A stretch of DNA of 64,000 bases, from sequence record MG748547, one strand, 5' to 3'. Below the pieces are notes generated by a model. The model searched no databases, was not told the origin of the DNA, and saw only the letters and a program-made list of their open reading frames with translations. A program made the position numbers and the translations under genes. This stretch comes from Escherichia phage EP75. Positions 1 through 64,000 of the stretch are shown here, piece by piece. How positions within the stretch are numbered: position 1 is the first letter of the stretch; every line of letters begins with the position of its first letter.

Positions 1-42
1 TAGCATTCATCTTGTAGTTCTCACTGTGGGGTAATGGGGCTA

Positions 43-2784
43 TTATGCCCCGAGAATACGTTTTGAAATAGCCTTCACAAATCTAGTGGCATCTTCAATC
101 GCGTTGTGTGCCGAAGGCTGATATGTTGACATCATGAATTTCACCAAACGATGACATTCAACTCGGTATCGGTTTTTGGCCTTTTGCTTTTGAGATATAG
201 TGCTAGTGACCTTTATCTCATCAAATCCTTCAGCAGTTAATTTTTCATTCAATAAATCAACAACTTGAGTTAACTGGTTACAGGCGCGGAAAAATCTCGT
301 AGTTGAGAAAGGCATTTCTATATGATAATGTAATTCCTCAACAGCCTTGCGGAAATAACCGTACCCCGATCCAGACGGATTTCGTTTGGCCAGCATACGA
401 ACAATCTTCCATTCTTCTTCAGTGATTTGTTGTTTCGCATAACCGATGATTGCTTTTGCCCTGTGTTGATGATGGGCATAGCCATCCGTAACTTTTCCAT
501 GGGAATCAATCAACAGCTTGGCACCATAATCAATGCGATGAGACATGATGTTTATGCCCTTGCGAAGTTTCAGGAGTTTCTTAGATTCAAGCGCCTGAAA
601 TTCATCTTTATAATGCTCAAGCAACATATCAAACACTGCGTCAATGGGGATGAATACTTCAGGAAATTTCTTCATCATCGGAACAGATTTACGACGCGCA
701 AGAACGATTGTTGGATGTGCTCCCAGCAAATCAAACAGGTTTTCGTTTCCATTCTCGCCGAACTTCGTTCTTTCCATCGCTTCACGCAAATGTCCAGCCG
801 TGGATTGTCGTAAGGTATTACCATGAATTTTATGGATACCTTCTCGGCCAGATACTTCGATATATACGATCTTTTTGCCCGAATCAATAATATCTGAAAC
901 GGTTTTTCCATCTAATTCATAAACGCTGTCGAAGTTAAATGAATTGTAATGGAAACTAAACATCCCAGGATCTTTTTCAACGGTCGGGCGAACATATTCC
1001 ATTTCATGCATGAAATAGACTTCATCCGGATTGAATAAATCGCCAAAGACCTCGATCAGTTTATCGGCAAAGACCAGGTAGTCCGGCGTTGTTTCTTGTA
1101 CACCGATCCATGATTCAAAATAAGACTTCAATTCCTCATGGTTGGTAAATGATTCTTTATGTGCCGCCAGCTGATTCCGATTACTGAAATAATTTTCATT
1201 CGGTTTGACGACGATAACGACATTGAAGTTATTGCGTGCTGTTTGTATCTTCAGGTTTCGAGCACGATTCGAGTTATCAATAATAACAGCAATTTTTGAT
1301 TTAGATTTCAACCAATTTCCGACAGAGTTCACATAAATGCTGTCGTGTACTACACCGTTGTCGTGTACTTCAATTTCGTAAGGACTACCAATAGACCGGA
1401 AAGGTGCATCCAAAGAGTAATCGCGCACGACGTCCGGCGCTCCGATATAACGGAACGTGCCTTTGTAGAAACGGTTATCTGCAGGAAATTCTCGCTCCAC
1501 TAATTTACGGAAACCGCTACCGAACATATCAGTCAGCTGAGTCTTTTTCATATACAACATAAGAGGACCCATTGACTCCGCTTGGCGAAGTTCATACATC
1601 TTCGCTTGCATGATATTTTCGGCCACATGCTTGAACACGCGGTTCAGGCTTTCACGAGTGAATTCGTCGTATGACAAGTCTTCGCGTGACGGCGGTACAT
1701 TCAGTTCTCCAAGTTCGAAGAAGGTATAGGAACTCGGGAATTTTTCCAGCACGGTGCATATTTCAGAGTCCAATTGGTCGAGATCTATCGGGTAAGAAAC
1801 CCCGCCCATGACAGCATAGTGGATGTTGTCGGAATCTGACTTCGGTTGGATATATGTGTTGCCTACACGGTTTTCGAAGTTGATGTCAGACCAACGGAAA
1901 GAATAACTGGCGTTTTCAACCTTCGGTCGCATTGAAGGTCGCATCACTCGACCCAAACGGACCAACTCTTGTTCAAAGGCGGTAAAACGCTGATTCTTTA
2001 CAGGAACTTTAACAGTCAGGCCGTTGAACTCATCAGTGTCTTCCGGTTTAGGATCACGGGTATCTAAATCCTTGGTAATGAGATCTACAGTTGGGATTCT
2101 GTCCGCATTCAGATACATCAGGAAGCGATACAGTTTCCCTTCATAGCGACTTTCTACTGTAAATGAATCAGATACCGCAAATGGGGATTTAGAACCTAGC
2201 CCAAACGCCCCTATTTGCCCGTCGTCGTCCTCTTTTGTACTATGGAAGAGTGTTGTATACAAACCAGGACCACGAATGATCTCGCCATCCTCAGCGCGGA
2301 ATACCAGTACCCCATTATAATAACCAGGTGTACCAATAACAGCAGTGCTATCAGGGATTTCGTCTTCCTTCACGACGATATTACCTTCAACCAGCACTTC
2401 ATCTTCACGCGCTGTAATAGGCTCGCCGATGATCATTTCTAATGGAAGACCAACCCCATAATCTTTAATTTCCAGCCAGGGTTCCATAACATCCGGTAAA
2501 TGTACAACAACAGGAGTTCCCTTGGGGGCAAGATGTTTGCTGTATCGTTGAGGCATAGGAGTGAGAGGAGCATAATGCGATGGCATCCAGCGTTGTTGGC
2601 GATCACGCATATTATGTGAGTCTATACCATTACACAACGTCTCACGCAAAGACGCCGCCTCTTTATATTTGTAGAGACTTGAAAATAATGTTTCAAATAA
2701 TTTATCCGTCATCTTGACATTGAATGTCTGTCCGACGATGGTAGAAGAAGAGCGCACGAAATGCTCGGACTTGCGCATTTTCAT
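43..2784 (-). CDS. rIIA: rIIA-like protein (lysis-inhibition / membrane-associated, GHKL-ATPase-like G-x-G-x-G segment GAFGLGSKSPFAV)
   Basis: 913-aa ORF; GHKL-type glycine-rich motif; size and position typical of rIIA in T4-like phages; rIIB would lie left of the window. Confidence 0.6.
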   Translation of the reverse strand: MKMRKSEHFVRSSSTIVGQTFNVKMTDKLFETLFSSLYKYKEAASLRETLCNGIDSHNMRDRQQRWMPSHYAPLTPMPQRYSKHLAPKGTPVVVHLPDVMEPWLEIKDYGVGLPLEMIIGEPITAREDEVLVEGNIVVKEDEIPDSTAVIGTPGYYNGVLVFRAEDGEIIRGPGLYTTLFHSTKEDDDGQIGAFGLGSKSPFAVSDSFTVESRYEGKLYRFLMYLNADRIPTVDLITKDLDTRDPKPEDTDEFNGLTVKVPVKNQRFTAFEQELVRLGRVMRPSMRPKVENASYSFRWSDINFENRVGNTYIQPKSDSDNIHYAVMGGVSYPIDLDQLDSEICTVLEKFPSSYTFFELGELNVPPSREDLSYDEFTRESLNRVFKHVAENIMQAKMYELRQAESMGPLMLYMKKTQLTDMFGSGFRKLVEREFPADNRFYKGTFRYIGAPDVVRDYSLDAPFRSIGSPYEIEVHDNGVVHDSIYVNSVGNWLKSKSKIAVIIDNSNRARNLKIQTARNNFNVVIVVKPNENYFSNRNQLAAHKESFTNHEELKSYFESWIGVQETTPDYLVFADKLIEVFGDLFNPDEVYFMHEMEYVRPTVEKDPGMFSFHYNSFNFDSVYELDGKTVSDIIDSGKKIVYIEVSGREGIHKIHGNTLRQSTAGHLREAMERTKFGENGNENLFDLLGAHPTIVLARRKSVPMMKKFPEVFIPIDAVFDMLLEHYKDEFQALESKKLLKLRKGINIMSHRIDYGAKLLIDSHGKVTDGYAHHQHRAKAIIGYAKQQITEEEWKIVRMLAKRNPSGSGYGYFRKAVEELHYHIEMPFSTTRFFRACNQLTQVVDLLNEKLTAEGFDEIKVTSTISQKQKAKNRYRVECHRLVKFMMSTYQPSAHNAIEDATRFVKAISKRILGA

Positions 2785-2859
2785 AGTATAGAATTCCTGT
2801 TCAGATCAAAGAAGAACACATTATTGGGTAAGGTTATGATACTGGCGGGTGGTTCAATA

Positions 2860-2886
2860 GAAAAGCCTCCAATCGGAGGCTTTAAT
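2860..2886 (-). terminator. GC-rich hairpin AAAGCCTCC-AATC-GGAGGCTTT between minus-strand genes
   Basis: perfect 9-bp stem read directly; intergenic position. Confidence 0.4.
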
Positions 2887-2891
2887 CAGGA

Positions 2892-3245
2892 TTAACTTCC
2901 CTGAACGTTTACAACGGTGGCGTTGAAATTGAATATCGGGTGGGTGGCACCTGGCTCTAACGTCTCTTCCAGATAACCCACAATATTGCGTGTCACAGAT
3001 TTCGGCTCTGCGCGGGAAGGCTTCGTTGCGCCGAGGTCAATAATGCTCGAAGTGACTTGTTCAACCTGAGTGTGATTGACAACAAAATGATAACGACTAC
3101 CGAAGGCCGCAACTTCAACTTCTGTTATTTCTAAACCACTCAATTCAGAGCTGTTCAACTGCTTCACATTCAATTGAGAGCGGAGGTGCTCTACAATATT
3201 GCTGTAAACATATTGTGGTGTGATCAGCTGTTCAATAGAACTCAT
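2892..3245 (-). CDS. hypothetical protein
   Basis: 117-aa ORF co-oriented with neighbours. Confidence 0.5.
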   Translation of the reverse strand: MSSIEQLITPQYVYSNIVEHLRSQLNVKQLNSSELSGLEITEVEVAAFGSRYHFVVNHTQVEQVTSSIIDLGATKPSRAEPKSVTRNIVGYLEETLEPGATHPIFNFNATVVNVQGS

Positions 3246-3254
3246 GACATATCC

Positions 3255-3446
3255 TCATTTCTTTGGGGGTTTATTGTTACTTAAACGGATCACCTCTGCT
3301 CGAAGGAAGAGGATTTCATCGGCCATCATTTTACCTTCTTGAAACATAACATGACATCGTGATGATCTGGGTTCACCTTCCGATAATGCGTAAAGGCGAT
3401 ATTCGGGGATGACATCATTTACGGCGTTTCTTTTTGTTCTTTCCAT
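3255..3446 (-). CDS. hypothetical small protein (start uncertain)
   Basis: ORF 3255..3548 trimmed to an internal Met to limit overlap with the 3415..3621 gene; weak RBS. Confidence 0.25.
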   Translation of the reverse strand: MERTKRNAVNDVIPEYRLYALSEGEPRSSRCHVMFQEGKMMADEILFLRAEVIRLSNNKPPKK

Positions 3447-3621
3447 GGGTCTTGGCCTTTTTAGGACGACTGACGGAAGGACGAGCATGCCCAGGTTCCC
3501 CAGGGGTACACCCTTGTGCATAACGATGATCATCCCAGAGACGACCATTATGCGTCATATCTTCAGCCATGGCGGACAAAGCAAGGGTTGCTACAGCCGC
3601 AGCAGATAATGGTTTAGACAT
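3415..3621 (-). CDS. small secreted protein with signal peptide and lysine/arginine-rich C-terminal tail
   Basis: AAGGAG RBS 7 nt upstream of internal ATG (MSKPLSAAAVATLALSAMA...); signal-peptide-like N-terminus; KKKRRK tail. Confidence 0.4.
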   Translation of the reverse strand: MSKPLSAAAVATLALSAMAEDMTHNGRLWDDHRYAQGCTPGEPGHARPSVSRPKKAKTHGKNKKKRRK

Positions 3622-4060
3622 TTGTTTCTCCTTTTGCTGCATACGACAGAGCTTTTACGATCATAACAGCCAAACCGATAGGATCGTATGCATTGTCGAA
3701 TTCTTGTTCTATGTTCTGACGAATTTCATCAGAAGATTGTACTTCAGAGCAGTTCTTACTCTGTCTGCGTTGCTCTTGCTCGACTAGATCTTTGAACAGA
3801 AGGTCTTTGAAAGAATACTCATCGAAGTTTTCAAGATACCGTTGGATGCTTGGTTGTTTTACATCCATCGTTTGACGCAAATTGCTAATAGTTGAACTTG
3901 CCTGTTCGCGGTGTTTGTTCATAACAGCAAAGTTAACGGGCTTGCCCCAAGCATTCATCACTGGATTAGAGCATACTTGGCCAAAGAGATCTTGGAAGGC
4001 ATCATCCATGTGGATCAACGCAGTGGCCAATTCCTCATAAGTCGGTTTTTGAGTAGTCAT
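3614..4060 (-). CDS. hypothetical protein
   Basis: 148-aa ORF. Confidence 0.5.
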   Translation of the reverse strand: MTTQKPTYEELATALIHMDDAFQDLFGQVCSNPVMNAWGKPVNFAVMNKHREQASSTISNLRQTMDVKQPSIQRYLENFDEYSFKDLLFKDLVEQEQRRQSKNCSEVQSSDEIRQNIEQEFDNAYDPIGLAVMIVKALSYAAKGETNV

Positions 4061-4434
4061 TTTCGTTTACTCCGATTTTTATATTTCTTAGCCTGACGTT
4101 TATGTTGGGCGGCTCCATATAGGCGCGGCGGCTTTTGATAACGTTGTGACGCAATTATGTCTCTGTCATCGGCTTCACAATACGAAATATCTGCCTTCCG
4201 TAACTGAGCCACCGCTTGAGATACCAAGGTTTTGCGTTCACTTTCTACCAGATCATCACAAATTATCATGCGTTCACCTGGTTCACAACGACGTTTAGGA
4301 ATATCGTCTACACTGATACATTCTACTTCAACGCCTTTCAACTTTTCTTGAAGGATAAAGGCCATAGCACGAGCGCCCACCCCTCCTCCAATAATTGCAA
4401 TCTTTCTTGGCTTGTCAGACATAATACATTCCAT
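4057..4434 (-). CDS. hypothetical protein with Rossmann-like GxGxxG N-terminus (IAIIGGGVGARA) and basic tail
   Basis: 125-aa ORF; glycine-rich dinucleotide-binding-like motif seen in translation. Confidence 0.45.
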   Translation of the reverse strand: MECIMSDKPRKIAIIGGGVGARAMAFILQEKLKGVEVECISVDDIPKRRCEPGERMIICDDLVESERKTLVSQAVAQLRKADISYCEADDRDIIASQRYQKPPRLYGAAQHKRQAKKYKNRSKRK

Positions 4435-4452
4435 AAAAAGGAGGATAGAGCA

Positions 4453-4482
4453 ATAATACCCTATCCCCCTTTATTGAAGAAC
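4453..4482 (-). promoter_or_regulatory. sigma70-like promoter candidate (GTTCTT-N18-TATTAT) with TTCAATAAA element and hairpin; -10 lies in the hairpin loop
   Basis: minus-strand reading CGTTCTTCAATAAAGGGGGATAGGGTATTATTGCTCTATCC; same architecture at 7577..7606 and 12194..12223. Confidence 0.35.
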
Positions 4483-4484
4483 GA

Positions 4485-4910
4485 TTAGTCTTTGGATTCT
4501 ACTTTATCACCGCGCAGATCCTGGACGGGTTTGCCATCCGGCGACATGATGTAGATGGTGTTAATTGTCTCAAACCAGGATAGTTCATCAACTCCTTCAG
4601 TGTATGGAGTTACCGGAACTGAAGTTTTGATATGATCACCATCGTTATTTGGGGTGCCATCAGACTTCAGCACTGGCACCAGGAAGGCGAAACGACCATT
4701 TGGATAAATCACCCCGCCTTTAAACATCCGGATCTTCTTGCGAGGGTTGTTGGCCTCGCCAAGGCACACGACCAGATGATGGATCATCTCCGGACGGGTA
4801 AGCAACGTGTCGTCACGGATGATACCCTGTTTAATAGCGGAGATCACCACTTCGTCCAACAGCGCCTGCTGCTGGTCCAGCGTCAGTGATTCAGTAAGTT
4901 TCAGAGCCAT
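4485..4910 (-). CDS. hypothetical protein
   Basis: ORF trimmed to MALKL start. Confidence 0.45.
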   Translation of the reverse strand: MALKLTESLTLDQQQALLDEVVISAIKQGIIRDDTLLTRPEMIHHLVVCLGEANNPRKKIRMFKGGVIYPNGRFAFLVPVLKSDGTPNNDGDHIKTSVPVTPYTEGVDELSWFETINTIYIMSPDGKPVQDLRGDKVESKD

Positions 4911-5042
4911 TATTCGTACCCCAAACATTTGTTTAAGAAAGTCAGGACATCGTCCATGGTCTTGACCTCAATTTCAATGCCGAGTTGTTCCGCCAACTTG
5001 TTGGTGTTCTCGACGATCTCTTTGTCTCGCGCTGACATGATG

Positions 5043-5612
5043 TCAGCCTTTGAAGTTGATCGGTTTCTGAACCCCAGCGTCAAACGCGGCCTGGGTGCGG
5101 GTATCGCTCACCACCTGGCAGGTCTTGTCAAGATCGATGCGCGGGTAGCCAAACACACCAGCAATCAACGAACCAGGGAACTGAGCCAGCTTGGTTTCGT
5201 ACATCGCGCAGATGTCAAGCTTCTTGGTCTGACTGATACGGAACTCATCGCGGCCTGAGCTGATGACAACCTGGATCTCTTTGTACAGGCTGGAATCGAA
5301 CTGAATGTTCTGTTCCTGGATCCACTGCATCACAGCCTTGGAACCATCAGCGCCATAACGCCCTTCGAATGTACCTTTGATCACTTCCTTCAGGCCGTCT
5401 TTGTACATGTCAGGAATCTGCGCCGTCTCCTGAACTTTGAGCGTGTAGTTGCTCAGGTAGTTCTCGGAGTCTTTGTTGAACTTCTTGACCTGCTGCTCAG
5501 TGCGGTTGAAGTCGTTGAAATAACTGACGAAACTACCAACACCGATTACAACAAAAGCCAGAATCGCCAAACCGATGATCCAACCAATTGAAATACCTTT
5601 ACGCTGCGACAT
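5043..5612 (-). CDS. LemA-family-like membrane protein (N-terminal TM helix; C-terminal FPGSLIAGVFGY motif)
   Basis: N-terminal hydrophobic helix plus RDEF...AMYETKLAQFPGSLIAGVFGYP resembling the LemA C-terminal signature (recalled, not searched). Confidence 0.45.
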   Translation of the reverse strand: MSQRKGISIGWIIGLAILAFVVIGVGSFVSYFNDFNRTEQQVKKFNKDSENYLSNYTLKVQETAQIPDMYKDGLKEVIKGTFEGRYGADGSKAVMQWIQEQNIQFDSSLYKEIQVVISSGRDEFRISQTKKLDICAMYETKLAQFPGSLIAGVFGYPRIDLDKTCQVVSDTRTQAAFDAGVQKPINFKG

Positions 5613-5627
5613 CTTTACTTCCTCTTG

Positions 5628-6737
5628 TTAAAACAAACGTTTGTAAGTGCGACCATTGTACTGCATATGGCCTAATATGAAAATTGCGGTAAACGGAACA
5701 CAACCTAATAAAACGACGATAATCACTTCCCATGTCTTGAGGTCACGCCATTTCAGATACTCCATTTCCTTCATTTCAACGCGGTTATAGCCTTTGCTTA
5801 TATTGACTGCAACTTCTTGGAATACTGATATCCCCATGGGTTTGCCAGTCAATGAAAGACCGTTTCGGGAATGAAGTTCCATGTTATTCATCCCATCAGC
5901 AAATGACGTGGATTTACCCCAATTGATTTTCATATCCTTCGATATGTCAGTAACCACAATGACATCGTTCTTTTTACCACCAGACCATGCATATAGCAGC
6001 CCCTGAAAATATTCCACAGGCTGGCCAGAAGTCACTACCCACACGATATTGACCTGACGTGATGCCCCCAATGTTTTCAAAGTGTTGTTCAGATAATCAT
6101 TCCAATAATCAACGGGAATATCCATCCCTGACATATTCAAAACACGGGTTACTCGGTAATAATCATACACCCTCGGATATGACGGGATATGATCTTTGAA
6201 CTTCTCAGCGAATTGCTGGTCAGATTTAGAGAATAATGAATCTTTGTTGCCCAGCACATAATTCATATATGAATGTTCACGTGCCGCAGGTTCCCCGATT
6301 TTAACTTGTGCCCAACGCGGAGGCTCTGTAGTACCCTGACGATCAATACGGTCAATGCTCAGATCACCGACGGTTGTTAATACGTCCCAATCAACGTCAT
6401 AAGAGTGCTCATAGCACGTGCTGCAATGACGCGTTTGTGTACAAGATCGGTTATTTCCTGAACCAGAGCAAGAAGTTGTGTAATAGCACATACATTCATA
6501 AGAATGGCTACAACCCACCTTATTTCGTTGCTTGTCAGTAACGTACCCATTCAAAATTTCAACATCTCCCGAACTACCCAGGGAAAATGCAGCGTATGCT
6601 CCCGACTGGATAAGGCAAGACAATACGATAACAATGGCCGTGGCGATCAAAGTCTCCTTTGGCTCATGAGTCTTGCGGTGATATATCACAAACAAGATGG
6701 CCAAAATTACAGGAACCACAAACAGAAGGTAAATCAT
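5628..6737 (-). CDS. membrane protein with cysteine-rich ectodomain (two N-terminal and one C-terminal TM helices)
   Basis: 369-aa ORF; hydrophobic segments at both ends; CSHSYECMCYYTTSCSGSGNNRSCTQTRHCSTCYEH cluster. Confidence 0.5.
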   Translation of the reverse strand: MIYLLFVVPVILAILFVIYHRKTHEPKETLIATAIVIVLSCLIQSGAYAAFSLGSSGDVEILNGYVTDKQRNKVGCSHSYECMCYYTTSCSGSGNNRSCTQTRHCSTCYEHSYDVDWDVLTTVGDLSIDRIDRQGTTEPPRWAQVKIGEPAAREHSYMNYVLGNKDSLFSKSDQQFAEKFKDHIPSYPRVYDYYRVTRVLNMSGMDIPVDYWNDYLNNTLKTLGASRQVNIVWVVTSGQPVEYFQGLLYAWSGGKKNDVIVVTDISKDMKINWGKSTSFADGMNNMELHSRNGLSLTGKPMGISVFQEVAVNISKGYNRVEMKEMEYLKWRDLKTWEVIIVVLLGCVPFTAIFILGHMQYNGRTYKRLF

Positions 6738-7120
6738 AACACACCATCCACGAGTTGTTCCTTCGTCATACCAAGAAGTTGATTTTTATGAGAACTGTGC
6801 GCCCCGTTCAATTTGAGCAATTCCCAGCGTTCTTCATGATACTGTGGAGTTATTGCATCGTCAAAAGAAACATGGTGGCGATGCATAATTGTTGCAACGG
6901 TGTGAAGAACGATTGCTGTTGCTCTTTTTAAAGCACGTGTATCCGTGATGTGGTCTTCGTATTCGATTCCCATCAAATCGAGTTCTTTTCGGATATATGC
7001 TATAGACAAATCACCTTCAGAATGCAATTTAACGATAGTCGCTTTCTTAGGATGTAACACGCCGTCTGTTTCTTTCATGAACAGATCGTACAAATATTGT
7101 TTGTATTCGGGGCGCTTCAT
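6734..7120 (-). CDS. hypothetical protein
   Basis: 128-aa ORF, 4-nt overlap with upstream gene. Confidence 0.45.
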   Translation of the reverse strand: MKRPEYKQYLYDLFMKETDGVLHPKKATIVKLHSEGDLSIAYIRKELDLMGIEYEDHITDTRALKRATAIVLHTVATIMHRHHVSFDDAITPQYHEERWELLKLNGAHSSHKNQLLGMTKEQLVDGVL

Positions 7121-7338
7121 CTCGTAATCCCTCCGGCACAGATAATATTCAGTTCACCGCGACGGAAACCGCCTTGCCCACCGTTCAATTTAGTCGGAAG
7201 CGTATCTTGAACTTTTTGTGCGAACCCTTCCGACACTACCAGATGACCCTTTTCTTGTTTCGGGGTAGATTCAAAATAATCGCCAAATGTCGCTTCCATA
7301 TCGAGCACAGACATGTCTTCAATTCGTTGCATTGCCAT
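7117..7338 (-). CDS. hypothetical protein
   Basis: 73-aa ORF translationally coupled. Confidence 0.4.
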   Translation of the reverse strand: MAMQRIEDMSVLDMEATFGDYFESTPKQEKGHLVVSEGFAQKVQDTLPTKLNGGQGGFRRGELNIICAGGITR

Positions 7339-7349
7339 GATATAGGACC

Positions 7350-7541
7350 TCAGTATAATTTCGTATAAACTTGTTTAACGCCAATATCGGCAGGAGCTGT
7401 GCTCTGCTGCATATTATAGAATGCCAAATCTGCTTGTTCTTTGTTTTCAAAATCAACTACAACTGTGTGTACTGATATTGCTTCACCCTGTCCATAAGCA
7501 TAACAACGGCTGGTGACCAATATTTTGTATTGAGGTGTCAT
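7350..7541 (-). CDS. hypothetical small protein
   Basis: 63-aa ORF preceded by AAGGA RBS and hairpin promoter element. Confidence 0.35.
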   Translation of the reverse strand: MTPQYKILVTSRCYAYGQGEAISVHTVVVDFENKEQADLAFYNMQQSTAPADIGVKQVYTKLY

Positions 7542-7576
7542 AAATCAATCCTTGCAAAAGAAAGGGGAACGGGCTA

Positions 7577-7606
7577 ATAATAACCCATTCCCCTTTATTG
7601 AAGAAC
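7577..7606 (-). promoter_or_regulatory. sigma70-like promoter candidate (GTTCTT-N18-TATTAT) inside TTCAATAAA + near-perfect 10-bp hairpin followed by TTTTCTTTT
   Basis: minus strand CGTTCTTCAATAAAGGGGAATGGGTTATTATTAGCCCGTTCCCCTTTTCTTTTG; may also act as terminator. Confidence 0.35.
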
Positions 7607-7621
7607 GCAATCGCAGTCAGA

Positions 7622-7789
7622 TTACTTTTTCTTCAGCTCTTCCAGCTTGGCTTCAATTTGGTCCAGAATCTCTTTACCTTTCTGGACGATGGCTTCACCG
7701 TCTTGCGCGTGTTTACGAAAAACCAGAGCGCCAGCTACGAAGCCGACAACAACGCCAGGAAGCGCATACACCAACAGATCTTGTAACAT
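7622..7789 (-). CDS. small membrane protein (55 aa, one TM helix), below ORF-track size cutoff
   Basis: minus-strand ORF MLQDLLVYALPGVVVGFVAGALVF... with GAGGAAATAAATC-ATG RBS; co-oriented with neighbours while listed plus-strand ORFs here are antisense. Confidence 0.35.
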   Translation of the reverse strand: MLQDLLVYALPGVVVGFVAGALVFRKHAQDGEAIVQKGKEILDQIEAKLEELKKK

Positions 7790-7827
7790 GATTTATTTCC
7801 TCACTTTTATAAGCAAGGATATTTATA

Positions 7828-9063
7828 TCATCGTTTCAACAAAGACATGAGGTTTACACTGGTCGACTTCGGATTGTCCTCTATATTCCGGACGGGCATT
7901 TTCAGATTAGTGTAAACCTCAGATGGTTCCCAACGCGTACCCTGCTGCAGGTGCCATATATGTAGAGGAACACCCGTTTCAAAGAACACAGGCATCTTCC
8001 ACTTCTGGACGCCAGGAACGTGCCCTGCAGGAGCTTTTTCGCACAACAGGGTATCTGGTAGCCAGAGGGAACGGGCTTCCCATAATGCCTTACAGGAGTA
8101 CTCAGGCCAGATGCGTTCCATGTAGTCGATCTCATCCCAAGTACGCTCGGCATCCCACCCGATGTAACGGGTATTCTTCAGACGGAAGAATTTCTTAAGC
8201 CAACAAGCACCGGAGGTCTCAAAGTTCAGACGATTGATGAACGTGATGTGGCCGAACTCTTCAACGCATTCCTGAAACGCTTTCTCAAGGTCGTTTTCGA
8301 GTATATCACATTCTTCGTCTGTAATAGGACAACCGTTGATCTTTTTCTTCCCGTGCTTGGTCACCCAATCATCACGGTTGGATAAGAACGCCGCGCCGTT
8401 ACGATTGGATTCGCTACCATCACGGTCACGCAACATGAAACCAGGGACGTCTATATCCCATATGTTACCGAAGACCATGTTCAGGGCTTCCAGGAAGTTC
8501 CATGCGCTCAGGCGACCGAAGTATTTCCATGACATCGCCGTATTCCACAGTTCAGTGAACTGGTCTTCCTTGGTAGTGCATTCCAACATCCAACGAAAAG
8601 AATCCATTTGGGTTTTACCACCCAACCAATCGATATAGGACTGAACGCACGGAATCATCTTCGACTTACGATAACGACAATCTGTATCGAAGCGCATACG
8701 ATCAAAGTTCAGGTTATACCAATCAGAAAATCGCTGAAACTCTTTCGGAGATTGTGGGGGTACAGGAAATTCACTGTAAATTGTCCATGGTCCAATCCCA
8801 TTATAGCAACAACCCCACAAAAAGGCCATCCAAATCTTGCGCTCGATCTTCTCGAGCTGTGTGATGCCTTCTGTAACCTCTATGGCATAATCCATCAGAC
8901 GGACTTGCTGGTTATGCTCTTCAGTGTAGGATAGCGCCTCCACCCATGCCTTGAGCAGGTACATGCGATTTTCTGGCTTACGATAATCTACTGCCAGATC
9001 AATCGGGTATTTCCATTTTTCAGGGGCTTTATACCCCTGCGGCATTTTAGAAATGTGTATCAT
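7828..9063 (-). CDS. 411-aa enzyme of unknown fold; candidate DNA-base hypermodification enzyme (possibly thymine pyrophosphorylase-type aminotransferase)
   Basis: large Trp/Cys-rich ORF in the same tightly packed minus-strand operon as a P-loop kinase and HAD phosphatase; function is inference from context. Confidence 0.3.
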   Translation of the reverse strand: MIHISKMPQGYKAPEKWKYPIDLAVDYRKPENRMYLLKAWVEALSYTEEHNQQVRLMDYAIEVTEGITQLEKIERKIWMAFLWGCCYNGIGPWTIYSEFPVPPQSPKEFQRFSDWYNLNFDRMRFDTDCRYRKSKMIPCVQSYIDWLGGKTQMDSFRWMLECTTKEDQFTELWNTAMSWKYFGRLSAWNFLEALNMVFGNIWDIDVPGFMLRDRDGSESNRNGAAFLSNRDDWVTKHGKKKINGCPITDEECDILENDLEKAFQECVEEFGHITFINRLNFETSGACWLKKFFRLKNTRYIGWDAERTWDEIDYMERIWPEYSCKALWEARSLWLPDTLLCEKAPAGHVPGVQKWKMPVFFETGVPLHIWHLQQGTRWEPSEVYTNLKMPVRNIEDNPKSTSVNLMSLLKR

Positions 9064-9245
9064 CCGATTTTACTCCCGAGTTCAACACGGAACGCCAGAT
9101 AGAAGAAAGTGGCGATCGATACTGGACAGATCACCAAGAATGGGCGCTGTTGCACCCCTTCTGTGACCATGACGCCGACCAGCGAAACCGTAAAGATAAC
9201 GAACATCAGCATCATGAAGATAAAATCAACATGCTTGATTTTCAT
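9060..9245 (-). CDS. small membrane protein
   Basis: 61-aa ORF with two hydrophobic helices; overlaps neighbours by 4 nt. Confidence 0.4.
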   Translation of the reverse strand: MKIKHVDFIFMMLMFVIFTVSLVGVMVTEGVQQRPFLVICPVSIATFFYLAFRVELGSKIG

Positions 9246-9612
9246 CTTTCACTTCCTCTACAGGAGAAACAACTTCAGGCTCAGCTTCGGGAGCCAGCTG
9301 AATTTCTTCGGGGCTTACTACGGGCTGTCCCAGAGACCAGATAGGCAGGAAACGACGATCATTCGTCACCAACCAAATTTGCTTGGCGGTTTTCGTCTTT
9401 TCGGAAATAAAATGCTGGGCATTGACCTGGGTACGAGCCAAACCCACCTGACGCCAAGAACCGAAATCCTTAGAAGAAGGATTGGTATTCAGTTGAAATT
9501 GTGGGACGATTTTATTCTGTTCCGGATAGTAACGGACAGCGTTAATCATCTTCGCATCACCACGGTAATCAATAGCAACAGCGACAACGTTGCGTGGAAT
9601 GAGGATTTTCAT
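9226..9612 (-). CDS. hypothetical protein
   Basis: 128-aa ORF. Confidence 0.45.
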   Translation of the reverse strand: MKILIPRNVVAVAIDYRGDAKMINAVRYYPEQNKIVPQFQLNTNPSSKDFGSWRQVGLARTQVNAQHFISEKTKTAKQIWLVTNDRRFLPIWSLGQPVVSPEEIQLAPEAEPEVVSPVEEVKDENQAC

Positions 9613-9613
9613 T

Positions 9614-9817
9614 TTAATTCCTTTTGAAACTCTGAATTATGTTATAGACGAAAGGCGTTAATAAGATAGCACCCCCCAAATAATATAACGCGTAAACGTT
9701 CAATATTTCGGTTGAATCCAACTCAACGATGCCCAAATATTTCATGACACCGACAAGCACAGCTGTGATACACATCACCAATCCGACGAACACAAAATAT
9801 TTAGACATCTGTTTCAT
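9614..9817 (-). CDS. small membrane protein
   Basis: 67-aa ORF, two TM helices. Confidence 0.4.
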   Translation of the reverse strand: MKQMSKYFVFVGLVMCITAVLVGVMKYLGIVELDSTEILNVYALYYLGGAILLTPFVYNIIQSFKRN

Positions 9818-9819
9818 TT

Positions 9820-18388: not shown

Positions 18389-19714
18389 TCAATCAGGGGT
18401 AAACTCGTTCACAGGAACTTGTTCCGGCATAGACAATTCGGGGCATGCTGCCTTCATTGACTCAATATATGGCTTGCTACCCACAATCCAGAACAGAGTA
18501 TTTTCGTTGAGCAGTTCTGGCTTATGCTGTTGGATCCAGGTCATGACCTTGCCTTCATAGCGTGGATGCAGCTCAATATCGCCCCACTGATAATCCATCA
18601 GGTCATTATAGCGAACCCAATTCGTTGTGTGTAAATCCCAATGGTGTACTGCAAAGCGTGGGAGCGTTATCTCCGGCTCTCCCTTCTCGCGGATACCCAT
18701 CAGGAGGCCAGCCAGCGAAACGCTCTTAGAGGCATGCTGAAGATCCTTCTTGCCGTACACATAATCTGGGTTGTCGTGATAGCAACGAGTGAAATCCGTT
18801 ATGTGTGGAAGATTAGCTTGTTTTCCAATAACACGCAAACGGCTTTCAATAAAGTCCAGACGGTTGGGACCAATCCCGATCAGATATACATTTTTCAGAT
18901 TCGGTTTCGGGTGCATAGCCAGCCCTGTCAAAATGCTGGTACAAGAATTACATGAACCCGCAGGAATGATCAGATCTGTGATATGGTCCGGAATGTTAGC
19001 AACCTGCTCGCCGCCCAGCATATGGAATCCTGCAATTCGCTCCGGAGAATGCAACGTATGATCCAAAGTGATCCCATATTCTAGATAATATGCTTTTGGA
19101 TTCTGCTGCTCAATCAATTTCTTGCAGCGCGGTTGGATAGTGCTGTTGTAACCCGAACCGACGAAGTTGAATTCGCTGCCGAACCATGCACTCATCTTAA
19201 CCATATCGTGGTTCATACAGGTGGTTGGTTTGGTCGCGCCCAGGACTGTAGTTGTCTTGCCGCCAAAATGCCGAGAGACTGCCGTCGCCATAGGGGACTG
19301 CGGACTACCAACAACAGTGCCATGGATAAGGTCGGGGGAGCCTCCGACCTTGAGGTGCTCAACCATCAGCCAGATGGCCTGACGCAATTTACTACCATTG
19401 ATCCCCTGCTTACCATTCATATAACAAGACAGCGGCGCGAAGTAATCTTCACGTTTGAACCAGACCTGCTGATTGGTTTCGGGGTTGGCAACGAGTTCGC
19501 ACGGGGTGTGTTTGTAGAGGTAGTCTTCCCAGTGAATGATATTTCTATCAAGTGAGAGAGCATTGAAGATTGTTTTACGCCCTGCCATAAGGGCGTCAGG
19601 GGTATATGGGGCAAAGATGATACCTTCTTTCGCCATCTCTTCTTTTAGAGTAGTGGCCAAGAGTTCTTCCACTTCTTCACCGTGTAAAATTTCTTGTTCG
19701 GATGTAGGCTTCAT
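18389..19714 (-). CDS. PLP-dependent enzyme, fold-type II-like (ACC-deaminase/D-cysteine desulfhydrase-like motif)
   Basis: VWFKREDYF...GSKLRQAIWL resembles IKRDD...GGNKxRKL of ACC deaminase family (recalled). Confidence 0.4.
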   Translation of the reverse strand: MKPTSEQEILHGEEVEELLATTLKEEMAKEGIIFAPYTPDALMAGRKTIFNALSLDRNIIHWEDYLYKHTPCELVANPETNQQVWFKREDYFAPLSCYMNGKQGINGSKLRQAIWLMVEHLKVGGSPDLIHGTVVGSPQSPMATAVSRHFGGKTTTVLGATKPTTCMNHDMVKMSAWFGSEFNFVGSGYNSTIQPRCKKLIEQQNPKAYYLEYGITLDHTLHSPERIAGFHMLGGEQVANIPDHITDLIIPAGSCNSCTSILTGLAMHPKPNLKNVYLIGIGPNRLDFIESRLRVIGKQANLPHITDFTRCYHDNPDYVYGKKDLQHASKSVSLAGLLMGIREKGEPEITLPRFAVHHWDLHTTNWVRYNDLMDYQWGDIELHPRYEGKVMTWIQQHKPELLNENTLFWIVGSKPYIESMKAACPELSMPEQVPVNEFTPD

Positions 19715-19783
19715 TCTATTTCTCCTGTAGACATTGGCTTATCATAGCGTATCTACAGGAGTATAGAAAAGGAGAATCTGAGA

Positions 19784-20461
19784 TTACTTGGTCAGAAAAT
19801 CCATCAGGCGGCGGAAAAACGATTTGCGTTCTACTGGTTTCTTAGATTCAGGGACCGGAATAGAACTATCATATTTAACAACCGGAGCACCCTGATCGTT
19901 CAGAACACGACTGGCTGGTGGAGTCGGTGGAGTCGGCTTCAAAGATTTGATCGCCTGATTCAGATCGGAATTGTCCACAACACTCGCTTCTTCAGCCACA
20001 GAAACACACGGCTTGATTAAAACAGATTTCTTGGACTGCTCATACTGATGAGCGATATCTAGATATTTCTTGCGCTCAGCGTAGAAATCTACGTTCTTAA
20101 CTTTACGGCGGCGAGCAGTAGAACTCTCTTCACCATAAAAGTCATATCCATTTTTGAACATCCAATTCACTGCTTGCTCAAATGAATTGAATACCATATA
20201 CAGGCCGCGCCGCCCGTTGACCATATCGTCTTCGCTGGAATAACCGATGAACACCGCTTGGCCTTTCTTGTTCAGATCAAATGGGGTGCAGACGCCCGTA
20301 TCATCTAGGGAACGCGGTGCGAGGTGCCCGTCTCTGTAAATGTAAGCCGGATACAAGAACTCATTCAGAGTGCGCTTGTTGCCTTTATATGTGTACAGAC
20401 GAGCAAATGGAGGCAGATCACAAACAACATCATTGTAATCCCAAATTGTTACATTGCGCAT
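19784..20461 (-). CDS. hypothetical protein
   Basis: 225-aa ORF. Confidence 0.5.
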   Translation of the reverse strand: MRNVTIWDYNDVVCDLPPFARLYTYKGNKRTLNEFLYPAYIYRDGHLAPRSLDDTGVCTPFDLNKKGQAVFIGYSSEDDMVNGRRGLYMVFNSFEQAVNWMFKNGYDFYGEESSTARRRKVKNVDFYAERKKYLDIAHQYEQSKKSVLIKPCVSVAEEASVVDNSDLNQAIKSLKPTPPTPPASRVLNDQGAPVVKYDSSIPVPESKKPVERKSFFRRLMDFLTK

Positions 20462-20532
20462 GGTGTTTCCTCAAATCAATGAAGGGGTTTATAAACGGTT
20501 AAATTTTAAACCCCTTATTGTCATTGAACAAA

Positions 20533-21048
20533 TCAAATACTGGTCATATAGAGTGGGACAACCTGCTCAGCGATGAAGATGGCTTCCGTAATGGTAAAAT
20601 CATTTCCATAAGATCTGGCAATAATTTGACTACCGTTTGTTGCTAAATTACCGTCCTTGTCCACACTGAAGAATGTAGGAAATGACAAGATATCTTGTCC
20701 CGTTAACGCAGCGTCTCGACTTTTCGTTAATTGGTTCCCCGCAGACCCAACAAAATTCAGTTCTAATGTTCGGTTATTGGTGGATCCTTGCCATGCGCCT
20801 ATCAAATTTATTTTCAGCGTTACAGTTGAGTCATTATTAAAAACTTTGAATTTATTAGTTGCTAAATCAAAGAATGGTGTCATCGCCGTAGAACCAGCGA
20901 CAGGAGTTTTATCAACAAACAACGACAATAAATCTACGCCAGTTGCACCAGTAGGAATATTGAGAGACAATCCGGAAAATCTGACTTCTGTTTTGATGCG
21001 ATGGGTCTGAAGCATATTCCCCAAATAGGGAGATGTCAAAATGGCCAT
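20533..21048 (-). CDS. hypothetical protein
   Basis: 171-aa ORF. Confidence 0.5.
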   Translation of the reverse strand: MAILTSPYLGNMLQTHRIKTEVRFSGLSLNIPTGATGVDLLSLFVDKTPVAGSTAMTPFFDLATNKFKVFNNDSTVTLKINLIGAWQGSTNNRTLELNFVGSAGNQLTKSRDAALTGQDILSFPTFFSVDKDGNLATNGSQIIARSYGNDFTITEAIFIAEQVVPLYMTSI

Positions 21049-21057
21049 ACTCCCTCC

Positions 21058-21291
21058 TTAAGAAACGATAACCGTCGCATCAGAATTAATTGCCTTAACC
21101 CATCCCACCGTCGGCGGGGTTAAAACGACCATATTTCCTTGATATATGATATGCGCGTTGTTACCCGTTGGAGTGCTGGGGCTATCACACAGATACACAG
21201 AACCGTGAGTCACTTGAAGAGTTTTCAAAGATGTGCCGTCTGAGACTTGCGTCCATGTACTTGCGTTTGGTGTGATCTTAGCAGTTGCCAT
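21058..21291 (-). CDS. hypothetical small protein
   Basis: 77-aa ORF with AAGGAGG RBS. Confidence 0.45.
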   Translation of the reverse strand: MATAKITPNASTWTQVSDGTSLKTLQVTHGSVYLCDSPSTPTGNNAHIIYQGNMVVLTPPTVGWVKAINSDATVIVS

Positions 21292-21329
21292 AATAGACCT
21301 CCTTTACAAGTCAGATCTATTTATTACAG

Positions 21330-21360
21330 ACAAAAAGAAACCCGATCATCCTGATCGGGC
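21330..21360 (-). terminator. terminator hairpin CCCGATCA-GG-TGATCGGG followed by TTTCTTTTT, closing the tRNA-region transcript
   Basis: read on minus strand. Confidence 0.5.
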
Positions 21361-21774
21361 TATGTTAAACCATCGTGGGGATGGAAAGACTACTCACAGC
21401 AATTTCTGATAATGGGCGTTGGGAGAGTGCGTCGGGAATCGAACCCGAAATCGTCAGGACGCTGAAAGCTATTTGCATTTCACTTGCATATCCTGCGACT
21501 TTCTTAACTTCCTTAACCCCAGATTGTTATGAAGTCGGCATGCACACCTTCTTCATCTTCAGGAAGTCACACTCATAATTTGATTTGCGATGATGAACCC
21601 ATTTCATCTGGGGTTGGGTGAGTGGGAGTTGAACCCACAACGCTTGGCTCGCTTTCCCTACCATTCAGGCCACCCAATTCCAGGAGGTAGAGCACCTTTG
21701 CCGTCGGTGCCCATATGCCAGTCTTCCGCCCTGGCCTCCACTCGCGTCTGGGATTTCCGCGATGATCGCAAATT

Positions 21775-21858
21775 TGGTGTGAGTGGATGGATTTGAACCA
21801 CCGCGCTGTTACGGGGAGATTTACAGTCTCCTGCATTCGACCGCTCTGCCACACTCAC
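21775..21858 (-). tRNA. tRNA-Tyr (anticodon GTA), class II with long variable arm, CCA encoded
   Basis: hand-folded cloverleaf: acceptor GTGAGTG/CACTCAC perfect, anticodon loop CTGTAAA, T-arm GGTGG-TTCAAAT-CCATC. Confidence 0.8.
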
Positions 21859-22253
21859 ATTTAGTCTACCGCCGCGTGCTGGGCCACGCTTGAGGACATC
21901 GGCCATCCTTCCTCAGCTAATCCACGCGGCGGTAGATTTGGATCAGAGTGTACGGTGTAGCATTCCGCAGGGGTGCACCTACTGTAGCCCTTCCACTCTG
22001 AAATTGGTGGGTGTTACTTCCGTCGGGTTCAGATTCCGTTCGGCTATTGGACTTCGCTTCAAGAGCTTGTCGTTCGCGTACTTCGTGCTTACTTGCTTTC
22101 GTTCACACCCATTGTTTGTCGTCGGGTGGGGGATTCAAACCCCAATCTTTAGTTTGCGTTTCTTCAAAGCTATCATATGTTCACTTTGAATAATAAACTC
22201 CCCTGGACATCATAACAGGATCTCTATTTCATCCTGCAAGACCCGACATAATA

Positions 22254-22329
22254 TGGCGACGATGACAGGACTTGAACCTGCGACATATGGATTAACAGTC
22301 CACCGTTCTACCGACTGAACTACATCGTC
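22254..22329 (-). tRNA. tRNA-Asn (anticodon GTT), CCA encoded
   Basis: hand-folded: acceptor GACGATG/CATCGTC perfect, D-arm GTTC-AGTCGGTA-GAAC, anticodon loop CTGTTAA, T-loop TTCAAGT. Confidence 0.85.
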
Positions 22330-22471
22330 AAATTTTGTGAAGACCAAACGCCGGATCGTAACGGTCGTATGTCTTCGGGTGGCTGTCGTTCTTGATGCTT
22401 ACCATGCGCAGATCATAAGACTGATTCTGCAGGACATACACCAACCACAGCTGTTTTATAAATTCCATCAT
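22328..22471 (-). CDS. small ORF (47 aa) between tRNA-Met and tRNA-Asn
   Basis: minus-strand ATG with GGTGAGG RBS; stop overlaps tRNA-Asn 5' end by 2 nt. Confidence 0.25.
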   Translation of the reverse strand: MMEFIKQLWLVYVLQNQSYDLRMVSIKNDSHPKTYDRYDPAFGLHKI

Positions 22472-22514
22472 AAAGATACCTCACCAAATTTTATTGAACA
22501 ACTGGTTTATTTAG

Positions 22515-22590
22515 TGGTGACCCTGGCTGGACTTGAACCAGCGACCAATCGATTATGAGTCGACTGCTCTAACCACTGAGCTACGGGGCC
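22515..22590 (-). tRNA. tRNA-Met/Ile2-type (anticodon CAT), CCA encoded
   Basis: hand-folded: D-arm GCTC-AGTGGTTA-GAGC, anticodon loop CTCATAA, T-arm GCTGG-TTCAAGT-CCAGC; one C-A mismatch in acceptor stem. Confidence 0.7.
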
Positions 22591-24784
22591 AAAATTGGCG
22601 GGGTCTGAGGCTTTTCACCTCACCTGCTGGATTGGCCTCCAGCTGTTCTCTCTGGGGACTCGCTGTCCGGACAGCTATCCCTTAAACTATCGCCCCATAT
22701 TCAATTGCACCAGAGCATAATTACCGCTATACGACCACCCTCTCGGGCAGGTTGGTTCTGACCCAACGTCTCTCTGATGCGTTTTATTGTGTGCCCAATC
22801 AAGGACTGTCAACCTTTTATCCCGTTTGTGCATGATCAGTTCATGCATGCCTCTTGTGCGCCTCACGGCAACGCGCTTCTGTAGGTCATCGACTTGCACT
22901 GTAGTCTCACCACAGGCGTTTATTTTTCCAGGGCTTTCCACTTACAAGTCTTAACCAGATCGGGATACGGGCTTGTAAGATCGGATTGGACACAACTTTG
23001 ATGGCTCTAGGACTAAAGATCCCGCGTCACCCATAGACTTGGTTTATAAAATCTAGAGCCATCAAAGTTGCAACCAATGTCGCAACTCGCACTTCAGCGT
23101 CTTCGTCTCGCTTCAGCACTTGTCCTCTACGTTCGGACCAAACGAGGCTGGCCGACAGAAACATAACACCACTCATCACTAGAGCGAGGATGTGGTTGAT
23201 AGCCACGATGTTACGTCTCTGTCGTAGAGTGATCACACTTGTCAGGATGATCACTGTTTTGCGAACTTGAAAATACTGCGCCTGTCTCGGGTTTCCCCTT
23301 AGTTCGGCCTCTCATTGTTCGTCTGGTCAGGGAGCTACCCTTGATGACCAGCTTATTTTGAGATCTTCGCCAGCACCCACTAGTGTCTAGAATATGTAGG
23401 TGTCGAGGTCTGCAAGGCATTGCCCTATTTCATACAACGCTCTCTCAAGTGCGCAAATCGAAGTTCTCTGGGCTTAACAGGTTCGACCCAACATGTTGTA
23501 TATCGCCTAACTTGCTCATGGGACGGACACATCTGTGTACAGACCTTGAGGGTTAAAAGATATACCCAGAGAACTTCGATTTGCGTAGCCCTTCACTTGC
23601 CAAAGATCAGGGCTAATAACAAGACTTCGCTCACATCTTTGAGGACACTGCGCGGGACTCGAACCCGCCATGAACATCTGGCGCCAAATGCTTCCACCTG
23701 TCAATGTCCTCAAAGATGTGGAGCCGTTTTAGGGAGTCGAACCCAAATGATTGGCCAGCGCTGACCTCACATCCCATCTGACTTAGGCAACCCACCTCTG
23801 CTACTCAGGAGCTTATCCCCTTTGGACAGTCAGATATAACGGCTTTGGGATTGGAGGAAGGACTCGAACCTTCTCATGTACGCTCCTGATTTCTCAGAAG
23901 TAGCCTGCTCCCATCGACCTATTAAGTACACGCTCCGCTCATTGTTCGGCGGGAGCTTATTAATCACACCCTCCCACCTATTGTTAGTGCGCCGAATTTT
24001 GTTATGAGGAATCGGAAGACCTCACTGACTTATAGGCTATTACGCCGCCATCAGAACTTCGGAATCATTAGCAGTTATTTGCTTGGTCAGTTTCTAAAAA
24101 CCCGCAAAGTCACGCACAACGAAAACGAAAACCTGTTTGAGTCCTAAACCTACCTGTCTTGGTCTCACATCGATATGAGTGGCCAGGACTCAAACAGCTT
24201 GCCGTTCAGTGAGTTAACTATACTTTGTAACCCGTTATTGATAAAACCTTTTATTTTGTTGGCGAGGGTGCGGAATCGAACCACACTTCTGAGCGCTACC
24301 CCGTGTCACCAATGCACCACCTCACCATCGATTTGCCGGAACTTACGCATCCGGCCTCGTCCTGTCGGTGTTCTTCTGAATCCGGGAAGATCAGCAGGAA
24401 CTATGAATCAAGTTAATTCAACCAACAGGAATCCTCTTGTTGCCCTTTGACGCAACATTATGAACCCTCTATGAAGACTCATAATGTTGTCGGCGTGATG
24501 GAGATTAGCGCCCCCGACCTCCCCTTATATGTTGGTGTCGACTTGCCAACAGGGTGCTCTCTGATTCTGAGCTAATCACGCTACAACAGGGAGTTTCGTT
24601 CTCCGACGGTCAAGTGCGTCCACTGACACCAGCGAGGTGGCTATTACGCCTCTATTCACACAAGCCCCTGAGACTAGGGGTTAACTGGTTTTGGGCTGCA
24701 AACCCGACTCCCACTGTGTTATTTCCCTCATGTTTAATACTTTACCGCAGCCCAGCTAATTTGAAAAGTCCTCTCCCCTTTGAG

Positions 24785-24931
24785 CTACACTGCCCACAGC
24801 AGTGCGGACGAACCTTCACTCAAAACCGGATGCGCCGAAGTGGGCAACTGTTTACCGGACTGATCGGGTAGACCCAGGAGAGAGCAGGTAATCCCGATCA
24901 GGAGGATGAGGAGTAACATCATGTAAAACAT
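24785..24931 (-). CDS. small hydrophobic protein (48 aa, one TM helix)
   Basis: minus-strand ORF MFYMMLLLILLIGITCSLLG... with GGAAGGGAGGG RBS. Confidence 0.3.
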   Translation of the reverse strand: MFYMMLLLILLIGITCSLLGLPDQSGKQLPTSAHPVLSEGSSALLWAV

Positions 24932-24988
24932 AGTGTTCCCTCCCTTCCATGCAACTAACTTTACTACAATTATTTATTGAATAAAGCG

Positions 24989-25558
24989 TTATTTTAACAC
25001 TTCTAACTTCACAACACGACGCAGAAGGTAAACATATTCGCCAGCAGCTTCATGCGTCATATAATGGGTAGAAGGTGTGGAATGATTGTTCTGGGTTTCT
25101 TTTAATCCAACACGTTCTGCCCAACCATTAATAGAGTTCCCATAGAAACCGATAATCGCGCCAAAATAAATGCGCTGGCTTTCTGGCTCTAAAACATAGT
25201 TGACAGTGAAGCAAATATCAGAACGAATAGACTCCAGTTTCATACCAACACGACCTTCGGAGAATTCGTTACGAACATATAAATGACGGAAACGATCGCG
25301 CCGCGCTTGTGATGATTCTTCCAATTCTTGTCGGAGTGAAGAAGTTACGTCAATATTAAATGAAAATGTTGGATTCTGTAAATCGGAACGGGCCAACTCT
25401 AACGCAGATTCAACAACGCGACGGAAATTGATACTTTTACCTGTCAGGCGTTTCACTTCATCTGTGATTGTTCCAAAAGGGATTTTCGTGGCGCGTTCCC
25501 CTTCGTATTTTGCCAATAAAGGAATAATGTGTTTCATGATTGCTGTGTTAATGTGCAT
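24989..25558 (-). CDS. hypothetical protein
   Basis: 189-aa ORF; upstream TTCAATAAA + TATAAT hairpin element. Confidence 0.5.
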   Translation of the reverse strand: MHINTAIMKHIIPLLAKYEGERATKIPFGTITDEVKRLTGKSINFRRVVESALELARSDLQNPTFSFNIDVTSSLRQELEESSQARRDRFRHLYVRNEFSEGRVGMKLESIRSDICFTVNYVLEPESQRIYFGAIIGFYGNSINGWAERVGLKETQNNHSTPSTHYMTHEAAGEYVYLLRRVVKLEVLK

Positions 25559-25873
25559 TCCGGAGCCTCACCGAATTGATTAAATGTCTCCATTATTATA
25601 TTGGAGATACGTTTATTGAATATAAACACAGGAATGGCCAATAAAATAATGACAGTGATTATTAATAGGTAAAAACTACTTTTCTACAACATCAAGAAAC
25701 TGTATCTTAACGCGGTGCCCTTCGAGTTGTGAGTGTTAACGAACAACGAGAAGCAGCCTCCATGGCTGCGGAATGGGACTGCCTGTCAAGGCGGTGTTAC
25801 GAGCGAGGGCTTTAGCCCCCTCGCGAGTATATTCGAATAAATTAACGCGCGAGAGCGTTTTGATTCCCTTTGG

Positions 25874-25880
25874 CTAAATA
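25874..25880 (+). promoter_or_regulatory. late-promoter-like motif CTAAATA
   Basis: one of 9 copies of (A)CTAAATA 20-45 nt upstream of structural gene starts; resembles T4 late TATAAATA. Confidence 0.4.
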
Positions 25881-25920
25881 TCTTCAACACCATATTCAAA
25901 CTCAGGTGATGGAGATTATC

Positions 25921-27702
25921 ATGGCCACGCAAACAGTTCCTTCACTCGACGTCAGAGCATTTGAATACATTATTAAACAGCGAATGAAAGCTGATCCCAC
26001 CTTTAAAGATTATGACTTTGAAGGTTCTGGTCTTAGTGCGATTATTCGTTTGTTGGCATCTGACGCGAACGCCATAGCCTTTATGCAAAACATGCTTAAT
26101 GGTGAAGGCCATTTGAAGACAGCAAATCAACGTTCAAACGTCGGTTTATCTGCTGCATTTCTTTCCTACACGCCTGACAACTATCGGGCAGCATACATGT
26201 ATGTCAACATCAAAGTTACGCCTTATGACGCCAGCACAGCCCCCAATGAGATCATCATGGATCGGCGCGTAATGTTCGTTGGGGCAAAAGACGGCAGTTC
26301 CTACAACTTTACTGTTGAGAAACCAGTGTCAGCAACGTTGACTGCAGACGGTTATTACATGTTCAACAATGTAAAGTTGGTACAGGGGAATTGGTTGTAC
26401 AAGACATATGATGTTGAAGGAAGCGCGATTTCAACATATACGATTCCTTCTGGGAATGTCGATATCAATCATATGGTCGTGCAAGTACAAGAATCAGAGT
26501 CTTCCGACGTTTCGACGACATATCAACGTTACAACAGTCCATTTGATCTGAGCCAATATGCTTACCTGTATTTCGTAGAATTGGGTATTGACGGTCTGTA
26601 TGTGTTTGAATTCGGTGATGGTTATCTGTCTCGCCGAGTAGAAGACGGAAACGTTATTTTCCTCCAGTATTTAGAAACTTCTGGTGCAGAAGGTAACGAC
26701 ATCACCAGCTTGTCTTCCGCGTCTTCGATAGGCGGGTTTAACCAGGTTGACGTGGAATTGGTTTCTGAACGCAGCGCGGGCGGCGGGGATCCAGAATCTA
26801 TTGAAGACATCAAACGTCTGGCTCCTTTAGCTTATCAGGCCGATGGCGCTGCCGTTACGGAAACGGATTATGGTGTGTTGACAGAAAGGCTGTTCTCTAA
26901 CGTTGCCCGTGCCAAATCTTATGGTGGTGACACGCTTTCTCCACCGGATTCCGGCTACGTTTATATTGCTGTGATACCATCTGTTGGTGAGACTCTTTCA
27001 GACGCGGAGAAGGCTGATATCGTTGCTTCTTTGGACAAATATAATGTGGGGTCTATCACTCCCAAAGTGGTGGACTCAGACATAACATATATCCAAGTTG
27101 CGACAACAATATTTTGGGATCCGACTTCGACAGTTTATGTTGAAGAACAGATGAAAGTCGTGGTTGGCAACAGTATTGTCAAATGGGGCGAAAACAATCT
27201 CGGCGGGTTTGATCAGTTGTTCGACAAAGAGATATTGCAGGAAGCAATTACGAAAATGGAACGTTCCATTAACTCAAATATCACGTCTGTCGGTTATAAA
27301 CGTCATTTCAAACCTGATTATGGTGTGTTGGATAGCTTTACTTTCAGTTATGGCAGAAGCATTAAACCTGGTTCTGTAAAAATAACAGGGTTTAAACCAC
27401 TTCCGGCCGAAGTTGATTTCACTTATTACATGCGTGATGAAAATGGAAATTTGAACATGTATAAGGTGAATAACAATGACACAACCAAAGAATTTTTGGT
27501 TCAGAAAACAGGCGTTGTGGATTACACCAACGGTGTCGTCGACCTTCAGCAGATTACGGTTTCAAATTATAATCCTGAAGGGATAACGATTGTCGTGCTA
27601 CCAGATGGACTGAATCAAAATATACAGGCTTCACAGAACCAAGTATTCAAAATTGGTGATGTGGTTGTTACGCCAGAGGTGCGCTATGTCCAAAGATCTT
27701 AA
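25921..27702 (+). CDS. baseplate wedge subunit (T4 gp6-like)
   Basis: N-terminal DYDFEGSGLS...RLLASD...KTANQRSNV matches remembered T4 gp6 N-terminal motifs; start trimmed to MATQTVP with GGAG RBS. Confidence 0.6.
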   Translation: MATQTVPSLDVRAFEYIIKQRMKADPTFKDYDFEGSGLSAIIRLLASDANAIAFMQNMLNGEGHLKTANQRSNVGLSAAFLSYTPDNYRAAYMYVNIKVTPYDASTAPNEIIMDRRVMFVGAKDGSSYNFTVEKPVSATLTADGYYMFNNVKLVQGNWLYKTYDVEGSAISTYTIPSGNVDINHMVVQVQESESSDVSTTYQRYNSPFDLSQYAYLYFVELGIDGLYVFEFGDGYLSRRVEDGNVIFLQYLETSGAEGNDITSLSSASSIGGFNQVDVELVSERSAGGGDPESIEDIKRLAPLAYQADGAAVTETDYGVLTERLFSNVARAKSYGGDTLSPPDSGYVYIAVIPSVGETLSDAEKADIVASLDKYNVGSITPKVVDSDITYIQVATTIFWDPTSTVYVEEQMKVVVGNSIVKWGENNLGGFDQLFDKEILQEAITKMERSINSNITSVGYKRHFKPDYGVLDSFTFSYGRSIKPGSVKITGFKPLPAEVDFTYYMRDENGNLNMYKVNNNDTTKEFLVQKTGVVDYTNGVVDLQQITVSNYNPEGITIVVLPDGLNQNIQASQNQVFKIGDVVVTPEVRYVQRS

Positions 27703-28540
27703 TAATGGACACAATGGGGTTAAGTATGAAACCCCATTGTTCTATCAGAACGATTTTCCTCTGTTCATAGAGTTCATGGACACGTTCTTTAATTGGCTGT
27801 ATCGGCAGCAGGGCTTCACTCAAGAAGAAATTTTGGCATATCTGGCAGACACTTCGAGTTGGATGAACCCTGAAAGTGAAGATTCTCCTGTTAAACAACT
27901 CATAGATTTGAAGGCCGACAAAACGCCAGGCTCTGAAGCCAAAGATTATCTGTCAGATAAATTTTTGGTCAGAACATTTGAGAACATGATGGCACTTGAT
28001 GCTGAGACGTTGTTGGATGCTGATGGAAGACCATTATTTTCTATTGAAGATAAGAATAAGCAGATAGACGACTGGTATAATGATTTTGGGTTTCAACGAA
28101 CTGTCGATAAATCATTTCAAGAATTTGGACATTTTATCCCAGTCGGTTCGGATTCGTTGTTGACGGCCACGGGCGATACGTTCTCTGTCTATATTGAAGG
28201 AACTAACCGAAGAACTCTGGATCATCCGCGTTGGCTTAAATTGTTGAAGCACATCTATAAAATACGTGGAACAAAGAAAGCGATTGAATTGTTCTTTTGG
28301 ATATATTTCGGTTGTCCAGTCAGCGTCTATTTTACGAAAGAAGACATAGGCGGTCTGGACGGAAATTTTGAATGTGACGGCACGACAGGGATGCGTGATG
28401 ATTACTATTATGATGAATACACTTATGTTATAGGAGTCCCAGGCGACGTATCTGATTTTGAAGGTGTGTTTGAACGCGTCTTCCGTCAGCATTTCCATCC
28501 TGCTGGATTTACTGTATTCCTAGAAAGCACAAGGAGCTAA
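27686..28540 (+). CDS. baseplate-associated structural protein
   Basis: 284-aa ORF coupled to gp6-like gene. Confidence 0.45.
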   Translation: MSKDLNNGHNGVKYETPLFYQNDFPLFIEFMDTFFNWLYRQQGFTQEEILAYLADTSSWMNPESEDSPVKQLIDLKADKTPGSEAKDYLSDKFLVRTFENMMALDAETLLDADGRPLFSIEDKNKQIDDWYNDFGFQRTVDKSFQEFGHFIPVGSDSLLTATGDTFSVYIEGTNRRTLDHPRWLKLLKHIYKIRGTKKAIELFFWIYFGCPVSVYFTKEDIGGLDGNFECDGTTGMRDDYYYDEYTYVIGVPGDVSDFEGVFERVFRQHFHPAGFTVFLESTRS

Positions 28541-28542
28541 AA

Positions 28543-29733
28543 ATGGCCGATTTCCTGAGTCAATATACAGGTCAGCAGATAGATCAGATATTAGGTTCTG
28601 TTGATGACAAAGTAAGTAAAAACGACGTCATTGATGATTTTGAAGTCAGTGACCCATTGTTTCCGCCTTCTGCTCGCCTGACTTATGAGTTGAAAAGGTC
28701 TGTGGATACGATTAATGACACCCTGACCAACAAAGTTATAAGAACGGATAGTGGTGAACAGACAATCAACGGTAAGAAGACATTTAATGCGCTGTTGGTG
28801 ACCAATGGGGGCATACAAGTCCCCGCTGGGAAATCTGTTTCAATCGCGGACGAACCAACCAACTCAACAGACGGTGTCAACCTGAGTATGTTGAGGAAAC
28901 ATGGTGTCAGTGAAGACACTACCCCGCCTGGTTCTGGTTTGGCTGGGGAGTTGTTGACATCCGGATATTACAAATTCAATTTGGATTTCACCAGATTGTC
29001 TGCGTATACCGGACCAACGTTGCCGACTTCAGTTCCTGTGCAGACAGATTCTGGAGCGCGTTATTGGACAATGACTGCATTTTTTGATGCGTTGTTTGCA
29101 GACAACCGATTTAATGGATATGTGACAACGACAGCGTATGACGCAGATATGCTGAGTCTAGAGTCTCAGATTAATAACATCAACACGTCGTTGAACGGGA
29201 AAGTCAACACCTCGACTTACAACACTAAGATGGCGTCGTTGGATTTGAGTATCTCCAATATCAACACGTCTCTGGGTAATAAAGTCGAGGTCAGCACGTA
29301 CAACACGAAGATGACATCTCTGGATAACAGCATCAGTTCTCTTTCCAGTGATAAAGTTAGTGTATCAACGTATAATGCCAAGATGACCTCTATCGACAAC
29401 AGTTTGGGGAACGCCGTTTATCGTACCAAAACGAATTTGTCGTCATACACGGTTTCGGCTTCGGGAACGACGGCTCTTCCAGATTTTGATTTGGTGAACC
29501 TTTGTCAAATACTGGTAACTGCGCAATGGGGGACAGGTAACGTTGTTGACACATATCGAGTAACCATAACTCGTGACGGAACGATCAAATCAGAGTTGTT
29601 GGTTCAGAAAAGTACGAGCGGTACAGTGACGTTCACAGGGGCTGTGGTGGGTGGTAAATTGAGAATTTCCGTTGTTAATGCAAATACAACAACCGCTTGT
29701 TCTGTCGATTATTCTATTACAGCTTCTTTCTAA
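28543..29733 (+). CDS. tail fiber-like structural protein with tandem ~20-aa repeats
   Basis: repeats ...STYNTKM(A/T)SLD(N)SIS... x3-4; coupled to baseplate genes. Confidence 0.5.
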   Translation: MADFLSQYTGQQIDQILGSVDDKVSKNDVIDDFEVSDPLFPPSARLTYELKRSVDTINDTLTNKVIRTDSGEQTINGKKTFNALLVTNGGIQVPAGKSVSIADEPTNSTDGVNLSMLRKHGVSEDTTPPGSGLAGELLTSGYYKFNLDFTRLSAYTGPTLPTSVPVQTDSGARYWTMTAFFDALFADNRFNGYVTTTAYDADMLSLESQINNINTSLNGKVNTSTYNTKMASLDLSISNINTSLGNKVEVSTYNTKMTSLDNSISSLSSDKVSVSTYNAKMTSIDNSLGNAVYRTKTNLSSYTVSASGTTALPDFDLVNLCQILVTAQWGTGNVVDTYRVTITRDGTIKSELLVQKSTSGTVTFTGAVVGGKLRISVVNANTTTACSVDYSITASF

Positions 29734-29735
29734 AA

Positions 29736-29742
29736 CTAAATA
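29736..29742 (+). promoter_or_regulatory. late-promoter-like motif CTAAATA followed by hairpin
   Basis: AACTAAATACCCCTAGATGACATGAATACATTTAGGGGTATT upstream of tail spike gene. Confidence 0.4.
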
Positions 29743-29779
29743 CCCCTAGATGACATGAATACATTTAGGGGTATTACAA

Positions 29780-32700
29780 ATGGCCAACAAACCAACACAG
29801 CCTCTTTTCCCTTTGGGTTTAGAAACTTCTGAGTCTTCGAACATAAAAGGCTTCAACAACTCCGGCACTATTGAGCATTCCCCTGGTGCCGTAATGACAT
29901 TCCCTGAAGATACTGAAGTTGCAGGTCTTCCATCTTCTGTGCGTTACAATCCCGATAGCGATGAATTTGAAGGTTATTACGAAAACGGTGGTTGGTTGTC
30001 TTTGGGGGGCGGCGGAATACGCTGGGAAACGCTCCCTCACGCTCCCTCTAGCAATTTGTTAGAAGGTCGCGGCTATCTCATTAATAACACCACAGGGGCA
30101 TCTACAGTGGTTCTCCCTTCCCCTACGCGTGTTGGGGATTCCGTTACTATTTGTGATGCCTATGGGAAATTCGCGACGTATCCATTGACCGTATCTCCAG
30201 CGGGAAATAACCTGTATGGTTCCACTGAAGACATGGCTATAACAACTGATAACGTATCAGCAACGTTCACTTGGTCTGGACCTGAACAAGGTTGGGTTAT
30301 CACATCCGGCGTCGGCCTTGGCCAAGGCCGTGTCTACAGTCGTGAAATCTTTACACAAATTTTGGCGTCTGAAACAAGTGCTGTCACTCTCAATACTCCA
30401 CCAACAATCGTGGACGTGTACGCTGACGGAAAACGTCTTGCGGAATCCAAATATTCACTAGATGGGAATGTGATCACTTTCAGTCCTTCTTTGCCAGCCA
30501 GCACAGAACTTCAGGTGATTGAATATACTCCTATTCAATTGGGTAATGGCGGTGGTTCTGGTTCTTCTACGATTACCTGGGTCTATAATGGGGGTTCAGC
30601 GGTTGGCGGTGAAACCGAAATCACGTTAGACATCGTTGTCGATGATGTTCCAGCCATTGATATAAACGGAAGTCGCCAGTATAAAAATCTGGGGTTCACA
30701 TTCGATTCATTAACCAGTAAAATCACTCTTGCGCAAGAACTGGATGCAGAGGATGAAGTTGTTGTAATTATCAATGGAACGCCAAACATCTATAATCAAA
30801 TTGATTATACTTTGCGGGAAGTGGCTCGTGTAACCAATGTTAAAGATACAGAGGTCATTTATTTTAGTGTTGGTGCTGTGTTAAGTGGGTATAAAGTTAT
30901 CTATGATAAAGTAACACAGAGATCATATTTTATTCCAGAGCTACCGACTGGAACCACGGCAGTCAGCCTTAGTTCTTCGGCTGTACTTGTGCATTCAGCT
31001 GGTAGTGTTGATCTGGGCGCATTAGCTGTATCTCGCGAAGAGTATGTTACCTTGTCTGGGACATTTGATTCTGGTGCTGTCATCAATACTAAAAATGAAT
31101 TACTCACCCATACGAACGGTAAGTATCGCTGGGATGGTTCACTTCCTAAAACTGTCGATGCTGGATCAACACCTGAAACATCTGGTGGAGTTGGTATTGG
31201 TGAATGGGTAAGTGTTGGTGATGCTTCTTTAAGATCTGATTTGAATTCGACAAATGGAGCTGGAATTGTAAAAACTGGAAATGGGAATACTGTACAAGAA
31301 ACATTTGATTTTATAAAAAATGTTCAACAAACAAATCTACATCCTTTTGTTCCTTCAGGCAATTTCGGTTCTGGACTTCCTTTTGATTCTTCGTTACAGG
31401 TATTCAAGTATAATGATGAATATTACTCATACAAAGGACCTATTGTCCCAGGTTCGACAGTTCCGGCAACCCCATCCGTTGACTCAAACTGGAAAAAAGA
31501 ACCTATTTCTGATTACATAGAAAATTACGGTGGTGGTGTGCATGTAGCTGATCAGACACCTGCAATTATGGCGGCTATATCTGCTGGTGTTCGCCGTATC
31601 ATATTTCCTAAAGGTGAACTTAGAATGTCTCAGTGTGATATCCCAGAGTACACACAAGGCCTCACGTTTGAAGGGCAAGGTGCCAATCAGGCGTACACTG
31701 GAACAACAGTGATCAAACCGTTAAATGATAATCAAAATTGTTTATTTAATTCTGGCGTAAACCAGCACGGACAGGATTCTATAAAATTTAAAAACATTCA
31801 ATTTGACGGAGAATGGCGTTGCAATCATGCAATATTGCATGAGTCTGGAGCTGGTTGGTACTATGAAAAACTGACAGGTAAAAATTTCAATACATGGGTT
31901 ATCTACGATGATCAGGGTTTGACTGTAATGCGTGACGTTTATACCGAAGCAACCAGTTCAGATCTGACGAAAAGAGCTACAGGTGGGTGTATCCGTATAT
32001 ACTCAGATTCTGTAATGGACACCGTAAACTGTTATGGTGGAAGTGTTCCGCTATTGCTCGCTGCTGGTGGAAACCGAATTACGAATATCTGGGCAAATGG
32101 TGGGTATGATGTTGGCGCAATAATGTTGATGCCAAAAAATGACAGTACTAACCATATCAATACCGCTATGAGCAATATCTATATCGGAGAAAGCACAAAT
32201 ACATCTGCAACTGCAATTCCAGTTCTTCACATACAAGGTAACTCAATTCGTCGCGTATCTGGTGTTCAGATTTCAAATGCACATTTTGTGCATGCTGACT
32301 TGACTCTCAATACAAACATGGTGATGATACGAACCGATAAAGTTGATGGTTTTGTGATGTCATCTTTTGATGTTCTTGGACGAGGCGAGTACAGTTCTGC
32401 AAGCAGTCGCACATATAATTTCTTAAATGCGACAGATTCTACCGGAATGGCTTTTTCTGCCGGAAGTGTAAGAGGTATTAATAATAACCCAATAGTTTTA
32501 TCATCAGGGTCTAGGTTAGCTATTGATGCCGTTGAATTCGATGGGTGGAGTACGAACTCTGATTCAGGTATAGAGAATAAAGCTGCTATACGTTCATCTG
32601 GTGCTGGAACAAGGTGCTGCATTGGTAGCTCATGTACTTTCAATGCTTCGCAAGCGGATGCTTACGCTGTGTATGCAGGGGATGAATTTGCAGTTGATAT

Positions 32701-32821
32701 TTCTATTCTTAATCTTAACTATCCTAGTAGCAATATAATAATTCCTGCAAATACAAATTACAGTTACATGTATAAGCGACCAGGCGGAAAATTAACCTTA
32801 GTCAACACATTGACAATTTGA
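29780..32821 (+). CDS. tail spike protein (longest N-terminal extension; shared spike module at aa ~340-480)
   Basis: contains module EVIYFSVGAVLSGYKVIYDKVTQRSY...SVDLGALAVSREEYVTL...GKYRWDGSLPKTVDAGS shared with three downstream genes. Confidence 0.7.
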   Translation: MANKPTQPLFPLGLETSESSNIKGFNNSGTIEHSPGAVMTFPEDTEVAGLPSSVRYNPDSDEFEGYYENGGWLSLGGGGIRWETLPHAPSSNLLEGRGYLINNTTGASTVVLPSPTRVGDSVTICDAYGKFATYPLTVSPAGNNLYGSTEDMAITTDNVSATFTWSGPEQGWVITSGVGLGQGRVYSREIFTQILASETSAVTLNTPPTIVDVYADGKRLAESKYSLDGNVITFSPSLPASTELQVIEYTPIQLGNGGGSGSSTITWVYNGGSAVGGETEITLDIVVDDVPAIDINGSRQYKNLGFTFDSLTSKITLAQELDAEDEVVVIINGTPNIYNQIDYTLREVARVTNVKDTEVIYFSVGAVLSGYKVIYDKVTQRSYFIPELPTGTTAVSLSSSAVLVHSAGSVDLGALAVSREEYVTLSGTFDSGAVINTKNELLTHTNGKYRWDGSLPKTVDAGSTPETSGGVGIGEWVSVGDASLRSDLNSTNGAGIVKTGNGNTVQETFDFIKNVQQTNLHPFVPSGNFGSGLPFDSSLQVFKYNDEYYSYKGPIVPGSTVPATPSVDSNWKKEPISDYIENYGGGVHVADQTPAIMAAISAGVRRIIFPKGELRMSQCDIPEYTQGLTFEGQGANQAYTGTTVIKPLNDNQNCLFNSGVNQHGQDSIKFKNIQFDGEWRCNHAILHESGAGWYYEKLTGKNFNTWVIYDDQGLTVMRDVYTEATSSDLTKRATGGCIRIYSDSVMDTVNCYGGSVPLLLAAGGNRITNIWANGGYDVGAIMLMPKNDSTNHINTAMSNIYIGESTNTSATAIPVLHIQGNSIRRVSGVQISNAHFVHADLTLNTNMVMIRTDKVDGFVMSSFDVLGRGEYSSASSRTYNFLNATDSTGMAFSAGSVRGINNNPIVLSSGSRLAIDAVEFDGWSTNSDSGIENKAAIRSSGAGTRCCIGSSCTFNASQADAYAVYAGDEFAVDISILNLNYPSSNIIIPANTNYSYMYKRPGGKLTLVNTLTI

Positions 32822-32860
32822 TAACAAGAACCCATGATTCATAAATTTTATTAGTTCAGA

Positions 32861-32867
32861 CTAAATA
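32861..32867 (+). promoter_or_regulatory. late-promoter-like motif CTAAATA + conserved hairpin
   Basis: AGTTCAGACTAAATACCCCATATTGG...TATGGGGTAT; near-identical ~60-bp block at 35072..35134. Confidence 0.4.
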
Positions 32868-32900
32868 CCCCATATTGGTCATCCTTTATGGGGTATTATC

Positions 32901-35027
32901 ATGATTTCTCAATTCAATCAACCACGCGGCTCCACTTCTATAGAAGTTAACAAACAATCTATCGCTCGAAATTTCGGTGTCAAAGAAGACGAAGTCATTT
33001 ATTTCACTGCTGGTATTGATCTCAGTGGATTTAAAGTAATTTATGATGAGTCTACCCAACGGGCTTATTCTCTTCCTTCAGGTATTGTTTCAGGAACGAC
33101 TGCGATAAGTCTGAACGAACAAGCCATCCTTACTCATTCTTCTGGCTCTGTTGACCTTGGGGAATTAGCAGTAAGTCGCGAAGAATATGTGACTTTACCT
33201 GGTTCTTTTAATTTCGGCCATACCATTAATGTGAAAAATGAACTTCTTGTTCACGATGATAAAAAATATCGATGGGATGGTTCACTTCCTAAAACTGTCG
33301 ATGCTGGCTCAACACCTGAAACATCTGGTGGCGTTGGTTTAGGTGCATGGTTGAGTGTTGGTGACGCAGCATTTAGACAGGAAGCCAACAAAAAATTCAA
33401 ATATTCAGTAAAGTTATCTGATTATTCTACATTACAGGATGCAGCGACAGCAGCCGTAGATGGATTGCTTATTGATATCAATTACAACTTCACAGATGGT
33501 GAGTCTGTAGATTTTGGTGGTAAGACTTTAACCATTAACTGTAAGGCTAAGTTTATTGGAGATGGGGCTTTAATCTTTAATAATATGGGGCCAGGCTCGG
33601 TAATTAATCAACCATTCATGGAGAGCAAGACTACTCCATGGGTCATTTTCCCGTGGGATGCTGATGGTAAATGGATTACAGATGCTGCCCTTGTTGCTGC
33701 AACGCTGAAGCAATCAAAGATTGAAGGCTATCAACCTGGGGTAAATGACTGGGTTAAATTCCCTGGATTAGAGGCATTACTCCCACAGAACGTTAAAGAC
33801 CAACATATTACAGCCACTCTAGATATTCGCAGTGCCAGCCGAGTAGAAATAAGAAATGCTGGTGGTCTTATGGCTGCTTACCTTTTCCGTAGTTGTCATC
33901 ACTGCAAGGTAATTGATTCAGATAGCATCATTGGTGGTAAAGATGGAATCATTACCTTTGAGAACCTTAGTGGTGATTGGGGATTAGGTAATTATGTTAT
34001 TGGTGGACGTGTTCATTATGGTTCTGGTAGTGGTGTTCAGTTCCTGAGAAATAATGGTGGTGAATCCCACAATGGTGGAGTTATTGGTGTTACATCATGG
34101 CGAGCTGGTGAGTCTGGTTTCAAGACTTATCAGGGTTCCGTTGGTGGTGGTACTGCACGTAACTATAATCTACAGTTCAGGGATTCTGTTGCATTGTCTC
34201 CTGTTTGGGATGGTTTTGACTTGGGTTCTGACCCAGGTATGGCACCAGAACCGGATAGACCTGGGGATTTACCTGTATCTGAATATCCATTCCACCAACT
34301 GCCTAATAACCATTTGGTTGATAATATTCTTGTTATGAACTCACTTGGTGTTGGTTTAGGTATGGATGGTCGTGGTGGGTATGTTTCTAACGTTACCGTA
34401 CAGGATTGTGCTGGTGCAGGTATGCTTGCACATACTTACAACCGTGTATTTTCTAACATTACAGTTATTGATTGTAACTACCTTAATTTTGATTCTGACC
34501 AAATTATCATTATAGGTGATTGTATTGTTAATGGGATTAAGGCTGCTGGGATTAAACCACAACCATCAAATGGCCTGGTTATCAGTGCACCAAACTCCAC
34601 AATAAGTGGGTTGGTCGGTAATGTTCCTCCAGATAAAATTCTTGTTGGTAACTTACTTGACCCAGTATTAGGTCAGTCTAGAGTCATCGGGTTCAATAGT
34701 GATACTGCTGAGTTGGCTCTACGTATTAACAAGCTGTCAGCTACTCTGGATAGTGGTGCTTTACGTTCCCATCTGAACGGTTCTGCTGGTTCTGGTTCAG
34801 CATGGACTGAGTTAACTGCACTCTCTGGTTCAACCCCTAATGCTGTATCTCTCAAGGTTAACCGAGGAGATTATAAGACAACTGAGCTACCTATTTCTGG
34901 TACAGTATTACCGGATGAAGGTGTGTTGGATATTAATACAATGTCCTTGTACTTAGATGCGGGTGCACTGTGGGCTTTGATACGACTCCCTGATGGAAGT
35001 AAAACACGTATGAAGTTATCTGTGTAA
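32901..35027 (+). CDS. tail spike protein
   Basis: shared spike module at N-terminus; divergent C-terminal region. Confidence 0.7.
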   Translation: MISQFNQPRGSTSIEVNKQSIARNFGVKEDEVIYFTAGIDLSGFKVIYDESTQRAYSLPSGIVSGTTAISLNEQAILTHSSGSVDLGELAVSREEYVTLPGSFNFGHTINVKNELLVHDDKKYRWDGSLPKTVDAGSTPETSGGVGLGAWLSVGDAAFRQEANKKFKYSVKLSDYSTLQDAATAAVDGLLIDINYNFTDGESVDFGGKTLTINCKAKFIGDGALIFNNMGPGSVINQPFMESKTTPWVIFPWDADGKWITDAALVAATLKQSKIEGYQPGVNDWVKFPGLEALLPQNVKDQHITATLDIRSASRVEIRNAGGLMAAYLFRSCHHCKVIDSDSIIGGKDGIITFENLSGDWGLGNYVIGGRVHYGSGSGVQFLRNNGGESHNGGVIGVTSWRAGESGFKTYQGSVGGGTARNYNLQFRDSVALSPVWDGFDLGSDPGMAPEPDRPGDLPVSEYPFHQLPNNHLVDNILVMNSLGVGLGMDGRGGYVSNVTVQDCAGAGMLAHTYNRVFSNITVIDCNYLNFDSDQIIIIGDCIVNGIKAAGIKPQPSNGLVISAPNSTISGLVGNVPPDKILVGNLLDPVLGQSRVIGFNSDTAELALRINKLSATLDSGALRSHLNGSAGSGSAWTELTALSGSTPNAVSLKVNRGDYKTTELPISGTVLPDEGVLDINTMSLYLDAGALWALIRLPDGSKTRMKLSV

Positions 35028-35040
35028 TAAGTAACTTATG

Positions 35041-35066
35041 CCCCGCTTTGGCGGGGTTCTTATTAT
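35041..35066 (+). terminator. rho-independent terminator CCCCGC-TTTG-GCGGGG + T-rich
   Basis: read directly. Confidence 0.55.
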
Positions 35067-35096
35067 ACCTTTGTTCATAAATTTTATTAGTTCAGA

Positions 35097-35103
35097 CTAA
35101 ATA
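35097..35103 (+). promoter_or_regulatory. late-promoter-like motif CTAAATA + conserved hairpin
   Basis: duplicate of 32846..32898 block. Confidence 0.4.
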
Positions 35104-35124
35104 CCCCATATTGGCAAATCCTTT

Positions 35125-37905
35125 ATGGGGTATTTTCAAATGACTAGAAATGTAGAAGAATTATTCGGCGGCGTAATCACAGCTCCCCACCAGATTCCTT
35201 TCACGTATAAATCAAATGTCGGTGGAGAAACTTTCCTTTCCTTGCCGTTCTATCCTGTCACTGGCGTAGTCACAATCAACGGTGGTATGCAAGTTCCGTT
35301 AGACAACTTTGAAATCGAAGGAAATACGTTGAATCTCGGGCGCGCATTGTCCAAAGGCGATGTTGTGTATTGCTTATTCGATAAAATTCTTTCGCCAGAA
35401 GATACAGCCAAAGGTATCCGCATATACAAATTTCAAGCCGTAGGAGGTGAAACCGAGTTCACTCCTGATTTCACATCTTATGGAGTCCAATCTCTTTATA
35501 TCGGTGGCGAGTACAAAACACCCGAAATTGAATATTCCTATAACAGCATGACAGGGAAAGTATCTTTGCAAACTGCACTGACTGCAGGCGTTTGGGTAGT
35601 CGCTGAAATGTCTGTTAGACAACCGAATATCAGTCCGGCATTTGATCGAAGTATTCAAGAAATCGCCCGTTCTGCTAATGTAAAAGACTCTGAAGTCATC
35701 GTTAGTACGGACACCATATCTTTGTTGGATGGGAAGAAAGTTGTTTATGATATAGCGACGCAAACCAGTTATGGTTTACCAACCATACCTGATGGTTCTG
35801 TCATTTCTTCTGTATCTGCTGGGAAATTGAATTACAACCCAGGTGATGTGCAGGTTGATTTGTTGCCTTTAGAAGATTCATTTATTAATGTGATAAACAC
35901 TCTGGGGCGCAATGATGGTGCCAAGTATATTGGAGAATGCCATTCTGTTGCTGATCTCAGGAATACTGAACCCACTATGGATGGACAACGCATTATTCTT
36001 AAGCAACACACTGCGGGTACTCTTCTTGGTGGAGGGGTATTCCGTGCGTTAATTGATGGTACAGGAAAGACTGATAATAACGGTACTGTGATCAAAACTG
36101 TTGGCGGCGCAGCATGGTTACGTGTTAATGCTGATAGAGTTAACCCATTCATGTTTGGTGCTTTGGGTGGTTCTAATGATGATACTATTCCAGTACAATC
36201 TTGTGTGGATAGTGGTAAGGCCACACAATTAACTGATGCACATTACGTTAGCAATATCCAGTTAAAATATAATACGTCGTCTATTTATGGGTCTGGATTA
36301 CATTACTCAAGGTTGCATCAGTTGCCTTCTGCTACTGGGAATTGTATTACCATAAAAGATACATGCTCCCTTATTGTATTAGACGCCTTTGGGGTATATG
36401 GCACAGGTGCACAACAAGGCACGTCATTTACTGCGGGCACAACAGGTATCTATGTAGAAACTCCTTCAGGTCTCTCAGCCGATTATCCGTTCCACACTAC
36501 CGCAGACCCAAGACGCGACTTGTGTATTTCTAAAGTCCATATAGCAGGTTTTGATGAATATGGGTTAAATATTGATAGTGGTAACTTTAGTGTTACTACA
36601 GATTCTCTTTTAGTCAACCACATCAATCAGGTGGGTGTCCGTTGTGCTACTACTGATTGGACTTGGACAAATATCCAGGTTAATACCTGCGGTAAACAAT
36701 GTCTGGTTCTTGATGGTTGTGGTAATGGTCGTATTATTGGCGGTAAATTCATTTGGGCTAACTGGCAACCTTATGGTACAGTAGGACAGTTCCCAGGCAT
36801 TACTATTAATAACAGCCAGAATATGGTTATTAATGGTATTGAGGTACAAGATTGTGGTGGGAATGGCATTGAGATTAGCGATTCATATTCAATTTCCATG
36901 AACGGATTGAACACCAATCGTAACGGCATCAATGCTAACAACACTTTCTACAACATCGTATTTAACAAAAGTGATGCAGTTATCAACGGATTCGTAGGAC
37001 TCAATTATGCCGCGAATAGTGGTTCAGGTGCTAACTCTAGTGCAGGCAATTTTCAGTTCCTGTCTAATGATTGTAGTGTCACCATTAATGGTGTGGTTGA
37101 GACTGGTTATATGGGCATTAACTTTATTGGTGATAACAATATTATCAACCCCACCAATTCCGACCTGAGCATTAACGGATTGGTTAATTATTCCAAGACT
37201 GGTTTGCAAACCATGAACGAGACCCCTACATTTGATGGTGTTAGCACTACACCTGTTTATGTAAGTGTCCCATCTTCTGTAGGGCAAGTAAATGGTCTGA
37301 GACTATCACAAGCCAACAAAGATAAATTACTGTACTCAAGAACAGCAGGTCCAGAAGGTATTACCATGGCTGCTGTTATAGTACCTACTATATCTGGAGC
37401 TGAAGTATTTAACTTCATGGCCATTGGTTCAGGGTTTAGTGATACATCCAACAGTCTTCATCTTCAATTAGTTATAGACGCTTCTGGAAAACAAACAATT
37501 GCTTTGCTATTGGGGGGCGATGGTACAACCCAAATTTTATCTGGGGATTTACCTAACGACCTTAAACTACAAAGTGGTGTGCCATATCATATAGCTATTG
37601 GTGCTAAACCTGGATATTTCTGGTGGAGTATTCTTAATATTCAGACGGGTAAGAGAATCAGACGGTCATTCCGAGGCGCTTATTTAGCCGTACCATTTAA
37701 TTCTATATTCGGATTAACTTCCTCATTAACATTCTTCTCGGATAGCAATGCTGGTGGGGATGCTTGTTCTGGGGTGGGCGCTAAAGTGTATGTTGGTATG
37801 TTCTCTTCTGAGAACGATTATGTAGCTTCACGATACTACAACCTGATTAATCCTGTAGACCCTACTAAGTTAATTAGTTACCGTATATTGGATTCTTCTA
37901 TTTAA
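35125..37905 (+). CDS. tail spike protein with distinct N-terminal baseplate-attachment-like domain
   Basis: weaker copy of the shared module (SEVIVSTDTISLLDGKKVVYDIATQTSYGLP); glycine/serine-rich beta-rich remainder. Confidence 0.6.
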   Translation: MGYFQMTRNVEELFGGVITAPHQIPFTYKSNVGGETFLSLPFYPVTGVVTINGGMQVPLDNFEIEGNTLNLGRALSKGDVVYCLFDKILSPEDTAKGIRIYKFQAVGGETEFTPDFTSYGVQSLYIGGEYKTPEIEYSYNSMTGKVSLQTALTAGVWVVAEMSVRQPNISPAFDRSIQEIARSANVKDSEVIVSTDTISLLDGKKVVYDIATQTSYGLPTIPDGSVISSVSAGKLNYNPGDVQVDLLPLEDSFINVINTLGRNDGAKYIGECHSVADLRNTEPTMDGQRIILKQHTAGTLLGGGVFRALIDGTGKTDNNGTVIKTVGGAAWLRVNADRVNPFMFGALGGSNDDTIPVQSCVDSGKATQLTDAHYVSNIQLKYNTSSIYGSGLHYSRLHQLPSATGNCITIKDTCSLIVLDAFGVYGTGAQQGTSFTAGTTGIYVETPSGLSADYPFHTTADPRRDLCISKVHIAGFDEYGLNIDSGNFSVTTDSLLVNHINQVGVRCATTDWTWTNIQVNTCGKQCLVLDGCGNGRIIGGKFIWANWQPYGTVGQFPGITINNSQNMVINGIEVQDCGGNGIEISDSYSISMNGLNTNRNGINANNTFYNIVFNKSDAVINGFVGLNYAANSGSGANSSAGNFQFLSNDCSVTINGVVETGYMGINFIGDNNIINPTNSDLSINGLVNYSKTGLQTMNETPTFDGVSTTPVYVSVPSSVGQVNGLRLSQANKDKLLYSRTAGPEGITMAAVIVPTISGAEVFNFMAIGSGFSDTSNSLHLQLVIDASGKQTIALLLGGDGTTQILSGDLPNDLKLQSGVPYHIAIGAKPGYFWWSILNIQTGKRIRRSFRGAYLAVPFNSIFGLTSSLTFFSDSNAGGDACSGVGAKVYVGMFSSENDYVASRYYNLINPVDPTKLISYRILDSSI

Positions 37906-37957
37906 AAAATATACCCCTCTTCGGAGGGGTCTTTACTAGAAAAACAATGAGGTACTT

Positions 37958-40222
37958 ATGAACGAAATGTTTAGTCAAGGTGGTAAAGGTTCAACTGGAA
38001 TCTTAACCAATAAACAAGCAGTAGCCAGACACTTTGGAGTTAAACAATCTGAGGTTGTTTATTTCTCAGTTGGTGTAGATTTAGGTGGGTATAAAGTTAT
38101 CTATGACAAGGAAACGCAAAGAGCTTATTCCTTACCTGTTGGTATTGCTTCTGGTACTACTGCCGTCAGTCTTAGTACTGCTGCTGTACTTGTACATTCA
38201 GCAGGTTCTGTAGACTTAGGTGCATTAGCTGTATCTCGTGAAGAATATGTTACCTTGGCTGGGACATTTGATTCTGGCTCTACGCTTAACGTTAAAAATG
38301 AATTACTTACTTATACAGATGGTAAGTATCGCTGGGATGGGGCATTACCTAAAACTGTCGATGCTGGTTCTGCCCCAGCTTCAAGCGGTGGAGAAGGTCC
38401 TGGTGGATGGATTAGTGTTGGTGATGCTTCTCTTCGATCTTATTTAGCAACGAACTCAGGTTCTGGCGCTGTTGGCTATAGCTTCAAAGGTCTTGTGAAT
38501 GCATCCCATAGAAAAGTAAACGAGAAATTGGATGAGTATGCTAGCCTTTGGGATTTCCACTGTGACTCAAGTGGTAACGTCATCCAACCTGGGTTATCCA
38601 CAGATAGCAGGCAGTATATTCAGAACGCGGTTGACGCTATTTCTGATGCTGGCGGTGGCACATTAGTTATTCCCGTTGGTTATACATGGTATCTAAACAG
38701 CACAGACCCTGCATCTGGGCACAGCGGTATTATTCAGCTCAAGAGTAATGTCAATATCCAGATTGAAGGAACCATAAAGATAGGTCCTGCATTAGCTTCT
38801 TCATCATTTCAGATATTCGTAGGGTTCGATAATGGAAGCCCGGCTGCATCAGGCAACCTGAATAACTGTCATATCTACACTAATGGCAATGGTACAATAG
38901 ACTTTGGTGGATACGATTTTGATAACACTTCTCAATTAAGGAACGGTATTGCCTTTGGTAAGAGCTATAACTGTTCCGTGTCTCGTATTATCTTCCAAAA
39001 TGGTGATATTACATGGGCCGTAACTACAGGCTGGAATGGGTACGGTAGTGATTGTGTGGTGCGGAAGTGCCGTTTCATTAACCTCATCCAGAGCAATAAC
39101 AACGCAGACCACAGTACTGTTTACATCAACTGCCCCTACAGTGGTGTTGAGGGTTGTACATTCCGTGCCTCATCTACTCGTGCACAGATGATTGCTTGCA
39201 CTGTAGAACTACACCAGCATGATACTTGGTACAGGGATTCTTTCATCGAAGGGTATGTACGTGGGTGCTACATTGCCCTGCATGGTGTAGAGGCGGCTGG
39301 GGCTGGTACTTATATCTACAATGCTGTTGTATCAGGCGTTACTGGTGACATCTCAGGTCAGGCTATTATATTAGCAGCAGGACCTGACTCCGTGACAACT
39401 ACACACATCAATGGTGTTTCTGTGGAGAATTGCAGAATTACTGCTGGCAACCAAGCTGGAATGTGTAGCTTTATTGACTTCTTCCAGGATAGTAACTCTG
39501 ACTCAAGCCAGTACCTTATTAACCACGTTACGGTTAAGGGGTGTAGTTTTATTGTAGACCGTAATCGTGCACTCAGTGCAGCAATAACAATTAACGGCAG
39601 CATACAGGGTATTACGTTCCAAGATAACTTCTTTGACGTTAAACAAGCCATGGTGTCTGAATTGCCTTCAGGAAAAACAGTGCAGTTAGTACGGTTTAAC
39701 TGGGATGAAAGTAATATCATTGGTGATGATAACACTGGTACGCGTAATGCCCTCAATCTGTTCGAGACTCGGCGTGTCTCCAGTATGACCAAATGCAATA
39801 TATCTTTGCGTATGCGTCAGCCAAGCCCAGAGTTATTTAGCCTTATGTATTTTAGACCAAATGAAACCACTTTCAGTGACTGTACATTTGAGGTACTGCC
39901 ATACAACTGGTCGTGCACATCAGGAAACCCTATAGTTTTTGAAACTACAGATACCCCACCATCTGGAATGCGTGTTCGTTTTCCTAAGTCAATTTCATTT
40001 ACGTTGCCTGCTGGTTCGAACGCCCAACGTGCTACAGGGGGTTCTGGTTATTCTTGGGTGGCTAGAGCAGATGCTCTTGATAGGCGTAGCATTTCTGGGC
40101 AATTTGACGCTCCGGCATCTTACTCCGGATCTAGTGATGGTAAATTGATTGGAATAGGGTGGCAGTTAGACGGAGTACAGCATACCTACGACCATAATGT
40201 GTATTTGCAAAACTTTACATAA
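37958..40222 (+). CDS. tail spike protein
   Basis: shared spike module at N-terminus (VVYFSVGVDLGGYKVIYDKETQRAYSLP...GKYRWDGALPKTVDAGS). Confidence 0.7.
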   Translation: MNEMFSQGGKGSTGILTNKQAVARHFGVKQSEVVYFSVGVDLGGYKVIYDKETQRAYSLPVGIASGTTAVSLSTAAVLVHSAGSVDLGALAVSREEYVTLAGTFDSGSTLNVKNELLTYTDGKYRWDGALPKTVDAGSAPASSGGEGPGGWISVGDASLRSYLATNSGSGAVGYSFKGLVNASHRKVNEKLDEYASLWDFHCDSSGNVIQPGLSTDSRQYIQNAVDAISDAGGGTLVIPVGYTWYLNSTDPASGHSGIIQLKSNVNIQIEGTIKIGPALASSSFQIFVGFDNGSPAASGNLNNCHIYTNGNGTIDFGGYDFDNTSQLRNGIAFGKSYNCSVSRIIFQNGDITWAVTTGWNGYGSDCVVRKCRFINLIQSNNNADHSTVYINCPYSGVEGCTFRASSTRAQMIACTVELHQHDTWYRDSFIEGYVRGCYIALHGVEAAGAGTYIYNAVVSGVTGDISGQAIILAAGPDSVTTTHINGVSVENCRITAGNQAGMCSFIDFFQDSNSDSSQYLINHVTVKGCSFIVDRNRALSAAITINGSIQGITFQDNFFDVKQAMVSELPSGKTVQLVRFNWDESNIIGDDNTGTRNALNLFETRRVSSMTKCNISLRMRQPSPELFSLMYFRPNETTFSDCTFEVLPYNWSCTSGNPIVFETTDTPPSGMRVRFPKSISFTLPAGSNAQRATGGSGYSWVARADALDRRSISGQFDAPASYSGSSDGKLIGIGWQLDGVQHTYDHNVYLQNFT

Positions 40223-40235
40223 TAGATTAATTAAC

Positions 40236-40265
40236 AAAAACCCCGCTTCGGCGGGGTTTTTATTT
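40236..40265 (+). terminator. rho-independent terminator CCCCGC-TTCG-GCGGGG-TTTTTATTT
   Basis: read directly; identical core at 53781..53805. Confidence 0.65.
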
Positions 40266-40288
40266 CTATCCTGTTTGTTGGCTGTATA

Positions 40289-40295
40289 CTAAATA
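40289..40295 (+). promoter_or_regulatory. late-promoter-like motif CTAAATA
   Basis: GTATACTAAATATCTC ~35 nt upstream of the 1612-aa gene. Confidence 0.4.
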
Positions 40296-40328
40296 TCTCT
40301 ATAAAATGGCACTCTATGGAGCATCAAA

Positions 40329-43300
40329 ATGCAATCTACAAATTTAAACCGTCGCCCGTATTGGGATGACTGGAATCCTGGGAAACGTTTTTCACGGATT
40401 CTTTTTCGTCCGATGCCTATCAAGGTTCAGACTCGCGAACTGAACCAGATGCAGACTATTCTTCAGGATCAAATTGAAAAACTGGGCAACCATTTGTTCA
40501 AAGATGGTTCTATGGTTATCCCTGGTGGTCTGACGATTACCAATGCCGCAGTCTCTTTGAAATTCACTTTGGCTGGTGGTACTGAATTCACTGATCTGGA
40601 AGGTATTTCTGAACTCTACGTTTTGGGGAAGGACAATAATGCCAAAGCGCGTGTGTTGTCTCTTGAACGTGATCTGTCTGCTCCTGATACGATGCTGGCT
40701 ATCCTTGAGATGACTGAAGCGGGTAATGCTGACGGATTCCATGTTAACGATAATCTGTATTTCCAGACTTACGACGTGAATGATAATTTCATTCGTATTG
40801 GTTATGGTATCGCAGCTGCAGTGACTGGTTCTATCGTCGCTCGTATGACAAAAGGCGTTTACTTCATTCGTGGGATGTTCCTAGACGTTGATGACGCAAC
40901 TCTTATCGTTGATAAAACTTCTAACATCACTTCCCACCGCATCGGATTTAAAGTCACCGAAACTATTGTCACCGAAACAGAAGATGAATCCCTTTATTCA
41001 AATGCTCAGGGAACGATTAACTCTAAAGCCCCAGGCGCTCATCGTCTTCGAATAGATCTGGTCTTATCTCGATTTGATTATGATGCTGTGGTTGAAGACT
41101 TTGTTGAACTGGCCAAAGTTCGTGAAGGTAAAATCCAGTCTATGGTGACTCAGTCCACCTATAATATTCTGGAAGACACGTTAGCCCAACGGACTTATGA
41201 AACCAATGGCGATTACAACGTTTCAACCCACCAGATCGATATTCGTGAACACCTGAAAGTCAATAACAATGGCGGGGTATTCAATGCCGCTGATGGCGGT
41301 GACGAGAGCAAATTTGTTTCTGTGATGAAACCAGGCATATCCTATGTTCGCGGTCGACGTATCGAAAACGTCGGGGAAGAGTTGGTGATCGTTGATAAGG
41401 CGCGGGATACCGATGTCCTGAACAACACCCCTGTTGCGGTGGCCACAGGCAATTATCTGGTCACTAAGAATTCTAAAGGTGTGCCAGTGATATCCCGCAC
41501 CGTTCGATACAAATTACTGAATGCTTCAGGCGTTACCCAGGCTACAGCACTTTGTATATCAGCTGAACGTAATTCAACAGAATTTCGTCTGTATATGCGC
41601 GACCTGGTCGTTACTGGCGATGCATCCACTATCACCAAAGTGTCTTACGAAGAAAGCGGTATCACCATGTTCTCTGCTGAACTGGAATCCAATCAGTTTA
41701 ACCAGAGTTCTATGATAGATCTGATCTTCTCTCTTCCGGTATTCGGTGTCAAGACTTTAGCACCAACTGGCTCCGTGGATATCAACTACACTGTTCTCAG
41801 AACGTATAAAGTGACGTTGGACAACAGCGGCGCGGGTTCTATTTCTGCTCCATTGGGATATAGTTTTTCCCCAGAATTTTCGTTATACTCTGCAGCGAAA
41901 TCAGATGGTTCGGAAGCGCAGTTCGATATCTCTGGTTCTTTGTCTTTGACTGGTTCTCCGGTCGGTTCGGCGCTGCAGATTTCTCTGGGCAGTGGTAATG
42001 CTAACCAGTCAATCAATTTGCTGGCGCTGATGATTCGTACCACGGCCACAATCAAAACGAAGACCATCACTGAAACAACTGAAACAGTGACGTTCACCTC
42101 GCAGACTAGCCGCCCTTTGGCGAATCACGATGGTTGGAAATTGGTGTCGGTCAAAAACGATACTGGCGCAGACGTGACCTCCAGCTTCGTCCTAGATGGC
42201 GGACAGCGTGATGCAGGGTATTACAAGTCTAACTTGTTATCCAGCGCTGGAGCAATCTCAGGGACGTATACAGTGGTGTATCAATACTTCGCCCACAGTT
42301 CCGGTGATTTCTTCTCTGCTGATTCGTATACTTCGATGGATTATAAAGATATCCCGAATTATACATCTTCTACATCAGGCGCGGTGTACGGCCTGGCAGA
42401 TAGTTTGGATTTCCGTCCGAAAATCACCAACGGAACTTCTGACACAGATATGGTTCGTCCAAACACTGCAGTTATTCTGGACACAGAATATTATCTGCCG
42501 CGTATTGACGCGATTTATCTGGCAGACAACGGCGTGTTCGGAGTGGCTCGTGGCATCAGTTCGAACAATCTGGCTTCTCCAGCAATCCCAGCGAACGCCA
42601 TGCGTTTGTATGAATTGTTGATCCCGCCGTATACACCGAATATTGATGATATTCAAATTCGAACTATTGATAATCGTCGTTATACGATGCGCGATATCGG
42701 TAAACTGGAAACCCGTATTTCCAATGTTGAATACTATACCTCTCTGTCACAGCTGGAATCTTCAGCGATGACACAGCAAGTGTTCGACCCCATCACGGGT
42801 AATCCCCGTTTCAAAAATGGTATTGCGGCTGATCCGTTCAAAGACTTCCGGTTGATTGATGACTTGTCTGAAGATTGGATGGGTTCTATCGATACCGAAA
42901 ACGGACGTCTGCGCCCGTTTGTACAACAAAACGTTGTTGACATGACTCCTGTTGGCTGGAACAAAGTGATGGATGGGATGGTGGTTTGCAATTACACGCC
43001 TGAAATCTCAGTGAACCAAGAATATGCGACGACGACGATCAACGTTAACCCGTATGCAGTATTCAATTGGGAAGGTTTCTTGAAGATTAACCCGACCACA
43101 GACTACTGGTTCGAAAACTATTATGTTGCGCCGCGTATTATCAATGAAACGATCAACACCCGTGGTACTGTACAAGAAGGTTCAGTGTACGGAACATGGC
43201 GTACTGTTTCTGTTTCTGATCGTGTTTGGGAACCGCATGGCGCTGGTGGTGTGTGGTGGGGATATCGTTACCGCACGACTGTTTCTGCCCGTGATGTCAC

Positions 43301-45167
43301 CACATATACATACACGGACAAAACAACCACGACCATGACTGGTGAACAGATTGTGGAGACGCAAGTTATCCCATACATGCGCGAGATCGATATTTCTTTC
43401 GACGCATCTGGGCTGCGACCTTTCACTCGTATGTATGCGTTTTTCTCTGGTCGTGACGTTAATCTGTATTGCAAACCGAATGGTGGTAATTTCGGAGACC
43501 CAATCACCACTGATGCCAATGGTGCTGTTAAAGGTGTATTCCGCGTTCCACAGAACGATACAATCAAGTTCAACACAGGCGACAACGTGTTCCGCTTAAC
43601 GGATAGCCCTGTTGACAGTAAATCTGCGGATGATACACTGACCAATGCAGAAATTGTTCATAAATCTTTCGGTAAGAAACAAGGTATTCAAAAGACCTTT
43701 GTCAACACTCGTGTCCTGGGTTACACTGCTAGTACTCGCACCGAAACTTCTACTTCTGAAGTGGTTGTTGATCAATGGCGTGATCCGATTGCCCAATCGT
43801 TTATGGTGGCGACTAAGAATGGCGGCGAGTATATCGAAGGCGTGGAAGTATTCTTCTCTACCAAGTCACGTGATGTTCCGATCACTCTGGAAATTCGCGA
43901 GATGGAGAATGGCTTACCTTCTCATACAGTCATTACTCGTAAAACTTTGAACCCGTCTGAAGTAACGATCTCTACAGACTCTTCCGGCGGTACGAAGTTC
44001 ACCTTTGATTATCCGGTGTATCTGCAAGCATCGACTGAGTTTGCTATCGTTTTGTTGGCGAATACTCAGGATTACAACGCGTATATCGCGGAAATGGGCA
44101 AGAAAAACCTTCTGTCCAACGAATATATCGCCAAACAACCGTATACGGGGGTGTTCTTCACTTCTTCAAACGGTTCAACTTGGTCTCCGAACCAAATGGC
44201 CGATATGAAATTCCGCATATATCGTTGCAACTTTGCGGCTGGTCAGAACGTTGTAACATTTGATCCGAAGCTCGGGCCAAAACAACGTCCGTTGGGATTG
44301 AACACTCTGAACTGCGTAAGCGGGTCTTCTGTTGTGACTGTGTTTGCACCTGGTCATGGTTTGGTTGCTGGGAACAATGTCACGCTTTCTGAATTGACAG
44401 GCGGTTGTGGCTTTACTCCTGAACAACTTAACAAAACGTTTACTGTGACAGATGCGAGCTATACTTCATTCAAGATTGACGTCGGTACGGCAGCAGACAG
44501 CAATGGACAAATCGGTGGAGATAATGCTTCTTTCTTGGGCAATTATCTGGTTGATATGTTCTATGCCAGCGTTACCAATTCGGCTCTGGAAGGTTCAATT
44601 CTGAAATTGGAATACCGTTATCGCGATGCCACTTCAAATTCTATGTCTGATTGGGCTGAGTTTGAAACTGACACTGACGTGGCATTGCCGACTGAAGGTA
44701 TCTATCGTCAGGTCGGGGATTTCCAAATCCGAGCCACCATGACGCGTAGTGAAAACAACGTGTACACTGCTCCAATGATTGATGGTGATGACCTAAGTGT
44801 GATCTTCAACTCTTATGGCGTAGATCCTTTTGAAGACGTTTTCAAATATGTCACAAAGGACATTGGTTTCGATAACCCATGTTCGACTGTGAAACTGTTC
44901 TTCGGGGCGATGCTGCCTTCTCAATCCTCCATGAAGGTGCAGGTGAAACTTCTAAGAGCAGGGCAAGAGATGGATAGTGTGGCTTGGGAAGACGTCACCC
45001 CAACTTCGCCTCTGGTTAACGACGGTTCCACATTCTTTGAATATGAGTATGACAAGACTGTGGCGAGCAATAACCCGTTTGTTGGCCTGAAAGTCCGAGC
45101 GCTTGTACGGGGGAACCGCGTTGCTCCTCCATCATTCAAAGACTTCCGTCTTATTGCTCTGGCATAA
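40329..45167 (+). CDS. large virion structural protein (1612 aa; baseplate/tail-fibre class, possibly gp7-like)
   Basis: size and position between tail spikes and neck genes; no catalytic motifs recognised. Confidence 0.5.
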   Translation: MQSTNLNRRPYWDDWNPGKRFSRILFRPMPIKVQTRELNQMQTILQDQIEKLGNHLFKDGSMVIPGGLTITNAAVSLKFTLAGGTEFTDLEGISELYVLGKDNNAKARVLSLERDLSAPDTMLAILEMTEAGNADGFHVNDNLYFQTYDVNDNFIRIGYGIAAAVTGSIVARMTKGVYFIRGMFLDVDDATLIVDKTSNITSHRIGFKVTETIVTETEDESLYSNAQGTINSKAPGAHRLRIDLVLSRFDYDAVVEDFVELAKVREGKIQSMVTQSTYNILEDTLAQRTYETNGDYNVSTHQIDIREHLKVNNNGGVFNAADGGDESKFVSVMKPGISYVRGRRIENVGEELVIVDKARDTDVLNNTPVAVATGNYLVTKNSKGVPVISRTVRYKLLNASGVTQATALCISAERNSTEFRLYMRDLVVTGDASTITKVSYEESGITMFSAELESNQFNQSSMIDLIFSLPVFGVKTLAPTGSVDINYTVLRTYKVTLDNSGAGSISAPLGYSFSPEFSLYSAAKSDGSEAQFDISGSLSLTGSPVGSALQISLGSGNANQSINLLALMIRTTATIKTKTITETTETVTFTSQTSRPLANHDGWKLVSVKNDTGADVTSSFVLDGGQRDAGYYKSNLLSSAGAISGTYTVVYQYFAHSSGDFFSADSYTSMDYKDIPNYTSSTSGAVYGLADSLDFRPKITNGTSDTDMVRPNTAVILDTEYYLPRIDAIYLADNGVFGVARGISSNNLASPAIPANAMRLYELLIPPYTPNIDDIQIRTIDNRRYTMRDIGKLETRISNVEYYTSLSQLESSAMTQQVFDPITGNPRFKNGIAADPFKDFRLIDDLSEDWMGSIDTENGRLRPFVQQNVVDMTPVGWNKVMDGMVVCNYTPEISVNQEYATTTINVNPYAVFNWEGFLKINPTTDYWFENYYVAPRIINETINTRGTVQEGSVYGTWRTVSVSDRVWEPHGAGGVWWGYRYRTTVSARDVTTYTYTDKTTTTMTGEQIVETQVIPYMREIDISFDASGLRPFTRMYAFFSGRDVNLYCKPNGGNFGDPITTDANGAVKGVFRVPQNDTIKFNTGDNVFRLTDSPVDSKSADDTLTNAEIVHKSFGKKQGIQKTFVNTRVLGYTASTRTETSTSEVVVDQWRDPIAQSFMVATKNGGEYIEGVEVFFSTKSRDVPITLEIREMENGLPSHTVITRKTLNPSEVTISTDSSGGTKFTFDYPVYLQASTEFAIVLLANTQDYNAYIAEMGKKNLLSNEYIAKQPYTGVFFTSSNGSTWSPNQMADMKFRIYRCNFAAGQNVVTFDPKLGPKQRPLGLNTLNCVSGSSVVTVFAPGHGLVAGNNVTLSELTGGCGFTPEQLNKTFTVTDASYTSFKIDVGTAADSNGQIGGDNASFLGNYLVDMFYASVTNSALEGSILKLEYRYRDATSNSMSDWAEFETDTDVALPTEGIYRQVGDFQIRATMTRSENNVYTAPMIDGDDLSVIFNSYGVDPFEDVFKYVTKDIGFDNPCSTVKLFFGAMLPSQSSMKVQVKLLRAGQEMDSVAWEDVTPTSPLVNDGSTFFEYEYDKTVASNNPFVGLKVRALVRGNRVAPPSFKDFRLIALA

Positions 45168-45219
45168 ATAATGTTGAAAGGTGGGCGTAAAGCCCACCAA
45201 ACCAATAGAGGATAAAGAT

Positions 45220-45468
45220 ATGCGTGGAATGAAAGTACAGGGGCACGCATCCATGTTGAGAAGCAGTTCTTGCCCTGGCGCGATTATTTGCACCGATCAC
45301 GCCGCTGGTATGGCTGCATTGCAAGCCCGTCAACGCAATGAAACCCGTGAAGCCACCATTGTTGAACAATCAAACCAGATATCTAATCTGGAGGCAACAA
45401 TCAAAATGATGGCCGAAAAGTTGGGGATTGAAATCCCCGAAGGAGGTCAGAATGGCGACGCAAGCTGA
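45220..45468 (+). CDS. hypothetical small protein
   Basis: trimmed to ATG with AGAGGA RBS (ORF track starts at GTG). Confidence 0.35.
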   Translation: MRGMKVQGHASMLRSSSCPGAIICTDHAAGMAALQARQRNETREATIVEQSNQISNLEATIKMMAEKLGIEIPEGGQNGDAS

Positions 45469-45793
45469 AAGAACGGGGCTTGACATCCGTGGTATCTTAA
45501 CCGCTGTCGTGGCTTCTGCATTGGTCTCGGCAGCATCGTTCCTTTGGTTCATGGGCGGGATGGAAACGCGCGTGAATGTATTGGAACGAGATTCCAACAA
45601 GATGGATCAAGTTCTTCAGAAAGTGAATGACATGAGTGAACGTATGGCGATCATGAATACTGACCTCGCATATGTCAAACAAAACATGGCTGAGTTAAAA
45701 CTCAATAGCAGCAGTCTTTCAGATGATGTTCGCACACTGCGGATTACTGTATCTGATTTGCAGCAAAAGGGGAATAACAATGGCCGTCAATAA
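45452..45793 (+). CDS. membrane-anchored coiled-coil protein
   Basis: trimmed to MATQAERTG with GAAGGAGG RBS; one TM helix then heptad-like region. Confidence 0.4.
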   Translation: MATQAERTGLDIRGILTAVVASALVSAASFLWFMGGMETRVNVLERDSNKMDQVLQKVNDMSERMAIMNTDLAYVKQNMAELKLNSSSLSDDVRTLRITVSDLQQKGNNNGRQ

Positions 45794-46532
45794 GATTCGA
45801 GACAAAAAATCTTTTATGAATTATGTCTTGCGTAAATTGGGCGCTCCTGTGATCCAAATTAACCTTGACAGTTCACAAGTCGAAGATGCAGTCGATGATG
45901 CTCTGCAGAAATTTTGGGAATATCATCGTGATGGTAGCCAAGATGCGTTCTTCCTGTACCAAGTTAAACAAGAAGATATCGACAAGGGATATATAGAATT
46001 CCCCGATGATATTGACGATGTGATTGAAGTTATCCCTGGACCTCCTATTGAGTCAATCGGAAACTGGGCAACTCCTCAATGGCAAATGGCTCAAGCAATG
46101 CTTGTCCCCAAAGCAGCGCTGGTTTCTATTCGTCTCATTGATTATGTTTCCATGCAACAACGTCTGTCGGATATCACAAGCGTCTTAAATGTTCGCCGTA
46201 ATTTTGTGTACAAGAAGTTCCAGCGACGCCTTTACCCGCAGTTTGCTGCCATTGTTGATGAAACCCTGGCTTTTCGTTGTTATCAAAATATCGACCCCGA
46301 ATCGGAAGAAAACGCTGAAGCATGGAATGATATGTGGTTGAAAGCGTATGCGACTGCATTGGTCAAGCGCCGTTGGGCAGAGGTGCTTAAGAAGGCAAGA
46401 GGCATCCGTCTCCCTGGTGGTATCGAACTGGATGGTGATAGTATGTTCAGTGAGGCCGAGACCGAGATAGAGCGGCTGGAGGAAGAATTGCGTACTGGTC
46501 AGCAATACCCTATCGATTTTATGATGGGATAA
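45780..46532 (+). CDS. neck protein (T4 gp13-like)
   Basis: position immediately upstream of gp14-like gene in T4 order; start trimmed to MAVNKIR. Confidence 0.45.
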   Translation: MAVNKIRDKKSFMNYVLRKLGAPVIQINLDSSQVEDAVDDALQKFWEYHRDGSQDAFFLYQVKQEDIDKGYIEFPDDIDDVIEVIPGPPIESIGNWATPQWQMAQAMLVPKAALVSIRLIDYVSMQQRLSDITSVLNVRRNFVYKKFQRRLYPQFAAIVDETLAFRCYQNIDPESEENAEAWNDMWLKAYATALVKRRWAEVLKKARGIRLPGGIELDGDSMFSEAETEIERLEEELRTGQQYPIDFMMG

Positions 46533-46535
46533 GAG

Positions 46536-46565
46536 AAGGCGGGTTATCCCGCCTTTCTTTTTATA
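46536..46565. terminator. bidirectional terminator AAGGCGGG-TTAT-CCCGCCTT + TCTTTTTAT
   Basis: between convergent genes. Confidence 0.55.
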
Positions 46566-46773
46566 ACTTGATGTCGCGTCCGGAAGGATCTGAATTTGCT
46601 AGAATATAACCATCAACCACGTTCTTTTCGTCCCACCATTCAATAAAATCATTACCCTTTTCGCCTTTGATAAGACCCACAATGTTATATGAACCATCGG
46701 CGATTTTAGCATCTACACAGATAATTCTCACACGCCTTCCGTCACGAGTTTCTTTAATATCTTCAACCTTCAT
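46561..46773 (-). CDS. hypothetical small protein
   Basis: 70-aa ORF adjacent to endonuclease cassette. Confidence 0.4.
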   Translation of the reverse strand: MKVEDIKETRDGRRVRIICVDAKIADGSYNIVGLIKGEKGNDFIEWWDEKNVVDGYILANSDPSGRDIKL

Positions 46774-46800
46774 TTATCAATTCCTCAAAAGAATTAATGA

Positions 46801-46857
46801 TTGACTAAATACCTTCAAAATTGAGGGTAAAGTCATGGCTACTTCAAAATATTTCTG
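46801..46857 (+). repeat. 57-bp degenerate direct repeat of the gp14 promoter/5' end (copy 1, truncated after 7 codons)
   Basis: ACTAAATAccTTcAAAaTTGAGGgtAAAgTcATGGCTACTTC vs 47577..47633. Confidence 0.6.
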
Positions 46858-47549
46858 ATAAAATCTACGACTGATCCATCGTATACAAACCATTCGGTAG
46901 CACCGTCAAAATCCTTATACCCCGCGCTCTTACACATTCTATGGGCAATTCTTTCCAACCTGGAAACAAATAATCCGTCGGTTGAATTAAATATTTCTAG
47001 AACGTTGAAGTAAAACGGGGTGGTGCTTCTCAAACAATTTATACGTTTCTTAGGCGAGTTGGTTATTCCCACTTTCATACAACCTTCGTCGTTGACTAGA
47101 ATATATAAGAAACCTTCCTTAGAATAATTGTAACCCGATTCTGCGCAATACGGACACCAACTTCGGCTGTTGACTAAATTACCGTACCTGGATTCCCACC
47201 TGTGCGTTTCAGAACATTCCATGACACAAATTGTCACGTTGTCTTTGTACTTCCCGCCAATGAAATTTATGAATTTACCACCGTTGCTTACGGCGTACTC
47301 CGATATCCTGATTTTAGCTTCTTCATTTGAGATCTTCTTGTTTCCACGACACGAAGGACACCAACTTCCTTTATTTATCAAATTCGCATAAGTTGCTGAG
47401 TTCCATTCATGACCAAATTCGCAAGACAAAATGCACTTAGTTTGGTTGGTGACAAATTTACCACCGACAAATCCGTGAAATATTCCACCTCTAGAAGAAG
47501 CATATGATTTGATTCTTTTAGAAGCAATTCCTTCTGTCAGGACGATCAT
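46839..47549 (-). mobile_element. free-standing endonuclease-like gene: two zinc-ribbon repeats (CxxC...WCPxC) + C-terminal T5orf172/GIY-YIG-like domain
   Basis: 236-aa ORF opposite to flanking late genes; repeated GGKF...GHEW...NL(I/V)N.GSWCP(S/Y)C; C-terminal GFLYILVN...KVGIT...R; flanked by direct repeats. Confidence 0.5.
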
Positions 47550-47576
47550 ATTGATTCACCTTAAAAACAAATTCAA

Positions 47577-47583
47577 CTAAATA
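47577..47583 (+). promoter_or_regulatory. late-promoter-like motif CTAAATA
   Basis: 24 nt upstream of gp14-like ATG; part of repeat copy 2. Confidence 0.4.
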
Positions 47584-47607
47584 TATTTAAATCTTGAGGA
47601 AAATATT

Positions 47608-48249
47608 ATGGCTACTTCTCGATACTTCAATTACACTGCACACCAAGGTACTCAAAAATTAATTGATGACTTGGTGGTCGAGATGATACAATTGCGTGGG
47701 ATTGACGTCAAGTATATCCCACGTTCTATTGTTGAAAAATACCCAATTTTAAACGAGGCTGAACACAAATTCGACCAAGCGTTTGACATCGAAGTGTACA
47801 TGCAGGATTATCAAGGCTTCAACACACAGATGTGGGAAAAGTTCGGCGGTATCCAATTACAAGATGAAGTGACCTTCACTATTGCTCGTCGTCGTTTTTC
47901 AGAAGTTATTGGTAATGGTCCAGGCCTTGAACAAATGCCTCAAGAAGGTGATTTGATATATCTGCCTATGGCTAACAAAATATTTAAAGTGAATAACCCG
48001 AACAACGATGAAGAATTCATGCAATTTGGGAAATGGTACACATATTCCCTACCATGTACGTTGTTCCAATACGGTAACGAAGATTTCGATACAGGTGTAT
48101 CTGAAATAGACGATATCGATAAACGATTGCAGGATCTGGAAGGAGACGGTGTGTACAAAGACGCCAGCCTGCAAACGGATAACCAATTTGCGGACGAAAT
48201 AGAGAAAGATCTTTCGCCCAATAAAATGAAGATAGACTTCGGGGAATAA
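47608..48249 (+). CDS. neck protein (T4 gp14-like)
   Basis: IQLRGIDVKYIPR and EGDLIYLPMANKIFKVNNP resemble remembered T4 gp14 segments. Confidence 0.55.
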   Translation: MATSRYFNYTAHQGTQKLIDDLVVEMIQLRGIDVKYIPRSIVEKYPILNEAEHKFDQAFDIEVYMQDYQGFNTQMWEKFGGIQLQDEVTFTIARRRFSEVIGNGPGLEQMPQEGDLIYLPMANKIFKVNNPNNDEEFMQFGKWYTYSLPCTLFQYGNEDFDTGVSEIDDIDKRLQDLEGDGVYKDASLQTDNQFADEIEKDLSPNKMKIDFGE

Positions 48250-48251
48250 TC

Positions 48252-48950
48252 ATGGCCAGACCATTTGAAAAATATTTCTATCATGAATCATTGTTGAAAT
48301 ACATACATGTGTTCAACGCTATCATGTCAGATTTAAAAGTCAAAACCGAACGTGGCTTGATGGAAATCCCGCTGCATATGGCCATTGGCCGCCGTAATGA
48401 CCTCAACAGGAACGTGCCAGCCAATATGCTGCCATTTGCAACAATGTCCTTTGGTCAGTTCGAAATCAATAAACAGGTGACGAAGTCATACCACAACCAA
48501 ATATCGACCGCTACGGCACGGTCCAAACAACGCATTCCGATCATTATAGATTTTGAATACAATATCAGAACTAAAAAATTGGTCGAAATGTTGCAAGTAT
48601 TAGAACAAATTTATTCTGTGTTCACTCCTTCTATTGATTGTCAGATAAAAGACAACGATACGCTATCTCAAGATCAGAACGTGAAGATAATGTTGGTAAA
48701 TCACACGATTTCTGACAACTGGGAAGGAGACGCAACAGAATCACCACACATAGATTGTTCATTCAATTTTCAATTACATGGTCACATCTATGGAGAAGAT
48801 TATTGGGTTGATGATGGTTCGGGCGGTGGGGATCCAAACGTCATCAAAGAGATAATTATTGAAATGTCTAATGATTTGAACATGCCATGGTCGGAACTTC
48901 CTGAATGGTTCCGAGTTGATAAAGACGGCATACATCATCCGGAGGATTGA
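48252..48950 (+). CDS. tail completion / sheath stabiliser (T4 gp15-like)
   Basis: synteny gp14-gp15-terminase; weak motif similarity. Confidence 0.45.
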   Translation: MARPFEKYFYHESLLKYIHVFNAIMSDLKVKTERGLMEIPLHMAIGRRNDLNRNVPANMLPFATMSFGQFEINKQVTKSYHNQISTATARSKQRIPIIIDFEYNIRTKKLVEMLQVLEQIYSVFTPSIDCQIKDNDTLSQDQNVKIMLVNHTISDNWEGDATESPHIDCSFNFQLHGHIYGEDYWVDDGSGGGDPNVIKEIIIEMSNDLNMPWSELPEWFRVDKDGIHHPED

Positions 48951-49633
48951 TCATGAGCAATATGTCAGAAAGGTTACTCGCCACACTTGATGCGGTGACT
49001 GCCCGAGACGAAGTTGGGAAGGAGGCAATGGAGGCTGTCGCCCCTCGTCCAGGTATTGACTTCGATGAAAATACAGGTGAATGGTTTGGTGAACGTCCGG
49101 AAGGGTATCAGCCGATTCCTGAACCGCCTTCATTGGAGGATATTGCTTCCAAGGAATCCAAAGTACCTGAGTTTGCGGACACTGATGCTACAACGGATTA
49201 CAAACGGATACGCGACACAACATATGCCATGCAAGAAGCCACAATGTTCATGATGGGACAAGCCGCTAAATTGGCTGCATCCACAGAAGCTCCGCGAGCA
49301 TTTTCTGTTTTCCGTGAATTGGGTGAACTCATGCGCGGTCTGAATAAAGACCTGATGGAAAACCAGAAAACCATCAAGGCGGTGACAGGTGATAAAGAAC
49401 CACCTGTTGATGACACGACAGTGGATGTTACAACTTCACCAGACGGAACAACAACAGTATCGGTTGGGAAAAAGGCGCGATCTTCTCGCGATTTATTGAA
49501 GACGATTGAAGATGCCCGTCGTCGCGCTGAAGAAAGAGCACAAGCAAAGGCCGCACAACAACCAGAAGATGAAATCATTGATGGTGAAACAGTTGATGTG
49601 AAGGAAGAAGACGATGGCGTATCAGAAGCGTGA
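48947..49633 (+). CDS. terminase small subunit (gp16-like)
   Basis: immediately upstream of and overlapping terminase large subunit. Confidence 0.5.
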   Translation: MIMSNMSERLLATLDAVTARDEVGKEAMEAVAPRPGIDFDENTGEWFGERPEGYQPIPEPPSLEDIASKESKVPEFADTDATTDYKRIRDTTYAMQEATMFMMGQAAKLAASTEAPRAFSVFRELGELMRGLNKDLMENQKTIKAVTGDKEPPVDDTTVDVTTSPDGTTTVSVGKKARSSRDLLKTIEDARRRAEERAQAKAAQQPEDEIIDGETVDVKEEDDGVSEA

Positions 49634-51824
49634 TATAGAATATGCCCCAATTAAAACGGGGTTCAAAATAGACGATGTGAAATTGCGTATGGACCAAACG
49701 TTCATGCGCAAACCTTCTGTGCGTGCTCCCCGAGTCGAGTTAATGCTGACAGATGAACAAGAAGACGAATTCGTTGAATGTTCTATGGATGCACACTACT
49801 TCGCCGCCAACTATTACAAGATAACCACGATCGATAAAGGCTTTATCCTTTTCGATATGCATGATTATCAGAAGCAGTTGTTCCACGACTTTCAGGACTA
49901 TCGATTCAATGCGGTCGTCCAGGCTCGTCAGTCCGGAAAATGTGTAAAAGGCGACACGCTTGTCACAGTTTACGATACTCTCAGCCAAGAGGAGTTGCTC
50001 CTGACTATAGGGGAGCTTCACAGTCGCTTCGAGGACGTCAACCACGCTGTGCCGCTGAATACCATTGGCAACCATGACAAGTTCGTGGACAGCCGCTTCG
50101 GCAAACGTTACTTTGTACAATCCGATAGTGGCTGGGTTCCGGTTATCGCAGCGCATAAGACGAAGAAATATGCGGAATTCGTTATTGTCACCGTTACCGG
50201 AAGGCGAATTAACGTGGCCGATGAACATATGTTCTTCACTCCGGACATGAAGGAGATATTTGCCAAAGACCTGAATGCTGGGTCATACATCATGACGACA
50301 GAAGGTCCAGAAGAAATCCGTGAGATTTGGCAGACTGGTGAATATCACCATATGTACGATCTGCAGGTCAAATCTAGTGATCAACGTTATTACACGAATG
50401 GCTTTCTCAGTCATAACACGACCGTGGTGGCGGCGTTTCTTCTTTGGTACGCGATGTTCCATTCTGATAAGGAAATCGCAGTACTGGCAAACAAAGAGAA
50501 ACAAGCGATAGAAATTCTTGACCGTATCAGAAAGGCATACCAAGACCTTCCATTCTTCCTTCAGCAGGGTTGTGAGAAGTTTGGTTCTACCCTGATAGAG
50601 TTTGAGAATGGTTCTAAGATATACGCTTATGCCACGTCTTCGGACTCCATCCGTGGTCGTTCTGTATCGCTCTTGTACGTTGACGAAGTCGCGTTTATCG
50701 AAAACGACTTTGAATTTTGGGAATCAACTTTCCCAGCCATTGCATCTGCCGATACATCACGCTGTATTTTGACAAGTACTCCGAAAGGCCAGCGAGGGTT
50801 GTTCTATGATATTGTCACCAAAGCAGATCCGCGCCATCCACAATACAACGACTTCCACCTAACTGAAGTCCCATGGTATAAGGTTCCGGCATATACCAAA
50901 GATCCAGATTGGGAAACCAAACAACGTGCCCGTCTGGGGGATGCTCGTTTCGATCAAGAATTTGGCATTAAGTTCCGTGGTTCCGTGGGTTCATTGATTC
51001 CGGCCAAATGCTTAGATAAAATGACGTCCAAGTTGTATCGGGAACCTAATGAATTCACCAAGATTTATAAGGAATACGACCCACAACGTCTCTACTTTGG
51101 GATTGCGGACACTGGGAAGGGGGTGGAAGGAGATTATTCCGTCTTAACAATTCTGGATATAACTGAATATCCGCATGTTATAGCAGCCAAGTACAGGAAT
51201 AACACGATACCTCCTATGATGTATGCATACACGATAGCTGATATGTGCACCGAATACGGGGAATGCCCTGTCCTTGTTGAAACAAACAACGACGTCGGCG
51301 GTCAGGTTATTACAATTCTTTATCAAGAGATAGAATATCCAGAAATCATATTCACATCAACAGATAACAAAGGGACGGGGAAACGGATTGGTGGACGTAA
51401 ACCGGAACCTGGTATCAATACCAACAGAAAAGTCCGATCTATCGGTTGTGCTAACCTGAAAGCGCTCATTGAGAAAGAAATGTTGGTGATAGAAGACCAG
51501 GACACGATAGATGAACTCAGTACATTTGTGTTCAAAGGCGCTCGGTATGAAGCCGATGACGGTTGTCACGATGACTGTGTCATGCCGTTGGTCTTATATT
51601 CATGGGCGGTAAAACAAGAATGGTTCAGTGATTTGACATCTACAAGTATTTCTCAGGACATGAGAAACCGAATGTCTTCAACTGAATCTCAGCAGGTATT
51701 CCCATTTGGTGGTTTAGTCGTTGGAGACACCCCATCCGAAACTGAGCATTTGCCTGGTTTCGGGGGTATTCAAGTTTTCAACGAAATGTCAGGGATGACC
51801 ATGGATGAGTGGTTTAAGAATTGA
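49614..51824 (+). CDS. terminase large subunit (gp17-like), intein-containing precursor
   Basis: Walker A QARQSGK|TTVVAAFLLWY split by insertion; 736 aa precursor, about 574 aa after splicing. Confidence 0.9.
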   Translation: MAYQKRDIEYAPIKTGFKIDDVKLRMDQTFMRKPSVRAPRVELMLTDEQEDEFVECSMDAHYFAANYYKITTIDKGFILFDMHDYQKQLFHDFQDYRFNAVVQARQSGKCVKGDTLVTVYDTLSQEELLLTIGELHSRFEDVNHAVPLNTIGNHDKFVDSRFGKRYFVQSDSGWVPVIAAHKTKKYAEFVIVTVTGRRINVADEHMFFTPDMKEIFAKDLNAGSYIMTTEGPEEIREIWQTGEYHHMYDLQVKSSDQRYYTNGFLSHNTTVVAAFLLWYAMFHSDKEIAVLANKEKQAIEILDRIRKAYQDLPFFLQQGCEKFGSTLIEFENGSKIYAYATSSDSIRGRSVSLLYVDEVAFIENDFEFWESTFPAIASADTSRCILTSTPKGQRGLFYDIVTKADPRHPQYNDFHLTEVPWYKVPAYTKDPDWETKQRARLGDARFDQEFGIKFRGSVGSLIPAKCLDKMTSKLYREPNEFTKIYKEYDPQRLYFGIADTGKGVEGDYSVLTILDITEYPHVIAAKYRNNTIPPMMYAYTIADMCTEYGECPVLVETNNDVGGQVITILYQEIEYPEIIFTSTDNKGTGKRIGGRKPEPGINTNRKVRSIGCANLKALIEKEMLVIEDQDTIDELSTFVFKGARYEADDGCHDDCVMPLVLYSWAVKQEWFSDLTSTSISQDMRNRMSSTESQQVFPFGGLVVGDTPSETEHLPGFGGIQVFNEMSGMTMDEWFKN
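49941..50426 (+). other. mini-intein (162 aa, Hint domain only) inserted in terminase Walker A P-loop
   Basis: begins Cys (CVKGDTLVTV), block B GRRINVADEHMFFT, block F/G MYDLQV...NGFLSHN, +1 Thr restores GKT. Confidence 0.75.
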
Positions 51825-51826
51825 TC

Positions 51827-51833
51827 ACTAAAT
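51827..51833 (+). promoter_or_regulatory. late-promoter-like motif CTAAATA
   Basis: upstream of tail sheath gene. Confidence 0.4.
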
Positions 51834-51876
51834 ATCTTTCAAATTGAGCGAAACTCTACCGAGAAGGAATGATATT

Positions 51877-53772
51877 ATGGCAACTCAAAGCTTCAGCGTT
51901 GCGCCGTCCGTTCAGTGGACTGAGCGTGATGCCACGCTTCAGACGTCCCCGTCCGTTGTTGTTCAGGGCGCGACCGTCGGCAAATTTCAATGGGGTGAAG
52001 TTGAACTTCCAGTGCTGGTGACTGGTGGTGAGACAGGTTTGGTGAAGAAATTCTTCAAACCCAACGACAGTACTGCGACCGATTTTCTCGTAATCGCGGA
52101 CTTTTTGTCTTACAGCTCTATGGCATGGGTGACCCGTGTTGTTGGTCCTCTGGCCAAGAACTCTGTTACCAAAGGTCAGACAGCGATTGCGATCAAAAAC
52201 AAACTGGATTTTGAAACAGCAAGTCCTTCGGCGTCCATCACTTGGACTGGTCGTTATCCAGGTTCCCTGGGTAATGATATTGCTATCAATGTTTGTGATG
52301 CTGCTGGATTCTCAACTTGGGAATTCCGTAATAACTTTGCATACGCACCTCAGTCTGGTGAATTCCATGTAGTTGTCGTAGACAAAGTTGGTCGCATTAC
52401 CGACTCTGCTGGCGCGGTCGGTCAGGTTGACCGTATCTCCGTTTCTGGTACGGCTACTGCTGCTGGCACCATCAGTGTGGCAGGTGAAGATATCGCATAT
52501 CTGGATACTGATACTCCAGCCACTTTGGCAACCAAAATCGGTACAGCGCTAACTTCCCTGACAAGTGTTTATTCTTCTGTTGTCGTGAAGTCCAACACTG
52601 TCATCGTGACCCATAAAGCTATCGGTCCTCAGGCCGTTACAGCTATCGTTCCTGATGATAAAGGACTGACTGCAACAGCCGTAATCACTACTGTTGGCGC
52701 TTCTGGTTCCATCATTGAAAAATACGAACTGATGCAGAACACCCAGGGTTCTAAAAAATCCGATGGCGCGAATGCGTACTTCAAAGACGTGATCAACGAT
52801 ACTTCAAATTGGGTGTATACCTTCGCGGGCGAACTGGTTGCAGGTGTCGTTGAATTAGAAGGCGGCGTAGACGATTATAACATCAACCGCGTGGCAGCTA
52901 TCCAAGTCTTGAACAATGCTGAAGCATATGATGCGAAGCCAGTATTTGCGTACTGTGAAGAACTGATTGAGCAACAAGCATTGATCGACTTATCTACTGA
53001 GCGAAAAGATACCGTATCTTTCGTATCCCCGCTCCGTGATACGGTTGTTGGCAACCGTGGTCGTGAAATGGATGATGTCGTTGCTTGGCGTGAAAGCCTT
53101 GTTCGCGACTCTTCTTATTTCTTCATGGATGATAACTGGGCATACGTGTACGACAAGTACAACGACAAAATGCGTTGGATTCCGGCTTGTGGTGGCACCG
53201 CAGGTGTTTGGGCGCGAAGCATTGAAATCGCGGGTATCTACAAATCTCCTGCGTTCCACAACCGTGGCAAATACAACAACTACAATCGAATGGCGTGGTC
53301 TGCGTCTTCCGATGAACGTGCCGTGTTGTACCGCAACCAGATTAACAGCATTGTGACCTTCTCCAATGAAGGTATCGTGTTGTATGGTGACAAAACTGGC
53401 CTGACTCGTCCGTCTGCTTTCGATCGTATCAATGTTCGCGGTCTGTTTATTATGGCAGAACAGAACATCGCTGCAATCGCCAAATATTACCTTGGTGAGA
53501 ACAATGATGCGTTCACTCGCAGTCTGTTCAGCAACGCTGTTCGTCCTTATATTCGCCAGCTGGCAAATATGGGTGCGATTTACGATGGTAAAGTCAAGTG
53601 TGATGAAGATAACAACACTGCTGATGTTATCGCAGCAAATCAGCTTGTAGCGGGCATTTGGTTGAAGCCTGAGTACAGCATTAACTGGATTTATTTGGAT
53701 TTTGCTGCAGTTAGACCAGACATGGAGTTCTCGGAAATCGAATCGGGCGGTGGCATCGTTGCTGCATCCTAA
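51877..53772 (+). CDS. tail sheath protein (gp18-like)
   Basis: GKFQWGE near N-terminus and C-terminal YGDKTG...PSAFDRINVRGLF match T4 gp18 motifs; start trimmed to MATQSF. Confidence 0.85.
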   Translation: MATQSFSVAPSVQWTERDATLQTSPSVVVQGATVGKFQWGEVELPVLVTGGETGLVKKFFKPNDSTATDFLVIADFLSYSSMAWVTRVVGPLAKNSVTKGQTAIAIKNKLDFETASPSASITWTGRYPGSLGNDIAINVCDAAGFSTWEFRNNFAYAPQSGEFHVVVVDKVGRITDSAGAVGQVDRISVSGTATAAGTISVAGEDIAYLDTDTPATLATKIGTALTSLTSVYSSVVVKSNTVIVTHKAIGPQAVTAIVPDDKGLTATAVITTVGASGSIIEKYELMQNTQGSKKSDGANAYFKDVINDTSNWVYTFAGELVAGVVELEGGVDDYNINRVAAIQVLNNAEAYDAKPVFAYCEELIEQQALIDLSTERKDTVSFVSPLRDTVVGNRGREMDDVVAWRESLVRDSSYFFMDDNWAYVYDKYNDKMRWIPACGGTAGVWARSIEIAGIYKSPAFHNRGKYNNYNRMAWSASSDERAVLYRNQINSIVTFSNEGIVLYGDKTGLTRPSAFDRINVRGLFIMAEQNIAAIAKYYLGENNDAFTRSLFSNAVRPYIRQLANMGAIYDGKVKCDEDNNTADVIAANQLVAGIWLKPEYSINWIYLDFAAVRPDMEFSEIESGGGIVAAS

Positions 53773-53780
53773 GACAACAA

Positions 53781-53805
53781 CCCCGCTTCGGCGGGGTTTT
53801 TATTT
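53781..53805 (+). terminator. rho-independent terminator CCCCGC-TTCG-GCGGGG-TTTTTATTT
   Basis: identical to 40241..40265. Confidence 0.65.
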
Positions 53806-54588
53806 CCTGCTGATATGCCATCCTGTAGTGTTTGTTCTCTTCAGTGAAGATTTCCTGTAAGGTTTAGGGATGGGATTCTGCATCCTTCCAGCTAATGCCA
53901 TGTTGAAAGATTCTATACACAAACATTGTTCTTGACAAAATTTGTTTAGATTCTTGATTTCATATTTTTCACCATCTGGTGAAAGAAGTGTAAACCATCT
54001 TCCGAGAGATCGTTTTATTTTCTCTTGGTATTCAGGATTCATGCGCACTTTGTTCATAGCGGCACGGAGATTTTCTTTACATTTTGGATTTTCGTACGCT
54101 TTCTTCAAACATTGTGAATGTATATGGCGTTTGTTTTTGTCCCAAGCCTTGGTTTGAGATTCAGACATTTTCGTTTTTGTTTCTTCGGAAAGTTTAATGC
54201 CTGTCATTGAATGAACAAACAAAACATTCCAACCAGCATCTTTAACTGGTTTCATCCCGATGAATTCTCTGGTTTCTATATCATATGCTGCTGCCATACC
54301 CGATATGTCTATTTGACCACCATGACTGATGTTCAGTCCACCTTCAGAGATATGAGTCTTATGTAATTTTATGAGTTCAATTTCTTTAGAATTTAGTTCA
54401 TCGACTTGGCATTCCAGCAATATCTCTTGGTCAGTAATTCCATATTTTCGGATATAATTGTAGAGGATAGTTTTATTTCCTCTTCTGGCCTCACCCAGAT
54501 GCTCCTTTATTCGGTGTTCAACCCCATTTCTTGTTTGTCCAATATACTTCTTTCCACCAACGATTAACATGTAAATGTGACCGATCAT
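53800..54588 (-). mobile_element. GIY-YIG homing endonuclease (Seg/I-TevI-like) with NUMOD-like C-terminal repeats
   Basis: MIGHIYMLIVGGKKYIGQTRNGVEHRIKEH; start trimmed to MIGH with GGAGGTG RBS; opposite strand to flanking sheath/tube genes. Confidence 0.7.
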
Positions 54589-54655
54589 ACAACACCTCCA
54601 AGAACATGATACCCCGAAATTGTTCAACACTAAATAAAATAGAGGTGAATTTGAA

Positions 54656-55114
54656 ATGATATACGCATACAAAATTGAAACGATAACTAATGGAAAGGTC
54701 TACATCGGTGTGACCAATCACCCACAACGAAGATATGATCAGCATTTTGCGAATGCTTTTCATCATGGAGTCCAAAGTGAATTGTATGATGCCATGCGTA
54801 AGTATGGAACATCTGGATTTACTTTCGTTGTAATTGCTCAGACCGATGAAGTCCATAAATGGGAATTAGAGAAGCAACTCATCGCTCAATATAATTCTTA
54901 TGAGATGGGTTACAACATGAATAAAGGCGGTAATGATGGAAGTCATATGCTGGGTAAAACTGCAGCAAAATTGACATCTACAGGTGAACACATTGGTCTT
55001 GTTTCTCTCATAGATCCCCGTTGGGAATTGTGTGAAATCGAACCCGTTTTAAGCAATGTTGACCACGGATTTGATTTTTCTTCCATGAAGATTAAAAGAT
55101 TGACGACTAATTAG
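54656..55114 (+). mobile_element. GIY-YIG homing endonuclease-like protein
   Basis: MIYAYKIETITNGKVYIGVTNHPQRRYDQH. Confidence 0.6.
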
Positions 55115-55144
55115 AATTGTGTACTCTTATTTGGAGATATAAAA

Positions 55145-55678
55145 ATGGCGACAGTCAATGAGTTTCGCGCAGCCATGTCACGAGGGGGCGGCGTACAACG
55201 CCAACACCGCTGGCGTGTGACTGTAAACTTTCCTTCTTTTGTTGCTGGTTCCGACACAATTCGCGACGTGTCCTTGCTAGCTGTAACTACCAACACCCCG
55301 ACAGGTCAGCTGGGTGAAATTCTGGTGCCCTGGGGTGGTCGTGAACTTCCATTCCCAGGCGACCGTCGTTTCGAAGCACTGCCTGTAACATTCATTAACG
55401 TTGTGAACAACGCGCCGTACAACGCATTTGAAGTGTGGCAGCAATTCATCAATGGTAGTGAAAACAACCGCGCCAGCGCGAATCCAGATGATTATTTCCG
55501 TGATATCATCATGGATCTTCTGGATGCGAATGACAATGTCACCAAGACATGGACTTTGCAGGGCGGCTGGCCTCAAAACCTCGGCCAATTGGAACTCGAT
55601 ATGTCTGCTATGGACTCTTATACACAGTTCACCGTCGATCTGCGTTATTTCCAAGCCGTGTCAGACAAATCTTTATAA
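55145..55678 (+). CDS. tail tube protein (gp19-like)
   Basis: C-terminal QGGWPQNLGQLELDMSAMDSYTQFTVDLRY resembles T4 gp19 KGLWPTNVGELQLDWDS...FEVTLALDY. Confidence 0.8.
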   Translation: MATVNEFRAAMSRGGGVQRQHRWRVTVNFPSFVAGSDTIRDVSLLAVTTNTPTGQLGEILVPWGGRELPFPGDRRFEALPVTFINVVNNAPYNAFEVWQQFINGSENNRASANPDDYFRDIIMDLLDANDNVTKTWTLQGGWPQNLGQLELDMSAMDSYTQFTVDLRYFQAVSDKSL

Positions 55679-55745
55679 TGTCCTCAGTGCTGGGGGAATC
55701 ATATTCCCCCTCACTAATTACAAGAAAATGTTGAGGACTTAGATC

Positions 55746-57428
55746 ATGGCTGGATACGGCAGAGGGTTCTTCGGTTTGTTTGGCGGCGGCGGTTTGGTGA
55801 ACGCTAAAGTCGACACCGATAAGTTAGCCCAAAAACAAGATGAACGGTTGCTAACCAAAGCGACAGTTGTTGCTCTGGACGACGCTCAAGACGGTTCTAT
55901 AATCCTTCAGGGTGGTGCGAACACCTACAACTATGTTGGCGTTGAAAGTGAACTTCTCAGCGTTAAAACTGTTGTAGAAGAATATCAGTCCATGGCCCAG
56001 CAGCCTGAAATTCGCAAAGCGGTGGACATTATTGTCAACGATGTTGTCACATGTGAGGAAGATGAAACTCCAGTGACAGTAAATCTTGACAAAGTTGAAG
56101 GGATATCTGATACTGTTAAAGAATCTATCACCGAATGCTTCAAAGAAGTTATGCACTTGATGGACTTTGACAATACGGCATACCAGAAGATCCGGAAATG
56201 GTATGTTGACGGTAGACAAGCATATCATGTCATCGTTGACCCCACGAATAAAAAAGGCGGGATCAAGAAATTGGTCATGTTGGATTCCCGTTGTATTCGC
56301 CCTGTGTACATCGTAGAAAAGGTGATGCGAGAAGGTGGTATCGAAGCCATCGAATCTGTAACGCTGAAATATTATTACAACCCGAATTACAACCGGAACC
56401 AATTCACTGGTCAGTCAGGGACTTCTCAAAACTTCCAGCCTTCACAACAAGAACTCGTATTCGATGACGAAAGTATTGTTTACATCGATAGTGGTGAAGA
56501 GCCATTGGCCAACGGTATTGTTCCAGGGCTTTTAAACCCTGCTATCCGTCCGTTGAATAACCTGGTCACAACTGAAGATGCGACTGTAATTTATGCCATC
56601 ACTCGCGCCCCCGAAAAACGCGCATTCTATCTTGACGTCGGTACTCTTGGTAAGAAATCTGCTGAAGAATACATGACCATGATGATGGGCAAATTCAAAA
56701 ACCGTAACGCATATGACCGCACCACTGGTAAAATCACAGGCAACGCCCATCTTATGGGTATTGCAGAAGATTATTGGTTGCCGCGCCGCGAAGGTCAGAA
56801 TGCTACAGAGATCGCGACTGTTGGTGGTGGGAATCAATTGGGCGAAATGGATCACGTGAACTATTTCCGTGAAAAACTCTATGATGCTCTAATGATCCCT
56901 AAGAGCCGCCTCCAAGAGGAAGGATCTATTAACATTGGGGGTTCTAACCTTGCGGAGATTACACAGGAAGAGCTGCGTTTCAGCAAGTTCTGTGCTGGGT
57001 TGCGTCGCCGTTACTCCCATTTCTTTATGGAGTTTTTACGTCGTCAATTAATTTTGAAAGGCGTAACGGATGAAAAGGATTGGAATGAGAAGATCAAACC
57101 ATTTATCAAGTTTGAATTCACTTCCGACAGTTATATCCGTGAGCAACAAGAAAACGCAATCCTAAATGATCGCCTGGCTTCTCTGAACACTGTTGAGCCT
57201 TTTGTTGGTTCTATATTCTCCATCGATTATGTCATGCGGAATGTTCTGCGTATGTCAGACGAAGAAGTTAAAGAACAACAGGCTAAGATCGCGGAAGAGA
57301 AGAAGAAAGGTCTCTATCCGAAGGTTCAAGCAGATGAAACTGGCAATTATAGTGGTTCAGATGTTAGTCCGTTGAAGTTTAAACCTGAGACTATCCCATT
57401 CTCCGGTTCAACAGACGATAGTATTTAA
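55746..57428 (+). CDS. portal vertex protein (gp20-like)
   Basis: 560 aa, position between tube and prohead genes. Confidence 0.75.
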   Translation: MAGYGRGFFGLFGGGGLVNAKVDTDKLAQKQDERLLTKATVVALDDAQDGSIILQGGANTYNYVGVESELLSVKTVVEEYQSMAQQPEIRKAVDIIVNDVVTCEEDETPVTVNLDKVEGISDTVKESITECFKEVMHLMDFDNTAYQKIRKWYVDGRQAYHVIVDPTNKKGGIKKLVMLDSRCIRPVYIVEKVMREGGIEAIESVTLKYYYNPNYNRNQFTGQSGTSQNFQPSQQELVFDDESIVYIDSGEEPLANGIVPGLLNPAIRPLNNLVTTEDATVIYAITRAPEKRAFYLDVGTLGKKSAEEYMTMMMGKFKNRNAYDRTTGKITGNAHLMGIAEDYWLPRREGQNATEIATVGGGNQLGEMDHVNYFREKLYDALMIPKSRLQEEGSINIGGSNLAEITQEELRFSKFCAGLRRRYSHFFMEFLRRQLILKGVTDEKDWNEKIKPFIKFEFTSDSYIREQQENAILNDRLASLNTVEPFVGSIFSIDYVMRNVLRMSDEEVKEQQAKIAEEKKKGLYPKVQADETGNYSGSDVSPLKFKPETIPFSGSTDDSI

Positions 57429-57434
57429 AGTTCA

Positions 57435-57441
57435 ACTAAAT
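57435..57441 (+). promoter_or_regulatory. late-promoter-like motif CTAAATA
   Basis: upstream of small prohead gene. Confidence 0.4.
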
Positions 57442-57469
57442 ATAGAAAATTAATTCGGAGATCAAAATC

Positions 57470-57640
57470 ATGAGCGCAATTGATATCGTTCGTGCAGTAA
57501 TTGATGGCGACACAGATACTGCTGTTGCAGAATGCAACATGGAACTTGATGCACGTAGTCAAGAACTATTGAACCAAGGTACAGCATATGTTTTGGATTC
57601 TATCGCGGCTGATATGAATTCAAATAACGACGGTCAGTAA
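57470..57640 (+). CDS. small acidic prohead core protein candidate (56 aa), below ORF-track cutoff
   Basis: ORF MSAIDIVRAVIDGDTDTAVAECNMELD... with GGAG RBS in the gp67/68-equivalent position. Confidence 0.3.
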   Translation: MSAIDIVRAVIDGDTDTAVAECNMELDARSQELLNQGTAYVLDSIAADMNSNNDGQ

Positions 57641-57648
57641 GGAGACGC

Positions 57649-57966
57649 ATGATGGAAATCACAGAGATCGCCACGTTCGCTGATTTCCTGGCCTCTCGTA
57701 TGGACGAGCAGCGAGTCATCGATAAAGTGAACGCTCGTGGTAAACGCCGCCGCCGACTGAAATGTGCCCCTGGGTTCAAATTGTCGGCTGATGGTTCACG
57801 TTGTGAAGTTATGGACGCCAGCGAACGTCGTGTTCGCAAGATCGGCAACCGCAAAGCCCTCCGCTCTAAAAAGCGTATGGGAATGGGCTATCAACGTAAA
57901 ATCGAGCGCCGCAAGAAAAAGGCTATGAAGTTCCGCAAAATGATGGGACTGAGTAAGAACAAGTAA
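57649..57966 (+). CDS. basic prohead core / internal protein candidate
   Basis: 105 aa, K/R-rich, AAGGAG RBS, between portal and protease. Confidence 0.4.
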   Translation: MMEITEIATFADFLASRMDEQRVIDKVNARGKRRRRLKCAPGFKLSADGSRCEVMDASERRVRKIGNRKALRSKKRMGMGYQRKIERRKKKAMKFRKMMGLSKNK

Positions 57967-57973
57967 GGAGTTT

Positions 57974-58642
57974 ATGATGAAACTGTTGCGTGAGATCACA
58001 GCGATAGGGAAGGATCTTCAAATCGGTGAGGCCACAACCTCAACTGGTGGGAAGGCCATGTTCATCGAAGGTCCGTTTGTGATGTGTAACCAAGTCAACC
58101 GTAACGGGCGTAACTATGATCTGCAGAAAGTGGGTATTCCTGCTGTCGAAGCATACGACAAAGAGTATATCCAAGATCGTCGCGCAATCGGTGAAGTCAC
58201 ACATCCTGACTATCCTTTCCCTAATTTAGTGGAAGCTGCACTCAAAACCGAATCCCTTCGTTGGGAAGGCACTAATGCCATCGGACGGGCGCGAATTTTA
58301 AACACACCGAAAGGCCAAATCATTCGTGCACTGGCCGAAGCAGACTTCAATCTGGCCGTGTCTACTCGTGGCCTGGGTGAGACTAAGTCGGTAAACGGTT
58401 ATGATGACGTTCAGCCTGGCTTTATGCTTACCGCCGTTGATGCAGTTGACCGTCCTTCTGGACAAGTTTGTTATGTTAAGGCTGTGAGTGAATCTGTTGA
58501 ATGGCAGCTGGACGAGGCTTCTGGTATTTGGATGCCTCGTGATGTTAAAGGGAAAGTTGTAGACCAGTTGGTGAAAGCCAATATCCAGGTTGAAGACGAT
58601 TTCCTGCGCCGCCTTGATGCAGCATTGAATCATCTGGGCTGA
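57974..58642 (+). CDS. prohead core protease (gp21-like)
   Basis: NRNGRNYDL and VSTRGLGETKS resemble T4 gp21 SRNGRIYP / MSSRGSGS. Confidence 0.7.
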   Translation: MMKLLREITAIGKDLQIGEATTSTGGKAMFIEGPFVMCNQVNRNGRNYDLQKVGIPAVEAYDKEYIQDRRAIGEVTHPDYPFPNLVEAALKTESLRWEGTNAIGRARILNTPKGQIIRALAEADFNLAVSTRGLGETKSVNGYDDVQPGFMLTAVDAVDRPSGQVCYVKAVSESVEWQLDEASGIWMPRDVKGKVVDQLVKANIQVEDDFLRRLDAALNHLG

Positions 58643-58653
58643 AATTCAGCTCA

Positions 58654-58660
58654 CTAAATA
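58654..58660 (+). promoter_or_regulatory. late-promoter-like motif CTAAATA
   Basis: upstream of scaffold gene. Confidence 0.4.
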
Positions 58661-58688
58661 CTGAAAAATCGTTCAGAAGGAAACTATC

Positions 58689-59525
58689 ATGAAACCTGAA
58701 TTGCAAAACCTGTTTGAAGGCGTTAACGGCATCAGCCCAGATTTCCTGGATAAAGTATCCAATCTGCTGGAATCTAAAGTTGAAGCGGCTCGTCTGAAAG
58801 CTATCCAAGAAACCGAAGCAGCTGGCAACGCCGAGCGCCTGAATCTGGTCGAATCCCACCAGAAAGAAATCGCCGACCTGAAAGAAAATTTCATTCTGCA
58901 ATTGGCTGGGAAAGTTGACTCATTCCTCAATGCGGTAGTTGAAGAATGGGCTAACAAAAATGCCCCAGCTATTGACGCTCAGATCAAAACTGAAGCTGCT
59001 GAACGCTTCCTCACTGGTTTCTCCAACGTTCTGAAAGAAGCAGGTGTGAATTTCGCTACTGACCCAGACGGTCAGATCGCTGCTCTTACCAGTCGCCTTG
59101 CTGAAGCAGAACAACGCGCCAACATGGCTAATACCGAATTGAACCAACTCAAAGAAAGCGAAACTAAACGCCAGCGCACTGACGTGATTGATCGCATCTG
59201 TGAAGGTATGGTTGACACCAAGAAAGACACTGTCGTCAACCTGCTGGAAGGTATTGAATTCCAGACCGAATCTGAATTCGAATCACGTGTTCGCACCTTC
59301 CGCAATCTGGTAGAAGGCAAAGATGACTTCTCTGACAAAGTCGGCAAAGACAATGAAAAGGGTAAGCCAAATGGCGACAAAGATGAAAAGGACATCAAAG
59401 AAGGCAAAAAACCGAAAAAAGAAGGCGATGACAAAGACGACGATGATGACGATGACAAAGACGAAGTTGGTAAAGAAGTCAACGAATCCGTCCGTCGCCA
59501 GATCAGCGCCTTGCTGAACGGCTAA
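58689..59525 (+). CDS. prohead scaffolding protein (gp22-like)
   Basis: helical, highly charged, KDDDDDDDKDE tract near C-terminus. Confidence 0.65.
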   Translation: MKPELQNLFEGVNGISPDFLDKVSNLLESKVEAARLKAIQETEAAGNAERLNLVESHQKEIADLKENFILQLAGKVDSFLNAVVEEWANKNAPAIDAQIKTEAAERFLTGFSNVLKEAGVNFATDPDGQIAALTSRLAEAEQRANMANTELNQLKESETKRQRTDVIDRICEGMVDTKKDTVVNLLEGIEFQTESEFESRVRTFRNLVEGKDDFSDKVGKDNEKGKPNGDKDEKDIKEGKKPKKEGDDKDDDDDDDKDEVGKEVNESVRRQISALLNG

Positions 59526-59616
59526 TTTTAGCAGCCACAGCCCTCGAAAGGGGGCTTGATTTTGAACTACTAAGTAATTTCAACTTAACTGAATATCAAT
59601 GTAAGGAACGAGCATC

Positions 59617-60939
59617 ATGACTAAGAAACTTGTAACCGAAGAAATGCGCAAACAGTGGCTGCCAGTTCTCCAAAAAGAATCTGAAGCCATCCAACCTCTG
59701 TCTGCCGAAAACGTAACCATCCGTCTGATGCAAAACCAGGCCGAGTGGAACGCTAAAAACCTGGGCGAATCCGACGCTCCTGGTTCTGTAAACAGCACTG
59801 TCGGTAAATGGCAGCCAGTCCTGATCGACATGGCAAAACGTCTGGCGCCGATCAACATCGCAATGGACTTCTTCGGAGTTCAGCCGCTGTCTGGTCCTGA
59901 CGGTCAGATCTTTGCGCTGCGTGCTCGCCAAGGTATTGGTGACGGTTCCACCACCGCACAGGCGCGTAAAGAACTGTTCATGAACGAAGCCGATTCTGGC
60001 TACTCTGGTGATGGCACTGTACAGGCTGGTGACCCGTCAGGCTTCAGTCAGGCTGAGATCGAAGGTTCTGGCTCTGCTGTGACCACTATCGGTAAAGGTA
60101 TGCCGTCATCCGACGCGGAACTGCTGGGTACTACCACCAATCCGTGGGCGCGTGTTGGTATCACCGTTCAGAAAGCGACCGTTACTGCCAAGTCTCGTGG
60201 TCTGTATGCTGATTACAGCCATGAACTGCGTCAGGATATGATGGCAATTCACGGCGAAGACGTGGATAATATCCTGTCTGACGTGATGGTAACTGAAATT
60301 CAGGCGGAAATGAACCGTGAATTCATCCGTACCATGAACTTCAGTGCTGTTCGCTTCAAAAAATTCGGCACCAACGGTGTTGTTGATATCGCGCAGGACA
60401 TCTCTGGTCGTTGGGCGCTGGAAAAATGGAAGTTCCTGACTTTCATGCTGGAAGTTGAAGCGAACGGTATCGGTGTTGACACCCGTCGTGGTAAAGGCAA
60501 CCGTGTTCTGTGTTCTCCGAACGTGGCATCCGCTCTGGCGATGTCTGGCATGCTGGACTATGCTCCGGTTCTGCAGGAAAACACCAAGCTGGCTGTTGAT
60601 CCGACCGGCCAGACCTTCGCGGGTGTTCTGTCCAACGGTATGCGCGTCTATGTTGACCCGTATGCTGTAGCAGAATATATCACCCTGGCGTACAAAGGCG
60701 CGACCGCGCTGGATGCTGGTATCTTCTTCGCGCCGTATGTGCCGCTGGAAATGTACCGCACCCAGGGTGAAACCACCTTCGCTCCGCGTATGGCGTTCAA
60801 AACCCGTTACGGCATCTGTGCTAACCCGTTCGTTCAGATTCCGGCTAACCAAGACCCGCAGGTTTACGTGACTGCTGACGGTATTGCTCAAGACAGCAAC
60901 CCGTATTTCAGGAAAGGTCTGATAAAGTCGCTGTTTTAA
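59617..60939 (+). CDS. major capsid protein (gp23-like)
   Basis: extensive motif agreement with T4 gp23 (FGVQPLSGPDGQIFALRA, AKSRGL, AGVLSNGMRVYVDPYA, FKTRYGICANPF). Confidence 0.9.
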   Translation: MTKKLVTEEMRKQWLPVLQKESEAIQPLSAENVTIRLMQNQAEWNAKNLGESDAPGSVNSTVGKWQPVLIDMAKRLAPINIAMDFFGVQPLSGPDGQIFALRARQGIGDGSTTAQARKELFMNEADSGYSGDGTVQAGDPSGFSQAEIEGSGSAVTTIGKGMPSSDAELLGTTTNPWARVGITVQKATVTAKSRGLYADYSHELRQDMMAIHGEDVDNILSDVMVTEIQAEMNREFIRTMNFSAVRFKKFGTNGVVDIAQDISGRWALEKWKFLTFMLEVEANGIGVDTRRGKGNRVLCSPNVASALAMSGMLDYAPVLQENTKLAVDPTGQTFAGVLSNGMRVYVDPYAVAEYITLAYKGATALDAGIFFAPYVPLEMYRTQGETTFAPRMAFKTRYGICANPFVQIPANQDPQVYVTADGIAQDSNPYFRKGLIKSLF

Positions 60940-60968
60940 TAGCTAAAACAAAGACTTACGCTATAATC

Positions 60969-60998
60969 AAACCCCGCCATATGCGGGGTTTTCTTTTC
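60969..60998 (+). terminator. rho-independent terminator CCCCGC-CATAT-GCGGGG-TTTTCTTTT
   Basis: read directly after capsid gene. Confidence 0.6.
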
Positions 60999-61036
60999 TA
61001 AGATATGGGGTTATATTACTCAGAAAGGAGATCATT

Positions 61037-61882
61037 ATGACCCCGTATGTGTACAGAATAAAATCTAAACAAGGACATTTCTATTACGGATGTCGTTATT
61101 CCAAAGATTGCCATCCCGATGATTTGTGGGCAACATATTTCACTTCTTCCTCCCTGGTTAAATCTTTAATAGAAGAAAATGGGTTAGAATTCTTTGACAC
61201 CAAGATTGTTATGGTATGTGAAACTCCAGAAGATGCTCTGCGCGTAGAAGGATTATTAATATCAAAGACTCATAAGTTTCCTGGCTGTTTGAATCAATTC
61301 CTTTGTCGTAAAGATGGGACGCCTGTCCACCTGGGTACATATGGCACTCCTTCTGAAAAGGTACGACAGAAAATTTCTTCGTCAAACAAAGGTAAAAAGA
61401 GGACAAAGGAGACAAGAGAAAGAATTAAGTTAGGGAAAACAGGAACCACTTGGTCTGAAGCACAAAGGGATGGTGTCAAGGCTTTCCAACAAACAGAAGC
61501 GTACCAACAATTAAGAAACAAAATCAATACAACCAATAAGAATAGAACAAAAACTCCCGAAGAGTTGGCTTCCATTTCAGCTTCCCTGAGAGGACGTAAG
61601 AAGCCCGCTGGATTTGGGGAAAAGGTATCAGCCACCAATAAAGTAAGAAACTCTTCTCTGAGCATTTGGCAAACGAATAGAGCCAAACCATTACAACACG
61701 TTTGGGCTATGGCCGACCAATTCTATCAATTATGGAAGAATGAAGGTTGGGGGCATGAACGATTTTGTAACCGGATGAACGACGGGAATAATATTCGAGT
61801 GTTCTATAACATGTACAAAATGTTCAAATACGAAAATTGGGTTCCTATGGAAGACCCTGAATGGGTAAAAGATTTCATGTAG
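61037..61882 (+). mobile_element. GIY-YIG-like homing endonuclease (Seg-like) with NUMOD-type repeats
   Basis: YVYRIKSKQGHFYYGCRY at N-terminus; repeated basic motifs (TKETRERIKLGKTG; TPEELASISASLRGRK). Confidence 0.5.
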
Positions 61883-61942
61883 TTTTTCTTTATCTACCCT
61901 CAGTGCTATCATGATATTGTCTATCACTGAGAGATCTATATT

Positions 61943-62383
61943 ATGTCAAAAGAAAAATACATATTCATCAGCCCCGCTACGAAAGAGTTCTTCATCTCTG
62001 ACGTGAAAGATCGTGTTGAGAAGTTCCGCTACATGCGCAGCTATGGTCTGGCATCCGGTGATATTGATTATCAGTCACTGGACAATGATCGCCAAGATCT
62101 GATCGACGACGGTTGGCGTTTAGTTCCGTCCCCTCAGTACATTCATATCACGTTGTACTATATGAAGGACAGCGGGAAGTTCTATTCCGAAGGTGAACTC
62201 GTACTCAATCGAGGAGAAGCAGAAGCCGAACCTGCCAAAACCTGGATGTTGGCGATGGATCAGATCCGTGAATTGCTGGACTCCGGTAATCTGCCTGGCC
62301 TGATCAAGGGTTCAAAATTCGACGTGTTCGTTACTGGCCAGGGTCATCCTGGTGGATACCCACATCTGTTCCGTATTAACTGA
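61943..62383 (+). CDS. hypothetical protein
   Basis: 146-aa ORF. Confidence 0.45.
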   Translation: MSKEKYIFISPATKEFFISDVKDRVEKFRYMRSYGLASGDIDYQSLDNDRQDLIDDGWRLVPSPQYIHITLYYMKDSGKFYSEGELVLNRGEAEAEPAKTWMLAMDQIRELLDSGNLPGLIKGSKFDVFVTGQGHPGGYPHLFRIN

Positions 62384-62391
62384 GGTCAATT

Positions 62392-62766
62392 ATGAGCAAT
62401 TTACCACTGCTTCAAGTCGGTGACGTATTCATTCTCACAGAAGAAATGACCATTGAAACTCAGGTGCCTAAGCATTTCTTGTATTCTAATTGCAAGGGAG
62501 ATTGGCAAACGGACTCTGGTTATATCACCCCTGAGGGATTCTTCGGTTACATGCAAGGGCATTATGTCGTTACCAAAACAGCCCTACAAGGCGGTAGCAC
62601 TGGTCATGATCCATACCCTGACGGCCATCATGTTTGGGCACAGCATACCGAAAATGAACGCATCAGAATCTGTTTCTATCAGACAGGTAGTTTCAGGAAT
62701 ATGCACCGGAATGTTCCAGTAGTCGGAAAGGCTAAGGCGCAAACATGGACTTGGGAGAAATTATGA
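62392..62766 (+). CDS. hypothetical protein
   Basis: 124-aa ORF. Confidence 0.45.
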   Translation: MSNLPLLQVGDVFILTEEMTIETQVPKHFLYSNCKGDWQTDSGYITPEGFFGYMQGHYVVTKTALQGGSTGHDPYPDGHHVWAQHTENERIRICFYQTGSFRNMHRNVPVVGKAKAQTWTWEKL

Positions 62767-62999
62767 AAATCAAAAAGATAGGTGCAAGCCCATTGACGGG
62801 AACAATCTTCCAGGGTACTTTGAACACCAAGACCAGTATGTGGGTCGGTGAGAAGACTGATGTGACCGAGGACTGTGTAGCGGCCACGGCCGAACACTTG
62901 CGCCACATTAAAAAGAAATACTGCTGGCCGACAACCGACGGCAAGTTCTTAGTGTTGTCTGCTCAGGTGTATGACACCCTCCCTGACGAATTCAAATAG
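62763..62999 (+). CDS. hypothetical small protein
   Basis: trimmed to MKIKKIG with GGAGAAATT RBS overlapping upstream stop. Confidence 0.35.
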   Translation: MKIKKIGASPLTGTIFQGTLNTKTSMWVGEKTDVTEDCVAATAEHLRHIKKKYCWPTTDGKFLVLSAQVYDTLPDEFK

Positions 63000-63021
63000 T
63001 TAAAAGAATTCAATAAACGGG

Positions 63022-63050
63022 GTTTACTTCTTCAATAAACCCCGTATACT
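63022..63050 (+). promoter_or_regulatory. T4-early-like sigma70 promoter GTTTAC-N17-TATACT overlapping hairpin CGGGGTTTA/TAAACCCCG
   Basis: GTTTACTTCTTCAATAAACCCCGTATACT; same as 16141..16169. Confidence 0.5.
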
Positions 63051-63099
63051 TCATTCCATAAGCAGCACAACACTGACTCTGAAATGAAGGAACTACACC

Positions 63100-63537
63100 A
63101 TGACCACAGCAAAAGTTACCATCTACGCTTTCGACGCTTTCTCTAAATTCGACGCATTCGTCTCCTCCGCATTTGGTATCAAAGAAGTTGAAGCAGAGAA
63201 AACTTTCTGTGGTGGACTCGGCAAGTTTGCCAACCTGAGTTTATCCCTGACAGAGTTCATGAAATCTCTTGAAGGTCACTTTGACGCCGAAACCATTCGC
63301 ACTTCCTTACTCAAGAAAGACGGCACCCCTCGCAAACTGTCTGGCAAGACTAGAATTTACGATGCTGACGGCTTTACTGTGTCTGTGCATTTTACTGAAG
63401 AACCTGTGTACGAACTTTTCAGCGGGTCTGAAGACCTCACTCACTATGTGGTCAGGAAAGGCGATTCCCGCCCTGTGTTCGAATCTGGCGACATCCTCGC
63501 CGCTATCAAAGAACTTGCGCGTCTGAATAGCCTCTAA
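63100..63537 (+). CDS. hypothetical protein
   Basis: 145-aa ORF downstream of early-like promoter. Confidence 0.5.
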   Translation: MTTAKVTIYAFDAFSKFDAFVSSAFGIKEVEAEKTFCGGLGKFANLSLSLTEFMKSLEGHFDAETIRTSLLKKDGTPRKLSGKTRIYDADGFTVSVHFTEEPVYELFSGSEDLTHYVVRKGDSRPVFESGDILAAIKELARLNSL

Positions 63538-63612
63538 CAGACGTTTGTTCTAAACCTTTGAACGGGGTATGGTTAATCCATACCCTATCCCATACAAATA
63601 GAGGACTTTATC

Positions 63613-63957
63613 ATGACTACAAGAATCCCACCGCAGTCGATTGAAATCTCGAAGGTCGTCAATATCGAACCTCGTCGCGGAACCCGTAAACCCCGCACGG
63701 GGCGTCATTTGACAACCAAGCTGGATCTTCTGAAACAGAAGTTTAGCGACCACAGTGTGTTTACCCGTATCCGCAACGCATTAAAGGAAGGGCGAACCGA
63801 GTTGGAGCTATATCGCCCAAACGGTTCGACTCGTGCGTATCAGACCACCGACGGTTTGCTGGAACTGATCCGCCTCTCGGGAATGAGCATAGAACCTCGT
63901 TCATCAGGGACTCCCTTGTGCAGCCTGTACGTCATCAGCAATCTTGGGGCACTGTGA
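63613..63957 (+). CDS. hypothetical protein
   Basis: 114-aa ORF. Confidence 0.45.
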   Translation: MTTRIPPQSIEISKVVNIEPRRGTRKPRTGRHLTTKLDLLKQKFSDHSVFTRIRNALKEGRTELELYRPNGSTRAYQTTDGLLELIRLSGMSIEPRSSGTPLCSLYVISNLGAL

Positions 63958-64000
63958 GTTCTATGAAGAAATATGTCGTGCTCATCACAGGTTCCCGCTC

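Follow-up and report, generated by a model that had tools for sequence, protein, structure and literature searches.

Genes and features at the gp14 start

The window, i.e. the whole 64,000-nt stretch of DNA that was analysed, comes from a Kuttervirus (Ackermannviridae) approximately 99% identical to phages D5lw, aagejoakim and PhaxI. The functional gene for the gp14-like neck protein (head closure Hc2, 213 aa) is located on the plus strand at 47608..48249. Its product matches Pfam T4_neck-protein (E 1e-26) and phrog_679 (E 2e-74), and it is the host gene of the insertion described below. Two minus-strand genes precede it. The nearer one (46839..47549) was assigned from the ORF list, Pfam and phrog_681 (E 1e-58) and encodes a putative endonuclease of 236 aa. 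The more distant one (46561..46773) encodes a 70-aa homologue of Vi01_165 with unknown function (phrog_4466, E 7e-44). An earlier interpretation made from the letters of the DNA (the sequence-only reading) had let an endonuclease cassette begin at 46561. This span is too long: the 70-aa gene is resident and also occurs in the insert-free genomes of CBA120, Vi01, XF4, Ag3 and EspM4VN. It was therefore rejected as a part of the cassette.

The same reading had noticed that a late promoter and the first gp14 codons are present twice, and both copies were recovered by our repeat search. The left copy (46797..46858, plus strand) is the remnant of the resident gp14 promoter and start. It contains the promoter ACTAAATA at 46804-46811, the ribosome-binding site GAGGG at 46823-46827 and a dead-end stub ORF with its ATG at 46835. 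This stub (46835..46858) reads ATGGCTACTTCAAAATATTTCTGA and consists of gp14 codons 1-7, which confirms the truncation to MATSKYF-stop stated earlier. Up to TATTTC the left copy is 100% identical to the empty alleles of CBA120 and Vi01. Twin CTTCAAAAT motifs lie within it at 46813-46821 and 46842-46850.

The right copy begins in a cassette-borne intergenic module (47550..47607, not assigned to one strand). Here, the replacement late promoter ACTAAATA (47576-47583) is held by the region of a perfect palindrome, TAAATATATTTA (47578-47589). The gp14 ribosome-binding site GAGGAAAA follows on the plus strand (47596-47603), while the ribosome-binding site of the endonuclease gene, AAGGTGA, is placed on the opposite strand of the module. 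In the record of phage LIMEstone1 a putative late promoter is annotated on both strands at this position. The first 10-12 codons of functional gp14 (47608..47643, plus strand) complete the copy and are either cassette-borne or co-converted.

The two copies appear as a repeat pair of 42 nt with 71% identity and a spacing of 773 nt (D3; 46814-46855 and 47587-47628) and a further pair with 81% identity (D11; 46804-46819 and 47576-47591). Global alignment of 46797-46855 with 47569-47628 yields 43 identical bases out of 58 aligned, with three one-base gaps. The local score of the two copies is 24, compared with 11.6 ± 1.5 (maximum 16) in 300 shuffles, and the runner-up match in the window, with a score of 19, is another late promoter. 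ACTAAATA itself is found 11 times in the window, where 1.7 occurrences are expected, and every time an ORF start follows 25-50 nt downstream. One of these promoters belongs to a second minus-strand GIY-YIG cassette (~53800-54587), in which a new ACTAAATA and a ribosome-binding site are provided for the downstream gene.

A candidate sigma-70-like promoter (TTGACG-17-TATCAT, 10/12) is located inside gp14 on the minus strand (47683..47711). It would point at the endonuclease gene and the 70-aa gene, and in empty genomes at the 70-aa gene alone. Its conservation in relatives is uninformative, since it sits in conserved codons. In a search for intron and other RNA families in 46300-47900 (cmscan, Rfam, E ≤ 1) only a weak terminator-like match was obtained. 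An intron- or intein-encoded endonuclease was rejected: no intron family was found in this region, the gene runs antisense to gp14, and gp14 forms a complete ORF that has a promoter and a ribosome-binding site of its own.

A precise insert with empty sites in most relatives

Alignment to empty-site genomes places the insert at 46856..47628 (773 nt, without strand). The sequence-only reading had proposed a comparison with insert-free relatives and expected such alleles to exist. They do, which favours that reading: in 189 of 235 related phage records, including CBA120 and Vi01, the insert is absent and the site is exactly 773 nt shorter, so that the same query spans 1928 nt in empty alleles and 2701 nt with the insert. 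The other 46 records carry the endonuclease gene at the gp14 start. Between the window and endonuclease-free CBA120 the flanks are 99.3-99.5% identical, i.e. a presence/absence polymorphism at one precise site. Placing the insert between gp13 and gp14, as had been done before, is not strictly accurate. The insert is real, but it lies within the gp14 coding sequence, after codon 5-7.

Microhomology, together with small indels at the junctions of different alleles, makes the junction ambiguous within 46849-46855. In the window, native sequence runs up to TATTTC, with the joint between gp14 codons 5 and 7. The alleles L009, LIMEstone1 and GEC_GOT depart from the native sequence directly after ACTTCAAAA, with indels of 1-3 nt. 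A further junction class, found in 'barely', FrontPhageNews and L011, retains the promoter only. It could have arisen from the class of the window by deletion between two CTTCAAA motifs, or by an independent insertion.

A stretch of 57 nt at the empty site is near-identical in Kuttervirus, Limestonevirus, Agtrevirus and one Klebsiella phage, silent positions included. In carriers this site is split and the functional copy is recoded, with 15 mismatches and three one-base gaps over ~60 nt. Four positions are altered in all carriers: a C to T in the spacer, GGGTA to GGA.., TCA to TCT and AAC to AAT. We infer that the near-invariant sequence is the actual recognition site of the enzyme.

Architecture and conservation of the putative endonuclease

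The last five to six codons and the stop of the endonuclease gene are the complement of the resident gp14 remnant; its stop TAG is the complement of CTA in ATGG-CTA-CTT. The protein was correctly described in the sequence-only reading as a 236-aa minus-strand product with two zinc repeats and a C-terminal T5orf172/GIY-YIG-like domain. All Pfam matches exceed the curated cut-offs, which are 20 bits for T5orf172, 22.3 bits for MUG113 and 24.2 bits for CapR. The catalytic domain (aa 145-232; 46854..47117, minus strand) matches T5orf172 with 29.3 bits (E 1.3e-6) and MUG113 with 37.8 bits (E 3e-9) over aa 146-231. CapR is matched in two stretches with 50.2 bits (E 3e-13). They correspond to two tandem treble-clef zinc modules of the CapR type at aa ~20-70 and ~88-137 (47139..47492, minus strand).

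The predicted fold of the protein matches the alpha/beta fold of GIY-YIG nucleases, and in the zinc-module region the structure model contains a repeated unit of a helix plus three strands. A PDB sequence search with the 236-aa protein gave no meaningful match. In the nuclease domain the invariant residues include G146, L148, Y149, K159, G161, R169, E199, H203 and G216-A-T-E219-W220. Y149, K159-x-G161, R169, E199 and E219, candidates for the catalytic motif residues (Tyr of 'GIY', Gly of 'YIG', Arg and Glu), are identical in eight alleles and homologues. Each zinc module has four ligands (C39/C43/C64/C67 and C108/C112/C132/C135), and C43, C64, C67, C132 and C135 are invariant across 20 homologues. 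Presumably, these modules are the sequence-specific DNA-binding part. Identity to members outside the Ackermannviridae is 25-37% at the amino-acid level.

None of the 46 endonuclease-positive records has a disrupted ORF, and dN/dS values against the other endonuclease alleles are 0.05-0.26 (about 0.1), i.e. the gene is under purifying selection. Some variation is found. The C-terminal tail differs among the alleles (NILK*, NNF*, KNF*, NEFLK* and NTFEGI*). In the LIMEstone1 allele one zinc ligand is missing (CPYC to CPYY), so that some copies of the endonuclease may be decaying.

The one precedent for nuclease activity comes from ICP1 Gp88/Odn, a further T5orf172 protein: it cuts DNA in vitro, and its E180A mutant is dead (PMC8263062). 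The DNA of Ackermannviridae contains hypermodified thymidines (PMC8472413), and the enzyme would therefore need to cope with them.

Origin of the two gene starts

Exactly 39 phage records contain the right copy with at least 96% identity, and all 39 are endonuclease-positive; the remaining seven endonuclease-positive records have a second type of recoded gp14 start. The right copy is also conserved in the metagenome alleles L009 and L011. A blastn search with 85 nt for an endonuclease-free native donor of the right copy matched endonuclease-positive records only, and thus no endonuclease-free source lineage was identified.

Compared with the empty allele, the functional gp14 start has eight nucleotide changes, at gene positions 12, 13, 14, 18, 24, 27, 30 and 36. 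Six of them are silent and affect the third positions of codons 4, 6, 8, 9, 10 and 12, while the remaining two convert codon 5 from AAA to CGA (K5R). Of the 12 substitutions in gp14 relative to CBA120, these eight lie within the first 39 nt (Fisher p = 4e-8), with one amino-acid change; further gp14 markers are located at nt 153, 192 and 267. Together with variable tract ends this clustering displays co-conversion of flanking markers; in 'barely' and KE31, for example, the sequence is back to native at gp14 codon 10.

The comparison with LIMEstone1, a Dickeya phage (Limestonevirus) from another subfamily, demonstrates that the endonuclease gene and the gene-start patch moved horizontally between subfamilies. 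Identity to the window amounts to 93.5% in the endonuclease gene and 97.8% in the right copy, compared with 76.4% for gp13, 70.1% for the 70-aa gene and 75.5% for the rest of gp14. At least four endonuclease alleles, the window type and three others, share the same site and 99% identical flanks at amino-acid identities of 64-100%, and mosaics are included. In KE31 a 49-nt patch of the left flank is identical to Aglimvirinae, whereas in Hercules and GEC_GOT the parental type switches at the endonuclease gene.

According to these sequence relationships, the left copy represents the resident start, and the right copy is of foreign origin and moves together with the endonuclease gene. Of the duplication assumed in the sequence-only reading, the two copies stand but a local duplication does not. 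Its notion of recent homing is likewise correct in part: the present acquisition is recent relative to the divergence of Kuttervirus, but the element belongs to an old family, whose alleles at this site share as little as 64% of their amino acids.

Proposed mechanism and alternative explanations

We consider it likely that a free-standing homing endonuclease cassette has entered the essential neck gene gp14 at its 5' end. The comparisons support well that it is a fairly ordinary phage mobile element with one twist, namely its own promoter and start for gp14. The cassette carries this gene-start patch because the insertion falls inside coding sequence, and the essential gp14 still works since promoter and start are brought along. 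The patch is portable and probably resistant to cleavage.

Cleavage, target and immunity are what we infer for the 236-aa protein, and the following scheme is proposed. When its carrier and an endonuclease-free Ackermannviridae phage infect the same cell, the protein would cut the segment from promoter to codon 8 of the naive gp14 (GACTAAATACCTTCAAAATTGAGGGTA..ATGGCyACTTCAAAATATTTyAAC). Repair of the break would copy from the endonuclease-carrying genome. The left homology arm would consist of the 70-aa gene and of what is retained of the native promoter and start, and the right arm of gp14 past approximately codon 10. The patch, consisting of late promoter, ribosome-binding site and gp14 codons 1-10, restores the gene as MATSRYF... 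instead of MATSKYF..., and the old gp14 start stays behind as the seven-codon stub. Being recoded at wobble positions and in the spacer between promoter and ribosome-binding site, the patch presumably renders the carrier immune to its own enzyme. The presumed target persists for the most part in the left remnant, both CTTCAAAAT motifs included, so that immunity needs a site that reaches to the right of 46855, which is an assumption.

Instead of cutting, the protein could be a domesticated DNA-binding regulator at the late promoter and start of gp14, with the cassette being spread only by general phage recombination. CapR, a satellite transcriptional repressor, belongs to the same zinc-module family and derives from such endonucleases, and I-TevI is also an autorepressor at a late promoter (PMC8096241). 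Moreover, conservation of the right copy with its palindromic promoter (at least 96% in 39 records) exceeds that of the endonuclease coding sequence (54-78% when window type and 'barely' type are compared). This points to a functional DNA element, and the zinc ligand missing in LIMEstone1 would also be compatible with a regulator. However, the residues of the catalytic domain are invariant, and the dN/dS of ~0.1 applies to the whole protein including the nuclease domain. Target immunity would lead one to expect just such a recoding at silent positions of the functional start, and the exchange boundaries are located at the endonuclease gene. Since this gene is absent from most close relatives, it is dispensable and no core regulator. 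A regulator that has lost its nuclease function thus appears unlikely to us. The same holds for a cassette that originated by homing but is (nearly) inactive in its present copy, a hitch-hiker kept as its precise removal is hard. Homing endonuclease genes typically decay after fixation, and the variable C-terminal tail would fit such a decay. In contrast, purifying selection is strong and the ORF is intact in 46 of 46 carriers. Empty alleles are still the majority, so the element is far from fixation, and the different ends of conversion tracts in near-identical genomes point to recent independent transfers; an inactive copy is improbable for these reasons.

Very unlikely, finally, is a vertical history that began with a local duplication of the gp14 start. 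The endonuclease gene would then have inserted between the two copies, the right copy would have diverged in place, and the empty sites would have arisen by later precise deletions. Similar copies do flank the gene on both sides, and recombination between them could delete the insert. But the right copy is 97.8-100% identical across two subfamilies with differing native starts and flanks, whereas every left copy matches its own lineage. Empty sites never contain substitutions of the right copy and are near-invariant across four genera. In addition, the cross-subfamily identity of the endonuclease gene (93.5%) is far above that of the flanks (70-76%).

Comparison with known systems

A likeness in arrangement is found in the mobile endonuclease ORFs (mORFs) of fungal mitochondria with a foreign gene end, described for atp6 of Allomyces macrogynus and for atp6, atp9, cox2 and nad3 of Glomus (PMC3630166). 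Like these, the cassette interrupts a coding sequence and supplies the gene with a diverged, mostly synonymous version of the end that it displaced, by which the gene stays functional. The native end remains adjacent, unexpressed or useless, and nearly identical to that of insert-free relatives. mORFs replace the 3' end, whereas the phage cassette replaces the 5' end together with promoter, ribosome-binding site and start codon. Furthermore, its endonuclease gene is on the opposite strand without in-frame fusion, its host is a phage, and its nuclease belongs to another family. The cassette works like an mORF but is no member of that group.

Proteins with T5orf172 and CapR domains have been described as a class of putative homing endonucleases that phages carry close to essential genes (PMC10448857). 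Such genes from vibriophage ICP1 and other phages (Barth, Dunham and Seed 2023, PMC10448857; Netter et al. 2021, PMC8096241) have the same architecture, tandem CapR-type modules followed by a C-terminal T5orf172 domain. They, too, are free-standing neighbours of essential genes for structure or packaging, lie where genetic exchange has a boundary and have shuffled DNA-binding modules. Unlike those genes, the one described here lies inside the coding start of its host gene and brings a replacement promoter and start, an arrangement for which no example among ICP1-type endonuclease genes was found in the parts of PMC10448857 considered.

The T4 Seg and Mob endonucleases (SegF, SegB, SegG and MobE) resemble the cassette in being free-standing genes of the GIY-YIG superfamily amid late or essential genes of T4-related phages. 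Their distribution among relatives is patchy as well, and the divergence of adjacent genes is localised, consistent with marker exclusion or co-conversion. For SegF, intronless homing in T4 was reportedly described by Belle, Landthaler and Shub in 2002. In Seg proteins an N-terminal canonical GIY-YIG domain precedes a C-terminal DNA-binding region, whereas the present protein has the opposite order and a T5orf172-type nuclease. Seg genes sit between genes and leave no duplicated gene start, and the gene described here is antisense to the flanking late genes. SegB is cited as one of the T4 Seg endonucleases in PMC8472413. In contrast to I-TevI, the intron-encoded GIY-YIG endonuclease of T4 td, the antisense gene described here involves no intron, and the ORF of its host gene is made whole without splicing. 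The order of the domains is again the opposite one, and the DNA-binding modules are different. The literature searched contained no other phage case in which a free-standing endonuclease gene lies beside a gene start that is duplicated or replaced, and no recognition site for a homing T5orf172/CapR endonuclease.

The general picture of phage homing is unchanged by the cassette. The locus is, however, a clean natural experiment on a selfish nuclease gene inside an essential gene without splicing, with empty sites, four cassette alleles, mosaics and cross-subfamily transfers available in public genomes with 99% identical flanks. The 57-nt empty site and the recoded patch provide a concrete target prediction for a T5orf172/CapR endonuclease. 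A recurrent annotation oddity of Kuttervirus and Limestonevirus, the extra 'hypothetical protein' and stub ORF between the neck genes, is explained, and the cassette marks a recombination boundary that is able to mislead gp14-based phylogenies.

It is conceivable, though rather doubtful, that a promoter-plus-start patch is a general and as yet undescribed phage strategy, by which free-standing endonuclease genes can enter essential late genes at their coding 5' ends with neither intron nor intein, and that the cassette is also a regulatory unit. As such a unit, its two zinc modules may read the twin CTTCAAAAT motifs, which are 29 nt apart in the native site, and the palindromic TAAATATATTTA promoter may fire both ways, to gp14 and to the endonuclease gene. 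The retained native late promoter may limit nuclease expression, either by driving antisense RNA through the endonuclease gene or by serving as a binding decoy that cannot be cut. Promoter and ribosome-binding site are also brought by the second GIY-YIG cassette of the window, which hints at a general use of such patches.

Anatomy of the gp14 locus

The phage belongs to the Ackermannviridae, genus Kuttervirus, and segment 45700-48400 is 98.9-99.3% identical over its full length to Salmonella phages D5lw and aagejoakim and Escherichia phage PhaxI. The gene for the gp13-like neck/adaptor protein (45780..46532, plus strand) shares a bidirectional terminator (46535-46556) with a minus-strand 70-aa gene of unknown function (46561..46773, phrog_4466). 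The minus-strand 236-aa gene with endonuclease matches (46839..47549) is followed by the plus-strand genes for a gp14-like neck protein (47608..48249) and a gp15-like sheath stabiliser (48252..48950), with the small and large terminase subunits further downstream. The 70-aa gene is conserved antisense between both neck genes in all Ackermannviridae examined. Because genomes without the insert also have it (Vi01_165), it is a resident gene outside any cassette, and the segment 46561..46773, which the sequence-only reading had included in the cassette, does not belong to it.

Only 46 of the 235 phage records matching the stretch cover it fully. The remaining records, CBA120 and Vi01 among them, align in two segments and lack 773 nt. 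In empty genomes gp14 starts with ...GACTAAATACCTTCAAAATTGAGGGTAAAGTC ATG GCT ACT TCA AAA TAT TTC AAC TAT ACA... The window is identical to this sequence up to TATTTC (46855) and then reads TGATAAAATC..., where the minus-strand endonuclease gene has its 3' end. The native reading returns at AAT TAC ACT (47629), past a second, different promoter, ribosome-binding site and ATG...TTC. Therefore, the insert comprises 46856..47628 and lies inside gp14. The proposed insertion at the neck genes is thus real, but it interrupts gp14 itself rather than lying between gp13 and gp14. The endonuclease ORF takes its last codons and its stop codon from the strand opposite the former gp14 start.

The two promoter/start copies

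A repeat search pairs 46814-46855 with 47587-47628 (42 nt, 71%, spacing 773) and 46804-46819 with 47576-47591 (81%). End-to-end alignment of 46797-46855 with 47569-47628 gives 43 identities in 58 aligned bases with three one-base gaps. The local score of the two copies is 24, compared to 11.6 ± 1.5 (maximum 16) in 300 shuffles, and the next-best match in the whole window (score 19) is another late promoter. Promoter and gp14 start are thus present twice, as had been noted, and the left copy indeed ends as MATSKYF-stop (ATG GCT ACT TCA AAA TAT TTC TGA). Both copies open with ACTAAATA, which occurs 11 times in the window (1.7 expected). In every case an ORF preceded by a ribosome-binding site begins 25-50 nt downstream, as expected of a late promoter in these phages. 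Further boxes are found at 29735, 32860, 35096, 40288, 51827, 54629, 57435 and 58653 (plus strand) and at 22515 (minus strand), and most structural genes are preceded by one. Those at 29735, 32860 and 35096 run on as ACTAAATACCCC, with an inverted GGGGTAT right before the start codon; the two elements could pair as a hairpin between promoter and ribosome-binding site.

Although the sequence is present twice, the copies differ in origin and did not arise by local duplication. The left copy is the native gp14 start, whereas the right copy, judged from its distribution, is foreign DNA that moves together with the endonuclease gene. Dickeya phage LIMEstone1, from another subfamily, has the same arrangement: identity to the window is only 70-76% in the flanking genes, in contrast to 93.5% for the endonuclease gene and 97.8% for the right copy. 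The left copy there is the start native to Limestonevirus. The cassette has hence been transferred between subfamilies. An 85-nt right-copy probe matched exactly 39 phage records, all at 96% or more and every one endonuclease-positive; none of the matches was an endonuclease-free genome. The other seven endonuclease-positive records (FrontPhageNews, Se-I, Hercules type) have a different, likewise recoded start, and their 309-aa endonuclease contains a third zinc module. Two metagenome contigs from other Ackermannviridae lineages also have this right copy and, at the same position, endonuclease alleles with 76% and 64% amino acid identity; one keeps the ATG stub, the other the promoter only.

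The endonuclease and its presumed target

The sequence-only description of the 236-aa product, with two zinc repeats and a T5orf172-like domain, is confirmed by Pfam matches to CapR (two stretches), MUG113 and T5orf172, all above the curated cut-offs; the protein also matches PHROG 681 'endonuclease'. By family, the gene is a T5orf172/CapR homing endonuclease gene. Relatives were detected by tblastn in 671 phage records, mostly below 40% identity. The protein is under selection: dN/dS among alleles is 0.05-0.26 (0.43 for one mosaic pair), and the residues expected of a GIY-YIG-type centre (Y149, K159/G161, R169, E199, E219) are invariant. In the LIMEstone1 allele (L006 1358..2065), CPYC is changed to CPYY, so that the last zinc ligand of module 2 is lost, and the C-terminal tail is frameshifted (KNF*), which may be tolerated variation or the onset of decay. 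Putative homing endonucleases of phages that combine T5orf172 and CapR domains have been described as a class (PMC10448857, PMC8096241), and in vitro DNA cutting has been shown for a T5orf172 protein (PMC8263062).

The empty site looks like a target. Overall divergence among the endonuclease-free phages of Kuttervirus, Limestonevirus (XF4) and Agtrevirus (Ag3, EspM4VN) and a Klebsiella phage is about 25%, but the stretch between promoter and codon 8 is almost the same in all of them, even at silent positions. The CBA120 flanks are 99.3-99.5% identical to those of the window, and 8 of the 12 gp14 differences are concentrated in its initial 39 nt (Fisher p = 4e-8): six silent third-position changes and two in codon 5, which yield K5R, the sole amino acid change. 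The native promoter/start contains twin CTTCAAAAT motifs (46813-46821 and 46842-46850, 29 nt apart), a sequence with only three copies on this strand of the 64 kb. Neither motif is intact in any functional start linked to an endonuclease gene, and the left junctions of both allele classes lie at one of them. We infer that the two zinc modules read the twin motifs.

Proposed homing and expression

Presumably, the target of the protein is the conserved promoter-to-codon-8 segment of a naive gp14, which it would recognise and cut during mixed infection, and repair of the break would copy the cassette from the carrier genome. Since an essential coding sequence is interrupted, the cassette would bring a recoded substitute for the displaced promoter, ribosome-binding site, start codon and first codons. 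Splitting of the native site and recoding of the functional copy would protect the carrier from its own enzyme. The proposed intronless homing is supported, with these refinements, by the empty sites, the identity contrast in LIMEstone1 and the clustered gp14 changes. For expression of the endonuclease there are two candidates: a palindromic late-promoter element in the cassette, TAAATATATTTA, annotated in the LIMEstone1 record as a late promoter on both strands, and a sigma-70-like promoter inside gp14 that would normally serve the 70-aa gene. The retained native late promoter is directed antisense into the endonuclease gene.

There are signs of repeated movement. On near-identical Kuttervirus backgrounds the site occurs in four states: empty, window-type, 'barely'-type and 309-aa type. 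The 'barely'-type endonuclease has 65% amino acid identity to the window type, and its gene (L005 1306..2022) is a mosaic: the 3' 550 nt match the 309-aa type (FrontPhageNews, L004 1305..2234) at 100%, the first ~25 nt and the right copy match the window type at 94-100%, and the middle zinc module reaches only 58-72% identity with either. The converted tract ends variably, foreign codon 10 being present in the window and absent in 'barely' and KE31. The Kuttervirus KE31 (L017 ~1270-1320) has a 49-nt patch left of the gene identical to Aglimvirinae phages/Limestonevirus. Hercules (L016), whose ancestry changes at the gene, combines a Vi01-like left side (99.7-100%) with CBA120-like gp14 nt 40-340 (99.3%), and GEC_vB_GOT (L015) switches from CBA120-like to Vi01-like ~340 nt into gp14. 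Such boundaries near the gene agree with the published location of nuclease genes of this kind at genetic-exchange boundaries (PMC10448857).

Relation to known systems and other elements

The gene resembles in its behaviour the intronless homing of T4 Seg/Mob genes, SegF being such a case. Its setting is not an intron or intein; a search of 46300-47900 at E <= 1 gave no intron family. Fungal mitochondrial mobile ORFs, which supply a foreign 3' end of atp6, atp9, cox2 or nad3, offer a parallel in the gene-end patch and native remnant (PMC3630166). Unlike these, the gp14 cassette replaces the 5' end and promoter, resides in a phage and carries its nuclease gene antisense. Our literature search found no phage precedent for a promoter/start patch beside an endonuclease gene; this portable patch is modestly novel, while the endonuclease family itself is known. 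Limestonevirus genomes are reported to contain 14-25 homing endonuclease genes at positions variable among isolates (PMC8472413), so that a mobile endonuclease at this locus is to be expected.

The large terminase subunit (49614..51824, plus strand, 736 aa) appears to contain a mini-intein at about residues 110-260, with putative ends C-VKGDTLV and LSHN|T; its Pfam Intein_splicing score of 29.6 bits does not reach the cut-off of 35.8. A second endonuclease hot spot lies between the tail sheath and tail tube genes. Its minus-strand GIY-YIG-like ORF (~53800..54587), which just 17 of 195 related records cover completely, stands back to back with a plus-strand GIY-YIG gene (54656..55114) also found in Vi01. 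Unlike at the gp14 site, no duplicated gene start is left. Compared to Vi01, the insert exchanges the region upstream of the plus-strand gene for one with ACTAAATA (54629) and GAGGTGA, and thus this cassette also supplies its own late promoter and ribosome-binding site.

Follow-up and report, generated by a model that had tools for sequence, protein, structure and literature searches.

When the genomes of the Kutterviruses Marshall (KF669653) and Maynard (KF669654) were announced in 2013, their large terminase was reported as "interrupted by an intein", with reference to the Hint domain IPR003587 and the splice site IPR006141. In the Klebsiella phage Magnus (Taipeivirus, NC_049462), a GenBank mat_peptide labelled "intein" covers exactly the 477 nt orthologous to the element described below, and the intein is mentioned in the genome announcement. 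Kelley and colleagues (2016, mBio, PMC5050341) called inteins between Lys and Thr of the TerL P-loop a "classic" insertion and argued that splicing is necessary for both the active site and pentamer assembly; the other TerL inteins TerL1-b, -c and -e, TerL6-f and Pham3880-g were shown to splice efficiently. Protein engineers use a group of atypically split inteins that derive from TerL, namely VidaL, the consensus intein Cat, AceL TerL and GOS TerL; these inteins are naturally split, act by trans-splicing and have N-fragments of 16-37 aa (PMC13014065).

Here we analysed a window of 64,000 nt from Escherichia phage EP75 (MG748547), a Kuttervirus (Ackermannviridae) genome segment whose terL region shares 99.5-99.7% nucleotide identity with CBA120 and SPTD1. 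The original prediction of a mini-intein in the Walker A motif of the terminase is correct, and the finding is already known, reports of the same element in sister phages going back to 2013. About 283 phage genomes carry this TerL intein, which amounts to virtually every enterobacterial member of the Ackermannviridae in the collection, all of them viable lytic phages. GenBank entries for CBA120 and for most of the sister phages leave the intein unannotated, and in the Dickeya phage phiDP23.1 the gene is labelled "pretoxin HINT domain protein". The locus comprises the following features:

48947..49633, + strand: small terminase TerS (gp16-like), from a Pfam DNA_Packaging match of 27.8 bits and the CBA120 annotation
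49614..51824 including the stop codon, + strand: TerL precursor ORF of the T4 gp17 type, 736 aa, 84.5 kDa, from the ORF list, Pfam and identity to CBA120
49614..49940, + strand: N-extein, 109 aa, ending in ARQSGK, the first half of Walker A, from alignment with the intein-less K448, RSP15 and T4 proteins
49941..50417, + strand: class-1 mini-intein, 159 aa / 477 nt, 18.3 kDa, Cys110 to Asn268 of the precursor, from profiles, the AlphaFold2 model, Foldseek and the Magnus annotation
50418..51821, + strand: C-extein, 468 aa, the remaining ATPase domain and the RNaseH-like nuclease domain, from Pfam and alignment to T4 gp17 (3ezk/3cpe)

The host gene is a large terminase of the T4 gp17 type. The ORF shares 99.5% nucleotide identity with CBA120 orf198, annotated as "gp17 terminase DNA packaging enzyme large subunit", and the precursor matches Terminase_6N (PF03237; E 2.8e-16, residues 269-460) as well as Terminase_6C (PF17289; residues 498-656) at 20.9 bits, below the cut-off of 22.6. 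Both components that define this type are present, an ATPase Walker A of the form (G/S)xxxxGK(T/S) and an RNaseH-like nuclease, and the spliced loop reads ARQSGKT. The 3′ end of terS overlaps the start of terL by 20 nt, so that the terS/terL interval has no free-standing endonuclease gene in the window; consistently, the ORF list and Pfam gave no homing-endonuclease gene adjoining terL between terS and terL in the window. An antisense ORF of 162 aa lying over the intein (49740-50228, - strand) was rejected as a nested gene and is considered a chance ORF, because it has no Pfam match and its reading frame is interrupted by stop codons in Vi01, Magnus and Agtrevirus. Among relatives, a free-standing NUMOD3-containing homing endonuclease gene, F-LimIX, sits between terS and terL in LIMEstone1, and a homing endonuclease is annotated beside terL in Klebsiella phage Trex_ER12.

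The insert splits the GKT of Walker A in frame, between its Lys and its Thr, with the junctions AVVQARQSGK/CVKGDTLVTV on its N-terminal side and YYTNGFLSHN/TTVVAAFLLWYA on its C-terminal side. We place the split between these two residues because the empty-site alleles and the alignment with T4 gp17 join there. All peptide strings quoted in the original prediction are found in the ORF at 49614..51824 (+ strand), and its start of the insert, a Cys at 49941 (Cys110), is confirmed. Its end had been set at 50426, giving 162 aa (residues 110-271), which wrongly included the C-extein codons for TTV (9 nt); the correct end is 50417, giving 159 aa (residues 110-268).

Splicing in silico yields a TerL of 577 aa whose junction sequence, RQSGKTTVVAAF, is as in intein-less alleles. 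This protein aligns with the T4 gp17 structures 3ezk and 3cpe without a gap across the junction (E 1.4e-76, T4 residues 85-563), so that the proposed extein alignment is continuous and RQxGKT is restored. Once the insert is removed, the alignments with three intein-less terminases are likewise gap-free: those of Vibrio phage K448 (56% identical, RQSGK-TTVVAAF), Ralstonia phage RSP15 (43%, RQMGK-TTIVAGF) and T4 (32%, RQLGK-TTVVAIF). Removal thus gives back the P-loop of intein-less homologues, RQSGK-TTVVAAF, as had been claimed. Moreover, the metagenomic homologues P0015-P0019 have the empty site RQSGKTTVVAAFLL, their C-exteins are 76-85% identical to that of the window, and they share with the window the synteny gp15-TerS-TerL-sheath. 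Exact empty-site alleles therefore exist at GK/T, precise removal restores the host protein, and the insert is only sporadically present among homologues, as is characteristic of an intein insertion site.

Profile searches identify the insert as an intein, far above chance level, in agreement with what the original prediction expected of a Hint/intein search. The isolated insert matches Pfam PF14890 (Intein_splicing) at 36.1 bits against a gathering score of 35.8 (E 6.9e-9) and NCBIfam TIGR01445 (intein_Nterm) at 24.9 bits against a cut-off of 24.5; both curated thresholds are passed by a narrow margin, and the short C-terminal model TIGR01443 (24 positions) scores 12.2, below its cut-off of 15.6. 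The nearest solved proteins by sequence are Cat (6dsl, E 0.0024), VidaL (6vgv), a CDC21 intein and gp41-1. From an alignment of 22 sequences, AlphaFold2 gives a model (mean pLDDT 95, pTM 0.87) that is beta-strand nearly throughout, apart from two short helices (residues 23-29 and 36-43), and the entire 159-aa chain is modelled as a HINT fold. In a Foldseek search of the PDB with this model, the best 50 matches are all inteins or intein-like BIL domains, led by the VidaL intein (E 1.6e-10, TM 0.75/0.83).

The residues expected to carry out splicing are conserved. We gathered the homologue family from an index of 5.8 billion proteins using full TerL as the query, the isolated intein returning 2 matches, and counted conservation in 30 contiguous homologues reaching down to 31% identity. 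The key positions are:

49941..49943, + strand: Cys1 codon TGT, the predicted block A nucleophile for the N-S acyl shift, invariant in 30/30 homologues
50217..50228, + strand: block B core A93-D94-E95-H96, of which A93, D94 and H96 are invariant
50352..50360, + strand: block F M138-Y139-D140, Asp140 being the conserved block F aspartate, with M138 and D140 invariant
50412..50417, + strand: block G His158-Asn159, the penultimate His and the predicted cyclising terminal Asn, within invariant L156-S157-H158-N159
50418..50420, + strand: Thr+1 codon ACG (Thr269), predicted nucleophile of the C-extein as well as the GKT Thr of Walker A, from the homologues and the T4 gp17 GKT alignment

The blocks resembling F and G in the original prediction are borne out, M138, D140 and L156-S157-H158-N159 being invariant in the 30 homologues. 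Its block B stands in part: His96 is invariant, and the core reads A-D-E-H in place of the textbook T-x-x-H, the Thr position being Ala93, which is invariant and thus the norm in this family. VidaL also has Ala at the aligned position (A-F-N-H). The +1 residue is Thr in 29 of the 30 contiguous homologues and Ser in the remaining one; as a +1 nucleophile, Thr is weaker than Cys or Ser. The intein dN/dS of ~0.04-0.08, quoted for pairs with finite dS only, synonymous sites being saturated in most pairs, indicates purifying selection. The opposite case, in which homologues keep the segment as an ordinary insertion that is never excised, was not encountered: close homologues either carry the insert with every catalytic residue intact or precisely lack it.

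We classify the insert as a mini-intein because just 43 residues separate His96 from Asp140 and no nuclease profile matches; Intein_splicing is the only Pfam match in the intein, with no endonuclease domain. The predicted lack of a homing-endonuclease domain thus holds, the whole 159-aa chain being accounted for as splicing domain. A full-length, homing-endonuclease-containing intein was ruled out, as the stretch from block B to block F has no LAGLIDADG, HNH or other type of endonuclease domain. Larger relatives (422-447 aa) yielded no Pfam nuclease domain, so they give no evidence of an ancestral homing endonuclease. The element belongs to class 1 and not class 3, because it starts with Cys1 and has Asp140 at the block F position, where class 3 has its nucleophilic Cys; the intein contains no other Cys. 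A BIL domain was ruled out by Cys1, Thr+1 and the location in a conserved host motif.

The anatomy, fold, catalytic residues, insertion site, empty-site alleles and purifying selection are shown directly; the splicing chemistry, and the need of packaging for it, we infer from the known class-1 pathway. TerL would be translated as an 84.5-kDa precursor in which the ATP-binding loop is physically split. The first step would be an N-S acyl shift by Cys1 that turns the Lys109-Cys110 bond into a thioester; transesterification through attack by the Thr+1 hydroxyl would then give a branched intermediate. Asn159, helped by His158 and the block F Asp140, would then cyclise and release the 18.3-kDa intein, and an O-N shift would leave a 66.2-kDa terminase with an intact GKT loop. 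The computed size shift is from 84.5 kDa to 66.2 + 18.3 kDa, and the intein mass matches the loss of about 18 kDa given in the original prediction. ATP binding and hydrolysis would be confined to spliced TerL, so that DNA packaging would depend on splicing, and splicing is almost certainly required for packaging, as judged from sequence. Given the interrupted P-loop and the ~283 viable lytic carriers, splicing must suffice to supply active terminase. Our literature search found no report of protein splicing for any Ackermannviridae TerL.

Overall, we assign a probability of roughly 93% to the reading in which the insert is a 159-aa class-1 mini-intein at RQSGK/T of a T4-type TerL, is spliced from the precursor and makes packaging splicing-dependent. 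That the interruption is instead removed as RNA, by an intron or similar element, has a precedent in the group I introns found in other genes of T4-like phages; here its probability is practically negligible, as the insert is in frame, free of stops, conserved at the protein level (dN/dS well below 1) and predicted to fold as a HINT domain, and zero Rfam matches at E ≤ 1 in 48900-52000 led us to reject group I introns and other RNA elements. The insert might also be a degenerate HINT-derived domain that has lost splicing and stays in TerL for good, either tolerated or co-opted. Such a domain could explain profile scores barely over threshold, a block B without the canonical Thr and the absence of an endonuclease, and fixation in nearly all enterobacterial Ackermannviridae could suggest domestication. 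We nevertheless regard it as highly improbable: it would leave Lys and Thr parted in what is one continuous ATP-binding loop in T4 gp17, and it does not account for the retention, down to 31% identity, of residues needed only for splicing (Cys1, His96, Asp140, His158, Asn159 and Thr+1). Close relatives, furthermore, have precise empty-site alleles, and the related VidaL, Cat and AceL TerL are described in the literature as splicing actively (PMC13014065).

Quite unlikely, but less so than these two, is an intein that does splice and is kept as a conditional switch, responding to temperature, redox or assembly state and so timing or gating terminase activation. Near-universal retention in a whole phage family, strong purifying selection and the lack of an endonuclease are compatible with such a role, and the discussion in Kelley 2016 (PMC5050341) proposed a regulatory function for P-loop inteins. 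Against it, close relatives with 76-85% identical exteins lack the intein; retention would follow just as well from how hard it is to delete an element exactly from an essential motif; and an intramolecular disulfide trap within the intein is impossible because it has a single Cys. On the favoured reading given above, the mini-intein is most plausibly a fixed or persisting selfish element, kept through its location in an indispensable motif and still exchanged by recombination between co-infecting Ackermannviridae.

The intein and the exteins have different histories, as far as sequence comparison can tell. Between the window and a Vi01-type Kuttervirus (P0004), amino acid identity is 99.1% in the exteins and 78.6% in the intein, whereas between the window and an AV101-like Agtrevirus (P0005) it is 87.3% in the exteins and 97.5% in the intein. 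Sliding 60-nt identity, a mismatch map and the extein/intein identity matrix delimit the segment responsible:

49915..50340 (approximate, ~400 bp), + strand: putative laterally exchanged patch

Within the patch, nucleotide identity to the Agtrevirus allele is 95-100%, the high values running from ~49,940 to ~50,340, and identity to the Vi01 allele is only 57-80%. Outside it, the window is ~80% identical to Agtrevirus on both sides, including the final ~75 nt of the intein, and the profile against Vi01 is the mirror image of that against Agtrevirus. The patch takes in blocks A-B and the greater part of the intein; one of its breakpoints lies close to the N-terminal junction and the other shortly before block F. 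This pattern indicates recombination, with a probable lateral exchange of the intein between the subfamilies Cvivirinae (CBA120-type Kutterviruses) and Aglimvirinae (Agtreviruses). Because patch and flanks differ in identity, part of the intein appears to have moved between subfamilies with no endonuclease domain of its own. Collaborative homing is known for some phage introns. A comparable process for this mini-intein, with exchange promoted in trans by free-standing homing endonucleases next to terL in relatives, such as F-LimIX of LIMEstone1, is a tentative idea that we hold to be unlikely.

These results bear on a packaging ATPase of CBA120/ViI-like Kutterviruses, phages of therapeutic and diagnostic use, which is predicted to need maturation by protein splicing. 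The intein should be marked in the GenBank records, CBA120 included, most of which leave it out; it should be removed before terminase phylogenies are built, because its history differs from that of the exteins; and its presence is relevant to recombinant TerL expression. P-loop TerL inteins occupy a textbook insertion site, and therefore no new question is opened. The exchange of an intein patch between subfamilies is a mildly new side observation, and the overall importance is modest, consisting of the annotation, the phylogeny caveat and this patch exchange.

Compared with its closest counterparts, the window intein is an allele of a described element. The Marshall/Maynard intein is in the same genus, the same gene and the same GK/T site, has the same length (159 aa / 477 nt) and is 79% identical in amino acid sequence; that of Magnus is in the same gene and GK/T site, also spans 477 nt and is 76% identical. 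The window carries the CBA120-type allele, in which the first ~400 bp are of the Agtrevirus type, as opposed to the Vi01/Marshall type. Like the window intein, the mycobacteriophage TerL1-a inteins (Kelley 2016, PMC5050341) lie between the invariant Lys and Thr of Walker A, but their host protein is a Terminase_1, whereas that of the window is a T4-type Terminase_6; the Terminase_6-like inteins of the same study are in the C-motif and not in the P-loop. TerL1-b and -c have identifiable, active endonuclease domains (PMC5050341), unlike the window intein, and no close sequence relationship is detectable between the mycobacteriophage inteins of Kelley 2016 and that of the window. The Campylobacter phages CP21 and CP20 (Eucampyvirinae) have a related intein in the P-loop of a T4-type terminase, with 34-36% identity over the C-terminal 115 aa, inserted three residues upstream (RQ/SSKST) relative to GK/T; the CP21 terminase has, unlike that of the window, a second, downstream interruption with a GIY-YIG-like module.

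The split TerL inteins are related to the window intein in sequence, fold and insertion site. Both share the motifs KF..., CAD(D/E)H, MYDLxV and YYTNGxLSHN, with an identity of only ~20-28%. A split intein encoded as two polypeptides was rejected for the window, where one uninterrupted ORF runs across the intein; the window intein is contiguous and predicted to splice in cis, and in its model residues ~30-46, where the split inteins are divided, form a helix-loop. Among the 120 TerL homologues listed, ~35 begin with a C-intein fragment of ~120 aa that ends in ILSHN/TT at the same site, and we therefore regard the window intein as the contiguous form of the split TerL intein family. As a contiguous natural relative of the engineered VidaL, Cat and AceL TerL, it could help to compare why those are split.

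The terL intein of the window and its flanking exteins differ in their relationship to other phages. An intein patch of approximately 400 bp (window 49915-50340) shares 95-100% identity with the Agtrevirus allele (compare L014 4300-4730, and L003, both loci of other phages), and the terL DNA on either side of this patch is approximately 80% identical to that of Agtrevirus. When the window is compared with Vi01-type Kutterviruses, which carry another intein allele, the exteins are 99% identical and the intein 79%. On sequence comparison, the histories of intein and exteins are incongruent, which indicates that the intein patch was exchanged laterally between Cvivirinae and Aglimvirinae.

The gene carrying this intein belongs to a packaging module with the following features in the window:
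48252-48950, gp15-like gene, upstream of terS and sharing 4 nt with it
48947, TTG start of terS
49614-49633, 20-nt overlap of terS and terL (terL on the + strand)
Given these overlaps, the gp15-like gene, terS and terL form a compact module whose genes are probably coupled in translation. Two database records, OR844942.1 (“Enterococcus phage Efm 3-10”) and MN871475.1 (“Pseudomonas phage Pa-sanjiao”), match the Kuttervirus terL of the window at 99.5% identity and probably reflect a mislabelled host or a contaminating phage in the submission.

Inteins at the same K|T insertion site also occur in split and enlarged forms. Approximately 35 of 120 proteins among the TerL matches listed are metagenomic and lack the Walker A N-terminus (e.g., P0043, P0045, P0051, P0053, and P0068); they start with C-intein sequence (M..LSD.V.RKF…) and continue through …SHN|TT. 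Each of these proteins corresponds to the C-half of an atypically split TerL intein, and such halves are plentiful in public assemblies. The annotated TerL of Vibrio phage vB_VmeM-32 (Straboviridae; L007 1102-3216) likewise begins within the intein, with a C-intein fragment of ~118 aa followed by TTVTAILL…, and the 1.1 kb preceding it contains no N-extein ORF; a naturally occurring, atypically split TerL intein in a cultured phage is the probable explanation. Four TerL homologues (P0054, P0058, P0060, and P0065) encode inteins of 422-447 aa, in which a highly charged, low-complexity insertion of ~270-290 aa follows helix 1, at the position of the break in the split inteins. These large inteins gave no match to a Pfam nuclease domain.

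Further interruptions and a shifted site were observed. The vB_VmeM-32 TerL ORF contains a second intein-like insert in the Walker B region (IYVDE|CVSGDTMV…ESHN|CAFIE). In Campylobacter phage CP21 (L006 1994-4439), a related intein lies upstream of the K|T site by three residues (RQ|C…SHN|SSKST). Farther downstream, a segment bearing a GIY-YIG-like motif interrupts the CP21 terminase a second time (…FSC|CLENTRV…), and the annotation accordingly divides this gene into two CDSs.

ORFs P0052, P0061, and P0063 (Vibrio phage VP-1 TerL) bear the P-loop intein and diverge after …FDQE(Y/F).C, where a GIY-YIG/SegE-like endonuclease domain replaces the nuclease domain, suggesting that terL was fractured by a homing endonuclease gene. 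In Klebsiella phage Trex_ER12, an annotated homing endonuclease adjoins terL. The terS-terL position of the window lacks a homing endonuclease gene, unlike that of Dickeya phage LIMEstone1, in which the free-standing F-LimIX (L004 1309-2193), with a NUMOD3 motif, sits between terS and an intein-bearing terL.

Follow-up and report, generated by a model that had tools for sequence, protein, structure and literature searches.

Two GIY-YIG endonuclease genes of contrasting architecture and mobility in the sheath–tube spacer of Escherichia phage EP75

The presence of two GIY-YIG reading frames in the gap that separates the tail sheath gene from the tail tube gene in Escherichia phage EP75 (record MG748547, of which a stretch of 64,000 nucleotides, referred to below as the window, was analysed) raises the question of whether the two genes, here called HEG1 and HEG2, are equivalent homing endonucleases or products of different evolutionary histories at one site. 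The natural reference for such genes is the SegA–SegG group of phage T4, whose members are free-standing GIY-YIG homing endonuclease genes in spacers between conserved genes, combine an N-terminal GIY-YIG domain with C-terminal DNA-binding modules, are present in some relatives and absent from others, co-convert flanking markers and have a GC content below that of their surroundings. T4 itself is not known to carry an endonuclease gene in its gap between genes 18 and 19. Pointers to this literature are Edgell, Gibb and Belfort 2010, cited in PMC3296691, and the SegB paper cited in PMC8472413. The comparisons described below show that the spacer holds two paralogous free-standing GIY-YIG genes, which probably stand at different stages of the homing life cycle. 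The principal features of the locus are as follows.

51877–53772, plus strand: gp18-like tail sheath gene, flanking the cassette upstream (Pfam Phage_sheath_1C, 6e-14; PHROG 23, 3e-114).
53800–54588, minus strand: HEG1, a free-standing full-length GIY-YIG homing endonuclease of 262 amino acids beginning MIGHIYML (Pfam, PHROG, AF2 model and family alignment).
54589–54655, no strand: divergent intergenic region of 67 bp with both Shine-Dalgarno sequences, kept in Det7 and in Klebsiella phage cp18.
54656–55114, plus strand: HEG2, a short GIY-YIG nuclease of 152 amino acids beginning MIYAYKIE (Pfam PF01541, 1e-10; PHROG 5123, 2e-93, full length).
55145–55678, plus strand: tail tube gene (gp19-like), the downstream flank (PHROG 45, 2e-56; Pfam Phage_T4_gp19, 4e-5).

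The locus and the lineage of the phage

An initial annotation of this DNA had described two GIY-YIG genes lying back to back and filling the gp18–gp19 gap. Both frames are intact and lie on opposite strands, with Pfam, PHROG, fold and comparative support, and together they take up the whole of the 1,372-bp spacer that runs from the sheath stop at 53772 to the tube start at 55145; the wording “back to back” is loose, because the 5' ends of the two genes face each other across 67 bp, and the genes are therefore divergent, or head to head. The start codon of the sheath gene agrees with the annotation of bering and Det7. The GC content of the cassette is 0.375, compared with 0.48 in the sheath gene and 0.50 in the tube gene.

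The same annotation had taken the phage to be T4-like, which did not hold up. The best genome matches, at 91–96% identity, are to Kuttervirus (Ackermannviridae) without exception, and by these matches the phage is a Kuttervirus (Ackermannviridae, Vi1-like) in which the structural module, gp17–gp20, is T4-related; membership among the T4-like phages proper (Tevenvirinae / Straboviridae) was ruled out, true T4-like phages matching only in fragments of 60–90 bp. An endonuclease encoded by a group I intron was also ruled out: an Rfam search of positions 49000–59000 with E up to 1 returned no intron or RNA family, its two RsmY matches being chance hits on the terminator, the sheath and tube reading frames are uninterrupted, and TIGR01453 scores below its cutoff. 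A transposon-like element was rejected because a repeat search found neither target-site duplications nor terminal inverted repeats, and a defence-system reading was dropped because PADLOC had no match for HEG1 and, for HEG2, none beyond its generic “HEase” models.

The pair is already annotated in public phage records, and the find is real yet ordinary. Orthologs include Det7 genes 5 and 6, bering_19 and bering_20, and the 152-aa “GIY-YIG endonuclease” of PhiSH19 and Vi01, which the PhiSH19 paper of 2011 placed between tube and sheath (PMC3220722). Over its 1,372 bp the cassette matches bering, in which both genes are annotated as GIY-YIG homing endonucleases, at 100% identity and Det7 at 90%, and the HEG1 protein is 100% identical to a bering protein annotated “GIY-YIG homing endonuclease”. 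At the gene level nothing separates the window from the annotated Kuttervirus orthologs; what it pairs is a cassette of the bering type and an upstream sheath haplotype that is PhiSH19-like. A search of the literature on Ackermannviridae, Viunalikevirus, Kuttervirus and Det7 returned annotations only, with no experimental work on these enzymes.

Architecture of the two proteins

HEG1 begins at an ATG at 54588, with GGAGGT upstream at a spacing of 5 nt; its frame reaches a TTG at 54672 in the list of open reading frames, and all GenBank homologs begin at the ATG. The start of HEG2 is preceded by GAGGTG. Both proteins match Pfam and PHROG, the match of HEG1 to the GIY-YIG family PF01541 (E=7e-4, 20.3 bits) falling slightly below the 22.6-bit cutoff. 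TIGR01453, scoring below its own cutoff, also counts towards their identity, and the GIY-YIG assignment which the initial annotation had staked on a domain match is upheld for both genes. Sequence searches against PDB chains gave little, with no meaningful match for HEG1 and nothing better than E=0.15 to I-TevI for HEG2, and it was the fold searches that settled the relationship to I-TevI: Foldseek matches the HEG2 model to the I-TevI structure 1ln0 with a probability of 1.0 and a TM score of 0.70. HEG1 likewise has an I-TevI-like fold. The AlphaFold model of HEG2 is of low confidence overall (pLDDT 56.5) and was relied on for the catalytic core only. The invariant residues of the HEG1 family (Y6, Y15, G17, R26, H30, E69 and N86) and of HEG2 (Y5, Y16, G18, R26, H30, E70/E72 and N87) include the Tyr, Tyr, Arg, His, Glu and Asn that make up the catalytic set of I-TevI (T4 td intron; PDB 1LN0, 1MK0, 1I3J).

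HEG1 is laid out as a catalytic domain (residues 1–90), a beta linker (98–128), NUMOD3-type helices (131–194) and a C-terminal DNA-binding domain (196–262), and its AF2 model shows four consecutive helices at 135–194 followed by a beta-beta-alpha-alpha domain at 196–232 (pLDDT 86–92). Two features lie in the part that joins the domains.

54091–54214, minus strand: hypervariable block of HEG1 that covers the NUMOD3-like linker, residues ~126–166 (mismatch lists, protein alignment).
54151–54195, minus strand: NUMOD3-like motif KLSEETKTKMSESQT, HEG1 residues 132–146 (PF07460 match at residues 131–145, E=0.033, 14.6 bits against a cutoff of 20.4).

NUMOD3 (PF07460) is recognised at the same position in 9 of 14 aligned members of the HEG1 family (best E 3.6e-8), and a domain search of HEG1 found neither NUMOD1 nor NUMOD4. 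Of the NUMOD-like C-terminal repeats that had been proposed for HEG1, what stands is one sub-threshold NUMOD3 match followed by helices, and the term “repeats” overstates it. As modelled, HEG1 has the linker-joined C-terminal DNA-binding region expected of the Seg/I-TevI type, and by predicted architecture it is a complete enzyme of that type.

The likeness to I-TevI extends to the modular order of catalytic domain, linker and DNA-binding domain. Unlike I-TevI, HEG1 and HEG2 lie outside any intron, neither a zinc finger nor an I-TevI-type helix-turn-helix was detected in them, and the C-terminal domain of HEG1 instead resembles part of I-HmuI and AcrVA3. With T4 SegA–SegG the two genes share an intergenic location, a modular layout, patchy presence, low GC and a putative co-conversion of flanks; they differ in phage family and in site, HEG1 is antisense to the late operon, and the sequence similarity is confined to the catalytic domain, SegE_GIY-YIG being matched weakly, by relatives.

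HEG2 carries a conserved linker, STGEHIGLVSLxDPRW, after its catalytic domain, and its residues 100–135 are strongly conserved among homologs, down to 54% overall identity. Its alignment to paralogs of 237–245 aa covers only their residues 1–145, a domain search with E up to 10 returned nothing besides GIY-YIG, and its AlphaFold model is unstructured past residue 128. HEG2 accordingly appears from its sequence to lack the ~90-aa C-terminal DNA-binding domain kept by HEG1 and by HEG3, a third paralog discussed below; the confidence of the model is low, and the absence of a DNA-binding element from the last 50 residues is therefore not proven.

Polymorphism and mobility at the sheath–tube junction

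Comparative genomics of the junction reveals a presence/absence polymorphism. The site is empty and only 78 bp long in Shigella phage Ag3, consistent with the earlier remark that this spacer is normally compact in T4-like phages. HEG2 stands there alone in PhiSH19, HEG1 and HEG2 together in the window, bering, Det7, PhaxI and cp18, HEG3 and HEG2 in S118 and KpS110, HEG3 alone in barely, a HEG1-like gene alone in Se-J, and an unrelated Hef-like endonuclease in Kamild and PH4; no HEG2 occurs in Ag3, Limestonevirus, barely or Se-J. Products of decay are also found, namely a 39-aa remnant of HEG3 in Dickeya phage Kamild and a HEG1-like gene in two pieces in UTK0004. By these comparisons the sheath–tube junction is a hotspot for homing endonucleases, with at least seven arrangements. 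A census of the phage collection counted HEG1 in 28 records, HEG3 in 57 and HEG2 in 210, with one copy per genome throughout, and no further paralogs of HEG1, HEG2 or HEG3 were found elsewhere within the 64-kb window.

The relationship of the window to bering defines one further feature.

53221–55263, no strand: 2,043-bp tract with 100% identity to bering, made up of the last 552 bp of the sheath gene, the entire cassette and 119 bp at the start of the tube gene.

The mismatches to bering that flank this tract lie at 53220 and 55264, and the flanks are ~6% diverged; mismatches specific to PhiSH19 start at 53250, the window being PhiSH19-like to the left of 53221–53249. We interpret the tract as a product of conversion or recombination, with the endonuclease genes at its centre. 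Within HEG1, the hypervariable block is almost entirely exchanged when the window/bering and Det7/PhaxI alleles are compared, with 62% identity in this bin and 90–98% in the others. Mosaicism is found throughout the sheath, tube and portal genes, beyond the cassette too, and because these phages recombine freely, the identical tract and the chimeric alleles may be the products of plain homologous recombination without an endonuclease.

Transfer between genera is seen in cp18, the sole Klebsiella phage with HEG1. Its HEG1 segments match Kuttervirus alleles at 96–98% identity, compared with 78–80% for its backbone and flanks, the synonymous distance between window and cp18 is 0.51 for HEG1 versus 1.31 for the flanks, and the transferred segment ends at gene boundaries. 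HEG1 is, on this comparative evidence, patchy and recently mobile, including transfer across genera. HEG2 occupies the same site in three genera, Kuttervirus, Taipeivirus and Miltonvirus (for example in Serratia phage 2050H1), and between window and cp18 its dS is 1.48 at a dN/dS of 0.08, with a dS of 1.31 for sheath and tube. It is, as far as sequence divergence can tell, an old and nearly fixed resident of the site, whose divergence between genera has kept pace with that of its flanks. Both genes are under purifying selection (dN/dS 0.21–0.24 for HEG1 and 0.08–0.17 for HEG2), and because selection maintains it, HEG2 still does something, whether or not that is homing. The treatment of the two genes as an equivalent pair is not borne out, since HEG1 has the full predicted architecture and is recently mobile, while HEG2 is nearly fixed and apparently without the C-terminal domain of its paralogs.

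The reading that we prefer, of two paralogs at different stages, would work as follows. In a mixed infection, HEG1 would cut the sheath–HEG2 junction of phages without HEG1, the break would be repaired off the HEG1-bearing genome, and HEG1 would be copied in along with several hundred bp of the sheath and tube genes on either side. HEG2 would be the descendant of a full-length enzyme of the same family, of the HEG3 type found in S118 and barely, and would have lost its DNA-binding domain along the way. The cleavage activity and the target site in this account are predictions, as is the promoter role of the motif considered in the next section.

It is conceivable, though doubtful, that HEG1 and HEG2 are equally active and independent homing enzymes, with HEG2 finding its targets via its short conserved C-terminal extension and still homing into HEG2-free genomes, of which barely and Se-J would be available examples. 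The catalytic residues of HEG2 are intact, the high conservation of residues 100–135 is consistent with such a role, and HEG2 alleles within Kuttervirus commonly share 99–100% identity where the flanks are 5–7% different (aagejoakim, PhiSH19), as expected if the allele keeps spreading. This account must contend with a protein that is without the roughly 90-aa C-terminal domain of HEG1 and HEG3 and for which no DNA-binding fold is predicted beyond residue 128 (in a low-confidence model), and with a divergence of HEG2 between genera that equals that of the flanking structural genes, which argues for vertical descent.

Expression signals, the role of HEG2 and implications

Insertion of an antisense gene into a late operon raises the matter of how the cassette is delimited. 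Three features bear on it.

53779–53798, no strand: T2, a GC-rich hairpin terminator behind the sheath gene, with the sequence AACCCCGCTTCGGCGGGGTT (terminator scan, both strands).
54629–54636, plus strand: ACTAAATA, putative late-promoter core facing HEG2 and tube (motif count, spacing to ORF starts).
55106–55113, plus strand: ACTAATTA, variant form of the promoter-like motif, lying before the tube gene and overlapping the HEG2 stop (conserved in the empty Ag3 site).

The HEG1 stop codon falls within the T-run of T2, an identical 26-mer occurs at 40241, and a T2 hairpin adjoins the stop of each minus-strand endonuclease gene at the sheath–tube junction. ACTAAATA occurs 11 times in the window, compared with 1.7 copies expected, always 20–50 nt ahead of an ORF start. 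At all eight loci with a minus-strand endonuclease gene, an additional plus-strand copy is found at or close to the 5' flank of that gene, and at all six loci without one the motif is absent from the spacer. ACTAATTA also precedes the portal gene at 55713, and in Serratia phage 2050H1 its position is taken by an exact ACTAAATA. T4-type late promoters were ruled out, TATAAATA occurring once in 64 kb and away from the cassette. Sites in a sigma-70 promoter scan were no more numerous than in shuffled sequence, with none in the divergent spacer, and the promoter scan found no convincing minus-strand promoter for HEG1. Under the preferred reading the HEG1 cassette would be self-contained, with the hairpin terminator at one end and the outward ACTAAATA and a strong ribosome-binding site at the other, and its antisense insertion in the late operon may leave tube expression intact. 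The idea that the motif drives the tube gene is weakened because in Kamild the outward ACTAAATA meets a native terminator within ~30 nt.

A comparable arrangement is known from the Dickeya phage LIMEstone1 (Ackermannviridae), where F-LimVIII is a free-standing endonuclease on the opposite strand adjoining the tail tube gene (PMC3296691). Its homolog in Kamild shares with HEG1 the sheath–tube junction, the T2 hairpin at the stop and ACTAAATA at the 5' flank. F-LimVIII differs from HEG1 in belonging to an unrelated 596-aa Hef-like family with DUF7487 and DUF559/MTES_1575-type domains. An extended proposal, speculative and in our view unlikely, would make the junction a shared landing pad with a common “polarity-neutral” frame (hairpin at the 3' end, outward ACTAAATA at the 5' end) for unrelated minus-strand endonucleases, GIY-YIG HEG1 and Hef-like, with HEG2 behind the promoter a domesticated nuclease rather than a homing enzyme; if this were true, the frame would restore or even boost transcription of HEG2 and tube.

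The domestication of HEG2 can also be considered by itself, as a stand-alone nuclease that is no longer selfish and that, for example in the manner of EndoII, destroys unmodified DNA of the host or of competitors but leaves the phage's own hypermodified thymidine DNA alone. Ackermannviridae DNA contains hypermodified thymidines (PMC8472413), and the single-domain, 152-aa form of HEG2 under purifying selection (dN/dS 0.08–0.17), its constant position across three genera and 210 records, and its location in the window directly behind a late-promoter-like motif and a strong Shine-Dalgarno sequence all fit. HEG2 is dispensable, however, being missing in Ag3, Limestonevirus, barely and Se-J, and it is most closely related to full-length homing endonucleases, with 43% identity to HEG3, rather than to EndoII; domestication seems a distinctly poor prospect. 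That both genes are inert relics, their mosaic due to general recombination alone and their reading frames too young to have decayed, is highly improbable: the mosaicism of sheath, tube and portal genes beyond the cassette and the decay products in Kamild and UTK0004 are in keeping with it, but dN/dS is far under 1 at large synonymous distance (0.08 at a dS of 1.5 for HEG2; 0.21–0.24 for HEG1), the catalytic residues are all invariant in both families, and the transfer of HEG1 into a Klebsiella phage halts at gene boundaries.

Taken alone, the pair of genes carries little weight; it is well known that free-standing homing endonuclease genes contribute to the variation among large lytic phages. 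One site nevertheless offers a natural series of empty, occupied, tandem, truncated and remnant states, together with a clear and recent transfer between Salmonella/E. coli and Klebsiella phages, which would suit studies of homing in phages with hypermodified DNA. Kutterviruses serve in biocontrol and therapy, and a hotspot of recombination or co-conversion between sheath and tube is practically useful to know. If ACTAAATA is confirmed as the late promoter of the family, it would aid genome annotation.

The endonuclease pair and its setting

The best genome matches (91–96% identity, none identical) place the phage in Kuttervirus (Ackermannviridae, Vi1-like) and not among T4-like phages proper, the setting assumed in the initial annotation. 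ORF calls and Pfam and PHROG profiles delimit a T4-related morphogenesis block at 49.6–57.4 kb of the window, in which the 1,372-bp spacer between the gp18-like sheath gene and the gp19-like tube gene holds two ORFs, HEG1 and HEG2, whose 5' ends face each other 67 bp apart. The ORF check reproduced exactly the coordinates first assigned to this pair, and confirmed the observation of a divergent endonuclease pair filling the spacer, the reading of which was right in outline.

Features of the morphogenesis block (window coordinates)
49614–51824, large terminase, intein-bearing
51877–53772, tail sheath
53800–54588, minus strand, HEG1, 262 aa; ATG at 54588, preceded by GGAGGT
54656–55114, plus strand, HEG2, 152 aa; ATG preceded by GAGGTG
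55145–55678, tail tube
55746–57428, portal

The GC content of the two-gene cassette is 0.375, compared with 0.48 for the sheath gene and 0.50 for the tube gene; searches of the cassette region for an intron and for transposon-type repeats returned neither.

Both products belong to the GIY-YIG endonucleases, as had been proposed from the ORFs alone. HEG2 matches Pfam GIY-YIG at 1e-10 and, over its full length, PHROG 5123 (“homing endonuclease with GIY-YIG motif”) at 2e-93; its predicted model is weak overall (pLDDT 56.5), and the core aligns with I-TevI at a TM of 0.70. HEG1 scores 20.3 bits against Pfam GIY-YIG, narrowly missing the cutoff of 22.6, and matches PHROG 314 at 4e-31 and TIGR01453 at 9e-9. 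In both families the catalytic residues (Tyr, Tyr, Arg, His, Glu and Asn) show no variation. The part of HEG1 that follows the nuclease domain comprises a short beta linker, four helices (residues 135–194) and a confidently predicted C-terminal beta-beta-alpha-alpha domain which resembles part of I-HmuI and AcrVA3. The “NUMOD-like repeats” attributed to HEG1 are partly right, because the first of these helices gives a NUMOD3 match and NUMOD3 is scored at that position in 9 of 14 aligned relatives; the match in the window is, however, sub-threshold (E=0.033) and confined to a single helix.

Neither the cassette genes nor their kind are new, because the genes are already annotated in public records: both are called GIY-YIG (homing) endonucleases in those of Salmonella phage bering, GEC_vB_GOT and Det7. 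The 152-aa gene (HEG2) was listed between tube and sheath in the 2011 PhiSH19 paper (PMC3220722), and an opposite-strand endonuclease gene adjoining the tail tube gene has been described in LIMEstone1 (PMC3296691). A literature search found no enzymology for either protein.

The large terminase gene of the same block contains a 159-aa mini-intein (CVKGDTL…FLSHN|T; 49941-50417), which interrupts the Walker A loop (ARQSGK|intein|T) and matches Pfam Intein_splicing at 6.8e-7, under the cutoff. Relative to bering and Det7, no other part of the gene diverges as much as the intein region (43–68 mismatches per 200 bp), which is near-identical in PhaxI and BRM 13313, so different intein alleles circulate; an intein-containing terminase is also annotated in Maynard and Magnus.

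Occupants of the sheath–tube junction

Comparative genomics of the gp18-gp19 junction, one of the checks originally suggested, covered 15 fetched loci and revealed arrangements ranging from an empty spacer to two-gene pairs, which marks the junction as an endonuclease hotspot.

Arrangements at the junction
Empty spacer, 78 bp: Ag3
HEG2 alone: PhiSH19 and most Kutterviruses
HEG1 and HEG2: the window, bering, Det7, PhaxI, Klebsiella phage cp18
HEG3 (plus strand, 237–245 aa) and HEG2: S118, KpS110
HEG3 alone: barely
HEG1 relative, 62% identical, alone: Se-J
Hypothetical gene and HEG2: Magnus
Unrelated Hef-like endonuclease, minus strand, 562–596 aa: Kamild, PH4

By tblastn against the phage collection, HEG2 is present in 210 records, the HEG1 family in 28 and the HEG3 family in 57, with never more than one copy per genome. 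Judged by alignment, the three are paralogs: HEG1 aligns end to end with HEG3, including the C-terminal “SPxGExxEI…TTGW” domain, and HEG2 aligns with no more than the ~145 N-terminal residues of HEG3 (40–44% identity), so that it looks like a HEG3-type gene from which the DNA-binding domain has been lost.

Three observations point to HEG2 as an old resident under selection: its dS between the window and cp18 (1.48, with dN/dS of 0.08) matches that of the flanks (1.31), Serratia phage 2050H1 has it at this position too (60% amino acid identity, with 65% for portal and 73% for sheath), and its C-terminal extension is strongly conserved. Within Kuttervirus, HEG2 alleles are often closer to each other than their flanks are, and therefore exchange continues. 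The dN/dS ratios of 0.21–0.24 for HEG1 and 0.08–0.17 for HEG2 (tube and sheath, 0.007–0.11) indicate purifying selection on both genes.

Remnants and modified copies were also observed. In Dickeya phage Kamild (locus L006, 4100-4219), a 39-aa ORF (MITNSHIDSGPIPEV…RLKTTGWQLIRIV) that lies after the native terminator and ahead of the tube gene, adjoining the unrelated 596-aa Hef-like gene, is an internal-deletion remnant of a HEG3-type GIY-YIG gene, the trace of a previous occupant. The sole HEG3-type gene of Salmonella phage barely (locus L005, 2212-2925) runs on through the tube gene's conserved ACTAATTA and ribosome-binding region, stopping 2 nt short of the tube ATG (…WQLIRIVYSYLEI*), and has absorbed this regulatory sequence. 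In Salmonella phage vB_SenM_UTK0004 (OQ359883.1, 109313-110103), a HEG1-like gene is matched by tblastn in two pieces, under two annotated “hypothetical proteins”, which suggests a frameshifted, decaying copy.

Signs of HEG1 mobility

The cassette is 100% identical to that of bering and 99.8% to that of GEC_vB_GOT. The window matches bering without mismatch over a 2,043-bp tract (53221–55263) which spans the last 552 bp of the sheath gene, the cassette and 119 bp at the start of the tube gene, and at whose borders mismatches occur every few bases. Left of 53221–53249 the window follows the HEG1-free PhiSH19 haplotype at ~1% divergence. The simplest reading of this pattern is that a PhiSH19-like backbone gained a bering-like cassette and, by co-conversion, the sequence flanking it. 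BRM 13313 has the window's HEG1 allele (1 mismatch) and not its HEG2 allele (20 mismatches, from 54681 on), so HEG1 and HEG2 reassort. The HEG1 allele of Det7 and PhaxI is 85% identical to that of the window, with the block at 54091–54214 (NUMOD3-like linker) replaced almost entirely.

Among Klebsiella phage records in the phage collection, cp18 alone carries HEG1, and its gene (locus L012, 4025-4810) is a chimera of three parts. The N-terminal third resembles the window allele (96–98% identity over window 54276–54655) and the middle that of Det7 (96% over window 53977–54276), and identity to both falls to ~73% in the C-terminal part. The cp18 flanks are only 78–80% identical to the window, and dS is 0.51 for HEG1 compared with 1.31 for sheath and tube; these values mark a recent transfer of HEG1 between phage genera.

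In the 3' 520 bp of the sheath gene (window 53250-53772), haplotypes differ to an unusual degree, by 11–17% per 100-bp bin, almost all synonymous, compared with about 1–5% upstream of 53250. There are at least three such haplotypes, with no one-to-one fit to endonuclease cassette type.

The cassette terminator and a putative late promoter

A hairpin, AACCCCGCTTCGGCGGGGTT, follows the sheath gene, and the HEG1 stop codon lies inside its T-run. The 26-nt terminator CCCCGCTTCGGCGGGGTTTTTATTTC occurs twice in the window, at 53781-53806 after the sheath gene and at 40241-40266 ahead of a 1,612-aa ORF at 40329, and has relatives at 35041 and 37914. Terminators repeated in this way could provide the short stretches of homology through which cassettes are exchanged.

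Eleven copies of the octamer ACTAAATA are present in the window (22508, 29735, 32860, 35096, 40288, 46804, 47576, 51827, 54629, 57435 and 58653) against 1.7 expected, a count reached by 0 of 100 shuffles. Every copy precedes an ORF start by 20–50 nt, in the orientation of that ORF, and a variant, ACTAATTA, is found at 55106 ahead of tube and at 55713 ahead of portal. The octamer is probably the phage family's late-promoter core. Only a single copy of the T4 consensus TATAAATA is present in the window.

One copy (54629–54636) lies just upstream of HEG2. In 8/8 fetched loci where an endonuclease gene lies on the minus strand, the unrelated Hef-like ones included, the spacer has an extra plus-strand ACTAAATA, which sits at the 5' flank of that gene wherever the sequence was read or the coordinates are known; a copy in the spacer is present in 0/6 loci that lack such a gene. 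In Se-J ACTAAATA replaces the tube gene's own ACTAATTA, and in the HEG2-only arrangement HEG2 has neither ACTAAATA nor a good SD. A promoter scan identified none for HEG1 itself. These associations suggest that the antisense cassette carries its own terminator and an outward putative promoter, and by supplying both it would leave the downstream late genes expressed. Kamild is a caveat to this reading, with the native terminator immediately after ACTAAATA.

In sum, the comparison gives a tidy set of details, none of them a surprise for phage homing endonucleases: a conversion tract, a chimera across genera, a resident paralog that is truncated, and a cassette frame in common.

Follow-up and report, generated by a model that had tools for sequence, protein, structure and literature searches.

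A probable free-standing Seg-type homing endonuclease gene past the major capsid gene of Escherichia phage EP75

Introduction

Which kind of gene occupies the slot directly past the major capsid gene of Escherichia phage EP75, and does its distribution among related phages fit that of a mobile element? This question was raised by an initial annotation of a 64,000-nucleotide stretch of the phage genome (sequence record MG748547; the entire stretch is referred to as the window), which read the ORF at 61037-61882 as a Seg-like endonuclease gene that follows the capsid-gene terminator, and called this position a frequent landing site of homing endonucleases in T4-like phages. There is precedent for such a site in segD of phage T4, which is located 50 nt past gene 23, between genes 23 and 24, and which a review of T4 mobile elements lists as uncharacterised (PMC2988022). 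The kind of element is well known in both T4-type and ViI-type phages.

The locus downstream of the capsid gene

The arrangement of the locus, with all features on the + strand, is as follows:

59617..60939, +, major capsid protein gene of the Gp23 type (Pfam Gp23, E=1.3e-122; PHROG 138 major head protein, E=1.5e-144)
60904..60939, +, final 12 capsid codons, where variation is concentrated and nearly all synonymous
60940..60968, +, intergenic segment found only with the endonuclease gene; includes a TATAAT hexamer and an ACTTAC box that is conserved
60969..61001, +, intrinsic terminator for capsid transcription (9-bp stem at 60969-60991 with 6 GC pairs, then a T tract; from a terminator scan and RNA folding)
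60989..61882, +, block of 894 nt that is extra in comparison with the empty site (T-rich duplicate, hairpin, Shine-Dalgarno sequence and endonuclease ORF)
61025-61030, +, Shine-Dalgarno sequence AAGGAG of the endonuclease ORF
61037 (ATG)..61882 (TAG), +, probable homing endonuclease ORF, 281 aa; Marshall_60 and its counterpart in phage Maynard are 100% identical to it
61883..61942, +, right junction, the ancestral post-terminator intergenic region, which matches empty-site phages directly past the terminator
61943..62383, +, downstream conserved gene (PHROG 4181), the right flank in Kutterviruses and not in other genera

The position ascribed to the ORF proved accurate, with a Gp23-type capsid gene and a terminator with a 9-bp stem upstream. 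The gap between the capsid stop codon and the ORF measures 97 nt and has the intrinsic terminator inside it, and this terminator was found in filled and empty alleles alike. The 3.5 kb surrounding the ORF match Salmonella phage Marshall (KF669653; Kuttervirus, Ackermannviridae) at 99.9% identity. The label of a T4-like phage does not hold in the strict sense for this ViI-like Kuttervirus, but it does hold for the head module, which is of the T4 type and has T4-type scaffold and prohead protease genes upstream of the capsid gene. Hypermodified thymidines occur in the DNA of ViI-type phages. The ORF has a G+C content of 39.8%, compared with a capsid-gene value of 52.8% and with 44.7% over the entire window.

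The ORF is intergenic and separate from the intact capsid gene, and is neither intron- nor intein-encoded. No group I intron or any other Rfam family was found in 59400-62500, and no transposition-type flanking repeats were found around the cassette. A tblastn search for paralogues of the endonuclease revealed none elsewhere in the 64-kb window. GenBank already annotates Marshall_60 as a homing endonuclease, and the present identification is therefore a rediscovery of a homology-based annotation.

When only the nuclease domain was used in tblastn, two places were matched in the Marshall and Maynard genomes. Taken together with the lack of a paralogue in the 64-kb window, these matches imply at least one more related endonuclease gene elsewhere in the phage.

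Family and fold of the encoded protein

The protein has a modular order, in which a nuclease domain is followed by a NUMOD-type linker and a separate DNA-binding domain:

61037..61312, +, GIY-YIG catalytic domain, aa 1 to ~92 (Y6, Y16-Y17-G18, R20, E71, N86)
61334..61636, +, basic linker (aa ~100-200; three NUMOD3-like units)
61649..61879, +, C-terminal domain, helical and HTH-like (aa ~205-281), presumed to be the sequence-specific DNA-binding domain

The N-terminus of the ORF (MTPYVYRIKSKQGHFYYGCRY), which had been quoted correctly and described as GIY-YIG-like, carries the GIY and YIG motifs in the form of YVY (aa 4-6) and YYG (aa 16-18). Residues Y6, Y16, Y17, G18 and R20 are invariant across the 18 members of the family alignment, and Y6, Y16 and G18 are also invariant in 42 distant relatives. 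E71, at the position of the metal-binding Glu, and N86 are at least 90% conserved both in the family alignment and in that of the distant relatives, and the helix that holds E71 aligns with the 'EEAYMYEEE' helix of T4 SegE. R20, which is invariant in the clade, stands 3 residues past the Tyr of YIG (Y17), versus ~10 residues for the catalytic Arg of I-TevI (R27). The motif past YIG reads 'GCR' in the window protein, 'GAH' in SegD and 'GKH' in SegE.

Curated sequence models were indecisive by themselves. The protein scored below the curated Pfam threshold for PF19835 SegE_GIY-YIG (17.5 bits, cutoff 25), with no match to PF01541, and relatives encoded by a shorter allele of the gene came to 23.7-24.0 bits against PF19835 (cutoff 25). 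In NCBIfam only a sub-threshold grpIintron_endo match was obtained (16 vs 56 bits), only the generic homing-endonuclease model 'HEase' matched in PADLOC (1.7e-5), and PDB sequence searches, whether started from the single protein or from the family profile, returned chance-level matches only. The sub-threshold Pfam GIY-YIG models and the lack of PDB sequence matches would suit a protein of another fold or function that carries a GIY-YIG-like string by chance. This is highly improbable in view of what the broader searches returned. PHROG 314 'homing endonuclease' matched residues 1-136 with E=6e-40, and three further 'homing endonuclease' PHROGs cover residues ~105-279. In hmmsearch, the HMM of the 18-member family matched T4 SegD (33.1 bits) and, over the nuclease domain, T4 SegE (27.1 bits), and a broader HMM built from 41 distant representatives did so with 47.2 and 41.5 bits, respectively. 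These HMM matches and that of PHROG 314 bear out the Seg-like identity that had been proposed. A profile search of 1.84 billion representatives yielded 31,584 relatives at E<=1e-3, and among the 41 distant relatives sampled, Pfam SegE_GIY-YIG was found in 28 (E<=1e-3) and NUMOD3 in 32.

The GIY-YIG fold was established by structure prediction. The predicted structure has a mean pLDDT of 80.9, with values of mostly 83-93 in the N-terminal domain, 51-70 at residues ~91-140, 72-89 in the rest of the linker and mostly 87-95 in the C-terminal domain. The predicted N-terminal domain has a beta-beta-alpha-beta-alpha core, in which a three-stranded antiparallel beta-sheet is flanked by helices. When this model was compared with the PDB using Foldseek, the top three matches were to the I-TevI catalytic domain (1mk0, 1ln0; probability 0.97-1.00), and a fold search against predicted viral structures gave 189 matches at E<=1e-3, most of them named Seg-like, SegD or GIY-YIG homing endonuclease. 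In each of the three libraries searched, GIY-YIG nucleases or Seg-like endonucleases ranked first. Together with the matches to SegD, SegE and PHROG 314, the three fold libraries effectively rule out a chance resemblance, and the assignment to a different fold that would have refuted the initial annotation did not occur. We conclude that the ORF is very probably a free-standing Seg-type GIY-YIG homing endonuclease gene within a cassette of ~0.9 kb, and that its product presumably has endonuclease activity.

The repeated basic, DNA-binding-like motifs that had been noticed behind the N-terminus correspond to three NUMOD3-like units (aa 106-120, 123-137 and 173-188) in a linker with a pI of 10.6 and 24 K+R residues. 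The Pfam NUMOD3 model gave 14.8 bits when the linker was scanned alone, below its threshold of 20.4. T4 SegD is likewise built of a GIY-YIG N-terminus with a NUMOD3-type region behind it (its residues 30-179 align with the family HMM), although the similarity is remote and the two C-terminal domains show no sequence relationship. T4 SegE, whose family PF19835 is the best Pfam match of the window protein, lacks NUMOD3 repeats and has another C-terminus, whereas the window protein has three such units. I-TevI is encoded in an intron (the T4 td intron), unlike the free-standing window gene, and the two proteins share 15-18% sequence identity, with no zinc finger recognised in the window protein. 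Closer relatives are found within the Ackermannviridae, where the F-Lim and RC-2014 proteins belong to the same family as the window protein. The 'NUMOD3 motif family protein' of Dickeya phage RC-2014 is 64% identical and has the same post-capsid position, and F-LimVI, one of the F-Lim homing endonucleases of Dickeya phage LIMEstone1, is 52.6% identical over the nuclease domain. No biochemical characterisation of the F-Lim or RC-2014 proteins was found in the literature searched.

Position and polymorphism among relatives

All close homologues that could be placed (at least ~44% identity) are located ~80-105 nt 3′ of a Gp23-type capsid gene. They occur in Kutterviruses, in Dickeya phage RC-2014 (Limestonevirus), in Erwinia phage Bue1 (Nezavisimistyvirus), in Serratia phage 3M and other IMG/VR genomes, and on four metagenomic contigs, so that this placement spans at least three named genera. 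Same-position homologues from different genera are only 50-65% identical. The right-hand neighbours vary, as seen in Limestonevirus, Bue1 and the Logan contigs, and the neighbour lies on the opposite strand in locus L012, indicating that the capsid gene is the constant partner. Among more distant loci, 72 of the 80 best IMG/VR loci are not beside a Gp23-type capsid gene. T4 segD is similarly found immediately past the major capsid gene, but it is antisense to gene 23, whereas the window gene is co-oriented with its capsid gene, and its host belongs to the Straboviridae rather than the Ackermannviridae.

The presence/absence polymorphism that had been predicted among relatives was indeed seen, together with a definable empty site. 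The 3.5-kb region was matched by 286 phage records, 25 of which carry at least 80% of the 846-nt endonuclease gene. Phages that are otherwise near-identical (~95%) differ at this locus: the gene is missing from some, while others have it in a long, a short or a frameshifted form. In 97 records, the endonuclease-less arrangement of the Vi01 type is present to at least 80%; however, about 80 of these match in two pieces spanning ~1,318 nt, which points to an additional insert like that of Cba120 rather than the plain Vi01 layout. In the empty site (May, L102 and L104), GCGGGG is followed directly by TTTTTCTTTAT(A/C)..CCTCAGTGCTATCAT past the terminator, and this same TTTTTCTTTAT..CCTCAGTGCTATCAT sequence is found in the window from 61883 onward, past the endonuclease stop codon. 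Compared with the empty site, the window has an extra 894 nt (60989-61882) and its T-rich tract is duplicated.

The short allele, which encodes 215 aa, sits at the same site in three phages:

L005 1722-2369, L006 2077-2724 and L007 1740-2384, short allele (S117, STP07 and ST2)

In the nuclease domain, the long and short proteins share ~50% identity, and the short one lacks 66 aa of linker, equal to two NUMOD3 units, leaving one unit versus three. Over their last 189 nt, however, the two alleles are 99.5% identical, a mosaic that implies recent recombination and a shared DNA-binding specificity. Phage ST2 combines Marshall-type capsid flanks with the short allele, and copies of the endonuclease gene are 98-100% identical in phages whose flanks differ. 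Near-identical copies in differing flanks, with mosaic junctions inside or beside the cassette, indicate recent horizontal exchange. The copy in Escherichia phage PhaxI (L003 1938-2785) is 97.9% identical and has two +1 insertions 15 nt apart that split the gene into ORFs of 133 aa and 57 aa; it is either a decaying pseudogene or the product of a sequencing error.

The post-terminator slot is hypervariable even where the endonuclease is absent. Cba120, SFP10 and May carry other small-ORF cassettes past the capsid terminator, the sets of small ORFs differ by phage, and KE31 has the endonuclease and three extra ORFs in the slot:

L002 1977-2382, post-capsid small-ORF slot of Vi01
L015 495-1600, post-capsid small-ORF slot of Cba120
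L016 1695-2333, post-capsid small-ORF slot of SFP10
L017 1698-2275, post-capsid small-ORF slot of May
L004 2842-3535, post-capsid small-ORF slot of KE31

The patchy distribution might also reflect repeated deletion or replacement in a hypervariable slot instead of ongoing homing, in which case the gene would be a vertically inherited and possibly decaying or domesticated relic, whose product may only bind DNA or regulate, in the way that I-TevI represses its own promoter. The many unrelated small ORFs that occupy the slot in different phages are in line with such a history, as are the 50-65% identity of same-place homologues across genera, which fits long residence, the two +1 insertions in the PhaxI copy, and the location of the gene 3′ of a terminator with a fully occluded start codon. 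We nevertheless regard a relic as quite unlikely, because the catalytic-motif positions are all conserved across the clade, because the 98-100% identical copies in differing flanks and the mosaic junctions speak for recent horizontal exchange, and because the capsid-gene end sorts with endonuclease status across genera, as detailed in the following section.

A linked haplotype at the 3′ end of the capsid gene

Among eight Kutterviruses, 15 of the 36 sites in 60904-60939 are variable, versus a median of ~2-3 in other 36-nt bins. Six of the ten codons with at least three codon variants fall within the last 12 capsid codons, where all changes but one are synonymous. The window differs from Vi01 at nine synonymous positions within the last 12 codons, and the 52 nt before these codons show no difference. 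The capsid end of the window uses AGG and ATA codons.

The variation is linked to the presence of the endonuclease gene. All endonuclease-less loci examined (Vi01, Cba120, SFP10, May and seven readable IMG/VR loci, the latter found by this exact 18-mer) end the capsid gene with ATC AAA TCT CTG TTC TAA (ATCAAATCTCTGTTCTAA), and no endonuclease homologue was found within the 1.0-1.5 kb readable downstream of these loci. May belongs to another genus (Taipeivirus) and shares its capsid ending with Vi01. The ATCAAATCTCTGTTCTAA ending was seen in 0 of 19 endonuclease-carrying loci, which have 12 distinct capsid-gene endings. These endings comprise a wide range of synonymous variants, and in other genera Gly or Asn replaces Ser. 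An ACTTAC box behind the stop codon, or a one-base variant of it, is conserved in the endonuclease-carrying loci and linked to the ending, and is replaced by ACAGGTTTTGATAA or ACAGCTGATCTGAA in the endonuclease-less loci. The association compares ~10 endonuclease-less with 19 carrying loci; these loci are not independent in phylogeny, and some genomes are represented in both IMG/VR and GenBank.

We read the pattern at the capsid end as a probable footprint of the endonuclease, which may be a recognition or cleavage site to which carriers are immune by recoding, or else a co-conversion tract that is carried along with the cassette; the haplotype association could stem from hitch-hiking donor sequence and not from immunity. 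For T4, it has been described that free-standing endonucleases cleave in a neighbouring gene with co-conversion, and that SegE, which cuts in the adjacent gene uvsW, brings about non-reciprocal exchange (PMC2988022). We tentatively propose that this endonuclease clade is a specialist for the 3′ end of the Ackermannviridae capsid gene, with ATCAAATCTCTGTTCTAA as the candidate site of recognition or cleavage, and that repeated attack and repair may have caused the near-synonymous recoding of the last 12 codons, bringing the rare codons AGG and ATA into the late gene that is expressed most highly. The two alleles share a DNA-binding domain and differ in nuclease and linker.

The same enzyme might have been selected mainly for interference competition (marker exclusion), in which cutting the capsid region of relatives would benefit the host phage, so that the element would not be purely selfish. 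The candidate target lies in or beside the late gene that is most essential, the clade has stayed at one locus in several genera, and free-standing T4 endonucleases are known to cause marker exclusion of neighbouring genes (PMC2988022). Such a role is mechanistically indistinguishable from homing with the present data and compatible with the homing endonuclease that we favour; as the main selected role, we consider it possible but rather unlikely.

A predicted hairpin over the start codon

A predicted RNA hairpin overlaps the beginning of the endonuclease ORF:

61003..61048, +, RNA hairpin of 13 bp (5′ arm 61003-61015; 3′ arm 61036-61048, comprising the AUG and codons 2-4)

RNA folding of 60935-61060 returned the terminator together with this hairpin (MFE -38.4 kcal/mol, z = -5.4), in which the Shine-Dalgarno sequence AAGGAG is located in the loop. 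The pairing probability at +1 to +12 is 1.00, versus a median of 0.49, and ranks first among the 71 heuristically called genes of the window. Pairing of the start region recurs in the long and short Kuttervirus alleles, in RC-2014 and in Bue1, and in another register in L012. In L011, L013/L021 and L014, which make up four or five of the more divergent loci, the hairpin is missing or takes another form. The alleles are separated by one clean compensatory double change, at a Tyr codon (TAT/ATA versus TAC/GTA), and third-position changes of a Pro codon are also seen in the hairpin. When its 6-bp core was compared with shuffled upstream sequence for each locus, the individual signals were weak (P 0.02-0.13), and support for the hairpin therefore comes from the full 13-bp stem in the window and the one compensatory change, not from broad covariation.

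Based on the folding model, the hairpin is predicted to be a translational attenuator. Hairpins in the initiation region restrain I-TevI, I-TevII, I-TevIII, segB and mobE of Aeh1, and a late promoter inside the hairpin releases the block (PMC2988022). The window hairpin occludes the AUG and not the Shine-Dalgarno sequence, unlike that of I-TevI, which moreover has a late promoter inside, whereas none was found in the window hairpin.

A promoter of its own in the 5′ arm of the hairpin, following the late-promoter logic of I-TevI, was considered and is unsupported by consensus, motif and sigma-70-type scans. The T4 late-promoter consensus TATAAATA occurs once in the 64 kb where 2.3 occurrences are expected, the motif TATGGNNTTATA is not recurrent in the window (4 found, 4.1 expected), and the sigma-70-type scan detected no promoter between the terminator and the endonuclease ATG. 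The more divergent loci carry a TATACTTCT box that resembles the -10 element of a promoter motif recurrent in the window, and these loci may thus have such a promoter. Because a strong terminator lies upstream and no promoter of its own was found, expression of the endonuclease may be very low, and the most economical reading is that of a promoter-less cassette with low-level translation from transcripts that read through the terminator.

Proposed mechanism and meaning

By analogy with SegA-G of T4 and with I-TevI, the C-terminal domain would bind the empty site during mixed infection with a cassette-less relative, and the tethered nuclease domain would make a double-strand break nearby, most plausibly in or beside the last capsid codons. 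Recombinational repair from the carrier genome would then copy the cassette and adjacent capsid-gene sequence into the recipient. The carrier genome itself would escape cleavage, its capsid-gene end and the sequence behind the stop codon having been recoded. Low expression would be maintained by the upstream terminator and the 13-bp hairpin over the start codon. We infer the catalytic activity, the cut location, homing and translational control from these same analogies.

The endonuclease cassette is probably an ordinary selfish DNA element. What is added here is the delimitation of the cassette and its empty site, the proposed specialisation on the capsid 3′ end, the linked recoding, the two alleles with a common DNA-binding domain, and the hairpin, which together are useful but not surprising. 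The practical value is limited: a correct annotation is confirmed, and the post-capsid region is explained as one of the few differences between otherwise near-identical Kuttervirus genomes. Kuttervirus phages have been widely proposed for the biocontrol of Salmonella and E. coli. If the predicted target at the capsid end is real, the locus would offer a clean case of a selfish nuclease shaping synonymous codons in an essential, highly expressed structural gene, and it would matter for typing and engineering because the 3′ end of the capsid gene would then not be a neutral marker. The long and short alleles would form a natural test of linker length against the distance between binding and cleavage in GIY-YIG enzymes, a class of nucleases that is used as programmable nuclease modules.

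Further motifs and a distant homologue

Three tRNA genes (Tyr-GTA, Asn-GTT and Met-CAT) lie clustered at 21775-22590 on the - strand of the window. A promoter-like motif, TTCAATAA-N8-16-TAWWMT, recurs in the window (4 found versus 0.11 expected), and a variant was found 5′ of two + strand genes. The TTCAATAA class probably represents the phage's own early, sigma-70-type promoters:

4453-4478, 7577-7602, 12194-12219 and 25595-25620, -, TTCAATAA-N8-16-TAWWMT motif
16142-16171 and 63023-63052, +, variant TTTACTTCTTCAATAA..TATACTTC

A perfect TATAAT hexamer (CGCTATAATC) is located at 60958-60966, directly 5′ of the stem of the capsid terminator, and the promoter scan found no -35 element matching it. 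The hexamer is present together with the Marshall-type left flank (Marshall, PhaxI, KE31, barely and ST2, the last of which has the short allele), and is absent from the short-allele phages S117 and STP07 and from endonuclease-less phages.

In Aeromonas phage PX29 (NC_023688 138186-138548), a homologue of the nuclease domain with 36% identity is annotated '17B homing endonuclease' and lies within or beside a split terminase large-subunit gene (17A). The 599-aa PX29 'Gp17 terminase' model also matches the endonuclease fold, and PX29 may carry an endonuclease-terminase fusion or insertion.

Past the endonuclease ORF, an inverted repeat, CTCAGTG-N19-CACTGAG, occupies 61899-61932 and is kept in empty-site phages. 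The exact 10-mer CCTCAGTGCT occurs twice in the window (55682-55691 and 61898-61907, both +); both copies are intergenic and just 5′ of a + strand gene, and the one at 61898-61907 starts the CTCAGTG inverted repeat.
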